Shown piece by piece: positions 1 through 64,000 of a stretch of 64,000 nt of DNA. The notes beneath the pieces were generated by a model. That model saw nothing but the letters and a program-made list of their open reading frames with translations. It was not told where the DNA came from and did not search any database. The first letter of the stretch is position 1, and the number at the start of each line of letters is the position of its first letter. The position numbers were made by a program, and so were the translations under genes. The stretch is from Eledone cirrhosa (taxonomy: Eukaryota), in NCBI GenBank assembly GCA_964016885.1, contig OZ024761.1, positions 6,324,001 to 6,388,000 on the forward strand, given 5' to 3'.

Positions 1-91
1 AGAATGAGAAAGAGAGAAAGAGAGTGAGAGAGAGAGAGAGTGAGAATGAGAAAGAGAGTGAGAGAGAGAGAGACAGACAGACAGACATATA

Positions 92-363
92 CAGCAGAAC
101 CTCGGTGCACGAAGAATTTTTCCGATCATAAAACGTCTCGGCTCACGAATGGTGTCTGGAGTAACGAACACGGCACCAAGAGATGGCAACAAGCTGGGAG
201 TATCGGCGGGAAAGTGTCACATGTTAGTTACTATAGTAACCCTATCAGACTTCCACATAGTCGCTCACAACATTTCTCTTTCAAAATTAGAATAGTTCCG
301 GCTTTCAAACATTTCGACTGACGAATGGTCGTCGGGAACCAAGTAAGTTCTGCACCGAGGTTC

Positions 364-368
<5 letters not shown>
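92..368. mobile_element. Tigger/pogo-like (Tc1/mariner superfamily) MITE
   Basis: Terminal inverted repeats CAGCAGAACCTCGGTGCA (92-109) / TGCACCGAGGTTCCACTA (351-368), TA on both sides, no ORF. Confidence 0.75.
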
Positions 369-459
<91 letters not shown>

Positions 460-461
<2 letters not shown>

Positions 462-868
462 CGTTTCTGAATTTGTTTAACGTGTGTTGAAACCGATATT
501 GTTATACTTTGGGAGGGTCATGTTGCCAATAAGAAACACACGCACCAGTTGCTTTCACTTCAATTTATTATAAATTAAATTTATAAATTTAGGAATTTAT
601 AAATTTCCGGTTGGTTGGTTGGTTGGTTCCACAACCAGATGATTGTTCATATATTGTCAAAGTTCTTTCGTCACACATTCTGTGACCTCTTCAGTGACTT
701 GGGATTCTTTTCTTCGTTTTTGTGCCTCTCCTTTGTTCTGTCCTACGCCATCTTGTTTTTGTGTGTGTTGTGTGCTTAATTTGCGCATGTGTTACATCCG
801 GGTGCCTGTGTGTGTTTATATTTGTGTGTTTCTTATTGGCAACATGACCTTCCCAAAGTATAACAATA
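460..868 (-). mobile_element. Penelope-like pseudo-LTR fragment, family A, with inverted terminal segment
   Basis: Homologous to 5887-6165 and 42393-42750, and related to the 3' region of the PLE (15180-15720); about 825-868 is the reverse complement of about 498-541; flanked by (TA)n; contains HHR. Confidence 0.8.
656..698 (-). ncRNA. Minimal type I hammerhead ribozyme (family A)
   Basis: Minus strand: GTCA-CTGAAGA-G-GTCACA gaatg TGTGAC-GAAA-G aa C-TT-TGAC (stem I GTCA/TGAC, 6-bp stem II, minimal stem III). Confidence 0.8.
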
Positions 869-1054
869 TATATATATATATATATGGGATAACAAAATAT
901 CGTTATAGGTAATCCAGTTAGAGGTTGTGAATACTTCGTATTGTGGATAGTTTTAGCGTACGGCGTTGTTTGACGCAACAAGAGGTTTCCGTAGGTGGCG
1001 AGTTTATGATTTCACTTGTATTCCTATGTAAGTTTATCTTGGAGTAATAAAATT

Positions 1055-1378
1055 GAAAGAGTGAAGAATAAGATGGTCAACAGTACAAAAAAGGGTTTTA
1101 TTTACAGTATTAACAATTGTTTCACTGATTAAGTTGTCTAAAAATTGCTGAATACTTGAAGCTGAGCCACTCAATTTTAAATACGGTGTAAGCTTAACCA
1201 GATCACCAAAAAGGACTTTCTGATTTCTGGTGATCTGGTTAAGCTTACACCGTATTTAAAATTGAGTGGCACAGCTTCAAGTGATTAGCAATTTTTAGAC
1301 AACTTAATCAGTGAAACAATTGTTAAGACTGTAAATAAAAGCCTTTTTTGTATTGTTGACCATCTTATTCTTCACTCT

Positions 1379-1381
<3 letters not shown>
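1055..1381. repeat. Long inverted repeat (154-bp arms, 19-nt spacer), probable fold-back PLE fragment
   Basis: 1055-1208 is the reverse complement of 1228-1381 with a handful of mismatches; arms carry a GAAAC-AATT-GT hammerhead-like 3' half; ends in (TA)n. Confidence 0.85.
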
Positions 1382-1447
<66 letters not shown>

Positions 1448-1659
1448 ATTATGTAACAAGACGAAGAAGCACGAATGAAAACGTCTCTCTTACTTATTAT
1501 ATACATTTTACCCATTCTACTCCCCCAGGTATTGAGTACTCTGGTGAGTAATGGTCTAACTGGGTTTTACTGCATCCATTCTCAAAGTATCATTATTGAG
1601 TTTATTCGAGTGTGACGCATGTTTCGCTATCGATCAGCTCAAGGTTCCATCTCTCTCTC

Positions 1660-1695
<36 letters not shown>

Positions 1696-1783
1696 GTGAA
1701 ACAGTTGTATGATTGTAAGATATAGAAGTTAATAAATTAAATTAAGATATATCTGCATTTATCTATATATGTGTGAGTGTGAC

Positions 1784-1846
<63 letters not shown>

Positions 1847-2329
1847 TTGTGTGTGTATACATACATACACACTTATATATATATAGTTAGATAGATAGAT
1901 AGATGGATAGATAGATAGATGTATATATATATATATGAGTGTGTGTGTGTATGTGTGTTAGTGGAGGGGTGTATATATACACACACACATATATATTATA
2001 CACATATATATATATACATATATATATGTATATTTATATGTGTATAAATATATATATATATATATATATATGTACCAATTGTGTTGTTATTTTTGTTACC
2101 TTTTACATACATATATGTATATATATATATGTGTATATGAAATATATATATACGTACACAGACAAACACACACACACCCAGATATATATATTTGAATAAA
2201 GTTAGTCCTTCATCAGTGATCTTCCAACCATCATTGGTATTTCATCGCTTTAAAGACCATATACCTCCGGTTGGTGCGAGCAACGGCTAAAGAAAGTCGT
2301 TGGGACACGTAAATAAAGGGAACGAGCGA

Positions 2330-2395
2330 GAGTTTCGACGGCTATTTCAGTCGAAATGGCTTGAGCTCTGCCGTCGGGGTGATACTTTTTCCTAT
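2330..2395 (+). mobile_element. Family B pseudo-LTR fragment with short inversion
   Basis: GTCGAAATGGCTTGAGCTCTGCCGTCGGGGT matches 6325-6357 and 43705-43735; preceded by inverted TTTCGACGGCTATTTC. Confidence 0.7.
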
Positions 2396-2427
2396 GTATG
2401 TATATATATATATACGATATATCTATG

Positions 2428-2512
<85 letters not shown>

Positions 2513-2635
2513 GGAGCTGAGTTTTATTGTAGTACAATAAAGCAATGCAGATATCGGATAAGAAGCACTCTACAGTTTGTAGTACTGGAGTATACATAAT
2601 ATATAAGATCAAAAGATGGTTAAAAGAGTTCCATG

Positions 2636-2706
2636 TATTTTATTATGCGCATTTCAAAAACAAATATCATCATGCAATAACATTTGTGTTTTCATCAGAT
2701 AAAATA
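2636..2706 (-). ncRNA. Type I hammerhead ribozyme (family D), intact core
   Basis: TATTTTAT-CTGATGA-[stem II aaacaCAAATGTTATTGCATGATGATATTTGttttt]-GAAA-TGCGCA-TA-ATAAAATA; 8-bp stem I; palindromic stem/loop III ATGCGCAT. Confidence 0.8.
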
Positions 2707-2814
2707 GGAAGACATGATATGAGGGTTAAAATACACTTGTTAATAGTGCAGTTTTAAATCAACATATCATATGATATGTTGATTTAAAACTGCACTATTC
2801 ATATCATGTCTTCC

Positions 2815-2885
2815 TATTTTATCTGATGAAAACACAAATGTTATTGCATGATGATATTTGTTTTTAAAATGCGCATAATAAAATA
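2815..2885 (+). ncRNA. Hammerhead motif (family D), G12A-inactivated copy
   Basis: Mirror of 2636-2706 but the core GAAA reads AAAA. Confidence 0.7.
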
Positions 2886-3009
2886 CATGGAACTCTTTTA
2901 ACCATCTTTTGATCTTATATATATATATATATATATATGTAGAAGAGGTAAATATTTAAATCGTATTTTAACTTATTTAAAAGATTGTTTAATGTTTGCT
3001 TCTTCCGCT

Positions 3010-5075
<2,066 letters not shown>

Positions 5076-5429
5076 CTCCCTTCCATCCCTTCTCTCTATC
5101 GATCCCCTCCACTAACAGATCACTAAATTAATCGATACGCTTCACTGTTTATTGGCTCTTCTCAAGTCATGTGCTTCAAATCTTTAGGATTGCGGCAGAA
5201 ATGGCGGGGGGGGGGGGGGAGAGGCTTTTGTGTGTGTGTGTGTCCCTCTTCTTTTTATATTTTTTCCTTATTGTTCTTCTATCTCATCCTTACCATCGCA
5301 TGGTCACTAGATTGGCTGAGTCAGTAGAGCGCCACACTAAATACTCTCCATTCCCAGTTTATATTTTATAGATAACTTTAGATTGACTTGTGTCTAGCAG
5401 GTTCGAAATCTATTAAAGCGGCAATTTAG

Positions 5430-5470
<41 letters not shown>

Positions 5471-5503
5471 GTATATATATATATATATTTATATATATGT
5501 GTG

Positions 5504-5629
<126 letters not shown>

Positions 5630-5754
5630 TATATATATATACGTATATATATATATATATATATACGTATATATATATATATATACGTATATATATATAT
5701 ATATATATATATATACGTATATATATATAAATATATATAGATATATATAGATAT

Positions 5755-5886
5755 ATTAGAAAGTGAGCTTTTTTTACAAATGAAAAAAAAACGAGGTGTC
5801 CTACACAAGTGAAAGTATAAGGAAAAAAGATGAAATCGAAAATGCAACTGGAGTCTTTTTTTATTAAATATATATTTATTTGGTTC
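5755..5886 (-). mobile_element. Family C pseudo-LTR fragment
   Basis: Reverse complement of about 15810-15952 (CCAGTTGCATTTTC...GTAGGACACCTCG...CTCACTTTCTAAT). Confidence 0.75.
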
Positions 5887-6157
5887 CACACACAGAAACA
5901 AAATGGCGTAGGATAGAAGAAAGGAAAGGCACAGAAACAAAGAAAGGAATCCCCAGTCACTGAAGAGGTCACAGAGTGTGTGACGAAAGGACTATGACTA
6001 TATATAAACAACTATCTGGTTGTGGAACCAACCAACCAACCAGAAATTTATAAGTTTGTAGATTTGTAAATTTATAAATTTATAAATATATAATAAATTG
6101 AAGTGAAAGCAACTGGTGCGTGTGTTTCTTATTGGCAACATGACCCTCCCAAAGTAT

Positions 6158-6165
<8 letters not shown>
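5887..6165 (+). mobile_element. Family A pseudo-LTR fragment
   Basis: Near-identical to 42492-42750; ends ...TGACCCTCCCAAAGTATAACAATA then (TA)n. Confidence 0.85.
5955..5999 (+). ncRNA. Minimal type I hammerhead ribozyme (family A)
   Basis: AGTCA-CTGAAGA-G-GTCACA gagtg TGTGAC-GAAA-G ga C-TA-TGACT. Confidence 0.85.
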
Positions 6166-6198
<33 letters not shown>

Positions 6199-6203
<5 letters not shown>

Positions 6204-6364
6204 AAGGAATTGTGGTAAGGAACCAGATGGACCATAACGCACCGGAGTACTCAATACTTAGGGTAGTAGAGTGGGAAATAGGAAAAAGTATGACCCCGAC
6301 GTATGACTGTGTCCAGAAATAGCCGTCGAAACGGCTTGAGCTCTGCCGTCGGGTCATATTTTTT

Positions 6365-6370
<6 letters not shown>
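6199..6370. mobile_element. Family B fold-back pseudo-LTR fragment carrying the 3' half of an HHR
   Basis: ATAGGAAAAAGTATGACCCCGAC mirrors GTCGGGTCATATTTTTTCCTAT; contains GAAA-CGGC ttgagctct GCCG-TC; homologous to 41425-41615, 43121-43340 and 43644-43830. Confidence 0.8.
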
Positions 6371-6407
<37 letters not shown>

Positions 6408-6670
6408 TTCAAGAGTAACCAATCTTAAAGAGAGAGAGATGGAGATAGGAGAGGAGAGATTGGTGAATTAGTTAGAAGCCAAAGCGTAAAGGCATGTGCT
6501 CAATGTGCAATATGCAGTAGAAAGCAGCTAGGTGGCTGGGTTCATGCAGAAGTTAGGTGCGTAGAGCTGTAAATATTCATTAGTTAAGCAAAACAAGACC
6601 ACAAATTTCATAAGGAAGACATTATTAAAAGGTTGTCAACATATTTTAGTTTGATGTAAGGAATGTAGAG

Positions 6671-6817
6671 AATAATAATAATATTAATAATAATAATAAT
6701 AATAATGTCCGTTTACAATTGTTTCGCTACTCCATATAATATTTATGGATTATTATTTCTATTATATGGAGTAGCGAAACAATTGTAAACGGAGATTATT
6801 ATTATTAATATTATTAT

Positions 6818-6819
<2 letters not shown>
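6671..6819. repeat. Inverted repeat with HHR 3' half
   Basis: TCCGTTTACAATTGTTTCGCTACTCCATATAATA (6708-6741) mirrored at 6760-6793; contains GC-GAAAC-AATT-GTA; the (AAT)n flank is also mirrored. Confidence 0.8.
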
Positions 6820-6878
<59 letters not shown>

Positions 6879-7095
6879 GAATATACAAGAGAGTTCTAAC
6901 TCAATATATACTTTTCATATAGTCCGCTCCTTCAAACTTTGTTGAGCTAATTTAAATGTCGTGTAAACTTGGCTACTATTTTTAGCAGCGTATGTTTATG
7001 AGACACGCTATGGTTCTGATGCCATGTGCGTTATTTTATATTCGCACACTATTCAGTCTTCTGAGATACTTAGAAGTGATGGGTTTACTAATTTT

Positions 7096-7172
7096 ACACC
7101 CACTGATGAGCAAAGAATTGGTAATTTCCTTCGCTAAAAATTGCGAAACAGCCTCCAAAGCTGTCTGGGTGT
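7096..7172 (+). ncRNA. Canonical type I hammerhead ribozyme (family E)
   Basis: ACACCCA-CTGATGA-GCAA...TTGC-GAAA-CAGC ctccaaa GCTG-TC-TGGGTGT; 7-bp stem I, 4-bp stem II, full stem III, GUC site at 7163-7165. Confidence 0.92.
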
Positions 7173-7376
7173 CTGGCAGATGCCCCAGTATCGGTTTGTT
7201 TTTCTTTTTCTTGATTTATTGCTTTAAATTGAGTCTGGCAAACCATATTGTTCATAGTTAGTATTTTTGTCACCCTAGCGAATTAGGTCCCTTACGATTT
7301 GAACACATGGTTCTTATATCTGTCTTTATCTCTCTTTTATTTTCAATTATATATATATAATAATACGAATAATAAT

Positions 7377-7561
7377 TGTTTCTACTTTAGGCACAAGGCC
7401 AGCAATTACCCAGTTCATTACTGGTACTTTATTTTATCGACCCCGTAAGGATGAAAGGTAAAGTCAACCTCAGCGGGATTTGAACTCAAAATGGAAAGGG
7501 CTGTAACTCTATGCGTCAAACCATGGCGTCTGACCCTCTACCGATAGTGCCAATCCATTGC
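7377..7561 (-). mobile_element. tRNA-derived SINE, short-tail subfamily
   Basis: B-box TGAGTTCAAATCC on minus strand; conserved body CCTTTCATCCTTACGGGGTCGATAAAATAAAGTACCAG; tail GGCCTTGTGCCTAAAGTAGAAACA. Confidence 0.9.
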
Positions 7562-7596
<35 letters not shown>

Positions 7597-7603
7597 TAAT
7601 AAT

Positions 7604-7711
7604 TGTTTCTACTTTAGGCACAAGGCCAGCAATTATCCAATGCATTACTGGTACTTTATTTTATCGACCCCGTAAGGGTGAAAGGCAAAGTTAACCTCGG
7701 CGGGATTTGAA
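7604..7711 (-). mobile_element. 5'-truncated copy of the same SINE
   Basis: Matches about 7377-7485. Confidence 0.9.
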
Positions 7712-7884
7712 TAATACAAGGACGATTTGTTAAGCCTTCATTACGTTTATTGGTTGGTGACACTCGTTTCGTTATTATAATATATATATAATATAATATA
7801 TATATTATATATATATACAGTATATATATATACAGTATATATATATACAATATATATATATATATTTATATATATATATATATA

Positions 7885-8721
7885 TAGTAGAATAATCGAG
7901 TATCGAAAAATCGGCGCACAAGTTCACGATAAACAAAATTCGAGATGAGCGGCAGAGGGCTCCATAATTCAAATAAATCAGAGCTATAACTATCGTTAAA
8001 ATACCGTCACACGTAGAATATGTCTACAATCAACCAAATAACCGAAAATTTTCGATATGGAAGATTCGGGACACTCAGATAAATTATCAATAAATCAATA
8101 AATGAAATGAATGTAAAAAGCATACCCGGACCCACTAGAGAGATGGTATATCTAGCTTCTTGGGTTTCTGTAACTCCTTAAACCGTGCTCTATCAGCTCA
8201 CACAAAAATATAAGACTTACAGACAACGGGGGACTGGAGCTACTTCTTCAACGAGCCTTAGTCCAAACGGATGAAAAGGCAAAACCCAGGTTGAAAATAC
8301 GCACATGGATTTCAGCAAGGGAGATAACCTTTATATCCGCAAAAAATATTCGTGAAAATGTGGAATAACACATATCGAATAAGAGTGCTCAATAGACATG
8401 TTAAAATAAACAGGAGCTATTCATCATTTAATAGAATCGACAAAAAATGAACAATAAAATTAACTGGTCAATAGCTAGGTCTAGAGCTAAATATAGTAGA
8501 ATAATCGAGTATCGAAAAATCGGCGCACGAGTTCACGATAAACAAAATTCGAGATGAGCGGCAGAGGGCTCCATAATTCAAATAAATCAGAGCTATAACT
8601 ATCGTTAAAATACCGTCACACGTAGAATATGTCTACAATCAACCAAATAACCGAAAATTTTCGATATGGAAGATTCGGGACACTCAGATAAATTATCAAT
8701 AAATCAATAAATGAAATGAAT
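7885..8721 (-). mobile_element. Non-coding 609-bp partial-tandem element (retrozyme-like)
   Basis: 228-bp direct repeat 7885-8112 = 8494-8721 (one mismatch seen), offset 609; no ORF; large HHR motif inside; (TA)n at the left end. Confidence 0.75.
8124..8256 (-). ncRNA. Type I hammerhead motif with extended stems II and III (family G), core slightly deviant
   Basis: GCTCG-TTGAAGA-a-GTAGCTCC...GGAGTTAC-a-GAAA-CCCA agaag CTAGA...TCTAG TGGG-TC-CGGGT; all three stems pair; C3U change and an A.A at the base of stem II. Confidence 0.65.
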
Positions 8722-8752
8722 TAACAAAGGTTTCACGAAGACGGGCGAGCAG

Positions 8753-8838
8753 AATAGAGACGTCAGAAATTGTGCATCAGAAAGGAAAATTTAAAATTTA
8801 AATTAAAATTTTCCTTTCTGATTTCAGACGTCTCTATT
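8753..8838. repeat. Imperfect hairpin adjacent to the 609-bp element
   Basis: AATAGAGACGTC/GACGTCTCTATT outer arms; ATCAGAAAGGAAAATTT/AAATTTTCCTTTCTGAT inner arms. Confidence 0.75.
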
Positions 8839-8960
8839 GAAATCACCTGTCTTCCTGAAACCTTTGGTAAATGGAATAATTGTATTGTGTTGTAATTAAA
8901 TAGCTCTGTACTATACACAGAGCACTCTCCCTTCCTTTACCTTTTCTACGGAAATACTTC

Positions 8961-9970
<1,010 letters not shown>

Positions 9971-10086
9971 GATGAGATTCTACAGGACTAGAACTGTTTC
10001 ATTCATTAGAAATCATCAGGATTATACTCTGCTATGTATTGAGTACCTTACTTACTGTGGTTACCTCCGATTCAACCCGGAATAAC

Positions 10087-10118
<32 letters not shown>

Positions 10119-10186
10119 TGTATAAGGACATAGCACTTTCTACAAATGTTAGGCATCTTCAACTGTTTTCTGTAACACACACATAG

Positions 10187-10234
<48 letters not shown>

Positions 10235-10494
10235 ACACACACTCTCTCTCTTTCTCTCACTCACACACACACACACACACACTCTCTCTCACTCACACAC
10301 ACTCTCACTCACTCACACACACACAGTGTTTGTAATAGCTACTTAACTACTGATGACAGGACACGAACCTACGTCAGAGGGGTGGGGCAATATATGGAGA
10401 GGGGAGGGAGGTCTGGGTAGGAGAGGGTATGTAGGGGAGAGGGGAGTGTGTAGAGGAGGGAGGTGACAGATGTAATGGAATGTGATAAAATGTC

Positions 10495-13080
10495 CCAGCA
10501 CCAGCACCACCACTACCACCACTACCACCACTACACCACCACCACCACCACCACCACCACCACTACATCACCACCACCACCACTACATCACCATCTCCAC
10601 CACCACAACCAACATCACACCACCCTCACCACCACCATCACCACCACCACCACCGCCAACACCACCACCATCACCAACACCACCACCACCAGCACCACCA
10701 CCACCACCAATACCTCCACCACCACCACCACCACCACCACCACCACCACCACCACCACCACCACCACCACTACATCACCATCTCCACCACCACCACCAAC
10801 ATCACACCACCCTCACCACCACCATCACCACCACCACCACCGCCAACACCACCACCATCACCAACACCACCACCAGCACCACCACCACCACCAATACCTC
10901 CACCACCACCACCACCATCAATGCAATTTCTAACACAATTACATATAATACGGCTGCACTCCACTGTATCAGTGTCCCCCCTTCCCTAGCCCAGCCACCC
11001 CACCCTGCCACACCACCCCAGCATACCACCCTACCAAACCACCGCACCACACCACCACCATACACCACCCTACCAAACCACCGCACCACACCACCACAAT
11101 ACACCACCCTACCACCACCCCCCACAATACACCACCCTACCACACCACACTGTACACCACCCCACCACAATACACCACCCCACCATCTCTGGATGGTAGT
11201 AATAATAGATGGCTATATTGATGAGCTTTGAACATCGTTGATATCAGACAATCATCTTATGAATCATACCACCACCACTACCGTCACTACCACCACCACT
11301 ACCACCACCACCACCACCACCACCACTAACACCACCACTACCATCACCACTAACACCACCACCACCACCACTAACACCACTAACACCACCACTACCATCA
11401 CTACCACCACCACTACCACCACCACCACCACCACCACCACCACTAACACCACTAACACCACCACTACCGTCACTACCACCACCACTACCACCACCACCAC
11501 CACCACCACTAACACCACTAACACCACTAACACCACCACTACCATCACCACTAACACCACTACCACCACCACTACCACAACCTTCACCACTACCGTCACT
11601 ACCACCACCACTACCACCACCACCACCACCACCACCACTAACACCACTAACACCACCACTACCATCACCACTAACACCACTACCACCACCACTACCATCA
11701 CCACCACTACCATCACCACTACCATCACTACCACCACCACTACCATCACCATCACTACCACCACTACCACTACCACAACCACCACTACCACTACCACAAC
11801 CACCACTAACACCACTACCACCACCACTACCACAACCACCACCACTACCGTCACTACCACCACCACTACCACCACCACCACCACCACTAACACCACTAAC
11901 ACCACCACTACCATCACCACTAACACCACTACCACCACCACTACCATCACCTCCACTACCATCACCACTACCACCACTACCATCACTACCACCACCACTA
12001 CCATCACCACCATTACCACAACCACCACTACCACTACCACAACCACCACTACCACTACCACCACCACTACCACTACCACAACCACCACCACTACCACAAC
12101 CACCACTAACACCACTACCACCACCACTACCACAACCACCACCACCACCACCACTACCACTACCGCAACCACCACCACCACTACCACAACCACCACTAAC
12201 ACCACTACCAACGCCACTACCAACACCACCACCCTCACCACCACTACCACAACCACCACTAAGACCACTACCACCACCACTACCACAACCACCACCATTA
12301 CCATCACCACCACTACCACAACCACCACCACCACTACCACAACCACCACCACCACTACCACAACCACCACTAACACCACTACCACCACCACTACCACCAC
12401 TACCACTACCACAACCACCACTAACACCACTACCACCACCACTACCACCACTACCACAACCACCACCACCACAACCACAACCACCACTAACACCACTACC
12501 AACACCAATACCATCACCACCAACACCACTACCATCACCACCATCACCACTACCACCACCACAACCACCACCAACACCACTACCACCACAACTACTACAA
12601 CCACCACCATCACCACCACTACAGCAACCAGCACACTACCACGACTACTACTACAACCGCCACCACCACTACTACAACCACCAACACCACTACCATCACA
12701 CTACTACTACCACTACTACAACCACCACCACCACCACCACCACTACTACAACCACCACCACTACAACTACAACCATCACAACCTCCACACCACCACCACT
12801 ACAACCGCCACCACCACTACTACAACCACCAACACCACTACCATCACACTACTACTACCACTACTACAATCACCACCACCACCACCACCACTACTATCAC
12901 CACCACCACCACGACTACAACCATCACAACCTCCACCACCACCACAACTACTACAACCACCACCACCACCACCACTACTACCATCACCACCACCACCACA
13001 ACTACAACCATCACCACCTCCATCACCACACCACCACCACTACCATCAACACCACCACCACCACTACCATCATCACCACC
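10495..13080. repeat. (ACC)n/(ACT)n trinucleotide expansion
   Basis: Direct observation; short unique interruptions at about 10920-10995 and 11185-11265. Confidence 0.95.
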
Positions 13081-15026
13081 TAAAACCTACTAGACGCACA
13101 ACCAATAATGTCCAAGCCTCTAACAATTACATACCACCGTTATATGGGTTCCTCAAGGACCACAAGACAACCAACAAACTGACGACAAGACCACCAACAA
13201 GACCTGTATGCGGAGCCACAGGGTCTCCTACTTCCTCTCTATGGTTATACGCCCCATAATCAAGATGTCCCCAGATGTATGTGACAGTAGAGAGGACCTC
13301 CTCAGTAGAGTCAATGAATGCAACAACAACAACAACTTAACAAACTGCATAATAGGCAGTATGGACGTGGTATCACTGTACCCATCCATTGACATTGATT
13401 TTGCTGTGGAAAAATGTGTGGAAATAATCAGGGAGAGCGAAGTGGAGTTCTGCGATGTCGACACAGATGAACTGGGCCTCCTACTTAGACTTACTTATGA
13501 CAGCGAGTACCTAGATAACCATGACCTTAGCTGTTTCTGCCCCAGTAGACCCTTAAGAGGTAGACTCCCCACCATAACCTAAAAAGACTCCCATAGGAAG
13601 ATGGAATGGATTGACCAAAGCCATACGGACACCCCAAAACAATGATCAGGTGAGAAAATTTGTCATACATGCAGTAGGGGCTAGTGTTAAAACTACCCTA
13701 AAGGGCCATATCTTTAAATTTAATGAAAAAATCTACACCCAGAATGAGAGAGCAGCCATTGGCGTCAGCATAGCTGGTGATGTTGCCAACCTATTTATGG
13801 TATGGTGGGAGAGGAGACTCAGAGAACCCTATAGCAGAGAACTCCATAGACCTCGTCATGTACTCTCGTTACGTAGACGATATTAATCTAGTAATAAGAA
13901 CACCCCCACAAGAGAGTACTATAAACATGAATTAGAAAATAGCACAATGGAGAGCATCCAGCAGATATTTAATTCCATACACCAGAGTATAACTGTAACT
14001 ATCGACTTCCCTTCCAAACACCCTAACAATAAACTACCAATATTAGACACGGAACTCTGGATTAACACTATAGACGAGAGGGCCCAAATTTTCCACTCAC
14101 ACTATGCTAAACCCATGGCCTCCAAATACCTGATACTCAAAAACTCAGTAATGTCCAATAGTGCTAAGTCTAATATTCTGATCGCAGACTTGGTAAGAGT
14201 GATGAAGAATGTGTCTCGCATGTGCGACCCAACTGCACTGGAAAGACACATCCAACACTTTATCAACCGCATGCAGCTCTCTGGCTACAACCAAAGAGAC
14301 AGAATCAGAGTATACAAAGGAGCCACGGAGAAGTATAAGACCCTCATAGAAATGGACATGAAAGAAATTTTCCCATTATACAGGAGCAAATCATGGAATA
14401 GCTTAGATAGGACTAGACATAAGATAGGGAAAGCCACTTCATGGTACGACAACCAAAGATACCAGAGTGTCATGTTCGTGGATGCTACCCCTGGAGGGAA
14501 ATTAGCTAACCAATGTAGAAAGGCCCTAAGAAAGACCCATTTAAATATTAAAGTGGTAGAAAAGCCAGGAACTACCATAAAATCCCTGATCAGCAAGACA
14601 CACCCCTTTAAGAAAACCCACTATGAAAATAAGAAATGTGTTATATGTAGAATGAATCCTCAAATAAATTGTAAAACTAGAAATGTAGTCTATAGCATAA
14701 GATGTACAGAGGGTACTTGCAGAAACATGACAACGACATACATAAGTGAGACAGCTCGAAGCATAGGAGAAAGAATAGACCAACACTGGGAGGAACTAAA
14801 GGGACAAAAAGATTGTTCAGTACTATACGAACACGCCAGACAAAGACATGACGGTAATATAGACAACATAGAAATTAAAATAATATCTAAACATAGAAAT
14901 GACCCAACAGGTAGACAAATCAGAGAAGCGACTGAAATAGAACTAAGAAAACCAAAGTTGAACAGAAAAAATGAATGGAATAACAACAACAACCACACCC
15001 AAACACACAATACTGACCAAAAGTAA
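13081..15026 (+). pseudogene. PLE polyprotein: reverse transcriptase + Cys-rich linker + C-terminal GIY-YIG endonuclease, frameshifted
   Basis: PPLYGFLKDHK...RPVCG; SMDVVSLYPSI; QNERAAIGVSIAGDVANLFM; YSRYVDDINL (about 13861-13890); DFPSKHPNNKLPILD; HYAKPM; CVIC...C; NVVYSIRC...YISETARSIGERIDQH...QIREA...PKLN. Several frameshifts, a TAA stop, YIG->YIS. Confidence 0.92.
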
Positions 15027-15242
15027 ATATAAATAAATTAATATACGCATGTACAATAACAACAACCACATATACACACACTAGTGAACAAAGATAGAAT
15101 ACAAATACACATAGTCTCAGACACACACACCAAACAGAAAACACACGCGAAAACGCATGCGCAAACTGAGACAGAGGCAAGAATAAATAAATAAAACAAA
15201 AATGGCGTAGACATTACAATACAACGGGAGGAAACATAATAG

Positions 15243-15286
15243 TACCACTGATGATGTCACAGATGTGTGACAAAAGAACTTTGATA
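15243..15286 (+). ncRNA. Hammerhead motif in the PLE pseudo-LTR (family A-related, G12A)
   Basis: TACCA-CTGATGA-T-GTCACA gatg TGTGAC-AAAA-G aa C-TT-TGATA; same stem II as family A. Confidence 0.75.
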
Positions 15287-15413
15287 GACTATATATATAT
15301 TTATATCTGTATTTTTAACCGCTGTTCAATCAATGATAAACATTGATTGCCAAATAAATTAACTATGGAGATATAAAATATACAGAAGCGAAAACCAACC
15401 CTAACCAAATAAT

Positions 15414-15597
15414 TGTTTCTACTTTTGGCATAAGGCCAGCAATTATCCCAGTGCATTACTGGTACTTTATTTTATCGACCCTGTAAGGATGAAAGGCAAA
15501 GTTAACCTCGGCGGGATTTGAACTCAGAATGGCTAGGGCCGTAACTCTATGCGTCAAAGCATGGCGTCGGACCCTCTACCGATACTACCAATCCACC
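15414..15597 (-). mobile_element. tRNA-derived SINE inserted into the PLE pseudo-LTR
   Basis: Same family as 7377-7561; target-site duplication ACCCTAACCAAATAAT at 15398-15413 and 15595-15610. Confidence 0.92.
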
Positions 15598-15736
15598 CTA
15601 ACCAAATAATGAGTGTGTTTTATTATTATTATTTCTGGATAGTTATAACAATATGACCCTCCCCAAATATAACAATATTTATTTCAACACACGATTTCAT
15701 ATCAAAAACCTTGCAAAACAAATATATATATATATA

Positions 15737-15952
15737 GGTGTGAGAAAAGCCACAGACCCTCCATCTCAACTCTACTTTTGAAAAGCAGAAGAACTGCGAA
15801 ACCGGTAAAGGAACCAAATAAATATATATATATTTTTTTAAATAATATTCCAGTTGCATTTTCAATTTCATCTTTTTTTATTCATACTTTCACTCGTGTA
15901 GGACACCTCGGTTATTTTTCATTTTGTAAAAAAAAACCTCACTTTCTAATAT
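15737..15952 (+). mobile_element. Family C pseudo-LTR fragment
   Basis: Homologous to 5755-5886; (TA)n-flanked; contains a minimal HHR motif. Confidence 0.7.
15775..15811 (+). ncRNA. Minimal hammerhead motif with U3-A8 core (family C)
   Basis: CTT-TTGAAAA-GCAG aagaa CTGC-GAAA-CCGG-TA-AAG; palindromic ACCGGT stem/loop III; short stem I. Confidence 0.6.
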
Positions 15953-15957
15953 ATATA

Positions 15958-16075
15958 TATATAAGTTAAAACAATGAAATAAAAAATCAAGTCATTAGAA
16001 ATATACTTCACTACTTGAAGCAGTGAAGTATATTTCTAATGACTTGATTTTTTATTTCATTGTTTTAACTTATAT
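15958..16075. repeat. Perfect inverted repeat (about 54-bp arms, 9-nt loop)
   Basis: ATAAGTTAAAACAATGAAAT...ATATACTTCACT acttgaagc AGTGAAGTATAT...ATTTCATTGTTTTAACTTAT. Confidence 0.9.
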
Positions 16076-16202
16076 CATGACTCTGTTTTCCTTTTAATGT
16101 TTTATTGTTTTCCGGGATTTATTTTAACCTACAACATTTTCAACATATGGATTACATTGAGTTCTTCGTGCAGACTGTACCCCACAACTTATTGTGGATA
16201 TC

Positions 16203-16339
<137 letters not shown>

Positions 16340-16811
16340 AGTTATTTGGTTTGTTGATTATTCAACAAAGTTAATTTACAACAGATAAGAAGCACTCAAT
16401 GGTATTTATCCGGAGTATCATTAATATCAATAATATTAATAAATGAAAAATATCTTTATAAAACCATATTTTATTATACGTATTTCAAGGGTACTAATAT
16501 TTAAGTACGCTTTCGAAAATATAATAATTGGTGCAAAGATAGTGACATATCTTCATGTGAACTTCATGTTATAAGTTCTTATTTATTCAAACTGAGTGAG
16601 TCCGTGAGATTCTCTATTCGGATTATTCTTGTTCAGGGTATGCCGGGTATATAGACTGGCTCCTATCACTTGGTGCCATCATGGGTTCCTTTAGTAGACT
16701 ACACTCCCTTTCAAACATTCGTGCTATATCTCCCGTATGAGAATAACTACGTCTCTTCACTCTACTGGTCCTGAATCTTCTGAAATGTGTTATGGGGGTG
16801 CTCCTTTCGTT

Positions 16812-16869
16812 TCTTCTTCTTCTTCTTCTTCTTCTTCTTCTTCTTCTTCTTCTTCTTCTTCTTCTTCTT

Positions 16870-16900
<31 letters not shown>

Positions 16901-17135
16901 TTCTTATTCTTCTTCTTCTTCTTCTTCCACTTCTTCCCGAGAGGTTTGTGAAGGCAGAGTCCTCAAATACTCCCCCCAGCAGGTCCTGTCAGAAGCAACC
17001 ATCTCCAACTGCTCCTGCTGAATCCCTAAGCGTGACCAGCCAAGCTCATGGATATTATCCAACCATCTTGCTCGAGGTCTACCCCAGGGTCTCCTATCTG
17101 TTGGTTTTGCCCGTAAAATCTGTCCAGCAATTCTT
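16812..17135 (-). mobile_element. RTE-type LINE 3' fragment with (GAA)n tail
   Basis: ERIAGQILRAKPTDRRPWGRPRARWLDNIHELGWSRLGI...ASDRTCW, the RxxGRPxxRWxD and A.DR..W C-terminal signature; immediately followed by (GAA)n. Confidence 0.75.
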
Positions 17136-17308
17136 TCCTGTTCATTATTCTGAGACGTCAAGTTTGAATTGTTCAAAGTGTGCCGCTTATGCTTGACAGA
17201 GAACTACAACATCTTGACACGCGGGGCTTGAATACCTTAAGCAGGAAATTTGATAGAAACAAATTACAATTTGGAAAATTTCAATTTCAATCCATGTAAC
17301 CATTCCCC

Positions 17309-18341
17309 GCTTCCGCCATATATATATATCCCGGCTTCACTTCCGCCATATATATATCCCGGCTTCACTTCCGCCATATATATATCCTGGCTTTACTCCC
17401 GCCATATATATATCTCGGCTTCACTTCCGCCATATATATATCCCGGCTTCACTTCCGCCATATATATATCCTGGCTTTACTCCCGCCATATATATATCTC
17501 GGCTTCACTTCCGCCATATATATATCCCGGCTTCACTTCCGCCATATATATATCCTGGCTTTACTCCCGCCATATATATATCTCGGCTTCACTTCCGCCA
17601 TATATATATCCCGGCTTCACTTCCGCCATATATATATCCTGGCTTTACTCCCGCCATATATATATCTCGGCTTCACTTCCGCCATATATATATCCCGGCT
17701 TCACTTCCGCCATATATATATCCTGGCTTTACTCCCGCCATATATATATCCCGGCTTCACTTCCGCCATATATATATCCCGGCTTCACTTCCGCCATATA
17801 TATATCCTGGCTTTACTCCCGCCATATATATATCTCGGCTTCACTTCCGCCATATATATATCCCGGCTTCACTTCCGCCATATATATATATCCTGGCTTT
17901 ACTCCCGCCATATATATATCTCGGCTTCACTTCCGCCATATATATATCCCGGCTTCACTTCCGCCATATATATATCCTGGCTTTACTCCCGCCATATATA
18001 TATCTCGGCTTCACTTCCGCCATATATATATCCCGGCTTCACTTCCGCCATATATATATCCTGGCTTTACTCCCGCCATATATATATCTCGGCTTCACTT
18101 CCGCCATATATATATCCCGGCTTCACTTCCGCCATATATATATATATATATATCTCAGCTTCACTTTCGCCATATGTATATATCCTGGCTTCACTTTCGC
18201 CATATATATATCCTTATATCCTGGCTTCACTTTCGCCATATATATATCCCGGCCTCACTTCCACCATATATATATCCTAGCTTCACTTCCGCCATATATA
18301 TATCCTAGCTTCACTTCCGCCATATATATATATCCCGGCTT
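17309..18341. repeat. About 28-30-bp minisatellite with a trimeric higher-order unit
   Basis: CACTTCCGCC(AT)nCCCGGCTT, cycling variants CCCGGCTTCACTT / CCTGGCTTTACTC / CTCGGCTTCACTT. Confidence 0.95.
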
Positions 18342-18548
18342 TAAGATACCTGGACATGCCACACTGTAGAAACTCATCGCTCTACAGTGGTGACAAGATC
18401 ATTTGACCACCATCAGTGGCCCTTTCTTCTGTATTACTAACAGATAGGTTGGACATTTCTACTAAAGTCCCTTGTGTCATCAACAGCAGACCAGCATGTC
18501 AGACATATTGTAACATATGTGAACACACTACAACTACACTGTATCTAT

Positions 18549-20270
18549 CACAACAGATGTAAAGAAAGACCACGTCTATCAACATGCCACAACAGATGTG
18601 GATATACCACAACTACTATCACCATACCACAACAGATGTGGATATACCACAACTACTATCACCATACCACAACAGTTGTCAATATGCCACGACAGATGTC
18701 AATATACCACGACAGATGTCAATATACCACGACAGATGTCAATATACCACAGCAGATGTGGATATACCACAACTACTATCAACATACCACAACAGATGTC
18801 AATATACCACAATCAATGGTACATTTGTATGTAAAAAAAACTCCCAACATATCACAACATTCCTCCAAAAATATCACCATACCACAACAGATGTCACTAT
18901 ACCACAACAGATATCATCATACCACAACAGATATCACCATACCACAACAGATATCACCATACCACAACAGATATCACCATACCACAACATATGTCACCAT
19001 ACCACAACATATGTCACCATACCACAACAGATGTCAACATACCATATTACACCATACTACAACAGATGTGACCATACAACAACAGATATCACCATACCAC
19101 AACAGATATCACCATACCACAATAGATGTCACCATACCACAACAGATATCACCATACCACAACAGATATCACCATACCACAACAGATGTCACCATACCAC
19201 AACAGATATCACCATACCACAACAGATGTCACCATACCACAACAGATATCACCATACCACAACAGATGTCACCATACCACAACAGATGTCACCATACCAC
19301 AAAAGATATCAACATAACATATCACACCATACTACAACAGATGTGACCATATCACACCATACTAAAACATATGTCACCATACCACAACAGATGTCAACAT
19401 ACCATATTACACCATACTACAACAGATGTGACCATATCACACCATACCACAACAGATGTCACCATACAACAACAGATATCACCATACCACAACAGATATC
19501 ACCATACCACAACAGATGTCACCATACCACAACAGATATCACCATACCACAACAGATATCACCATACCACAACAGATGTCACCATACCACAACAGATATC
19601 ACCATACCACAACAGATATCACCATATCACAACAGATATCACCATACCACAACAGATATCACCATACCACAACAGATATCACCATACCACAACAGATGTC
19701 ACCATACCACAACAGATGACACCATACCACAAACGATGTCAACATAACATATCACACCATACTACAACATATGTCACCATACCACAACAGATGTCACCAT
19801 ACTAAAACAGATGTCACCATACCACAACAGATGTCAACATACCACAACAGATGTCACCATACTACAACAGATGTCACCATACCACAACAGATGTCACAAT
19901 ACCACAACAGATATCACAATACCACAACAGATATCACCATACCACAACAGATGTCAACATACCACAACAGATGTCAACATACCACAACAGATATCACCAT
20001 ACCACAACAGATGCCAACATACCACAACAGATGTCAACATACCACAACAGATGTCATCATACCATATTACACCATACAACAACATATATGACCTTATCAC
20101 ACCATACAGCAACACGTGTCAATATACCACAACAGATGTCACCATACTACAACATATGTTACCATACCACAGCAGATATCACCATACCACAACAGATATC
20201 ACCATACCACAACAGATATCACCATACCACAACAGATGTCAACATACCATACCAGAGCGCAACAGATGTC
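18549..20270. repeat. 20-bp minisatellite
   Basis: ACCATACCACAACAGAT(A/G)TC tandem array. Confidence 0.95.
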
Positions 20271-20305
20271 AGCTCCCACACGGCTTAGAGACATACTAGG
20301 AAGCA

Positions 20306-20704
20306 TGCGTGTGTGTACGTGTACGTGTGTGTGGGTGCATGTCTGAGTGTGTGTCCGTGTACGTGTGTGTACGTGTGTGTGCGTGTACGTGTGTGTACGC
20401 GCGCGTGTGTGTACGTGTGTACGTGTAAGTGTGTGTGGATGCGTGTCTGAGTGTACGTGTGTGTGTGCGTGTGCGTGTATCTGTGTGTGTGTACGCGTGC
20501 GTGTGTGTCTGTGTGTGTGCGTGTATGTGTGTGTGTCTGTATCTGTGGGTATGTACCTGTACGTGTGTGCGTGTGTGTTTGTATCTCTGTGTGTGTACGT
20601 GTGTATGTGTGTGTGTGTACGTGTGTGTGTGTGTGTCTGTGTCTGTGTGCGTGTGTACGTGTGTGTGTATGTGTGTGTATATGTGTGTGTACGTGGATGT
20701 GTGA
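20306..20704. repeat. Degenerate (TG)n microsatellite
   Basis: Direct observation. Confidence 0.95.
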
Positions 20705-20799
20705 ACGCAGGAGAGAAAGTGACTGGATTGGATGAAGAGGAAACATTGAAAAAAACAGACTCAGAATGACTCGCGTCACGTGTTTCTACTCTGCACCAC

Positions 20800-21150
20800 G
20801 GCATTCACGGTCCTCACATTCGCGGAATTTTCCTTAGTACCTAACGAATAATTGTTCGTGGAGACTACCGCATATTCGCGGAATCGTAAATATCTTCCGC
20901 GAATTATTTTATGTCTTTTCTCATGGCAATATATATATTTTTTTAATGCTAGATTATTAATAATAATATACCATATCTGCCGGCCTATTACACGCCCCTT
21001 TGCATAAGACGCTCCGTCTTTTTTAATTATATTTTACGTTATGCTTTGACGTTTGTAGGTATTTTTATGGACCACGTCCAATATTCGCGGTTTTTCACTC
21101 TTCATGGGTGTTCTAGGAACGTAACCTCTGCGAATACTGGGGGACTACTG
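20800..21150. mobile_element. Degenerate Tigger/pogo-like non-autonomous DNA transposon
   Basis: Right end GCGAATACTGGGGGACTACTG (reverse complement CAGTAGTCCCCCAGTATTCGC); internal repeated ATTCGCGG motifs; left TIR not clearly seen. Confidence 0.55.
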
Positions 21151-21398
21151 AACAGCATTAAACCAATCATTTATCTCACAGAGTTCTTTTTGTCACCAGT
21201 CGTCCTGTTTTAATTCAAAGTAATTAGCTATTTTATTTTAAAAGTTAATTTTTATGTTCACCCCTTTATTAATTTGATTTTTGTCTTGTGTTGTTTCGTC
21301 TCTATACCAGCAGATGGCGCTGGCGTTACTTCAAAGTGACATCCAGCAATGGACGGCCATATTATCTTCTGCTTGTGTGAACACAATGTAGCTGGGCT

Positions 21399-21480
21399 TG
21401 TTGTTGATGTTGTTGATGTGAATGTTGTTGCTGTTGTTGTGTTTGTTGTTGTTGTGGTGGCAGTGTTGGAAGTAGTAGTG

Positions 21481-21521
<41 letters not shown>

Positions 21522-21945
21522 TGTTGTTGTTGTAGTAGTAGCAGTAGTAGCAGCAGCAGTAGTAGTAGTAGTTGTAGTAGTAGTAGTAGCAGAAGCAGCA
21601 GTAGTAGTAGTAGTTGTAGTAGTAGTAGTAATAGCAGTAGTAGTAGTAGTAGTAGTAGTAGTAATTGTTGTAGTAGTAGCAGTAGTAGTAGTAGTAGCAG
21701 CAGTAGTAGTAGTTGTAGTAGTAGTAGTAGTAGTAACAACAGCAGTAGTAGTTGTAGTAGTAGTAGCAGCAGTAGTAGTAGTTGTAGTAGTAGTAGCAGC
21801 AGTAGTTGTTGTAGTAGTAGCAGTAGTAGTAGTAGTAGCAGTAGTAGTAGTAGTTGTAGTAGTAGTAGTAGTTGTAGTAGTAGTAGCAGCAGTAGTTGTA
21901 GTAGTAGTAGCAGTAGTAGTAGTAGTTGTTGTTGTTGTTGTTATT
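21399..21945. repeat. (GTA)n/(GTT)n trinucleotide tract
   Basis: Direct observation. Confidence 0.95.
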
Positions 21946-22262
21946 GCAGACAAAGCTAGAAAGACAAAAGAAGGTCAATGAGAGTCAACATCATTCCATG
22001 AGTCGCCATCTTGGAAATGGCAGGACAATGAGATGACATTCCAATGGGGTCACCACTTAAAGATACCATCACTACTACTACCACTACTACCACCACTACT
22101 ACTACCACCACTACCACCACTATCACCACCAATACAACCAATACTACTACCACCACCATCACTAGCACCACCATCACAACAACAGCAACAACAACAACAA
22201 TATTGACAACAACAACATATGAACAAAGAAGTTGACATTAAAAATAATGACTCAAACGAAAA

Positions 22263-22335
22263 CACAATTCTAATGACGTCAGAAGGATCACAATTCTAAT
22301 GACGTCAGAAGGATCACAATTCTAATGACGTCAGA
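22263..22335. repeat. Three 26-bp tandem units, each containing TGACGTCA
   Basis: CACAATTCTAATGACGTCAGAAGGAT, about 2.8 copies. Confidence 0.9.
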
Positions 22336-22440
22336 GTGGTGGACTGGGGGGAGTAGGTGAAGATAGAGCGAGGGTAGGGGAAAATGACAGTGAAGGAAGG
22401 GGAAAATTACCGGGAGACAGGGAGCATAAAAAACATGAAG

Positions 22441-22625
22441 GAGACTTCTGGTGTCCTTGGCCCTAGGGCCACCTCCCTACTCACCATCATAGGCGCTGAG
22501 CTAGCCAGCCGCAGGTGTAAGCCTCGCGAGATAGAATGGGTCTTCTAGCGCATCTCCCTCACTATCTCTTTTCTGTCCACCGGGGCCGTGGGGCGGCCAG
22601 CACCTGGGACCCCATATGCTCATAA
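22441..22625 (+). mobile_element. 3' fragment of the CRE-like retrotransposon family seen at 38508-40233
   Basis: Translates ETSGVLGPRATSLLTIIGAELASRRCKPREIEWVF*RISLTI, matching ORF 38564-38791; internal deletion. Confidence 0.88.
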
Positions 22626-22660
22626 TAGTGAAAGATGGGGGAGGGCGAGAGAGAGGGAGG

Positions 22661-25600
22661 CGATAACAGTGGGAGTTTGGCTCCTCTGTGTCTGACCTGG
22701 TGTACATGTGTGATGGGAGGGGGGCGATGACAGTGGGAGTTTGGCTCCTCTGTGTCTGACCTGATGTATATGTGTGATGGGAGGGGGCGATGACAGTGGG
22801 AGTTTGGCTCCTCTGTGTCTGACCTGGTGTACATGTGTGATGGGAGGGGGGCGATGACAGTGGGAGGTTGGCTCCTCTGTGTCTGACCTGGTGTACATGT
22901 GTGATGGGAGGGGGTGATGACAGTGGGAGGTTGGCTCCTCTGTGTCTGACCTGGTGTATATGTGTGATGGGAGGGGGTGATGACAGTGGGAGGTTGGCTC
23001 TTCTGTGTCTGACCTGGTGTATATGTGTGATGGGAGGGGGTGATGACAGTGGGAGTTTGGCTCCTCTGTGTCTGACCTGGTGTATATGTGTGATGGGAGG
23101 GGGGCGATGACAGTGGGAGGTTGGCTCCTCTGTGTCTGACCTGGTGTACATGTGTGATGGGAGGGGGGCGATGACAGTGGGAGGTTGGCTCTTCTGTGTC
23201 TGACCTGGTGTACATGTGTGATGGGAGGGGGTGATGACAGTGGGAGGTTGGCTCCTCTGTGTCTGACCTGGTGTATATGTGTGATGGGAGGGGGGCGATG
23301 ACAGTGGGAGTTTGGCTCCTCTGTGTCTGACCTGGTGTACATGTGTGATGGGAGGGGGGCGATGACAGTGGGAGGTTGGCTCTTCTGTGTCTGACCTGGT
23401 GTATATGTGTGATGGGAGGGGGGCGATGACAGTGGGAGTTTGGCTCCTCTGTGTCTGACCTGGTGTACATGTGTGATGGGAGGGGGGCGATGACAGTGGG
23501 AGTTTGGCTCCTCTGTGTCTGACCTGGTGTACATGTGTGATGGGAGGGGGTGATGACAGTGGGAGTTTGGCTCCTCTGTGTCTGACCTGGTGTACATGTG
23601 TGATGGGAGGGGGTGATGACAGTGGGAGTTTGGCTCCTCTGTGTCTGACCTGGTGTATATGTGTGATGGGAGGGGGGCGATGACAGTGGGAGTTTGGCTC
23701 CTCTGTGTCTGACCTGGTGTACATGTGTGATGGGAGGGGGGCGATGACAGTGGGAGGTTGGCTCTTCTGTGTCTGACCTGGTGTATATGTGTGATGGGAG
23801 GGGGGCGATGACAGTGGGAGTTTGGCTCCTCTGTGTCTGACCTGGTGTACATGTGTGATGGGAGGGGGGCGATGACAGTGGGAGTTTGGCTCCTCTGTGT
23901 CTGACCTGGTGTACATGTGTGATGGGAGGGGGTGATGACAGTGGGAGTTTGGCTCCTCTGTGTCTGACCTGGTGTACATGTGTGATGGGAGGGGGTGATG
24001 ACAGTGGGAGTTTGGCTCCTCTGTGTCTGACCTGGTGTATATGTGTGATGGGAGGGGGGCGATGACAGTGGGAGTTTGGCTCTTCTGTGTCTGACCTGGT
24101 GTATATGTGTGATGGGAGGGGGGCGATGACAGTGGGAGGTTGGCTCCTCTGTGTCTGACCTGGTGTACATGTGTGATGGGAGGGGGTGATGACAGTGGGA
24201 GTTTGGCTCTTCTGTGTCTGACCTGGTGTATATGTGTGATGGGAGGGGGGCGATGACAGTGGGAGGTTGGCTCCTCTGTGTCTGACCTGGTGTACATGTG
24301 TGTTGGGAGGGGGGCGATGACAGTGGGAGTTTGGCTCTTCTGTGTCTGACCTGGTGTATATGTGTGATGGGAGGGGGGCGATGACAGTGGGAGTTTGGCT
24401 CCTCTGTGTCTGACCTGGTGTACATGTGTGATGGGAGGGGGGCGATGACAGTGGGAGGTTGGCTCCTCTGTGTCTGACCTGGTGTACATGTGTGATGGGA
24501 GGGGGGCGATGACAGTGGGAGGTTGGCTCTTCTGTGTCTGACCTGGTGTATATGTGTGATGGGAGGGGGGCGATGACAGTGGGAGTTTGGCTCCTCTGTG
24601 TCTGACCTGGTGTACATGTGTGATGGGAGGGGGTGATGACAGTGGGAGTTTGGCTCCTCTGTGTCTGACCTGGTGTACATGTGTGATGGGAGGGGGGCGA
24701 TGACAGTGGGAGTTTGGCTCCTCTGTGTCTGACCTGGTGTATATGTGTGATGGGATGGGGGTGATGACAGTGGGAGTTTGGCTCCTCTGTGTCTGACCTG
24801 GTGTACATGTGTGATGGGAGGGGGGCGATGACAGTGGGAGTTTGGCTCCTCTGTGTCTGACCTGGTGTACATGTGTGATGGGAGGGGGGCGATGACAGTG
24901 GGAGGTTGGCTCTTCTGTGTCTGACCTGGTGTACATGTGTGATGGGAGGGGGTGATGACAGTGGGAGTTTGGCTCCTCTGTGTCTGACCTGGTGTATATG
25001 TGTGATGGGAGGGGGTGATGACAGTGGGAGTTTGGCTCCTCTGTGTCTGACCTGGTGTACATGTGTGATGGGAGGGGGTGATGACAGTGGGAGGTTGGCT
25101 CCTCTGCGTCTGACCTGGTGTACATGTGTGATGGGAGGGGGTGATGACAGTGGGAGTTTGGCTCCTCTGTGTCTGACCTGGTGTACATGTGTGATGGGAG
25201 GGGGTGATGACAGTGGGAGGTTGGCTCCTCTGTGTCTGACCTGGTGTACATGTGTGATGGGAGGGGGGCGATGACAGTGGGAGTTTGGCTCCTCTGTGTC
25301 TGACCTGGTGTACATGTGTGATGGGAGGGGGGCGATGACAGTGGGAGGTTGGCTCTTCTGTGTCTGACCTGGTGTACATGTGTGATGGGAGGGGGTGATG
25401 ACAGTGGGAGTTTGGCTCCTCTGTGTCTGACCTGGTGTACATGTGTGATGGGAGGGGGGCGATGACAGTGGGAGTTTGGCTCCTCTGTGTCTGACCTGGT
25501 GTACATGTGTGATGGGAGGGGGTGATGACAGTGGGAGTTTGGCTCCTCTGTGTCTGACCTGGTGTATATGTGTGATGGGAGGGGGGCGATGACAGTGGGA

Positions 25601-28600
25601 GTTTGGCTCCTCTGTGTCTGACCTGGTGTACATGTGTGATGGGAGGGGGGCGATGACAGTGGGAGGTTGGCTCTTCTGTGTCTGACCTGGTGTATATGTG
25701 TGATGGGAGGGGGGCGATGACAGTGGGAGGTTGGCTCTTCTGTGTCTGACCTGGTGTACATGTGTGATGGGAGGGGGGCGATGACAGTGGGAGGTTGGCT
25801 CTTCTGTGTCTGACCTGGTGTACATGTGTGATGGGAGGGGGGCGATGACAGTGGGAGTTTGGCTCCTCTGTGTCTGACCTGGTGTACATGTGTGATGGGA
25901 GGGGGGCGATGACAGTGGGAGGTTGGCTCTTCTGTGTCTGACCTGGTGTATATGTGTGATGGGAGGGGGGCGATGACAGTGGGAGGTTGGCTCTTCTGTG
26001 TCTGACCTGGTGTATATGTGTGATGGGAGGGGGGCGATGACAGTGGGAGTTTGGCTCCTCTGTGTCTGACCTGGTGTACATGTGTGATGGGAGGGGGGCG
26101 ATGACAGTGGGAGTTTGGCTCCTCTGTGTCTGACCTGGTGTATATGTGTGATGGGAGGGGGGCGATGACAGTGGGAGTTTGGCTCCTCTGTGTCTGACCT
26201 GGTGTACATGTGTGATGGGAGGGGGGCGATGACAGTGGGAGGTTGGCTCTTCTGTGTCTGACCTGGTGTATATGTGTGATGGGAGGGGGGCGATGACAGT
26301 GGGAGGTTGGCTCTTCTGTGTCTGACCTGGTGTACATGTGTGATGGGAGGGGGGCGATGACAGTGGGAGGTTGGCTCTTCTGTGTCTGACCTGGTGTACA
26401 TGTGTGATGGGAGGGGGGCGATGACAGTGGGAGTTTGGCTCCTCTGTGTCTGACCTGGTGTACATGTGTGATGGGAGGGGGGCGATGACAGTGGGAGGTT
26501 GGCTCTTCTGTGTCTGACCTGGTGTATATGTGTGATGGGAGGGGGGCGATGACAGTGGGAGTTTGGCTCCTCTGTGTCTGACCTGGTGTACATGTGTGAT
26601 GGGAGGGGGGCGATGACAGTGGGAGTTTGGCTCCTCTGTGTCTGACCTGGTGTACATGTGTGATGGGAGATGGGTCGATGACAGTGGGAGTTTGGCTCCT
26701 CTGTGTCTGACCTGGTGTACATGTGTGATGGGAGGGGGGCGATGACAGTGGGAGGTTGGCTCTTCTGTGTCTGACCTGGTGTATATGTGTGATGGGAGGG
26801 GGGCGATGACAGTGGGAGTTTGGCTCCTCTGTGTCTGACCTGCTGTACATGTGTGATGGGAGGGGGGCGATGACAGTGGGAGTTTGGCTCCTCTGTGTCT
26901 GACCTGGTGTACATGTGTGATGGGAGGGGGTGATGACAGTGGGAGTTTGGCTCCTCTGTGTCTGACCTGGTGTACATGTGTGATGGGAGGGGGTGATGAC
27001 AGTGGGAGTTTGGCTCCTCTGTGTCTGACCTGGTGTATATGTGTGATGGGAGGGGGTGATGACAGTGGGAGTTTGGCTCCTCTGTGTCTGACCTGGTGTA
27101 CATGTGTGATGGGAGGGGGTGATGACAGTGGGAGTTTGGCTCCTCTGTGTCTGACCTGGTGTACATGTGTGATGGGAGGGGGCGATGACAGTGGGAGGTT
27201 GGCTCCTCTGTGTCTGACCTGGTGTACATGTGTGATGGGAGGGGGCGATGACAGTGGGAGGTTGGCTCCTCTGTGTCTGACCTGGTGTACATGTGTGATG
27301 GGAGGGGGCGATGACAGTGGGAGGTTGGCTCCTCTGTGTCTGACCTGGTGTACATGTGTGATGGGAGGGGGTGATGACAGTGGGAGTTTGGCTCCTCTGT
27401 GTCTGACCTGGTGTACATGTGTGATGGGAGGGGGCGATGACAGTGGGAGGTTGGCTCCTCTGTGTCTGACCTGGTGTACATGTGTGATGGGAGGGGGCGA
27501 TGACAGTGGGAGGTTGGCTCCTCTGTGTCTGACCTGGTGTACATGTGTGATGGGAGGGGGTGATGACAGTGGGAGTTTGGCTCCTCTGTGTCTGACCTGG
27601 TGTACATGTGTGATGGGAGGGGGTGATGACAGTGGGAGTTTGGCTCCTCTGTGTCTGACCTGGTGTATATGTGTGATGGGAGGGGGTGATGACAGTGGGA
27701 GTTTGGCTCCTCTGTGTCTGACCTGGTGTACATGTGTGATGGGAGGGGGCGATGACAGTGGGAGGTTGGCTCCTCTGTGTCTGACCTGGTGTACATGTGT
27801 GATGGGAGGGGGGCGATGACAGTGGGAGTTTGGCTCCTCTGTGTCTGACCTGGTGTACATGTGTGATGGGAGGGGGGCGATGACAGTGGGAGTTTGGCTC
27901 CTCTGTGTCTGACCTGGTGTATATGTGTGATGGGAGGGGGTGATGACAGTGGGAGTTTGGCTCCTCTGTGTCTGACCTGGTGTACATGTGTGATGGGAGG
28001 GGGTGATGACAGTGGGAGGTTGGCTCCTCTGTGTCTGACCTGGTGTACATGTGTGATGGGAGGGGGTGATGACAGTGGGAGTTTGGCTCCTCTGTGTCTG
28101 ACCTGGTGTACATGTGTGATGGGAGGGGGTGATGACAGTGGGAGGTTGGCTCCTCTGCGTCTGACCTGGTGTATATGTGTGATGGGAGGGGGTGATGACA
28201 GTGGGAGGTTGGCTCCTCTGTGTCTGACCTGGTGTATATGTGTGATGGGATGGGGGTGATGACAGTGGGAGTTTGGCTCCTCTGTGTCTGACCTGGTGTA
28301 CATGTGTGTTGGGAGGGGGGCGATGACAGTGGGAGTTTGGCTCCTCTGTGTCTGACCTGGTGTATATGTGTGATGGGATGGGGGTGATGACAGTGGGAGT
28401 TTGGCTCCTCTGTGTCTGACCTGGTGTACATGTGTGATGGGAGGGGAGCGATGACAGTGGGAGTTTGGCTCCTCTGTGTCTGACCTGGTGTACATGTGTG
28501 ATGGGAGGGGGGCGATGGCAGTGGGAGGTTGGCTCCTCTGTGTCTGACCTGGTGTACATGTGTGATGGGAGGGGGGCGATGACAGTGGGAGTTTGGCTCC

Positions 28601-28758
28601 TCTGTGTCTGACCTGGTGTACATGTGTGATGGGAGGGGGGCGATGACAGTGGGAGTTTGGCTCCTCTGTGTCTGACCTGGTGTACATGTGTGATGGGAGG
28701 GGGGCGATGACAGTGGGAGTTTGGCTCCTCTGTGTCTGACCTGGTGTATATGTGTGTA
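22661..28758. repeat. 60/61-bp G-rich satellite, about 100 copies
   Basis: GATGACAGTGGGAG(T/G)TTGGCTC(C/T)TCTGTGTCTGACCTGGTGTA(C/T)ATGTGTGATGGGAGGGGG(GC/T). Confidence 0.97.
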
Positions 28759-29038
28759 TATGTTTACTTCTAGTGACCCCTCAAATATTCAACCGGATAT
28801 TGAAGATTATTCCTATATTGTGTTTAACAGTGAGGTGGACATGATATCTGGAATAGGATGGCCTCCCTTATGTTTGTGTAAGACTACCTTTAAGGGTTCA
28901 TTTCTGTTTTCCGGCATTCTCCTTGTCCGATTAACGACCTGGTTCCTGCCCCGTGGTTGCCGGATTTAAGAGCTTTAATCTTCATATAACTTCATTATAA
29001 ACCAAGCTATTTAATTAGTATATTAATTATTACACTAA

Positions 29039-32000
29039 GGCGGTGAATTGGTAGAGTTGGTAGAACGTCAGATAGAATGGTAGAGTGGTTAGAACGTCAG
29101 ATAGAATGGTAGAGTTGTTAGAATGTCAGATAGAATGGTAGAGTGGTGAGAACGTCAGATAGAATGGTAGAGTGGTGAGAACGTCAGATAAAATGGTAGA
29201 GTGGTTAGAACATGTGATAGAATGGTAGAGTGGTGAGAACGTCAGATAAAATGGTAGAGTGGTTAGAACATCTGATAGAATAGTAGAGTGGTGAGAACGT
29301 CAGATAGAATGGTAGAGAGGTTAGAACGTCAGATAGAATGGTAGAGTGGTTAGAACATCTGATAGAATGGTAGAGTGGTGAGAACGTCAGATAAAATGGT
29401 AGAGTGGTGAGAATATCAGATAGAATGGTAGAGTGGCTAGAACGTCAGATAGAATGGTAGAGAGGTTAGAATGTCAGATAGAATGGTAGAGAGGTTAGAA
29501 CGTCAGATAGAATGGTAGAGTTGTTAGAACGTCAGATAGAATGGTAGAGTGGTGAGAACGTCAGATAGAATGGTAGTGTGGTGAGAACGTCAGATAGAAC
29601 GGTAGAGTGGTTAGAACGTCAGATAGAACGGTAGAGTTGTTAGAACGTCAGATAGAATGGTAGAGTGGTTAGAACGTCAGATAGAATGGTAGAGTGGTGA
29701 GAACGTCAGATAGAATGGTAGAGTGGTGAGAAGGTCTGGTAGAATAGTAGAGTGGTTAGAACGTCAGATAGATTGGTAGAGTGGTAAGAACGTCAGATAG
29801 AATGGTAGAGTGGTGAGAAGGTCTGGTAGAATGGTAGAGTGGTTAGAACGTCAGATAGAATGGTAGAGTGGTTAGAACGTCAGATAAAATGGTAGAGTGG
29901 TTAGAACGTCAGATAGAATGGTAGAGTGGTTAGAACGTCAGATAGAAGGGTAGAGTGGTGAGAACGTCAGATAGAATGGTAGAGTGGTGAGAACGTCAGA
30001 TAGAATGGTAGAGTGGTGAGAACGTCGGATAGAATGGTAGAGTTGTTAGAACGTCAGATAGAATGGTAGAGTGGTTAGAACGTCAGATAGAATAGTAGAG
30101 TGGTTAGAAGGTCAGATAGAATGGTAGAGTGGTTAGAACGTCAGATAGAATGGTAGAGTGGTGAGAATGTCAGATAGAATGGTAGAGTGGTGAGAATGGT
30201 AGAGTGGTGAGAAGGTCAGATAGAATGGTAGAGTGGTGAGAAGGTCTGGTAGAATGGTAGAGTTGTTAGAATGGTAGAGTTGTTAGAACGTCGGATAGAA
30301 TGGTAGAATGTAAGAACGTCAGATAGAATGGTAGAGTGGTGAGAAAGTCAGATAAAATGGTAGAGTGGTTAGAACGTCAGATAGAATGGTAGAGTGGTTA
30401 GAACGTCAGATAGAAGGTTAGAGTGGTGAGAACGTCAGATAGAATGGTAGAGTGGTGAGAACGTCAGATAGAATGGTAGAGTGGTGAGAACGTCGGATAG
30501 AATGGTAGAGTTGTTAGAACGTCAGATAGAATGGTAGAGTGGTTAGAACGTCAGATAGAAGGGTAGAGTGGTGAGAACGTCAGATAGAATGGTAGAGTGG
30601 TTAGAACGTCAGATAGAAGGGTAGAGGGGTTAGAACGTCAGATAGAATGGTAGAGTGGTGAGAATGTCAGATAGAATAGTAGAGTGGTTAGAAGGTCAGA
30701 TAGAATGGTAGAGTGGTTAGAACGTCAGATAGAATGGTAGAGTCGTGAGAATGTCAGATAGAATGGTAGAGTGGTGAGAAGGTCTGGTAGAATGGTAGAG
30801 TGGTTAGAATGGTAGAGTTGTTAGAATGTCAGATAGAATGGTAGAATGTAAGAACGTCAGATAGAATGGTAGAGTGGTGAGAACGTCAGATAAAATGGTA
30901 GAGTTGTTAGAATGTCTGGTAGAATGGTAGAATGGTAAGAACGTCAGATAGAATGGTGGAGTGGTTAGAATTTTTAGATAGAATGGTAGAGTAGTTAGAA
31001 CGTCAGATAGAATGGTAGAGTGGTTAGAAGGTCTGGTAGAATGGTAGAGTGGTTAGAACGTCAGATAGAATGGTAGAGGGGTTAGAAGGTCTGGTAGAAT
31101 GGTAGAGTGGTTAGAACGTCAGATAGAATGGTAGAGTGGTTAGAACGTCTGATAGAATGGTAGAGTGGTTAGAACGTCAGATAGAATGGTAGAGTGGTGA
31201 GAACGTCAGATAGAATGGTAGAGTGGTGAGAAGGTCTGGTAGAATGGTAGATTGGTTAGAACTTCAGATAGAATGGTAGAGTGGTTAGAACGTCAGATAG
31301 AATGGTAGAGTGGTGAGAACGTCAGATAAAATGGTAGAGTGGTTAGAACGTCAGATAGAATGGTAGAGTGGCTAGAACGTCAGATAGAAGGGTAGAGTGG
31401 TGAGAACGTCAGATAGAATGGTAGAGTGGTGAGAACGTCAGATAGAATGGTAGAGTGGTGAGAACGTCGGATAGAATGGTAGAGTGGTTAGAACGTCAGA
31501 TAGAATAGTAGAGTGGTTAGAAGGTCAGATAGAATGGTAGAGTGGTTAGAACGTCAGATAGAATGGTAGAGTGGTGAGAATGTCAGATAGAATGGTAGAG
31601 TGGTGAGAAGGTCTGGTAGAATGGTAGAGTTGTTAGAATGGTAGAGTTGTTAGAATGTCAGATAGAATGGTAGAATGGTAAGAACGTCAGATAGAATGGT
31701 AAAGTGGTGAGAACGTCAGATAAAATGGTAGAGTTGTTAGAATGTCTGGTAGAATGGTAGAATGGTAAGAACGTCAGATAGAATGGTGGAGTGGTTAGAA
31801 TGTCAGATAGAATGGTAGAGTAGTTAGAACGTCAGATAGAATGGTAGAGTGGTTAGAAGGTCTGGTAGAATGGTAGAGTTGTTAGAAGGTCTGGTAGAAT
31901 GGTAGAATGGTAAGAACGTCAGATAGAATGGTGGAGTGGTTAGAATGTCAGATAGAATGGTAGAGTGGTTAGAACGTCAGATAGAATGGTAGAGGGGTTA

Positions 32001-32995
32001 GAAGGTCTGGTAGAATGGTAGAGTGGTTAGAACGTCAGATAGAATGGTAGAGTGGTGAGAACGTCAGATAGAATGGTAGAGTGGTGAGAACGTCGGATAG
32101 AATGGTAGAGTTGTTAGAACGTCAGATAGAATGGTAGAGTGGTTAGAACGTCAGATAGAATAGTAGAGTGGTTAGAAGGTCAGATAGAATGGTAGAGTGG
32201 TTAGAACGTCAGATAGAATGGTAGAGTGGTGAGAATGTCAGATAGAATGGTAGAGTTGTTAGAATTCTGGTAGAATGGTAGAATGGTAAGAACGTCAGAT
32301 AAAATGGTGGAGTGGTTAGAATGTCAGATAGAATGGTAGAGTAGTTAGAACGTCAGATAGAATGGTAGAGTGGTTAGAAGGTCTGGTAGAATGGTGGAGT
32401 GGTTAGAACGTCAGATAGAATGGTAGAGGGGTTAGAAGGTCTGGTAGAATGGTAGAGTGGTTAGAACGTCAGATAGAATGGTAGAGTGGTTAGAACGTCT
32501 GATAGAATGGTAGAGTGGTTAGAACGTCAGATAGAATGGTAGAGTAATTAGAACGTCAGATAGAACGGTAGAGTGGCTAGAACGTCAGATAGAATGGTAG
32601 AGTGGTTAGAACGTCAGATAGAATAGTAGAGTTGTTAGAACGTCAGATAGAATGGTAGAGAGGTTAGAATGTCAGATAGAATGGTAGAGTTGTTAGAATT
32701 CAGATAGAATGGTAGAATGGTGAGAACGTCAGATAAAATGGTAGAGTGGTTAGAACGTCGGATAGAAGTGTCGAGTCGTTAGAACGTCAGATAGAATGGT
32801 AGAGTGGTTAGACCGTCAGATAGAATGGTAGAGAGGTTAGAACGTCAGATAGAATGGTAGAGTGGTTAGACCGTCAGATAGAATGTCCGGCAGCCCTTAC
32901 ACTCTGGATCCAAAATCCAGAGAGGTTATCTTGGCTTTTTATCCTTTCAAGGTCGATTTAAAAGAGTACCAGTTCAATACTAGGGTGAATTATTC
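29039..32995 (+). mobile_element. tRNA-derived SINE split by an internal satellite expansion
   Basis: SINE head GGCGGTGAATTGGTAGAG at 29039; body resumes at about 32886 (...GCTTTTTATCCTTTCAAGGTCGATTTAAAAGAGTACCAGTTCAATACTAGGGT). Confidence 0.8.
29050..32885 (+). repeat. 29-bp satellite, about 130 copies, derived from the SINE A-box region
   Basis: GGTAGAGTGGTTAGAACGTCAGATAGAAT; compare the SINE head at 36505, TTGGCAGCATCGGTAGAGCGTCAGACAATATG. Confidence 0.95.
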
Positions 32996-33225
32996 CTCTA
33001 TATCTCTTTCTCACATCGTCGTTACCCGCTCAACCATGTCTCCTCGGTTGAACCTGGAAACTTCCTCTCTGGCCACCAGGTGCCCAGTGTCCCAACCATG
33101 TTGACAAGGGTCCCTGTCCTCACTGGATCTTCTTGCTCCGATGAGAGATCGCAAAGTCTGGAACAAGAACTTTGTCCATGCTTCACTTTCGATGGAGGAG
33201 TGACTCAAGAAGAAAATAACCAAGT

Positions 33226-33629
33226 ATATAGAACCTCCCTTCTATGGTATGTGATTATATAGAACCTTCCTTCTATGGCATGTGACTACATAGAACCTCC
33301 CTTCTATGGTATGTGACTACATAGAAACTCCCTTCTATATATGACTATATAGTACCCCCCCCCCCCCCTTCTATGATATATGACTACATAGAACCTCCGT
33401 CCTATATATGACTACATAGAACCTCCCTTCTCTAAGTGACTACATAGAACCTCCCTTCTATAAGTGACTACATAGAACCTCCCTCCTATATGTGACTACA
33501 TAGAACCTCCCTCCTATATATGACTACATAGAACCTCCCTTCTATGTGTGACTACATAGAACCCCCCTTCTATATATAACAAGATAGAACCTCCCTTCTA
33601 TATATAACAAGATAGAACCTCCCTTCTAT
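33226..33629. repeat. About 28-31-bp minisatellite
   Basis: ATAGAACCTCCCTTCTATATGTGACTAC, with a small internal hairpin ATAGAA/TTCTAT. Confidence 0.9.
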
Positions 33630-34045
33630 GATGAGTTAAACGGAGACTGGGCAACAATTATTCAATTACATAACGAAATTCTGGCTGAGCCTTGAATAAA
33701 CTCTGCGACTTACCCCTCGTGGCACAAAGTGTAATGTCGGCCTCAAGGGCCGCCAATGTCTGAACAAGATAAGTATATAATTAAGGAATCTAGATTATTT
33801 CAAAGCTATACTGATCTCACACAATGAGCAAGTGTGTAAAGTAGAGGTTCTCAAATGTTTGGGCCCCGCCTCACTACCATGTAATACACTCACAACCCTC
33901 CCGCTGACATGAAATGCCATCAGAGCCTCCTCACGGCCATGTAATACCCTAAACGCACCCCCAACCCTATTTCCAGAGAGACCTACACGCAAATCGTAAA
34001 TAATATATAATAAATAAAATCGTTAATATATATATAATAAATAAT

Positions 34046-34229
34046 TGTTTCTACTTTAGGCACAAGGCCAGCAATTATCCAGTGCATTACTGGTACTTTA
34101 TTTTATCGACCCCGTAAGGATGAAAGGCAAAATCAACCTCGGCGGGATTTGAACTCAGATCGTAAAGGGACGTAACTATGCTGGAAAGCATGGCGTCCGA
34201 CCCTCTACCGATACTTCCAATCCACCGCC
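34046..34229 (-). mobile_element. Full-length tRNA-derived SINE
   Basis: Minus strand starts GGCGGTGGATTGGAAGTATCGG; B-box GAGTTCAAATCC; flanking duplication TATATATAATAAATAAT; short duplication of the 5' end at about 34240-34252. Confidence 0.92.
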
Positions 34230-34408
34230 CTTTATATATAATCCACCGCCCCTTATATATAATAAATAATATATATATATATATACAATGTTTAAATAAA
34301 TATTATATATTTTATATTTTACTATATTTATATATAATATGTATCATTTGATATTTAATATAGTATTATATCATCTCTACCCCCTCCCCCTGCACTGCTC
34401 CCTAAGGT

Positions 34409-36505
34409 TCCACATCTACTAGTGTCTCAAATTCTGACCACATCTACTAGTGTCTCAAGTCGTGACCACATCTATTAATGTCTCAAGTCCTGACCACATC
34501 TACTAGTGTCTCAAGTCCTGACCACATCTACTAGTGTCTCAAGTCGTGAGCACATCTACTAGTGTCTCAAGTCTTGACCACATCTACTAGTGTCTCAAGT
34601 CCTGACCACATCTACTAGTGTCTCAAGTTCTGACCACATCTACTAGTGTCTCAAGTCCTGACCACATCTACTAGTGTCTCAAGTTCTGACCACATCTACT
34701 AGTGTCTCAAGTGGTGACCACATCTACTAGTGTCTCAAGTCTTGACCACATCTACTAGTGTCTCAAGTCCTGACCACATCTACTAGTGTCTCAAGTCGTG
34801 AGCACATCTACTAGTGTCTCAAGGTGTGACCACATCTACTAGTGTCTCAAGTGGTGACCACATCTATTAATGACTCAAGTCCTGACCACAGCTACTAGTG
34901 TCTCAAGTGGTGACCACATCTACTAGTGTCTTAAGTCCTGACCACATCTACTAGTGTCTCCAGTCCTGACCACATCTACTCGTGTCTCAAGTCCTGACCA
35001 CATCTACTAGTGTCTCAAGTCCTGACCACATCTACTAGTGTCTCAAGTCCTGACCACATCTACTAGTGTCTCAAGTCCTGACCACATCTACTAGTGTCTC
35101 AAGTCCTGACCACATCTACTAGTGTCTCAAGTCCTGACCACATCTACTAGTGTCTCAAGTCCTGACCACATCTACTAATGTCTCAAGTCATGACCACATC
35201 TACTAGTGTCTCAAGTCGTGAGCACATCTACTAGTGTCTCAAGTCCTGACCACATCTACTAGTGTCTCAAGTTGTGACCACATCTACTAGTGTCTCCAGT
35301 CCTGACCACACCTACTAATGTCTCAAGTCCTGACCACATCTACTAGTGTCTCAAGTCCTGACCACATCTACTAGTGTCTCAAGTCTTGACCACATCTACT
35401 AGTGTCTCAAGTCCTGACCACATCTACTAGTGTCTCAAGTCATGACCACATCTACTAATGTCTCAAGTCGTGAGCACATCTACTAGTGTCTCAAGTGGTG
35501 ACCACATCTACTAGTGTCTCAAGTCTTGACCACAGCTACTAGTGTCTCAAGTCTTGACCACATCTACTAGTGTCTCAAGTGGTGACCACATCTACTAGTG
35601 TCTCAAGTCTTGACCACATCTACTAGTGTCTCAAGTCCTGACCACATCTACTAGTGTCTCCAGTCCTGACCACATCTACTAGTGTCTCCAGTCCTGACCA
35701 CACCTACTAGTGTCTCCAGTCTTGACCACATCTACTAGTGTCTCCAGTCCTGACCACACCTACTAGTGTCTCCAGTCCTGACCACATCTACTAGTGTCTC
35801 AAGTCCTGACTACATCTACTAGTGTCTCAAGTGGTGACTACATCTACTAGTGTCTCAAGTGGTGACTACATCTACTAGTGTCTCACGTCCTGACCACATC
35901 TACTAGTGTCTCAAGCGTGAGCACATCTACTAGTGTCTCAAGTTGTGACCATATCTACTAGTGTCTCAAGTTGTGACCACATCTACTAGTGTCTCAAGTG
36001 GTGACTATATCTACTAGTGTCTCAAGTTGTGACCACATCTACTAGTGTCTCAAGTGGTGACCACATCTACTAGTGTCTCTAGTGGTGACGACATCTACTA
36101 GTGTCTCAAGTTTTGACCACAGCTACTAACGTCTGAAGTGCTGACGACATCTACTAGTGTCTCAAGTGGTGACTACATCTACTAGTGTCTCAAGTGGTGA
36201 CCACAGCTACTAGTGTCTCAAGTCCTGACCACATCTACTAGTGTCTCAAGTTGTGACCACATCTACTAGTGTCTCAAGTGGTGACTATATCTACTAGTGT
36301 CTCAAGTTGTGACCACATCTACTAATGTCTCAAGTTGTGACCACAGCTACTAGTGTCTCAAGTGGTGACTATATCTACTAGTGTCTCAAGTCCTGACCAC
36401 ATCTACTAGTGTCTCAAGTTGTGACCACATCTACTAGTGTCTCTAGTGGTGACGACATCTACTAGTGTCTCTAGTGGTGACCACATCTACTAGTGTCTCA
36501 AGTCT
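34409..36505. repeat. 28-bp satellite, about 75 copies
   Basis: ACCACATCTACTAGTGTCTCAAGTCCTG. Confidence 0.97.
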
Positions 36506-36713
36506 TGGCAGCATCGGTAGAGCGTCAGACAATATGCTGTGCGGCATAGAGTTACGGCTCTTTACGTCCTGAGTTCAATTCTCGCCGAAGTTAGCTTTAT
36601 TGTTCATCTTTACCGGGTGGATAAAATAAAGTACCAGTAATGCTCTGGGGTAGATTTAGCCGACTTTCCCCCATCCCTTCAAATTGCTGGCCTTGTGCCC
36701 AAAAGTAGAGACA
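36505..36713 (+). mobile_element. tRNA-derived SINE, long-tail subfamily, abutting the 28-bp satellite
   Basis: A-box-like TGGCAGCATCGG; B-box GAGTTCAATTCT; GATAAAATAAAGTACCAGT; extra segment GGGGTAGATTTAGCCGACTTTCCCCC before GGCCTTGTGCC. Confidence 0.88.
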
Positions 36714-37189
36714 ATATTGTGAAAATTTTAAAATAAATTTACAATTCCTTCAACCCCAACAGAACTGCGAAGAAAATCTTACATTAAAATAACTATCTGA
36801 TTTAATCAACGATGTTAGGGAACAACAGAGAATGTTTCAAGTCTCGGCCACGTGGTCGTTAACGAGAAGTAACTGTGTAAAAAGAATTCTGAGCCAGTGG
36901 TTTGCAGGAAAAGCACGTTGCTTCTGTGACAAAATATTAAGAAATGCAATTACATGCTAAATATTCAGATGGAACTAAAGAATTGTTCTTTAATATTCTA
37001 GATAAAAATGAAGTAAAAATTAATGAGGAGGAGGATGCAATTCTGTTTTAAAACTTCGATGTTTAAAGGTAAGAATCAGTTTGACTATCTTGTTAAAGTA
37101 TTAACTATTTTTTATTTATTTTTTGGCTACTAAAACTTTGTCAACATAACCGTCAACATCATGTTACAAATAAAAAGGGAAAGAAAAAA

Positions 37190-37701
37190 AGCACACAAGC
37201 AGGTAATACGCACATCTACACCATATATAACACAGGCAGGTAATACCACATCTAGGACCACATACAACACATACGCAGGTAATACACACACCTAGGACCA
37301 CATACGAACACACAAGCAGGTAATACATACATCTAGGACCACATACAACACACCAGCAGGTAATACATACTTTTAGGACCACATACAACACACCAGCAGT
37401 GAATACATACATCTAGGACCACATATACACATCTAGGACCACATACAACACATAAGCAGGTAATACACACATCTAGGACCACATTCAACACACCAGCAGT
37501 GAATACATACATCTAGGACCACATATACACATCTAGGACCACATACAACACATAAGCAGGTAATACACACATCTAGGACCACATTCAACACACCAGCAGT
37601 GAATACATACATCTAGGACCACATATACACATCTAGGACCACATACAACACATAAGCAGGTAATACACACATCTAGGACCACATTCAACACACCAGCAGG
37701 T
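37190..37701. repeat. About 40-bp minisatellite with a 100-bp (40+20+40) higher-order period
   Basis: ACATCTAGGACCACATACAACACACCAGCAGGTAAT; GAATACATAC recurs at 37401, 37501 and 37601. Confidence 0.9.
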
Positions 37702-37773
37702 GAAAGGCGTGAACAAACCAACCGCTACCAGAACAAAAGATAACAATATTTCGAGGAGCACTGGAAAACCTCT

Positions 37774-37957
37774 CTAATAATTGTTGAGGCAAGCCAGCAC
37801 GCTGGCAGCGTTACCTCGGGTAATGGCGAGGCTGATGCGTTGGAACAGCCAATCACCTTCACGAGCATTACCAGTTACCTCTGATAGGCGAGCCGCCAGT
37901 GAAGACAAGAACCTCACAGTTAGCGGCTCAACTCCCCCAAACGTCTCGAACGTCACT
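37774..37957 (-). mobile_element. 3' fragment of a second CRE-like family
   Basis: VTFETFGGVEPLTVRFLSSLAARLSEVTGNAREGDWLFQRISLAITRGNAASVL, C-terminal endonuclease region (ETxG...QRISxxxxRGNA). Confidence 0.8.
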
Positions 37958-38275
37958 GAATTAGAAATAGTCAGAGGCAATATATATTTATATAGTTGGT
38001 GGAGACTGAAAAACGGAATTTGTTAAACTTTTTTGTAAAATCGTAATCACCACTGTTTAACAATCGCCACTGTTTAACAATCATAACTGTTTAACACAGA
38101 CAACCGCAGAGTTTTATTCATATAAACAATTCAATCAAAATTAAGTTACAACGGTGTTAACATAATTTATTTTATTTTGTCTGCAAAATATTGTTTTTGG
38201 AGCAACTTTCTAACATGTCTTTTGAAAATGTTGCGCTATTTTTTATGAAATTTATTTAGAAAACCTACATTGGTG

Positions 38276-38362
38276 GGCTATATTTTCATAGCCTCACTAC
38301 ATGCTTATTAAACATGTAGTGAGGCTATATTTTCATAGCCTCGCTATATGTTTATTAAACAT
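38276..38362. repeat. Interlocking inverted/tandem repeat
   Basis: TAGCCTCACTACATG cttattaaa CATGTAGTGAGGCTA hairpin; GGCTATATTTTCATAGCCTC occurs twice. Confidence 0.75.
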
Positions 38363-38507
38363 CATTCTATACGGTTCCTCTGTATGTATACACATTTATA
38401 CAGTCATAAGTGTATGTATATACATACAATCATATCTATATATATACACACGTATATATAGATATGCGCATGTATACAAGCTTACACAATAATATATATA
38501 TACACAC

Positions 38508-40233
38508 TTTTTTTTTTCTTAGAGAAATAAACATTTATTTACAATAGTTTATAACTTTGCCTATTAATCCGTATGGGGGGCAAATGGGGTCCCACGTGCT
38601 GGCCTCCCCACAGCCCCGGCGGACAGGATGGAGAAGGCGTTTCCCCGGAGGATGGTAAGGGAGATGCGCTGGAAGAGCCATTCCAACTCGCGAGGTTCAC
38701 ACCTGTGGCTGGCTAGCTGAGTGCCTATGGTGGTGAATAGGGAGGTAGCCCTAGGGCCAAGGACACCAGAAGTCTCCACTGCCAAGGGCACGACCGGTAC
38801 GTGGAGAGTTTGGCCTCCTCGGCCCGACGTGCAGCAGTACCTGGGTCAGTCGCAGACTGCACCAGGTTGCGGCTGGAGAAAGTGTCGCTGCATGTGGCAC
38901 CCCAGACGAGGAGTTTGCCACCGCGAAACGGGAAGATGGTCATACAGTCTGGCCTTTTGCCATCCCCTCGGTTCCGCCCCACCGGCTCGAGCTGGGAGGG
39001 GAAGCCTGCAGCGTCCAAGCCATGCTTAATGACCTCGTTGAGGGCAGCATGGCGTGTAAGGCGGCCGACACTGTGGCGACAGGAAAGCGGGTGGAGTCCG
39101 AAAGAGTCCACGGTGGATCGACAGCGACATTTATGTGGCTCGAGATCCAGAGTCCAATCCTCAAGGAAACGCCGATGCGCAGGCTATCGTTATCCAGCTG
39201 CGTGCCAGTGGAGAAGGAGGGCAAGGCATGGAGCCAGGCACCACTGTGGGGTTTGGAGGCCGCGCGAAAACAGGCAAGGCGGTGCTGGTTAAGCTGGCAC
39301 GTGAGCCTGTCTGAGGCCAGGCTGCACTGGATGGCATCCTATACGCTTTGGAGGGACTTGACGTCAGCAGGGGGAGAAGGAGGAGGGACGTCTACCGGGC
39401 TAAGTCCCAGCCTATCCCACGTCTCACAGGCGACTTCACGTTCCCTGAACACAGAGGATTCTATTGTGTTTTGGAGAACCCTGCTGCCGAGGACGCGGCA
39501 TGAGGTTACCGATGAAAGAAACAGTGGCAAAGCCAGTGAGATCGGGCACCGGAGGCCAAGGCCACCATACCTAACAGGTAAAGTGGCCTGTTGCCATCCA
39601 ATGTCGTCAAATCTGACGTTGCATATCTCCTCAGCTGTCGCTCGGATACAAGTGTCGAGGTCAGCGAGGAGAGATGGGTGGGTGTAGAACGGAGCGCTGC
39701 GAAGAGTGTAGAGGAGCTTCGGTATGGCGAAGCAATTCCTCAACAGGAAGAGAGCTGTTTGGCCGTCGATCAAGCCCAGTCGGCTCGTAAGGGTCTGGAG
39801 TTGTTGGAGCCTAGACCTGATGGTGGAGCGGATAGCCGGCGGGTGGATCGGTGACCCAAGGATGAGGACATCCTCTTTAGAGGTCACCTGTACCTGGTGG
39901 AAAATGGACCGCACTTCCGAGACGGAGGCTGCGAAGCTCTCAGCATCATAGCTGACATTCACCACCTCCGACTTGGACGAGTTGACCTGGAGGCCGATTC
40001 CCGCCAGGGCAGGAACCACCGATTGAAGGACATGGCAGAGAGTCTACACGGGCCCTCCCAGCGTCGCATCACCCAGGTACCAAACGTTGAGAGGGGCCAT
40101 GATACTCCGTGGTCAATGATACAATGTGGTCTATACCAAGGGCAAACAGGAGGGGGCCCAGAGGGTCGCCCTGTTTGACCCCAGTAGCCGAAGGTATGAC
40201 CGTGTCAGCAGCAAGGAGCATGCTAGGGGCTCC
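38508..40233 (-). mobile_element. CRE-clade non-LTR retrotransposon, 5'-truncated, with poly(A) tail
   Basis: Poly(T) at 38508-38517 on +; AATAAA upstream on minus; candidate TSD TATATATATACACAC (38493-38507) / TGTATGTATACACAC (40234-40248). Confidence 0.88.
38564..40233 (-). pseudogene. RT + zinc knuckle + restriction-like endonuclease (CRE type), frameshifted
   Basis: GVKQGDPLGPLLFALGID; NVWYLGDATLGG (YLDD->YLGD); GLQVNSSKSE; ILGSPI; PKLLYTLR; QATLPVRYGGLGLR; HPLSC...RHAALNEVI...EP...DGKRPD; PLAVETSG...QRISLTILRGNA. Confidence 0.9.
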
Positions 40234-40589
40234 TGTATGTATACACACGTATACAATCATATATATATATATATGTATACACGCTTACACAATCATATAT
40301 GTATGTATACACATTTATATATAACTATAAGTGTATGTATATACATTTATACAATCATAAGTGTATGTATAAGCACTTATATTATCATATGTGTATGTAT
40401 ATATGTATACACGCTTACACAACCATATATGTATGTACACACACTATCATATATGTATGAATATACACTTATACAGTCAGCTGTATGTATACACGCTTAC
40501 ACAATCATATCAATATATATACACATTTATACAATCATATATATATATGTATATATATATATACATATATATGTGTGTGTGTGTGTACA

Positions 40590-40701
<112 letters not shown>

Positions 40702-40722
40702 GGAGGTGAGTTTATGTTACCT

Positions 40723-40781
40723 TATTTTATCTGATGAGAACGCAGGATGATATTTGTTTTTGAAATGCGCATAATAAAATA
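40723..40781 (+). ncRNA. Hammerhead ribozyme (family D, shortened stem II)
   Basis: TATTTTAT-CTGATGA-gaacgcaggatgatatttgttttt-GAAA-TGCGCA-TA-ATAAAATA. Confidence 0.7.
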
Positions 40782-40814
40782 TATGGAACTTTTTTAACCA
40801 TATTTTAATTTCTT

Positions 40815-40858
<44 letters not shown>

Positions 40859-40993
40859 TATATATAATTTAGAAGTTTACATACACATAAACTAGACAGA
40901 GCCGTAGAGATATATATATATATGTTTTTGGCAACCATTCACGGTGTGGCCCAATGACGAATTAATTAATTAAATAATCAACAATCAGAGCAA

Positions 40994-41084
40994 TATATAA
41001 GAAAGTAAGTCCATAGAATCATTAGATAAAATATATACAAATTTCTTCTCCCAATCAGTTCTATGGACTTACTTTCTTATATAT
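40994..41084. repeat. Inverted repeat (about 23-bp arms)
   Basis: TATAAGAAAGTAAGTCCATAGAA ... TTCTATGGACTTACTTTCTTATA. Confidence 0.85.
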
Positions 41085-41424
41085 ATATATATATATATAT
41101 ATTGAATTATTGTATTACTGCTCCTAAAAGAACTTCTAAAATAGTAGAGCTGGCTTTAAGTTCTAACAGTGGCTATTTTTAACTCTGGTTGACCTGGGCA
41201 TTTGTCAGACAATATCATTAAGAATTTTATGTATTAATCTATATATGTGTATTAATCAATACATATATACAACTCATAATATTATAATATTATAAAATTA
41301 AATCACATTTTTTAACACAAGTTAAGTCACTCTTTTCCTTTTTTGCAAATATATATATGACCCTCCCAAAGTATAACAATATAATATATATATATATATT
41401 TATTTATATATATATATATATATA

Positions 41425-41715
41425 TAACGAAGGAAGTGTGGTAAAGAACCAGATGGACCATAACGCACCAGAGTACTCAATACTTTGGGTAGTAGAGGTA
41501 ATAGGAAAATGTTCAAGACCCCGACGACAGAGCTCAAGCCGTTTTGACGGCTATTTCTGGACTAAATTAGATTTTTGCGTGGTAAATAAATAGCCGAACT
41601 TTTCAAGTGGTAATTCCATATATGGGCGTACGATAATCATGCATTTCAGAAGATTGTAGTTGTCAAAAGGATTGGTCAAAATTTCTTGTAAACACAATTA
41701 AATCTTTCAAATATA
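41425..41715 (-). mobile_element. Longest family B pseudo-LTR copy
   Basis: Homologous to 6199-6370, 43121-43340 and 43644-43830; extends through the full HHR. Confidence 0.75.
41518..41611 (-). ncRNA. Hammerhead motif (family B) with U3-A8 core and G12A
   Basis: ACCAC-TTGAAAA-gtt CGGCTATTT...AAATAGCCG tc-AAAA-CGGC ttgagctct GTCG-TC-GGGGT; sister fragments retain GAAA and GCCGTC. Confidence 0.65.
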
Positions 41716-41739
41716 TTAATGTATATATTTATATAAGTG

Positions 41740-41785
<46 letters not shown>

Positions 41786-41788
<3 letters not shown>

Positions 41789-41934
41789 GCTTTCCAGCAT
41801 AGTTACGTCCCTTTACGATCTGAGTTCAAATCCCGCCGAGGTTGACTTTGCCTTTCATCCTTACGGCGTAGATAAAATAAAGTACCAGTAATGCACTGGG
41901 TAATTTCTGGCCTTGTGCCTAACGTAGAAACAAT
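41786..41934 (+). mobile_element. 5'-truncated tRNA-derived SINE
   Basis: Near-identical to the reverse complement of about 34046-34192. Confidence 0.92.
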
Positions 41935-42242
41935 TAATGTATATATATATATATATATATATATTTCGGCTGACTGCCACAGACGGGACGGGTAGCAGTA
42001 AACTATGGTACGGGCCTAAATGGGTCATTGTTTGGCTGAGAGGGTGAACTGACTAAGCCAATTTCGTTGAAATCGGCGGTAGCTAATGGTCAACTTCCTT
42101 CGGACATGCCCCTGCGCAGACCGGTGGGGGTGAATTGGTACTCACAGGGGAACGGATGAAGAACCCAAAAGCACACACTTCTTCCGTTCCCATGTCGATT
42201 CAACTTGGATTGCCTTGGAAACATAACCTTATTATGTAACAA

Positions 42243-42316
42243 GCCGTCTGATGATGTCACGACACTCGCACACAGAACAGTGTGGCAAGTGTCGTCATTG
42301 AAATATATATCACAGC
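42243..42316 (+). ncRNA. Type I hammerhead motif (family F)
   Basis: GCCGT-CTGATGA-tgtc ACGACACT...AGTGTCGT catt-GAAA-TATATA-TC-ACAGC; palindromic loop III; imperfect stem I and stem II base. Confidence 0.7.
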
Positions 42317-42392
42317 ATTGTTATTAAAGGACTTGAACATCTGAAACTACTTCGCTTTTACTTATTCGATTCTATATATATATATATATATA

Positions 42393-42866
<474 letters not shown>

Positions 42867-43045
42867 AAACATAAATTATCGAGAATCGCATTTCGGCCCA
42901 CGAAATAACGAAAAGCAACCTCCGAAATGTGTGGCAAGTGCTCAATGATTCAGATGAACCAGAGCTACAACATACGTTAAAGGCCAAACACACTGAGACG
43001 ATGGTTAAACAATCATTCGCATAGCCAAAAAAAAAAACGATCAAG

Positions 43046-43120
<75 letters not shown>

Positions 43121-43123
<3 letters not shown>

Positions 43124-43336
43124 CGAAGGAAATGTGGTAAGGAACCTGGTGGACCATAATGCACCAAAGTACTCAATACTTAGGGTAGTAGAGTGGGTAA
43201 TAGGAACGAGTAGGACCCCCACGTCTGAGCTCAAGCCGTTTCGACGGCTAATTCTGGACTAGATGAACATTTTTATCTAGTCCAGAATTAGCCGTCGAAA
43301 CGGCTTGAGCTCAGCCGCCGGGGTCCTACTCGTTCC

Positions 43337-43340
<4 letters not shown>
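43121..43340 (-). mobile_element. Family B fold-back fragment
   Basis: Arms about 43200-43264 and 43275-43339, 10-nt spacer; HHR 3' half only. Confidence 0.82.
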
Positions 43341-43377
<37 letters not shown>

Positions 43378-43387
43378 ATATATTGAA

Positions 43388-43500
43388 GGCGCGTGGTTGA
43401 GTGGTTCGAGAGTTGGATTCGCAATTATGCATTCGATTCCTGGACCGGGTGATGCGTTATGTCCTTGAGCAAGACACTTTATTTCACGTTGCTCCTTCTA
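43388..43500 (+). mobile_element. Second tRNA-derived SINE family with CORE-like segment
   Basis: A-box TGGTTGAGTGG, B-box-like ATTCGATTCC, then TGTCCTTGAGCAAGACACTTTATTTCAC. Confidence 0.7.
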
Positions 43501-43617
43501 CCTGGAGTTGCGACCGATAGATAGTACTAGCAACTGGAAAGACCGACGGAAACAGTGTTTCCTAGGTCCGATTTGACGAAAGTCGATCGACTGTCGATAT
43601 ATATATATACACACACT

Positions 43618-43643
<26 letters not shown>

Positions 43644-43648
<5 letters not shown>

Positions 43649-43825
43649 GGAACCAGTAAGACCCCGACAGCTGAGCTCAAGCCGTTTCGACGGCTAATTC
43701 TCCGTCGAAACGGCTTGAGCTCAGCTGTCGGGGTCTTACTGGTTCCTATTATCCACTCTACTACCTCAAGTATTGAGTACTTTGGTGCGTTATGGTCCAC
43801 CTGGTTCCTTACCACATTTCCTTCG

Positions 43826-43830
<5 letters not shown>
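43644..43830 (+). mobile_element. Family B fold-back fragment (opposite orientation to 43121-43340)
   Basis: Perfect arms about 43644-43693 and 43702-43752, 8-nt spacer CTAATTCT. Confidence 0.85.
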
Positions 43831-43877
<47 letters not shown>

Positions 43878-44186
43878 ATATATGTGTGTGTGTGTGTATA
43901 TATGTGTGTGTGTGTACGACGGCTGTCGAGACGGCAAGACTCATTCTAATATATTCATGTGTGCGTATACACATTTAAACAATGATATATATATATACAT
44001 ACACACACATACAGATATACATACACACACATATATACACACACATATAAACATACGCACACATACACATACATACATACATACACACATTCACACATGC
44101 ACCCACATACACACCCACATACGCATACACACACACACGCATACATAACACCCATACACACATACACACACACATATATATATATA

Positions 44187-45364
44187 CCACCACCACCACC
44201 ACACCACCACCACTACCACCACCACCATACTACCACCACTACCACCACTACACCACCACCACAGCACCACTAGCACCACCACCACCACACCACCACACTA
44301 CCGCAACCACACCACCACACTACCACCACCACACTACCAACACCACTACCACCACTACACCACCACCACAGCACCACTAGCACCACCACCACCACACCAC
44401 CACACTACCACCACCACTACCACCACTACACCACCACCACCTCCACACCACCAACCCACCACCACCACTACCACACACACCTACCCCTCCTCTAACTACT
44501 ACCAGTCAATTAACTCTTACTCCCCCTCACCCCTCATATTATTTTAACATTAAATCATCTCTCTCCCCCTCTCTCATATTCTCTCTCCCTTTCTCCCCCT
44601 CCCTCTCATATTCTCTCTCCCTCTCCCTCCCTCACTCCCCCTCTCTCATATTCTCTCTCCCTTTGTCCCCCCCTCTCTCCCCTATCTCATATTCTCTCTC
44701 CCTCCCCCCTCCCCTCCCTCTCCCTCTCTCTCCCGCCCCCTCTCATATTCTCTCTCCCTCCCTCTCTCCCCTCCCTCTTAAATTCTCTCTCCCATTCGCT
44801 CTCCCTTTCTCTCCCTTTCTCCCCCTCCCTCTCATATTCTCTCCCTCTCCCCATCCTCATTTCTCCAATATTTCAGTTTTCTTATCTGCCTGTCTATCTC
44901 TCTCTCTCTCACACACACACATACACACACACACACATACACAGATACACACAAACACACACCTACATACACACATACACACATACATACATACACACTC
45001 CCCTCACACACACACAAACACATGCACATATACACACACACACACAATCCCCTAACACACACACACATACACACTCCCCTAACACACACACACACACTTC
45101 CCTCACACACACTCCACTCACGCACACACACTCCCCTCAAACACACACACACACTCCCCTCACACACACACACACTCCTCTCACACACACACACTCCCCT
45201 CACACACACACACTCCCCTCACACACACACGTGTGTGCCAGTATACACTCGTTATAGATGTAAATATATGATGGGTGTGTGTGATTATCAATCTATCTCT
45301 CGATATTTATATTTATATATATATATATATACGTATATATATATACATATAAATATATACATAT

Positions 45365-45397
<33 letters not shown>

Positions 45398-45660
45398 TAT
45401 ACATGTATGTATGTATGTATATATGTCTACATAAACAAAACATACATCATGTGAATTCACTTCGGACATACACACACGCACACATACATATATTCATTTA
45501 CGCACACATGCACACACACACACACACACATATACTCACTACGACTCCACCACCACCACCACCAACACCACCACCACCACCACCACCACCACCACACACA
45601 CATATATACACACTACGACTCCCCCCACCACCACCACCAACACCACCACCACCACCACAC
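44187..45660. repeat. Mixed (ACC)n, (CT)n, (CA)n and (TA)n low-complexity block
   Basis: Direct observation. Confidence 0.9.
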
Positions 45661-45715
45661 ACTCGCGACCATCGTTGTCTTAAACTTTGACCTCCAATCT
45701 CATAGTTACATGTAA

Positions 45716-47965
45716 CTTTGACAGTACTACAACACTAACAACACCCCCACCTCACCACCTTTGACAGTACTACAACACTAACAACACCCCCACCTCACCA
45801 CCTTTGACAGTACTACAACACTAACAACACCACCTCACCACCTTTGACAGTACTACAACACTAACAACACCACCTCACCTCCTTTGACAGTACTACAACA
45901 CTAACAACAACACCACCTCACCACCTTTGAGAGTACTACAACACTAACAGCAACACCACCTCACCACCTTTGACAGTACTACAACACTAACAAGAACACC
46001 ACCACATCTACTTTGACAGTACTACAGCACTAACAACACCACCTCACCACCTTTGACAGTACTACAACACTAACAACACCACCACCTGACCAGCTTTGAC
46101 AGTACTACAACACTAACAACACCACCTCACCACCTTTGACAGTACTACAACACTAACAACACCACCACCTCACCACCTTTGACAGTACTACAACACTAAC
46201 AACACCACCCCACCACCTTTGACAGTACTACAACACTAACAACACCACCACCTCACCAGCTTTGACAGTACTACAACACTAACAACACCACCACCTCACC
46301 ACCTTTGACAGTACTACAACACTAACAAGAACACCACCTCACATCCTTTGACAGTACTACAGCACTAACAACACCACCTCACCACCTTTGACAGTACTAC
46401 AACACTAACAACAACACCACCTCACCTCCTTTGACAGTACTACAACACTAACAACAACACCTCAACTCCTTTGACAGTACTACAGCACTAACAACACCAC
46501 CTCACCACCTTTGACAGTACTACAACACTAACAAAAACAGCACCTCACCTCCTTTGACAGTACTACAACACTAACAACACCACCTCGCCACCTTTGACAG
46601 TACTACAACACTAACAACACCACCTCACCACCTTTGACAGTACTACAACACTAACAACACCACCTCACCTCCTTTGACAGTACTACAACACTAACAACAC
46701 CACCACCTCACCACCTTTGACAGTACTACAACACTAACAACACCACCTCACCTCCTTTGACAGTACTACAACACTAACAACACCACCACCTCACCACCTT
46801 TGACAGTACTACAACACTAACAACACCACCTCACCTCCTTTGACAGTACTACAACACTAACAACAACACCACCTCACCTCCTTTGACAGTACTACAACAC
46901 TAACAACACCACCTCACCACCTTTGACAGTACTACAACACTAACAACACCACCTCACCTCCTTTGACAGTACTACAACACTAACAACAACACCACCTCAC
47001 CTCCTTTGACAGTACTACAACACTAACAACAACACCACCTCACCTCCTTTGACAGTACTACAACACTAACAACAACACCTCACCTCCTTTGACAGTACTA
47101 CAACACTAACAACACCACCACCTCACCTCCTTTGACAGTACTACAACACTAACAACACCACCTCACCACCTTTAACAGTACTACAACACTAACAACAACA
47201 CCACCTCACCACCTTTGACTGTACTACAACACTAGCAACACCACCACATCTACTTTGACAGTACTACAACACTAGCAACACCACCACATCTACTTTGACA
47301 GTACTACAACACTAACAACACCACCTCACCACCTTTGACAGTACTACAACACTTACAACAACACCACCTCACCACCTTTGACAGTACTACAACACTAGCA
47401 ACACCACCACATCTACTTTGACAGTACTACAACACTAGCAACACGACCTCACCTCCTTTGACAGTACTACAACACTAACAACACCACCTCACCACCTTTG
47501 ACAGTACTACAACACTAACAACAACACCACCTCACCACCTTTGACAGTACTACAACACTAGCAACACCACCTCACCTCCTTTGACAGTACTACAACACCA
47601 CCTCCTTTGACAGTACTACAACACTAACAACAACACCACCTCATCTCCTTTGACAGTACTACAACACTAACAACAACACCACCTCCTTTGACAGTACTAC
47701 AACACTAACAACAACACCACCTCACCTCCTTTCACAGTACTACAACACTAACAACAACACCACCTCCTTTGACAGTACTACAACACTAACAACAACACCA
47801 TCTCACCTCCTTTCACAGTACTACAACACTAACAACAACACCACCTCCTTTGACAGTACTACAACACTAACAACAACACCATCTCACCTCCTTTCACAGT
47901 ACTACAACACTAACAACAACACCACCTCCTTTGACAGTACTACAACACTAACAACAACACCACCC
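45716..47965. repeat. About 39-42-bp minisatellite
   Basis: CTTTGACAGTACTACAACACTAACAAC(AAC)ACCACCTCACC(A/T)C. Confidence 0.95.
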
Positions 47966-47989
47966 CTTCCACCAATGCCCAATTATCAT

Positions 47990-48455
47990 TTACATCACCA
48001 CCACTATTACCTCTGACACCACCATTACCTCTGATATCACCACCACCACCACCATTACATCTGACACCACCACCACGACTGTTACCTCTGACACCACCAC
48101 CACGACTGTTACCTCTGACACCACCACCACCACCACAACCACCACTATTGCCTCTGACACCACCACCACCACCATTACCTCTGACATCACCACCACCACC
48201 ACCACCACCAACTCTGACACCACCACCACCGCCACAACCACCACTATTGCCTCTGACACCACCACAACCACCATTACCTCTGACATCACCACCACCACCA
48301 CCAACAACTCTGACACCACCACCACCACTATTACCTCTGAAACCACCACCACCACCACCATCGACTCTGACACCACCACCACCACCACTATTACCTGTGA
48401 CACCACCAACACCTCTGACAACACCACCACCAACACCAGCACCAGCACCACCACA
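47990..48455. repeat. Degenerate TTACCTCTGAC(ACC)n minisatellite
   Basis: Direct observation. Confidence 0.85.
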
Positions 48456-48475
48456 TCCACTCCTTCCTAACATGA

Positions 48476-51400
48476 TTTAGACACAAGGCCCACAATTTTA
48501 GGAGGAGGCGGAAAGTCGATGAAAACGTTCCCAGTGTATTACTGGTACTACTAGTAACTCTAGTTTCTACTTTAGTCACAAGGCCACAAATAACACCAGT
48601 GTATTACTGGTACTACTAGTAACAATAGTTTCTACTTTAGTCACAAGGCCACCAATAACACCAGTGTATTACTGGTACTACTAGTAACAATAGTTTCTAC
48701 TATAGTCACAGGGCCACCAATAACACCAATGTATTACTGGTACTACTAGTAACAATAGTTTCTACTTTAATCACAAGGCCACCATTAACCCAGTGTATTA
48801 CTGGTACTACTAGTAACAATAGTTTCTACTTTAGTCACAAGGCCACCTATAACACCAGTGTATTACTGGTACTACTAGTAACAATAGTTTCTACTATAGT
48901 CACATGGCCACCAATAACACCAGTGTATTACTGGTACTACTAGTAACAATAGTTTCTACTATAGTCACAAAACCACCAATAACACCAGTGTATTACTGGT
49001 ACTACTAGTAACAATGGTTTCTACTTTAGTCACAAGGCCACCAATAACACCAGTGTATTACTGGTACTACTAGTAACAATAGTTTCTACTTTAGTCACAA
49101 GGCCACCAATAACTCCAGTGTATTACTGGTACTACTAGTAACAATAGTTTCTACTTTAGTCACAAGGCCACCAATAACACCAGTGTATTACTGGTACTAC
49201 TAGTAACAATAGTTTCTACTTTAGTCACAAGGCCACCAATAACACCAGTGTATTACTGGTACTACTAGTAACAATGGTTTCTACTTTAGTCACAAGGCCA
49301 CCAATAACACCAATGTATTACTGGTACTACTAGTAACAATGGTTTCTACTTTAGTCACAAGGCCACCAATAACACCAATGTATGACTGGTACTACTAGTA
49401 ACAATAGTTTCTACTATAGTCACAGGGCCACCAATAACACCAATGTATTACTGGTACTACTAGTAACAATAGTTTCTACTATAGTCACAAGGCCACCAAT
49501 AACACCAATGTATTACTGGTACTACTAGTAACACTAGTTTCTACTATAGTCACAAGCCCACCAATAACACCAATGTATGACTGGTACTAGTAGTAACAAT
49601 AGTTTCTACCTTAGACACAAGGCCACCAATAACTCCAGTGTATTACTGGTACTACTAGTAACAATAGTTTCTACTATAGTCACAAGCCCACCAATAACAC
49701 CAGTGTATTACTGGTACTACTAGTAACACTAGTTACTACTTTAGTCACAAGGCCACCAATAACACCAATGTATGACTGGTACTACTAGTAACAATAGTTT
49801 CTACTTTAGACACAAGGCCACCAATAACACCAGTGTATTACTGGTACTACTAGTAACAATGGTTTCTACTTTAGTCACAAGACCACCAATAACACCAGTG
49901 TATTACTGGTACTACTAGTGACAATACTTTCTACTTTAGTCACAAGGCCACCAATAACACCAATGTATGACTGGTACTACTAGTAACAATAGTTTCTACT
50001 TTAGTCACAAAACCACCAATAACACCAGTGTATTACTGGTACTACTAGTAACAATAGTTTCTACTTTAGTCACAAGGCCACCAATAACTCCAGTGTATTA
50101 CTGGTACTACTAGTAACAATAGTTTCTACTTTAGTCACAAAACCACCAATAACACCAGTGTATTACTGGTACTACTAGTAACAATAGTTTCTACTTTAGT
50201 CACAAGGCCACCAATAACACCAGTGTATTACTGGTACTACTAGTAACAATAGTTTCTACTTTAGACACAAGGCCACCAATAACACCAGTGTATTACTGGT
50301 ACTACTAGTAACAGTAGTTTCTACTTTAGTCACAAGGCCACCAATAACACCAGTGTATTACTGGTACTACTAGTAACAATAGTTTCTACATTAGTCACAA
50401 GGCCACCAATAACACCAGTGTATTACTGGTACTACTAGTAACAATAGTTTCTACTTTAGTCACAATATCACCAATAACACCAGTGTATTACTGGTACTAC
50501 TAGTAACAATAGTTTCTACTTTAGTCACAAGGCCACCAATAACACCAGTGTATTACTGGTACTACTAGTAACAATAGTTTCTACTTTAGTCACAAGGCCA
50601 CCAATAACCTCAGTCTATTACTGGTACTACTAGTAACAATAGTTTCTACTTTAGTCACATGGCCACCAATAACACCAGTGTATTACTGGTACTACTAGTA
50701 ACAATAGTTTCTACTTTAGTCACAAGGCCACCAATAACACCAGTGTATTACTGGTACTACTAGTAACAATAGTTTCTACTTTAGTCACAAGGCCACCAAT
50801 AAAACCAGTGTATTACTGGTACTACTAGTAACAATAGTTTCTACTTTAGTCACAAGGCCACCAATAACCTCAGTCTATTACTGGTACTACTAGTAACAAT
50901 AGTTTCTACTTTAGTCACAAGGCCACCAATAACCTCAGTGTATTACTGGTACCACTAGTAACAATAGTTTCTACTTTAGTCACAAGCCCACCAATAACAC
51001 CAGTGTATTACTGGTACTACTAGTAACAATAGTTTCTACTATAGTCACAAGACCACCAATAACACCAATGTATGACTGGTACTACTAGTAAAAATAGTTT
51101 CTACTTTAGTCACAAAACTACCAATAACACCAGTGTATTACTGGTACTACTAGTACCAATAGTTTCTACTTTAGTCACAGGGCCACCAATAACACCAGTG
51201 TATTACTGGTACTACTAGTAACAATAGTTTCTACTTTAGTCACAAGGCCACCAATAACACCAATGTATTATTGGTACTACTAGTAACACTAGTGTCTACT
51301 TTAGTCACAAGACCACCAATAACACCAATGTATTACTGGTACTACTAGTACCAATAGTTTCTACTTTAGTCACAAGACCACCAATAACACCAATGTATTA

Positions 51401-54400
51401 CTGGTACTACTAGTACCAATAGTTTCTACTTTAGTCACAAGGCCACCAATAAAACCAATGTATTACTGGTACTACTAGTAACAATAGTTTCTACTATAGT
51501 CACAAGGCCACCAATGACACCAATGTATTACTGGTACTACTAGTAACAATAGTTTCTACTTTAGTCACAAGATCACCAATAACACTAGTGTATTACTGGT
51601 ACTACTAGTAACAATATTTTCTACTTTAGTCACAAGGCCACCAATAACACCAATGTATTACTGGTACTACTAGTAACAATAGTTTCTACTTTAGTCACAA
51701 GGCCACCAATAACACCAGTGTATTACTGGTACTACTAGTAACAATAGTTTCTACTATAGTCACAAGGCCACCAATAACACTAATGTATTACTGGTACTAC
51801 TAGTAACAATAGTTTCTACTTTAGTCACAAGGCCACCAATAACACCAGTGTATTACTGGTACTACTAGTAACAATAGTTTCTACTATAGTCACAAGGCCA
51901 CCAATAACACTAATGTATTACTGGTACTACTAGTAACAATAGTTTCTACTTTAGTCACAAGACCACCAATAACACCAGTGTATTACTGGTACTACTAGTA
52001 ACAATATTTTCTTCTTTAGTCACAAGGCCACCAATAACCTCAGTGTATTACTGGTACTACTAGTAACAATAGTTTCTACTTTAGTCACAAGGCCACCAAT
52101 AACACCAATGTATGACTGGTACTACTAGTAACAATAGTTTCTACTTTAGACACAAGACCACCAATAACACCAGTGTATTACTGGTGCTACTAGTAACACT
52201 AGTTTCTACTTTAGTCACAAGACCACCAATAACACCAGTGTATTACTGGTACTACTAGTAACAATAGTTTCTACTTTAGTCACAAGGCCACCAATAACAC
52301 CAATGTATTACTGGTACTACTAGTAACACTAGTTTCTACTATAGTCACAAGCCCACCAATAACACCTGTGTATTACTGGTACTACTAGTAACACTAGTTA
52401 CTACTTTAGTCACAAGGCCACCAATAACACCAGTGTATTACTGGTACTACTAGTAACACTAGTTACTACTTTAGTCACAAGACCACCAATAACACCAATG
52501 TATGACTGGTACTAGTAGTAACAATAGTTTCTACCTTAGACACAAGGCCACCAATAACTCCAGTGTATTACTGGTACTACTAGTAACAATAGTTTCTACT
52601 ATAGTCACAAGCCCACCAATAACACCAGTGTATTAATGGTACTACTAGTAACACTAGTTACTACTTTAGTCACAAGGCCACCAATAACACCAATGTATGA
52701 CTGGTACTACTAGTAACAATAGTTTCTACTTTAGACACAAGGCCACCAATAACACCAGTGTATTACTGGTACTACTAGTAACAATGGTTTCTACTTTAGT
52801 CACAAGACCACCAATAACACCAGTGTATTACTGGTACTACTAGTGACAATACTTTCTACTTTAGTCACAAGGCCACCAATAACACCAATGTATGACTGGT
52901 ACTACGAGTAACAATAGTTTCTAATTTAGTCACAAAACCACCAATAACACCAGTGTATTACTGGTACTACTAGTAACAATAGTTTCTACTTTAGTCACAA
53001 GGCCACCAATAACTCCAGTGTATTACTGGTACTACTAGTAACAATAGTTTCTACTTTAGTCACAACACCACCAATAACACCAGTGTATTACTGGTACTAC
53101 TAGTAACAATAGTTTCTACTTTAGTCACAAGGCCACCAATAACACCAGTGTATTACTGGTACTACTAGTAACAGTAGTTTCTACTTTAGACACAAGGCCA
53201 CCAATAACACCAGTGTATTACTGGTACTACTAGTAACAGTAGTTTCTACTTTAGTCACAAGGCCACCAATAACACCAGTGTATTACTGGTACTACTAGTA
53301 ACAGTAGTTTCTACTTTAGTCACAAGGCCACCAATAACACCAGTGTATTACTGGTACTACTAGTAACAATAGTTTCTACATTAGTCACAAGGCCACCAAT
53401 AACACCAGTGTATTACTGGTACTACTAGTAACAGTAGTTTCTACTTTAGTCACAAGGCCACCAATAACACCAGTGTATTACTGGTACTACTAGTAACAAT
53501 AGTTTCTACTTTAGTCACAAGGCCACCAATAAGACCAGTGTATTACTGGTACTACTAGTAACAATAGTTTCTACTTTAGTCACAAGGCCACCAATAAAAC
53601 CAGTGTATTACTGGTACTACTAGTAACAATAGTTTCTACTTTAGTCACAAGGCCACCAATAACCTCAGTCTATTACTGGTACTACTAGTAACAATAGTTT
53701 CTACTTTAGTCACAAGGCCACCAATAACCTCAGTGTATTACTGGTACCACTAGTAACAATAGTTTCTACTTTAGTCACAAGCCCACCAATAACACCAGTG
53801 TATTACTGGTACTACTAGTAACAATAGTTTCTACTATAGTCACAAGACCACCAATAACACCAATGTATGACTGGTACTACTAGTAAAAATAGTTTCTACT
53901 TTAGTCACAAAACTACCAATAACACCAGTGTATTACTGGTACTACTAGTACCAATAGTTTCTACTTTAGTCACAGGGCCACCAATAACACCAGTGTATTA
54001 CTGGTACTACTAGTAACAATAGTTTCTACTTTAGTCACAAGGCCACCAATAACACCAGTGTATTACTGGTACTACTAGTACCAATAGTTTCTACTTTAGT
54101 CACAAGACCACCAATAACACCAGTGTATTACTGGTACTACTAGTAACCATAGTTTCTACTTTAGTCACAAAGCCACCAATAACACCAGTGTATTACTGGT
54201 ACTACTAGTAACAATAGTTTCTACTTTAGTCACAAGGCCACCAATAACACCAGTGTATTACTGGTACTACTAGTAACAATAGTTTCTACTTTAGTCACAA
54301 GGCCACCAATAACACCAGTGTATTACTGGTACTACTAGTAACAATATTTTCTTCTTTAGTCACAAGGCCACCAATAACACCAGTGTATTACTGGTACTAC

Positions 54401-54744
54401 TAGTAACAATAGTTTCTACTTTAGTCACAAGACCACAATAACCTCAGTGTATTACTGGTACTACTAGTAACAATAATTTCTACTTTAGTCGCAAGGCCAC
54501 CAATAACACCAGTGTATTACTGGTACTACTAGTAACAATAGTTTCTACTTTAGTCACAAGACCACCAATAACACCAGTGTATTACTGGTACTACTAGTAC
54601 CAATAGTACCCCATTGTATTACTGGTACTTTATTTTATCAGACCCTGTAAGGATTAAGGCAAATTTAACCTGTGTGGCATTTGAACTCAGAACGTAAAGA
54701 GCCATAACTCTATGCCACGAAGATTCTGCTACCAATCCACCGCC
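48476..54744 (-). mobile_element. tRNA-derived SINE split by an internal 65-bp satellite
   Basis: Long-type SINE tail at 48476-48548; body and head resume at about 54610-54744 (ACTGGTACTTTATTTTATC...TTTGAACTCAG...CCAATCCACCGCC). Confidence 0.82.
48530..54600. repeat. 65-bp satellite, about 93 copies, derived from the SINE 3' tail
   Basis: GTTTCTACTTTAGTCACAAGGCCACCAATAACACCAGTGTATTACTGGTACTACTAGTAACAATA versus SINE GTTTCTACTTTAGGCACAAGGCCAGCAATTATCCAGTGCATTACTGGTACT. Confidence 0.96.
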
Positions 54745-54789
54745 ATAATAAAAAAACTCTATTGTATCACCATATACTGCAATATCACA

Positions 54790-55380
54790 ACACCACCACC
54801 ACCACCACTACCACTACTACCACTACCACCACTACCACTACCACCACTACTACCACTACCACCACTACCACTTCCACCATTACCACTTCTACCACTACCA
54901 CCACTACCACTACCACCACCATTACCACTTCCCCCACTACCACTTCTACCACTACCACTACTACCACTACCACCACTACCACTACTAACACCACCACTAC
55001 CACCACTACCACTACTACCACTACCACCACTACACCACTAACACCACCACTACCACCACTACCACCACCACTACCACTACTACTACCACCACTACCACTA
55101 CTACTACCACCACTACTACTTCCACCACCACCACCACCACCACCACTACTACTACCACCACTACCACCACTATCACCACCACCACTACTACCACTACTAC
55201 CACTACCACCACTACCACTTCTACCACTACCACCACTACCACTACTACCACCACCACTACCACCAATACCACCACAACCACTACTACTACGACCACCCCC
55301 ACTACCACTACCACTAACACCACTACCACTACCACCACTACCACCACTGAAACTACCACTACTACCACCACTACCACTAC
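54790..55380. repeat. (ACC)n/(ACT)n tract
   Basis: Direct observation. Confidence 0.95.
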
Positions 55381-55721
55381 ATTAACACATACACACACAC
55401 ACACACACACTCACATACACACACGCACTCACACACACACACACTCACACACATCAAATCAAGTGAATATTTGTCTTTGTCGTTATCTCTCGTCAATATC
55501 CCTCCAACCGCCACCACCACACCAGATACGGCGCTGCTCCACCTAGCGGCCGAGCTAGGAGAGACCGGCCATAACTCTGTGTAACTTGAGCCGTTATTCT
55601 ACAAGAGAAGCGGCATTGGGTTGCACACGGACTGAAGGTCTGGCGTTTTAACAACGGAAATTAGTGACGGTTGTCTGTCAAACATGGCTGCGTCAGCCCA
55701 CTCCGGCACCTTCTGCTCTCC

Positions 55722-58085
<2,364 letters not shown>

Positions 58086-58149
58086 AACTGACTTTTTATG
58101 TCCATACAAATATTATTAGTTTAGATATACAGAAATCTAAGCGAGGTGC

Positions 58150-59160
58150 GACACATACATACATACACATACACACACCGCACACATACACACCGCACAC
58201 ATACACACCGCACAAATACACACCAAACACATACACACCACACACATACACACCGCACACATACACACCACACACATACACACCGCACACATACACACCA
58301 CACACATACACACCAAACACATACACACCACACACATACACACCGCACACATACACACCACACACATACACACCGCACACATACACACCACACACATACA
58401 CACCAAACACATACACACCACACACATACACACCAAACACATACACACCACACACATACACACCACACACATACACAACACACACATACACACCAAACAC
58501 ATACACATGAAACTAATCCCTGTACACACACCACACACACACCACACACACCACACACACACCACACACACCACAAACACACCACACACACCACAAACAC
58601 ACCACACACACACCACACACACCACACACACCACACACACCACACACACACCACACACACACAGCTATCAATTTACACCACACAATCTATCTAATTATTC
58701 CACCTCTACCACAAACCTTAACCCCTCTTTCTCTTTCACGCTTTCTCTCTTTCTCTCTCTCACCATGTCTCCTTTCTCTCTCTCATCCTGTCTCTCTTTC
58801 TCTCTCTCACCCTGTCTCTCTTTCACTCTGTCTTTCTCTCTTTCTCTCTTTCTCTCTCTCTCTTTCTCTCTTTCTCTCTCTCTCTTTCTCTCTCACTCTC
58901 TCTCCCTCTCACTCCCTCTCTCTCTCTCACCCTCTCTCTCTCTCACCCTCTCTCTCTCACTCTCTTTCTCTCTCTCACCCTCTCTCTCTCAACCTCTCTC
59001 TCTCACCCTCTCTCTCTCATTCTCTTTCTCTCTTTCACCCTCTCTCTCTTTCTCTCTCTCACCCTGTCTCTCTTTCTCTCTTTCTCTCTTTCACTCTGTC
59101 TCTCTTTCTCTCTTTCACTCTGTCTCTCTTTCCCTCTTTCTCTCTCTCTCTTTCTCCCCC
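58150..59160. repeat. 15-bp CACACATACACACC(A/G) minisatellite followed by a (CT)n-rich tract
   Basis: Direct observation. Confidence 0.92.
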
Positions 59161-59509
59161 CCCCATTCCCCACTCTCAATCTTTCTTATTTTTTTCTCCT
59201 TTTCTCATCTTTCTCTTTAAAAAGACTGTGTAGCAGCAACAACAGCATTAACAACAACAATAATATCAACAACAACAACAACAACAACAATAACAATATA
59301 CAATACTAACAATAACAACACCACCAACAACACCAACAACACCAACACCACCACCACCGACAACAGACTCCCCTCTTCTCTTCCTACAGTAAAGAAGATC
59401 TCCCTTTTCCGTATGTAAACACAAAACACTCAACGGAAATAGATCCACATTGATGTAGATGATGATGATGATGATGATGATGATATATATATATATGTGT
59501 GTATGTGTG

Positions 59510-59579
<70 letters not shown>

Positions 59580-59899
59580 TATAAATTTGTGCTCATGACT
59601 TTATACAGTCCCACAAGTATTACATGTATTTCAGTCTATAAACACAGTCATATACATCTAGGCCTGTGTGTATAGTTTTTCAAGCATAGATATATATACG
59701 TGCATACATATATATATATGTGTGTGTGTATGTGTATATACATACAAATATATATATGTATATACATATATATATGTGTTTGTATGCGTTGTACGTATTT
59801 CTCATATCACTTTACTTATCTCTCTAAACAGTTACACAAACTCCACTATTAAAGACAACAATAACAATAACAATAACATTTGTTATTAATCAGAGGGAC

Positions 59900-62800
59900 T
59901 GTGTATGAGGGGGACATTACAGTGACAATTTCACTCTACCCCAGACAGTGAGGAAGGACATAGGACCGTGTATAAGGGGGACATACAGTGACAATTTCAC
60001 CCTACCCCGGTTCGCGGATGAGGGGGACATTACAGTGACAATTTCAACCCCAGTCCAGACGGGGAGGAAGGACATAGGACCGTGTATGAGGGGGACATTA
60101 CAGTGACAATTTCAACCCCAGTCCAGACGAGGAGGAAGGACACAGGACCGTGTATGAGGGGGACATTACGGTGACAATTTCAACCCCAGCCCAGACGGGG
60201 AGGAAGGACATAGGACCGTGTATGAGGGGGACATTACAGTGACAATTTCAACCCCAGCCCAGACGGGGAGGAAGGACATAGGACCGTGTATGAGGGGGAC
60301 ATTACAGTGACAATTTCAACCCCAGTCCAGACGAGGAGGAAGGACATAGGACCGTGTATGAGGGGGACATTACAGTGACAATTTCAACCCCAGCCCAGAC
60401 GGGGAGGAAGGACATAGGACCGTGTATGAGGGGGACATTACAGTGACAATTTCAACCCCAGCCCAGACGAGGAGGAAGGACATAGGACCGTGTATGAGGG
60501 GGACATTACAGTGACAATTTCAACCCCAGTCCAGACGGGGAGGAAGGACACAGGACCGTGTATGAGGGGGACATTACAGTGACAATTTCAACCCCAGCCC
60601 AGACGGTGAGGAAGGACATAGGACCGTGTATGAGGGGGACATTACAGTGACAATTTCAACCCCAGTCCAGACGAGGAGGAAGGACATAGGACCGTGTATG
60701 AGGGGGACATTACAGTGACAATTTCAACCCCAGTCCAGACGAGGAGGAAGGACACAGGACCGTGTATGAGGGGGACATTACAGTGACAATTTCAACCCCA
60801 GTCCAGACGGGGAGGAAGGACATAGGACCGTGTATGAGGGGGACATTACAGTGACAATTTCAACCCCAGTCCAGACGGGGAGGAAGGACATAGGACCGTG
60901 TATGAGGGGGACATTACAGTGACAATTTCAACCCCAGTCCAGACGAGGAGGAAGGACATAGGACCGTGTATGAGGGGGACATTACAGTGACAATTTCAAC
61001 CCCAGCCCAGACGGTGAGGAAGGACATAGGACCGTGTATGAGGGGGACATTACAGTGACAATTTCAACCCCAGTCCAGACGAGGAGGAAGGACATAGGAC
61101 CGTGTATGAGGGGGACATTACAGTGACAATTTCAACCCCAGTCCAGACGAGGAGGAAGGACACAGGACCGTGTATGAGGGGGACATTACAGTGACAATTT
61201 CAACCCCAGTCCAGACGGGGAGGAAGGACATAGGACCGTGTATGAGGGGGACATTACAGTGACAATTTCAACCCCAGTCCAGACGGGGAGGAAGGACATA
61301 GGACCGTGTATGAGGGGGACATTACAGTGACAATTTCAACCCCAGTCCAGACGGGGAGGAAGGACATAGGACCGTGTATGAGGGGGACATTACAGTGACA
61401 ATTTCAACCCGAGCCCAGACGGGGAGGAAGGACATAGGACCGTGTATGAGGGGGACATTACAGTGACAATTTCAACCCCAGTCCAGACGGGGAGGAAGGA
61501 CATAGGACCGTGTATGAGGGGGACATTACAGTGACAATTTCAACCCCAGTCCAGACGGGGAGGAAGGACATAGGACCGTGTATGAGGGGGACATTACAGT
61601 GACAATTTCAACCCGAAGGACATAGGACCGTGTATGAGGGGGACATTACAGTGACAATTTCAACCCCAGCCCAGACGGGAGGAAGGACACAGGACCGTGT
61701 ATGAGGGGACATTACAGTGACAATTCAACCCCAGTCCAGACGGGGAGGAAGGACATAGGACCGTGTATGAGGGGACATTACAGTGACAATTTCAACCCCA
61801 GTCCAGACGGGGAGGAAGGACATAGGACCGTGTATGAGGGGGACATTACAGTGACAATTTCAACCCGAGCCCTGACGGGAGGAAGGACATAGGACCGTGT
61901 ATGAGGGCGGACCATTACAGTGACAATTTCAACCCAGTCCAGACGGGGAGGAAGGACATAGGACCGTGTATGAGGGGGACATTACAGTGACAATTTCAAC
62001 CCCAGTCCAGACGGGGAGGAAGGACATAGGACCGTGTATGAGGGGGACATTACAGTGACCATTCAACCCCAGCCCAGACGGGGAGGAAGGACATAGGACC
62101 GTGTATGAGGGGGACATTACAGTGACAATTTCAACCCCAGGCCCAGACGGGAGGAAGGACACAGGACCGTGTATGAGGGGGACATTACAGTGACAATTTC
62201 ACACCCAGTCCAGACGGGGAGGAAGGACATAGGACCGTGTATGAGGGGGGACATTACAGTGACAATTTCAACCCCAGTCCAGACGGGGAGGAAGGACATA
62301 GGACCGTGTATGAGGGGGGACATTACAGTGACAATTTCAACCCGAGCCAGACGGGGAGGAAGGACATAGGACCGTGTATGAGGGGGACATTACAGTGACA
62401 ATTTCAACCCCAGTCCAGACGGGGGAGAAGGACATAGGACCGTGTATGAGGGGGACATTAACAGTGACAATTCAACCCCAGTCCAGACGGGGAGGAAGAC
62501 ATAGACCGTGTATGAGGGGGACATTACAGTGACAATTTCAACCCCAGCCCAGACGGGGAGGAAGGACATAGGACCGTGTATGAGGGGGACATTACAGTGA
62601 CAATTTCAACCCAGCCCAGACGGGGAGGAAGGACACAGGACCGTGTATGAGGGGGACATTACAGTGACAATTTCAACCCAGTCCAGACGGGGAGGAAGGA
62701 CATAGGACCGTGTATGAGGGGGACATTACAGTGACAATTTCAACCCCAGTCCAGACGGGGAGGAAGGACATAGGATCGTGTATGAGGGGGGACATTACAG

Positions 62801-63460
62801 TGACAATTTCAACCCGAGCCCAGACGGGGAGGAAGGACATAGGACCGTGTATGAGGGGGACATTACAGTGACAATTTCAACCCCAGTCCAGACGGGGAGG
62901 AAGGACATAGGACCGTGTATGAGGGGGGACATTACAGTGACAATTTCAACCCAGTCCAGACGGGGAGGAAGGACATAGGACCGTGTATGAGGGGGACATT
63001 ACAGTGACAATTTCAACCCGAGCCCAGACGGGGAGGAAGGACATAGGACCGTGTATGAGGGGGACATTACAGTGACAATTTCAACCCCAGTCCAGACGGG
63101 GAGGAAGGACATAGGACCGTGTATGAGGGGGACATTACAGTGACAATTTCAACCCGAGCCCAGACGGGGAGGAAGGACATAGGACCGTGTATGAGGGGGA
63201 CATTACAGTGACAATTTCAACCCCAGCCCAGACGGGGAGGGAAGGACATAGGACCGTGTATGAGGGGGGACATTACAGTGACAATTTCAACCCCAGCCCA
63301 GACGGGGAGGAAGGACACAGGACCGTGTATGAGGGGGACATTACAGTGACAATTTCAACCCCAGCCAGACGGGGAGGAAGGACATAGGACCGTGTATGAG
63401 GGGGACATTACAGTGACAATTTCAACCCCAGCCCAGACGGGGAGGAAGGACATAGGACCA
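59900..63460. repeat. 68-bp satellite, about 52 copies
   Basis: GTGTATGAGGGGGACATTACAGTGACAATTTCAACCCCAG(T/C)CCAGACG(G/A)GGAGGAAGGACA(T/C)AGGACC. Confidence 0.97.
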
Positions 63461-64000
63461 GGCCCGTGTATAAGAAAAGTTAAGGTCCTTCCCAAGCCTA
63501 GAATCTCATTAGCACAGAGTGTGGTACCGACGTCGATGGCCGTTAAATAAGAATACAAGACCATCTCCCCTAACCGGATGTGACGTCAGTCTAGTACAGG
63601 GCTGCTATTGTTTTACACCTGAATGGAACAATTTGACTTGATGGTACATACACCAGAATGTTGGACATACAACTGGGGTGTCATCTCCTGAGGGAGTCAT
63701 CAAACAACACTATAGATCCCAGTCTCACATCTCGGCAGTTGTCAACCGTCATTTGGGCCATTGTCGTCGGCCATGTCACCCCCCCCCCCCCCTGAACCAA
63801 CTGTCTGACCTAGCCCGCCACGTCACTCACCATAAATCCCCACCCCCATGCCTGACCCCCTGCTGACCATGTCACCATAATCCTCCCCTTGGTATCAACT
63901 GATCATGTCACTCACCCCCCTCCCCCGTACCAAGTGTCTGACCCTTGCTGACCATGTTACGCCCCGCCTCGGTGTCTGACCCTTGCTGACCATGTCACTC

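Follow-up and report, generated by a model that had tools for sequence, protein, structure and literature searches.

We consider it probable that the insert at 7885-8721 of the window, the whole 64,000-nt stretch of Eledone cirrhosa DNA analysed here, is a 1.37-unit copy of a many-copy, non-coding family with a unit of 609 nt and a predicted hammerhead ribozyme. A Penelope-like RT/endonuclease, acting in trans, likely placed the insert within a TA microsatellite, and the family likely works like an animal non-LTR retrozyme, as a non-autonomous Penelope derivative. The initial annotation had seen a candidate retrozyme at this place; the TA target, the fixed internal 3' end and the join to a neighbouring family, here called family B, are features beyond its account.

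Architecture of the 609-nt unit

A direct repeat of 228 bp at period 609, the lack of an ORF and an insert of about 1.4 monomers had been described before, and all three descriptions hold. At this period, 7885-8112 and 8494-8721 are identical at 227 of 228 positions; 7920 is the sole mismatch across 7882-8112, the identity extending 3 nt leftward of 7885 inside the TA tract. The insert of 837 nt makes 1.37 units of 609 nt, and the unit has 36% GC. On the minus strand, the 3', first-copied copy of the repeat R (7885-8112) ends in the TA tract at the fixed 3' end of the family. It is preceded by a single-copy part of 381 nt (8113-8493), consisting of a spacer (8257-8493), the hammerhead and 16 nt after the cut, and by the 5', last-copied copy of R (8494-8721), which stops 16 nt before the next predicted cut. 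RT would have started at 7885, about 242 nt past the predicted cut, and loose ends with TA repeats occur at the equivalent position 8491.

The sequence to the left is a TA-rich target tract (7773-7884). A TA-rich tract to the right (8961-9040) has the interrupted pattern of the left tract again, possibly as a long target duplication; this pattern, which was picked post hoc, flanks 7885-8960 at 7817 and 8975 and occurs nowhere else in the window. The optional 30-40-bp tail of Penelope elements is absent at 7885. Around the closed 609-nt unit the longest stop-free frame has 64 codons, or 41 when counted from Met. Eleven frames searched in the window for a coding origin of R and for a mobilising ORF gave no Pfam match, and frame scan and Pfam found no RT/GIY-YIG ORF in the unit; the window contains no tRNA. 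The insert holds one hammerhead, and two consecutive hammerhead-bearing units are not present at 7885-8721. As a circle, the minus strand of the unit is predicted to fold with a z of -4.3 (0 of 60 shuffles), and the plus strand lies at the shuffle mean. The spacer reaches a z of -3.7, with 0 of 200 shuffles as stable.

The predicted hammerhead

The minus strand of 8124-8256 is predicted to form a type I hammerhead. Stem I pairs 8256-8252 with 8128-8124 in five pairs, two of which are G-U, and the core U3-U4-G5-A6-A7-G8-A9 occupies 8251-8245. A8244 faces A8169 at the base of stem II, with GAAA at 8168-8165. GUC stands at 8131-8129, and the type I descriptor places self-cleavage after it, between 8129 and 8128, 16 nt ahead of the repeat start at 8112. 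The stem II arm of 74 nt (8170-8243) has a z of -5.9 (0 of 200 shuffles), and the stem III arm of 36 nt (8130-8165) is not significant alone (z -1.0, 30 of 200 shuffles). The hammerhead is the minimum-energy fold of the minus strand (z -2.9; 3 of 200 shuffles reach its stability), and the plus strand gives no significant fold (z +0.5). A relaxed type I descriptor finds the hammerhead in the 609-mer and matches in none of 3000 dinucleotide shuffles. In five of six longer contexts stem I is not predicted, its pair probability being 0.00-0.01. Rfam returned no hammerhead in the window or in 7800-9000, which is uninformative because it also misses hammerheads with intact cores nearby at 5960 and 7103.

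These results agree with the initial annotation on the minus-strand hammerhead with long stems II and III, on the predicted cut and its 16-nt spacing from the repeat, and on the U3-G8 and A-A features. Its remark that the copy may be weakened also fits, given those features and the two G-U pairs in stem I. Natural variants with U3 in the core exist and are said to be slower, according to the part of PMC7151607 that deals with them. Judged by its modelled structure, the copy at 7885-8721 is likely a weakened dead end; with a single, decayed hammerhead, release of a monomer by double cleavage is not expected.

The family in public sequencing runs

Of twelve public runs, none of them recorded as RNA, we compared four with 8113-8955 at 80% likeness: X1, X4 and X10 from organism A, possibly another species than that of the window, and X6 from organism C. 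The run tables gave 40 of 185 substitution rows, 21 of 325 loose ends and 19 of 1572 pieces. X1 has 1426 contigs on 8113-8955, of which 217, 265, 586 and 358 are at least 99%, 95-99%, 90-95% and less than 90% alike, respectively; X4 has 118 contigs and X10 has 6373 reads at the same likeness. X6 has only three contigs, one of them identical to 8378-8528 at a depth of 2.7, and was left out of the evidence. X4 differs from X1 and X10 in its one dominant variant, its near-flat depth (about 300) around the unit and its far larger share of family B.

A head-to-tail joint from 8721 to 8113, which equals the junction 8112|8113 of the window, occurs in three of the four runs (three contigs in X1, one in X4 and 137 reads with 10 starts in X10), and variant forms of it from 8712 and 8692 to 8113 are also present. 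The multi-copy, head-to-tail organisation expected in the initial annotation is borne out by the diverged copies and by this joint. The spacer runs on into R in X1 piece 6 and X4 pieces 9-11. The stretch of the hammerhead with little coverage is crossed by X4 pieces 9 and 11; in piece 9 the interval 8213-8298 is taken up by no more than about 89 other letters, too few to hold an ORF. Because of the joint, the continuity of spacer and R and the X4 bridge, the unit closes on itself at about 610 nt without an ORF. No dimer with two hammerheads appears among the 19 of 1572 pieces listed, in which the longest matched piece is about 210 nt.

TA repeats stand directly before 8491 in 321 X10 reads and three X1 contigs, so that many copies end at one common 3' place. 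The depth in X1 is 98,000-218,000 over R (8490-8634) versus 17,000-50,000 over the spacer (8316-8489), where summed contig depth is not copy number; a deeper R is expected if copying begins at a fixed start and is truncated toward the 5' end. The six pile-ups of read starts or ends listed for X10 all lie, as judged by eye, at AATT sites and were discarded as library artefacts; AATT is absent at the X10 joints used as evidence. Several states of both R copies are rare in X10, where 8572 differs in 373 of 401 reads, 8581 in 1584 of 1663, 8622 in 1427 of 1610 and 8693 in 406 of 413. Such rare states common to both copies point to one source lineage for both.

Because most copies differ by more than 20% across 8213-8298, the 5' half of the hammerhead with the core and the 5' strand of stem I, the family consensus of the core and the conservation of the stems appear unreadable from these runs. 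At 8229-8257, X4 has no coverage and X10 roughly 11% of that at 8113-8170. No high-frequency change at 8113-8173 stands among the 40 of 185 substitution rows listed. At 8203, 204 of 206 X10 reads carry the base that turns a G-U pair of stem II into A-U; at 8174, 224 of 229 reads differ, the pairing partner being unreadable. The predicted fold gains no overall support from family variants, as 4 of 24 sites keep a pair, 6 break one and 14 are unpaired or unsure. By part, three sites keep and one breaks a pair in the spacer, and none keep and five break one in R. A conserved fold of R is not supported, and R folded alone has a z of -1.9.

Between TA tracts at 42864-43051 (minus strand) lies a relative of R's 3' part, 73% identical to it, which has the state of most reads at several sites. 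It has open frames of 49 and 68 codons with no database match; a weak search with the 49-aa frame (42875-43021) found no homologue among longer proteins. A metagenome pattern scan was discarded, all seven loci being chance matches of 19-21 nt, and viral contigs gave 0 matches.

Family B and junctions at predicted cuts

The unit is joined at its right to an inverted arm of family B (8722-8795, minus strand) with a decayed core, whose end at 8722 corresponds to the predicted cut of family B. A plus-strand copy follows at 8796-8960, also with a decayed core, with GAAAC-stem III-GUA, a predicted cut at 8869|8870 and its 3' end in the right TA tract. The arms are 76% identical in the register 8722=8869 and 8721=8870, and the plus arm has a short stem III and a strand pairing with the sequence before the core. 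The depth of family B is very high in X1, X4 and X10, and its core is intact, as CTGATGA, at an X4 loose end. Rfam matches to miRNA families at 8722-8869 were set aside, being below threshold and reflecting the palindrome.

The join 8721|8722 lies 0-1 nt from the predicted cut of family B; it rests on this assembly and is spanned by no piece among the 19 of 1572 listed. Positions 8113-8120 and 8722-8729 are similar at 5 of 8 positions, which makes joining at the DNA level possible. In three X10 reads, R and the 15-16 nt after the cut are joined straight to 8496, in a register read by eye. This joint leads from a predicted cut end (0-1 nt) to an internal start, and the three reads may represent one locus. 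The two thin junction footprints suggest that cut RNA ends could act as stop and jump points for RT.

More speculatively, hammerhead cuts might be used in vivo in Penelope-type retrotransposition, RT stopping at cut 5' ends and jumping onto cut 3' ends, even between families. The whole of 7885-8960 might then have arisen as one chimeric insertion, with priming at both target ends, two different hammerhead RNAs as templates and a ribozyme cut as the point of stitching. The 609-nt family might be an invertebrate retrozyme with a large hammerhead, its own cleavage site being recorded in its genomic junctions. We regard this extended reading as tentative and, on the sequence as it stands, rather unlikely.

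Other inserts in the window

The window is low-complexity, animal-type DNA rich in (TA)n and minisatellites, and it contains further hammerhead-bearing or inverted inserts in (TA)n. The insert at about 6876-7350 lies between TA tracts, ends 182 nt past its predicted cut and has an 18-nt terminal inverted match. It includes a full type I hammerhead at 7096-7172 (plus strand) with an intact CUGAUGA core, a 7-pair stem I, a 5-pair stem III, a long stem II and a predicted cut at 7165|7166; the fold is 4 kcal/mol above the minimum. In its predicted structure it is the better candidate for cleavage than 8124-8256. Homology between the 609-nt unit and the hammerhead element at 7096-7350 was rejected as not significant, 34 of 300 shuffles having scored as well.

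Minimal hammerheads with a CUGAAGA core at 5952-6002 (plus), 42544-42594 (plus) and about 660-710 (minus) belong to a third repeat family. A fourth family, at 2510-2915 and 40699-40816, has a minimal hammerhead with a palindromic stem III; its inverted pair at 2606-2915 is extended on one side by about 95 nt, as is typical of a Penelope tail. One further family in (TA)n is found at 6199-6366, 41427-41721, 43123-43336, 43646-43826 and 1448-1663, often with inverted arms and with a conserved hairpin and no hammerhead by descriptor; it may represent the terminal part of Penelope-like elements from a clade that lacks hammerheads. A palindrome of 327 nt with arms 92% identical lies between TA tracts within 886-1381. 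A minisatellite array with a 65-nt unit occupies 48531-54607; the unit is similar to part of a dispersed SINE-like repeat found at 7597-7655, 15408, 34040 and 41881. The repeat at 7357-7484/7584-7711 is presumably an octopus SINE.

Discussion

The 609-nt family shares features with two groups of known elements. With the animal non-LTR retrozymes, as far as PMC7229834 and bioRxiv 10.64898/2026.07.22.740005 characterise them, it has in common its non-coding sequence, a GC content below 50%, the type I hammerhead, a head-to-tail unit in many copies and a self-paired predicted circle. The mismatch at the base of stem II resembles that of the axolotl HHR_Amex2. The unit of 609 nt is longer than the 150-450 bp given for animal retrozymes in PMC7229834 but falls within the 51-972 bp of the preprint, which argues that retrozymes are non-autonomous Penelope derivatives. 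With arms of 74 nt for stem II and 36 nt for stem III, the hammerhead exceeds the canonical 4-bp helix II and 1-2-bp helix III; a large helix III is rather a feature of hammerheads of fungal and protist PLEs, unlike the minimal metazoan form. In the preprint, an active retrozyme has at least two consecutive hammerhead units, and the copy at 7885-8721 is not an active retrozyme because it has one. We call the family retrozyme-like and claim no proven membership, cleavage and circle being predicted only.

The resemblance to EN+ Penelope-like elements, in the respects covered by PMC4209133, PMC11167929, PMC8557442 and PMC3846280, lies in the partial tandem (its direct repeat being 228 nt long here), a 3' end fixed at an internal site, insertion into AT-rich or (TA)n sequence, 5' truncation and an adjoining inverted arm with a central palindrome. 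Unlike these elements, the 609-nt unit has no RT/GIY-YIG ORF, its hammerhead lies 16 nt outside the direct repeat, and the adjoining inverted arm belongs to another family, family B. Non-autonomous Chlamys elements such as MRC1 are likewise derived from Penelope, have no ORF, form pLTRs and insert head to tail; they come from green algae, and the Naiad/Chlamys group is described as mostly without canonical hammerheads (PMC8557442, in the part concerned). The giant squid genome has a count of 235 hammerhead-1 motifs (from the relevant part of PMC6962438). A search of mostly open-access literature, exclusive of supplements, Repbase and Dfam, found no 609-nt family, cephalopod retrozyme or cut-site junctions.

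The insertion could have arisen as follows. The minus strand of the family would be transcribed, and a Penelope-like endonuclease acting in trans would nick (TA)n. RT would start at the fixed internal site 7885, those 242 nt or so past the cut site, and copy R; it would then cross an intact hammerhead junction, copy the hammerhead and spacer, and then R again. It would leave the template at 8721, 16 nt short of the next cut, and would then likely go on to the cut 3' end of a hammerhead-type RNA of family B. The Penelope partner we can only infer, because the window holds no mobilising ORF. Partial tandems, inverted 5' arms and a bias for (TA)n are among the features that PMC8557442 and PMC3846280 describe for Penelope-like elements, and PAc of Anolis starts RT internally at AT-rich nicks, on both strands, in the in vitro work of PMC11167929.

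The template carried a continuous cut junction, and we estimate that an uncut multimer is the foremost candidate for it, short of an even chance, a circle a strong second candidate and a cut monomer with an end-to-end jump a minor one. That the insert was copied by rolling RT from a true retrozyme circRNA, covalently closed at 609 nt, is a serious possibility that we do not favour. Rolling RT of a circle was already proposed as a source of tandems (in parts of PMC4209133 and PMC7229834), and the latter reports circles for coral, mussel and axolotl retrozymes; a self-closing unit, an internal start and a precise cut junction suit this origin, as does the stable minus-strand circle (z -4.3), and a circle requires that rare states be common to both R copies. 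However, an uncut multimeric transcript predicts the identical 1.37-mer insert, a young tandem source also gives such shared states, and the joint in the three X10 reads indicates that at least one event used a cut, linear template. The sections concerned of PMC11167929 and bioRxiv 10.64898/2026.07.22.740005 add that the main in vitro substrate of PAc was unprocessed RNA and that eight of nine Xenopus dimers remained uncleaved in vitro.

Three further explanations are less probable than the trans-mobilised, non-autonomous Penelope derivative that we prefer. The unit could be no more than the pLTR at the end of an autonomous Penelope-like element, whose ORF-less copies would be products of deletion or truncation. 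Its anatomy is that of Penelope partial tandems, and hammerheads mark pLTRs (PMC4209133, where it treats them), but the dominant X4 path closes from R through hammerhead and spacer to R in about 610 nt without an ORF, and none of the 21 of 325 loose ends listed, a small part of all, marks a common ORF branch; we hold this origin to be improbable. A satellite-like tandem amplified mainly at the DNA level after one old insertion, with the hammerhead as a relic, is slightly less probable still. Head-to-tail joints by themselves fit arrays, the 5' half of the hammerhead is highly variable, and bioRxiv 10.64898/2026.07.22.740005 proposes a DNA-level route in the part that bears on it; arrays, however, predict neither the over-representation of R nor a single fixed internal site at which many copies end in (TA)n. 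Single-copy sequence resembling a hammerhead by chance, duplicated locally or by an assembly stutter, could account for the 227 of 228 identities between the R copies, and no read or contig among those listed spans the flanks of the locus. The identical joint in raw reads and contigs of three runs, its diverged versions and the absence of the motif from all 3000 shuffles make this explanation highly improbable here, and at the level of the family the public reads and contigs rule it out. The single-copy, local-duplication and stutter possibilities, which the initial annotation had named as able to overturn its proposal, accordingly fail.

The role of the hammerhead in Penelope-like elements is stated to be unclear in the passages of PMC8557442 and PMC7761336 that address it, and PMC11167929 found no RNA-seq reads that end at the cut of the Anolis element. 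The points of interest of the locus are the long-armed hammerhead, the size of 609 nt and the two thin junction footprints at predicted cuts; apart from these, the 609-nt family adds a further repeat family to a kind already described. The fixed internal start together with the (TA)n target is a signature that ties a retrozyme-like unit to the Penelope machinery. Should the junctions of this genome prove to cluster at predicted cut sites, DNA alone would suffice to test cleavage in vivo.
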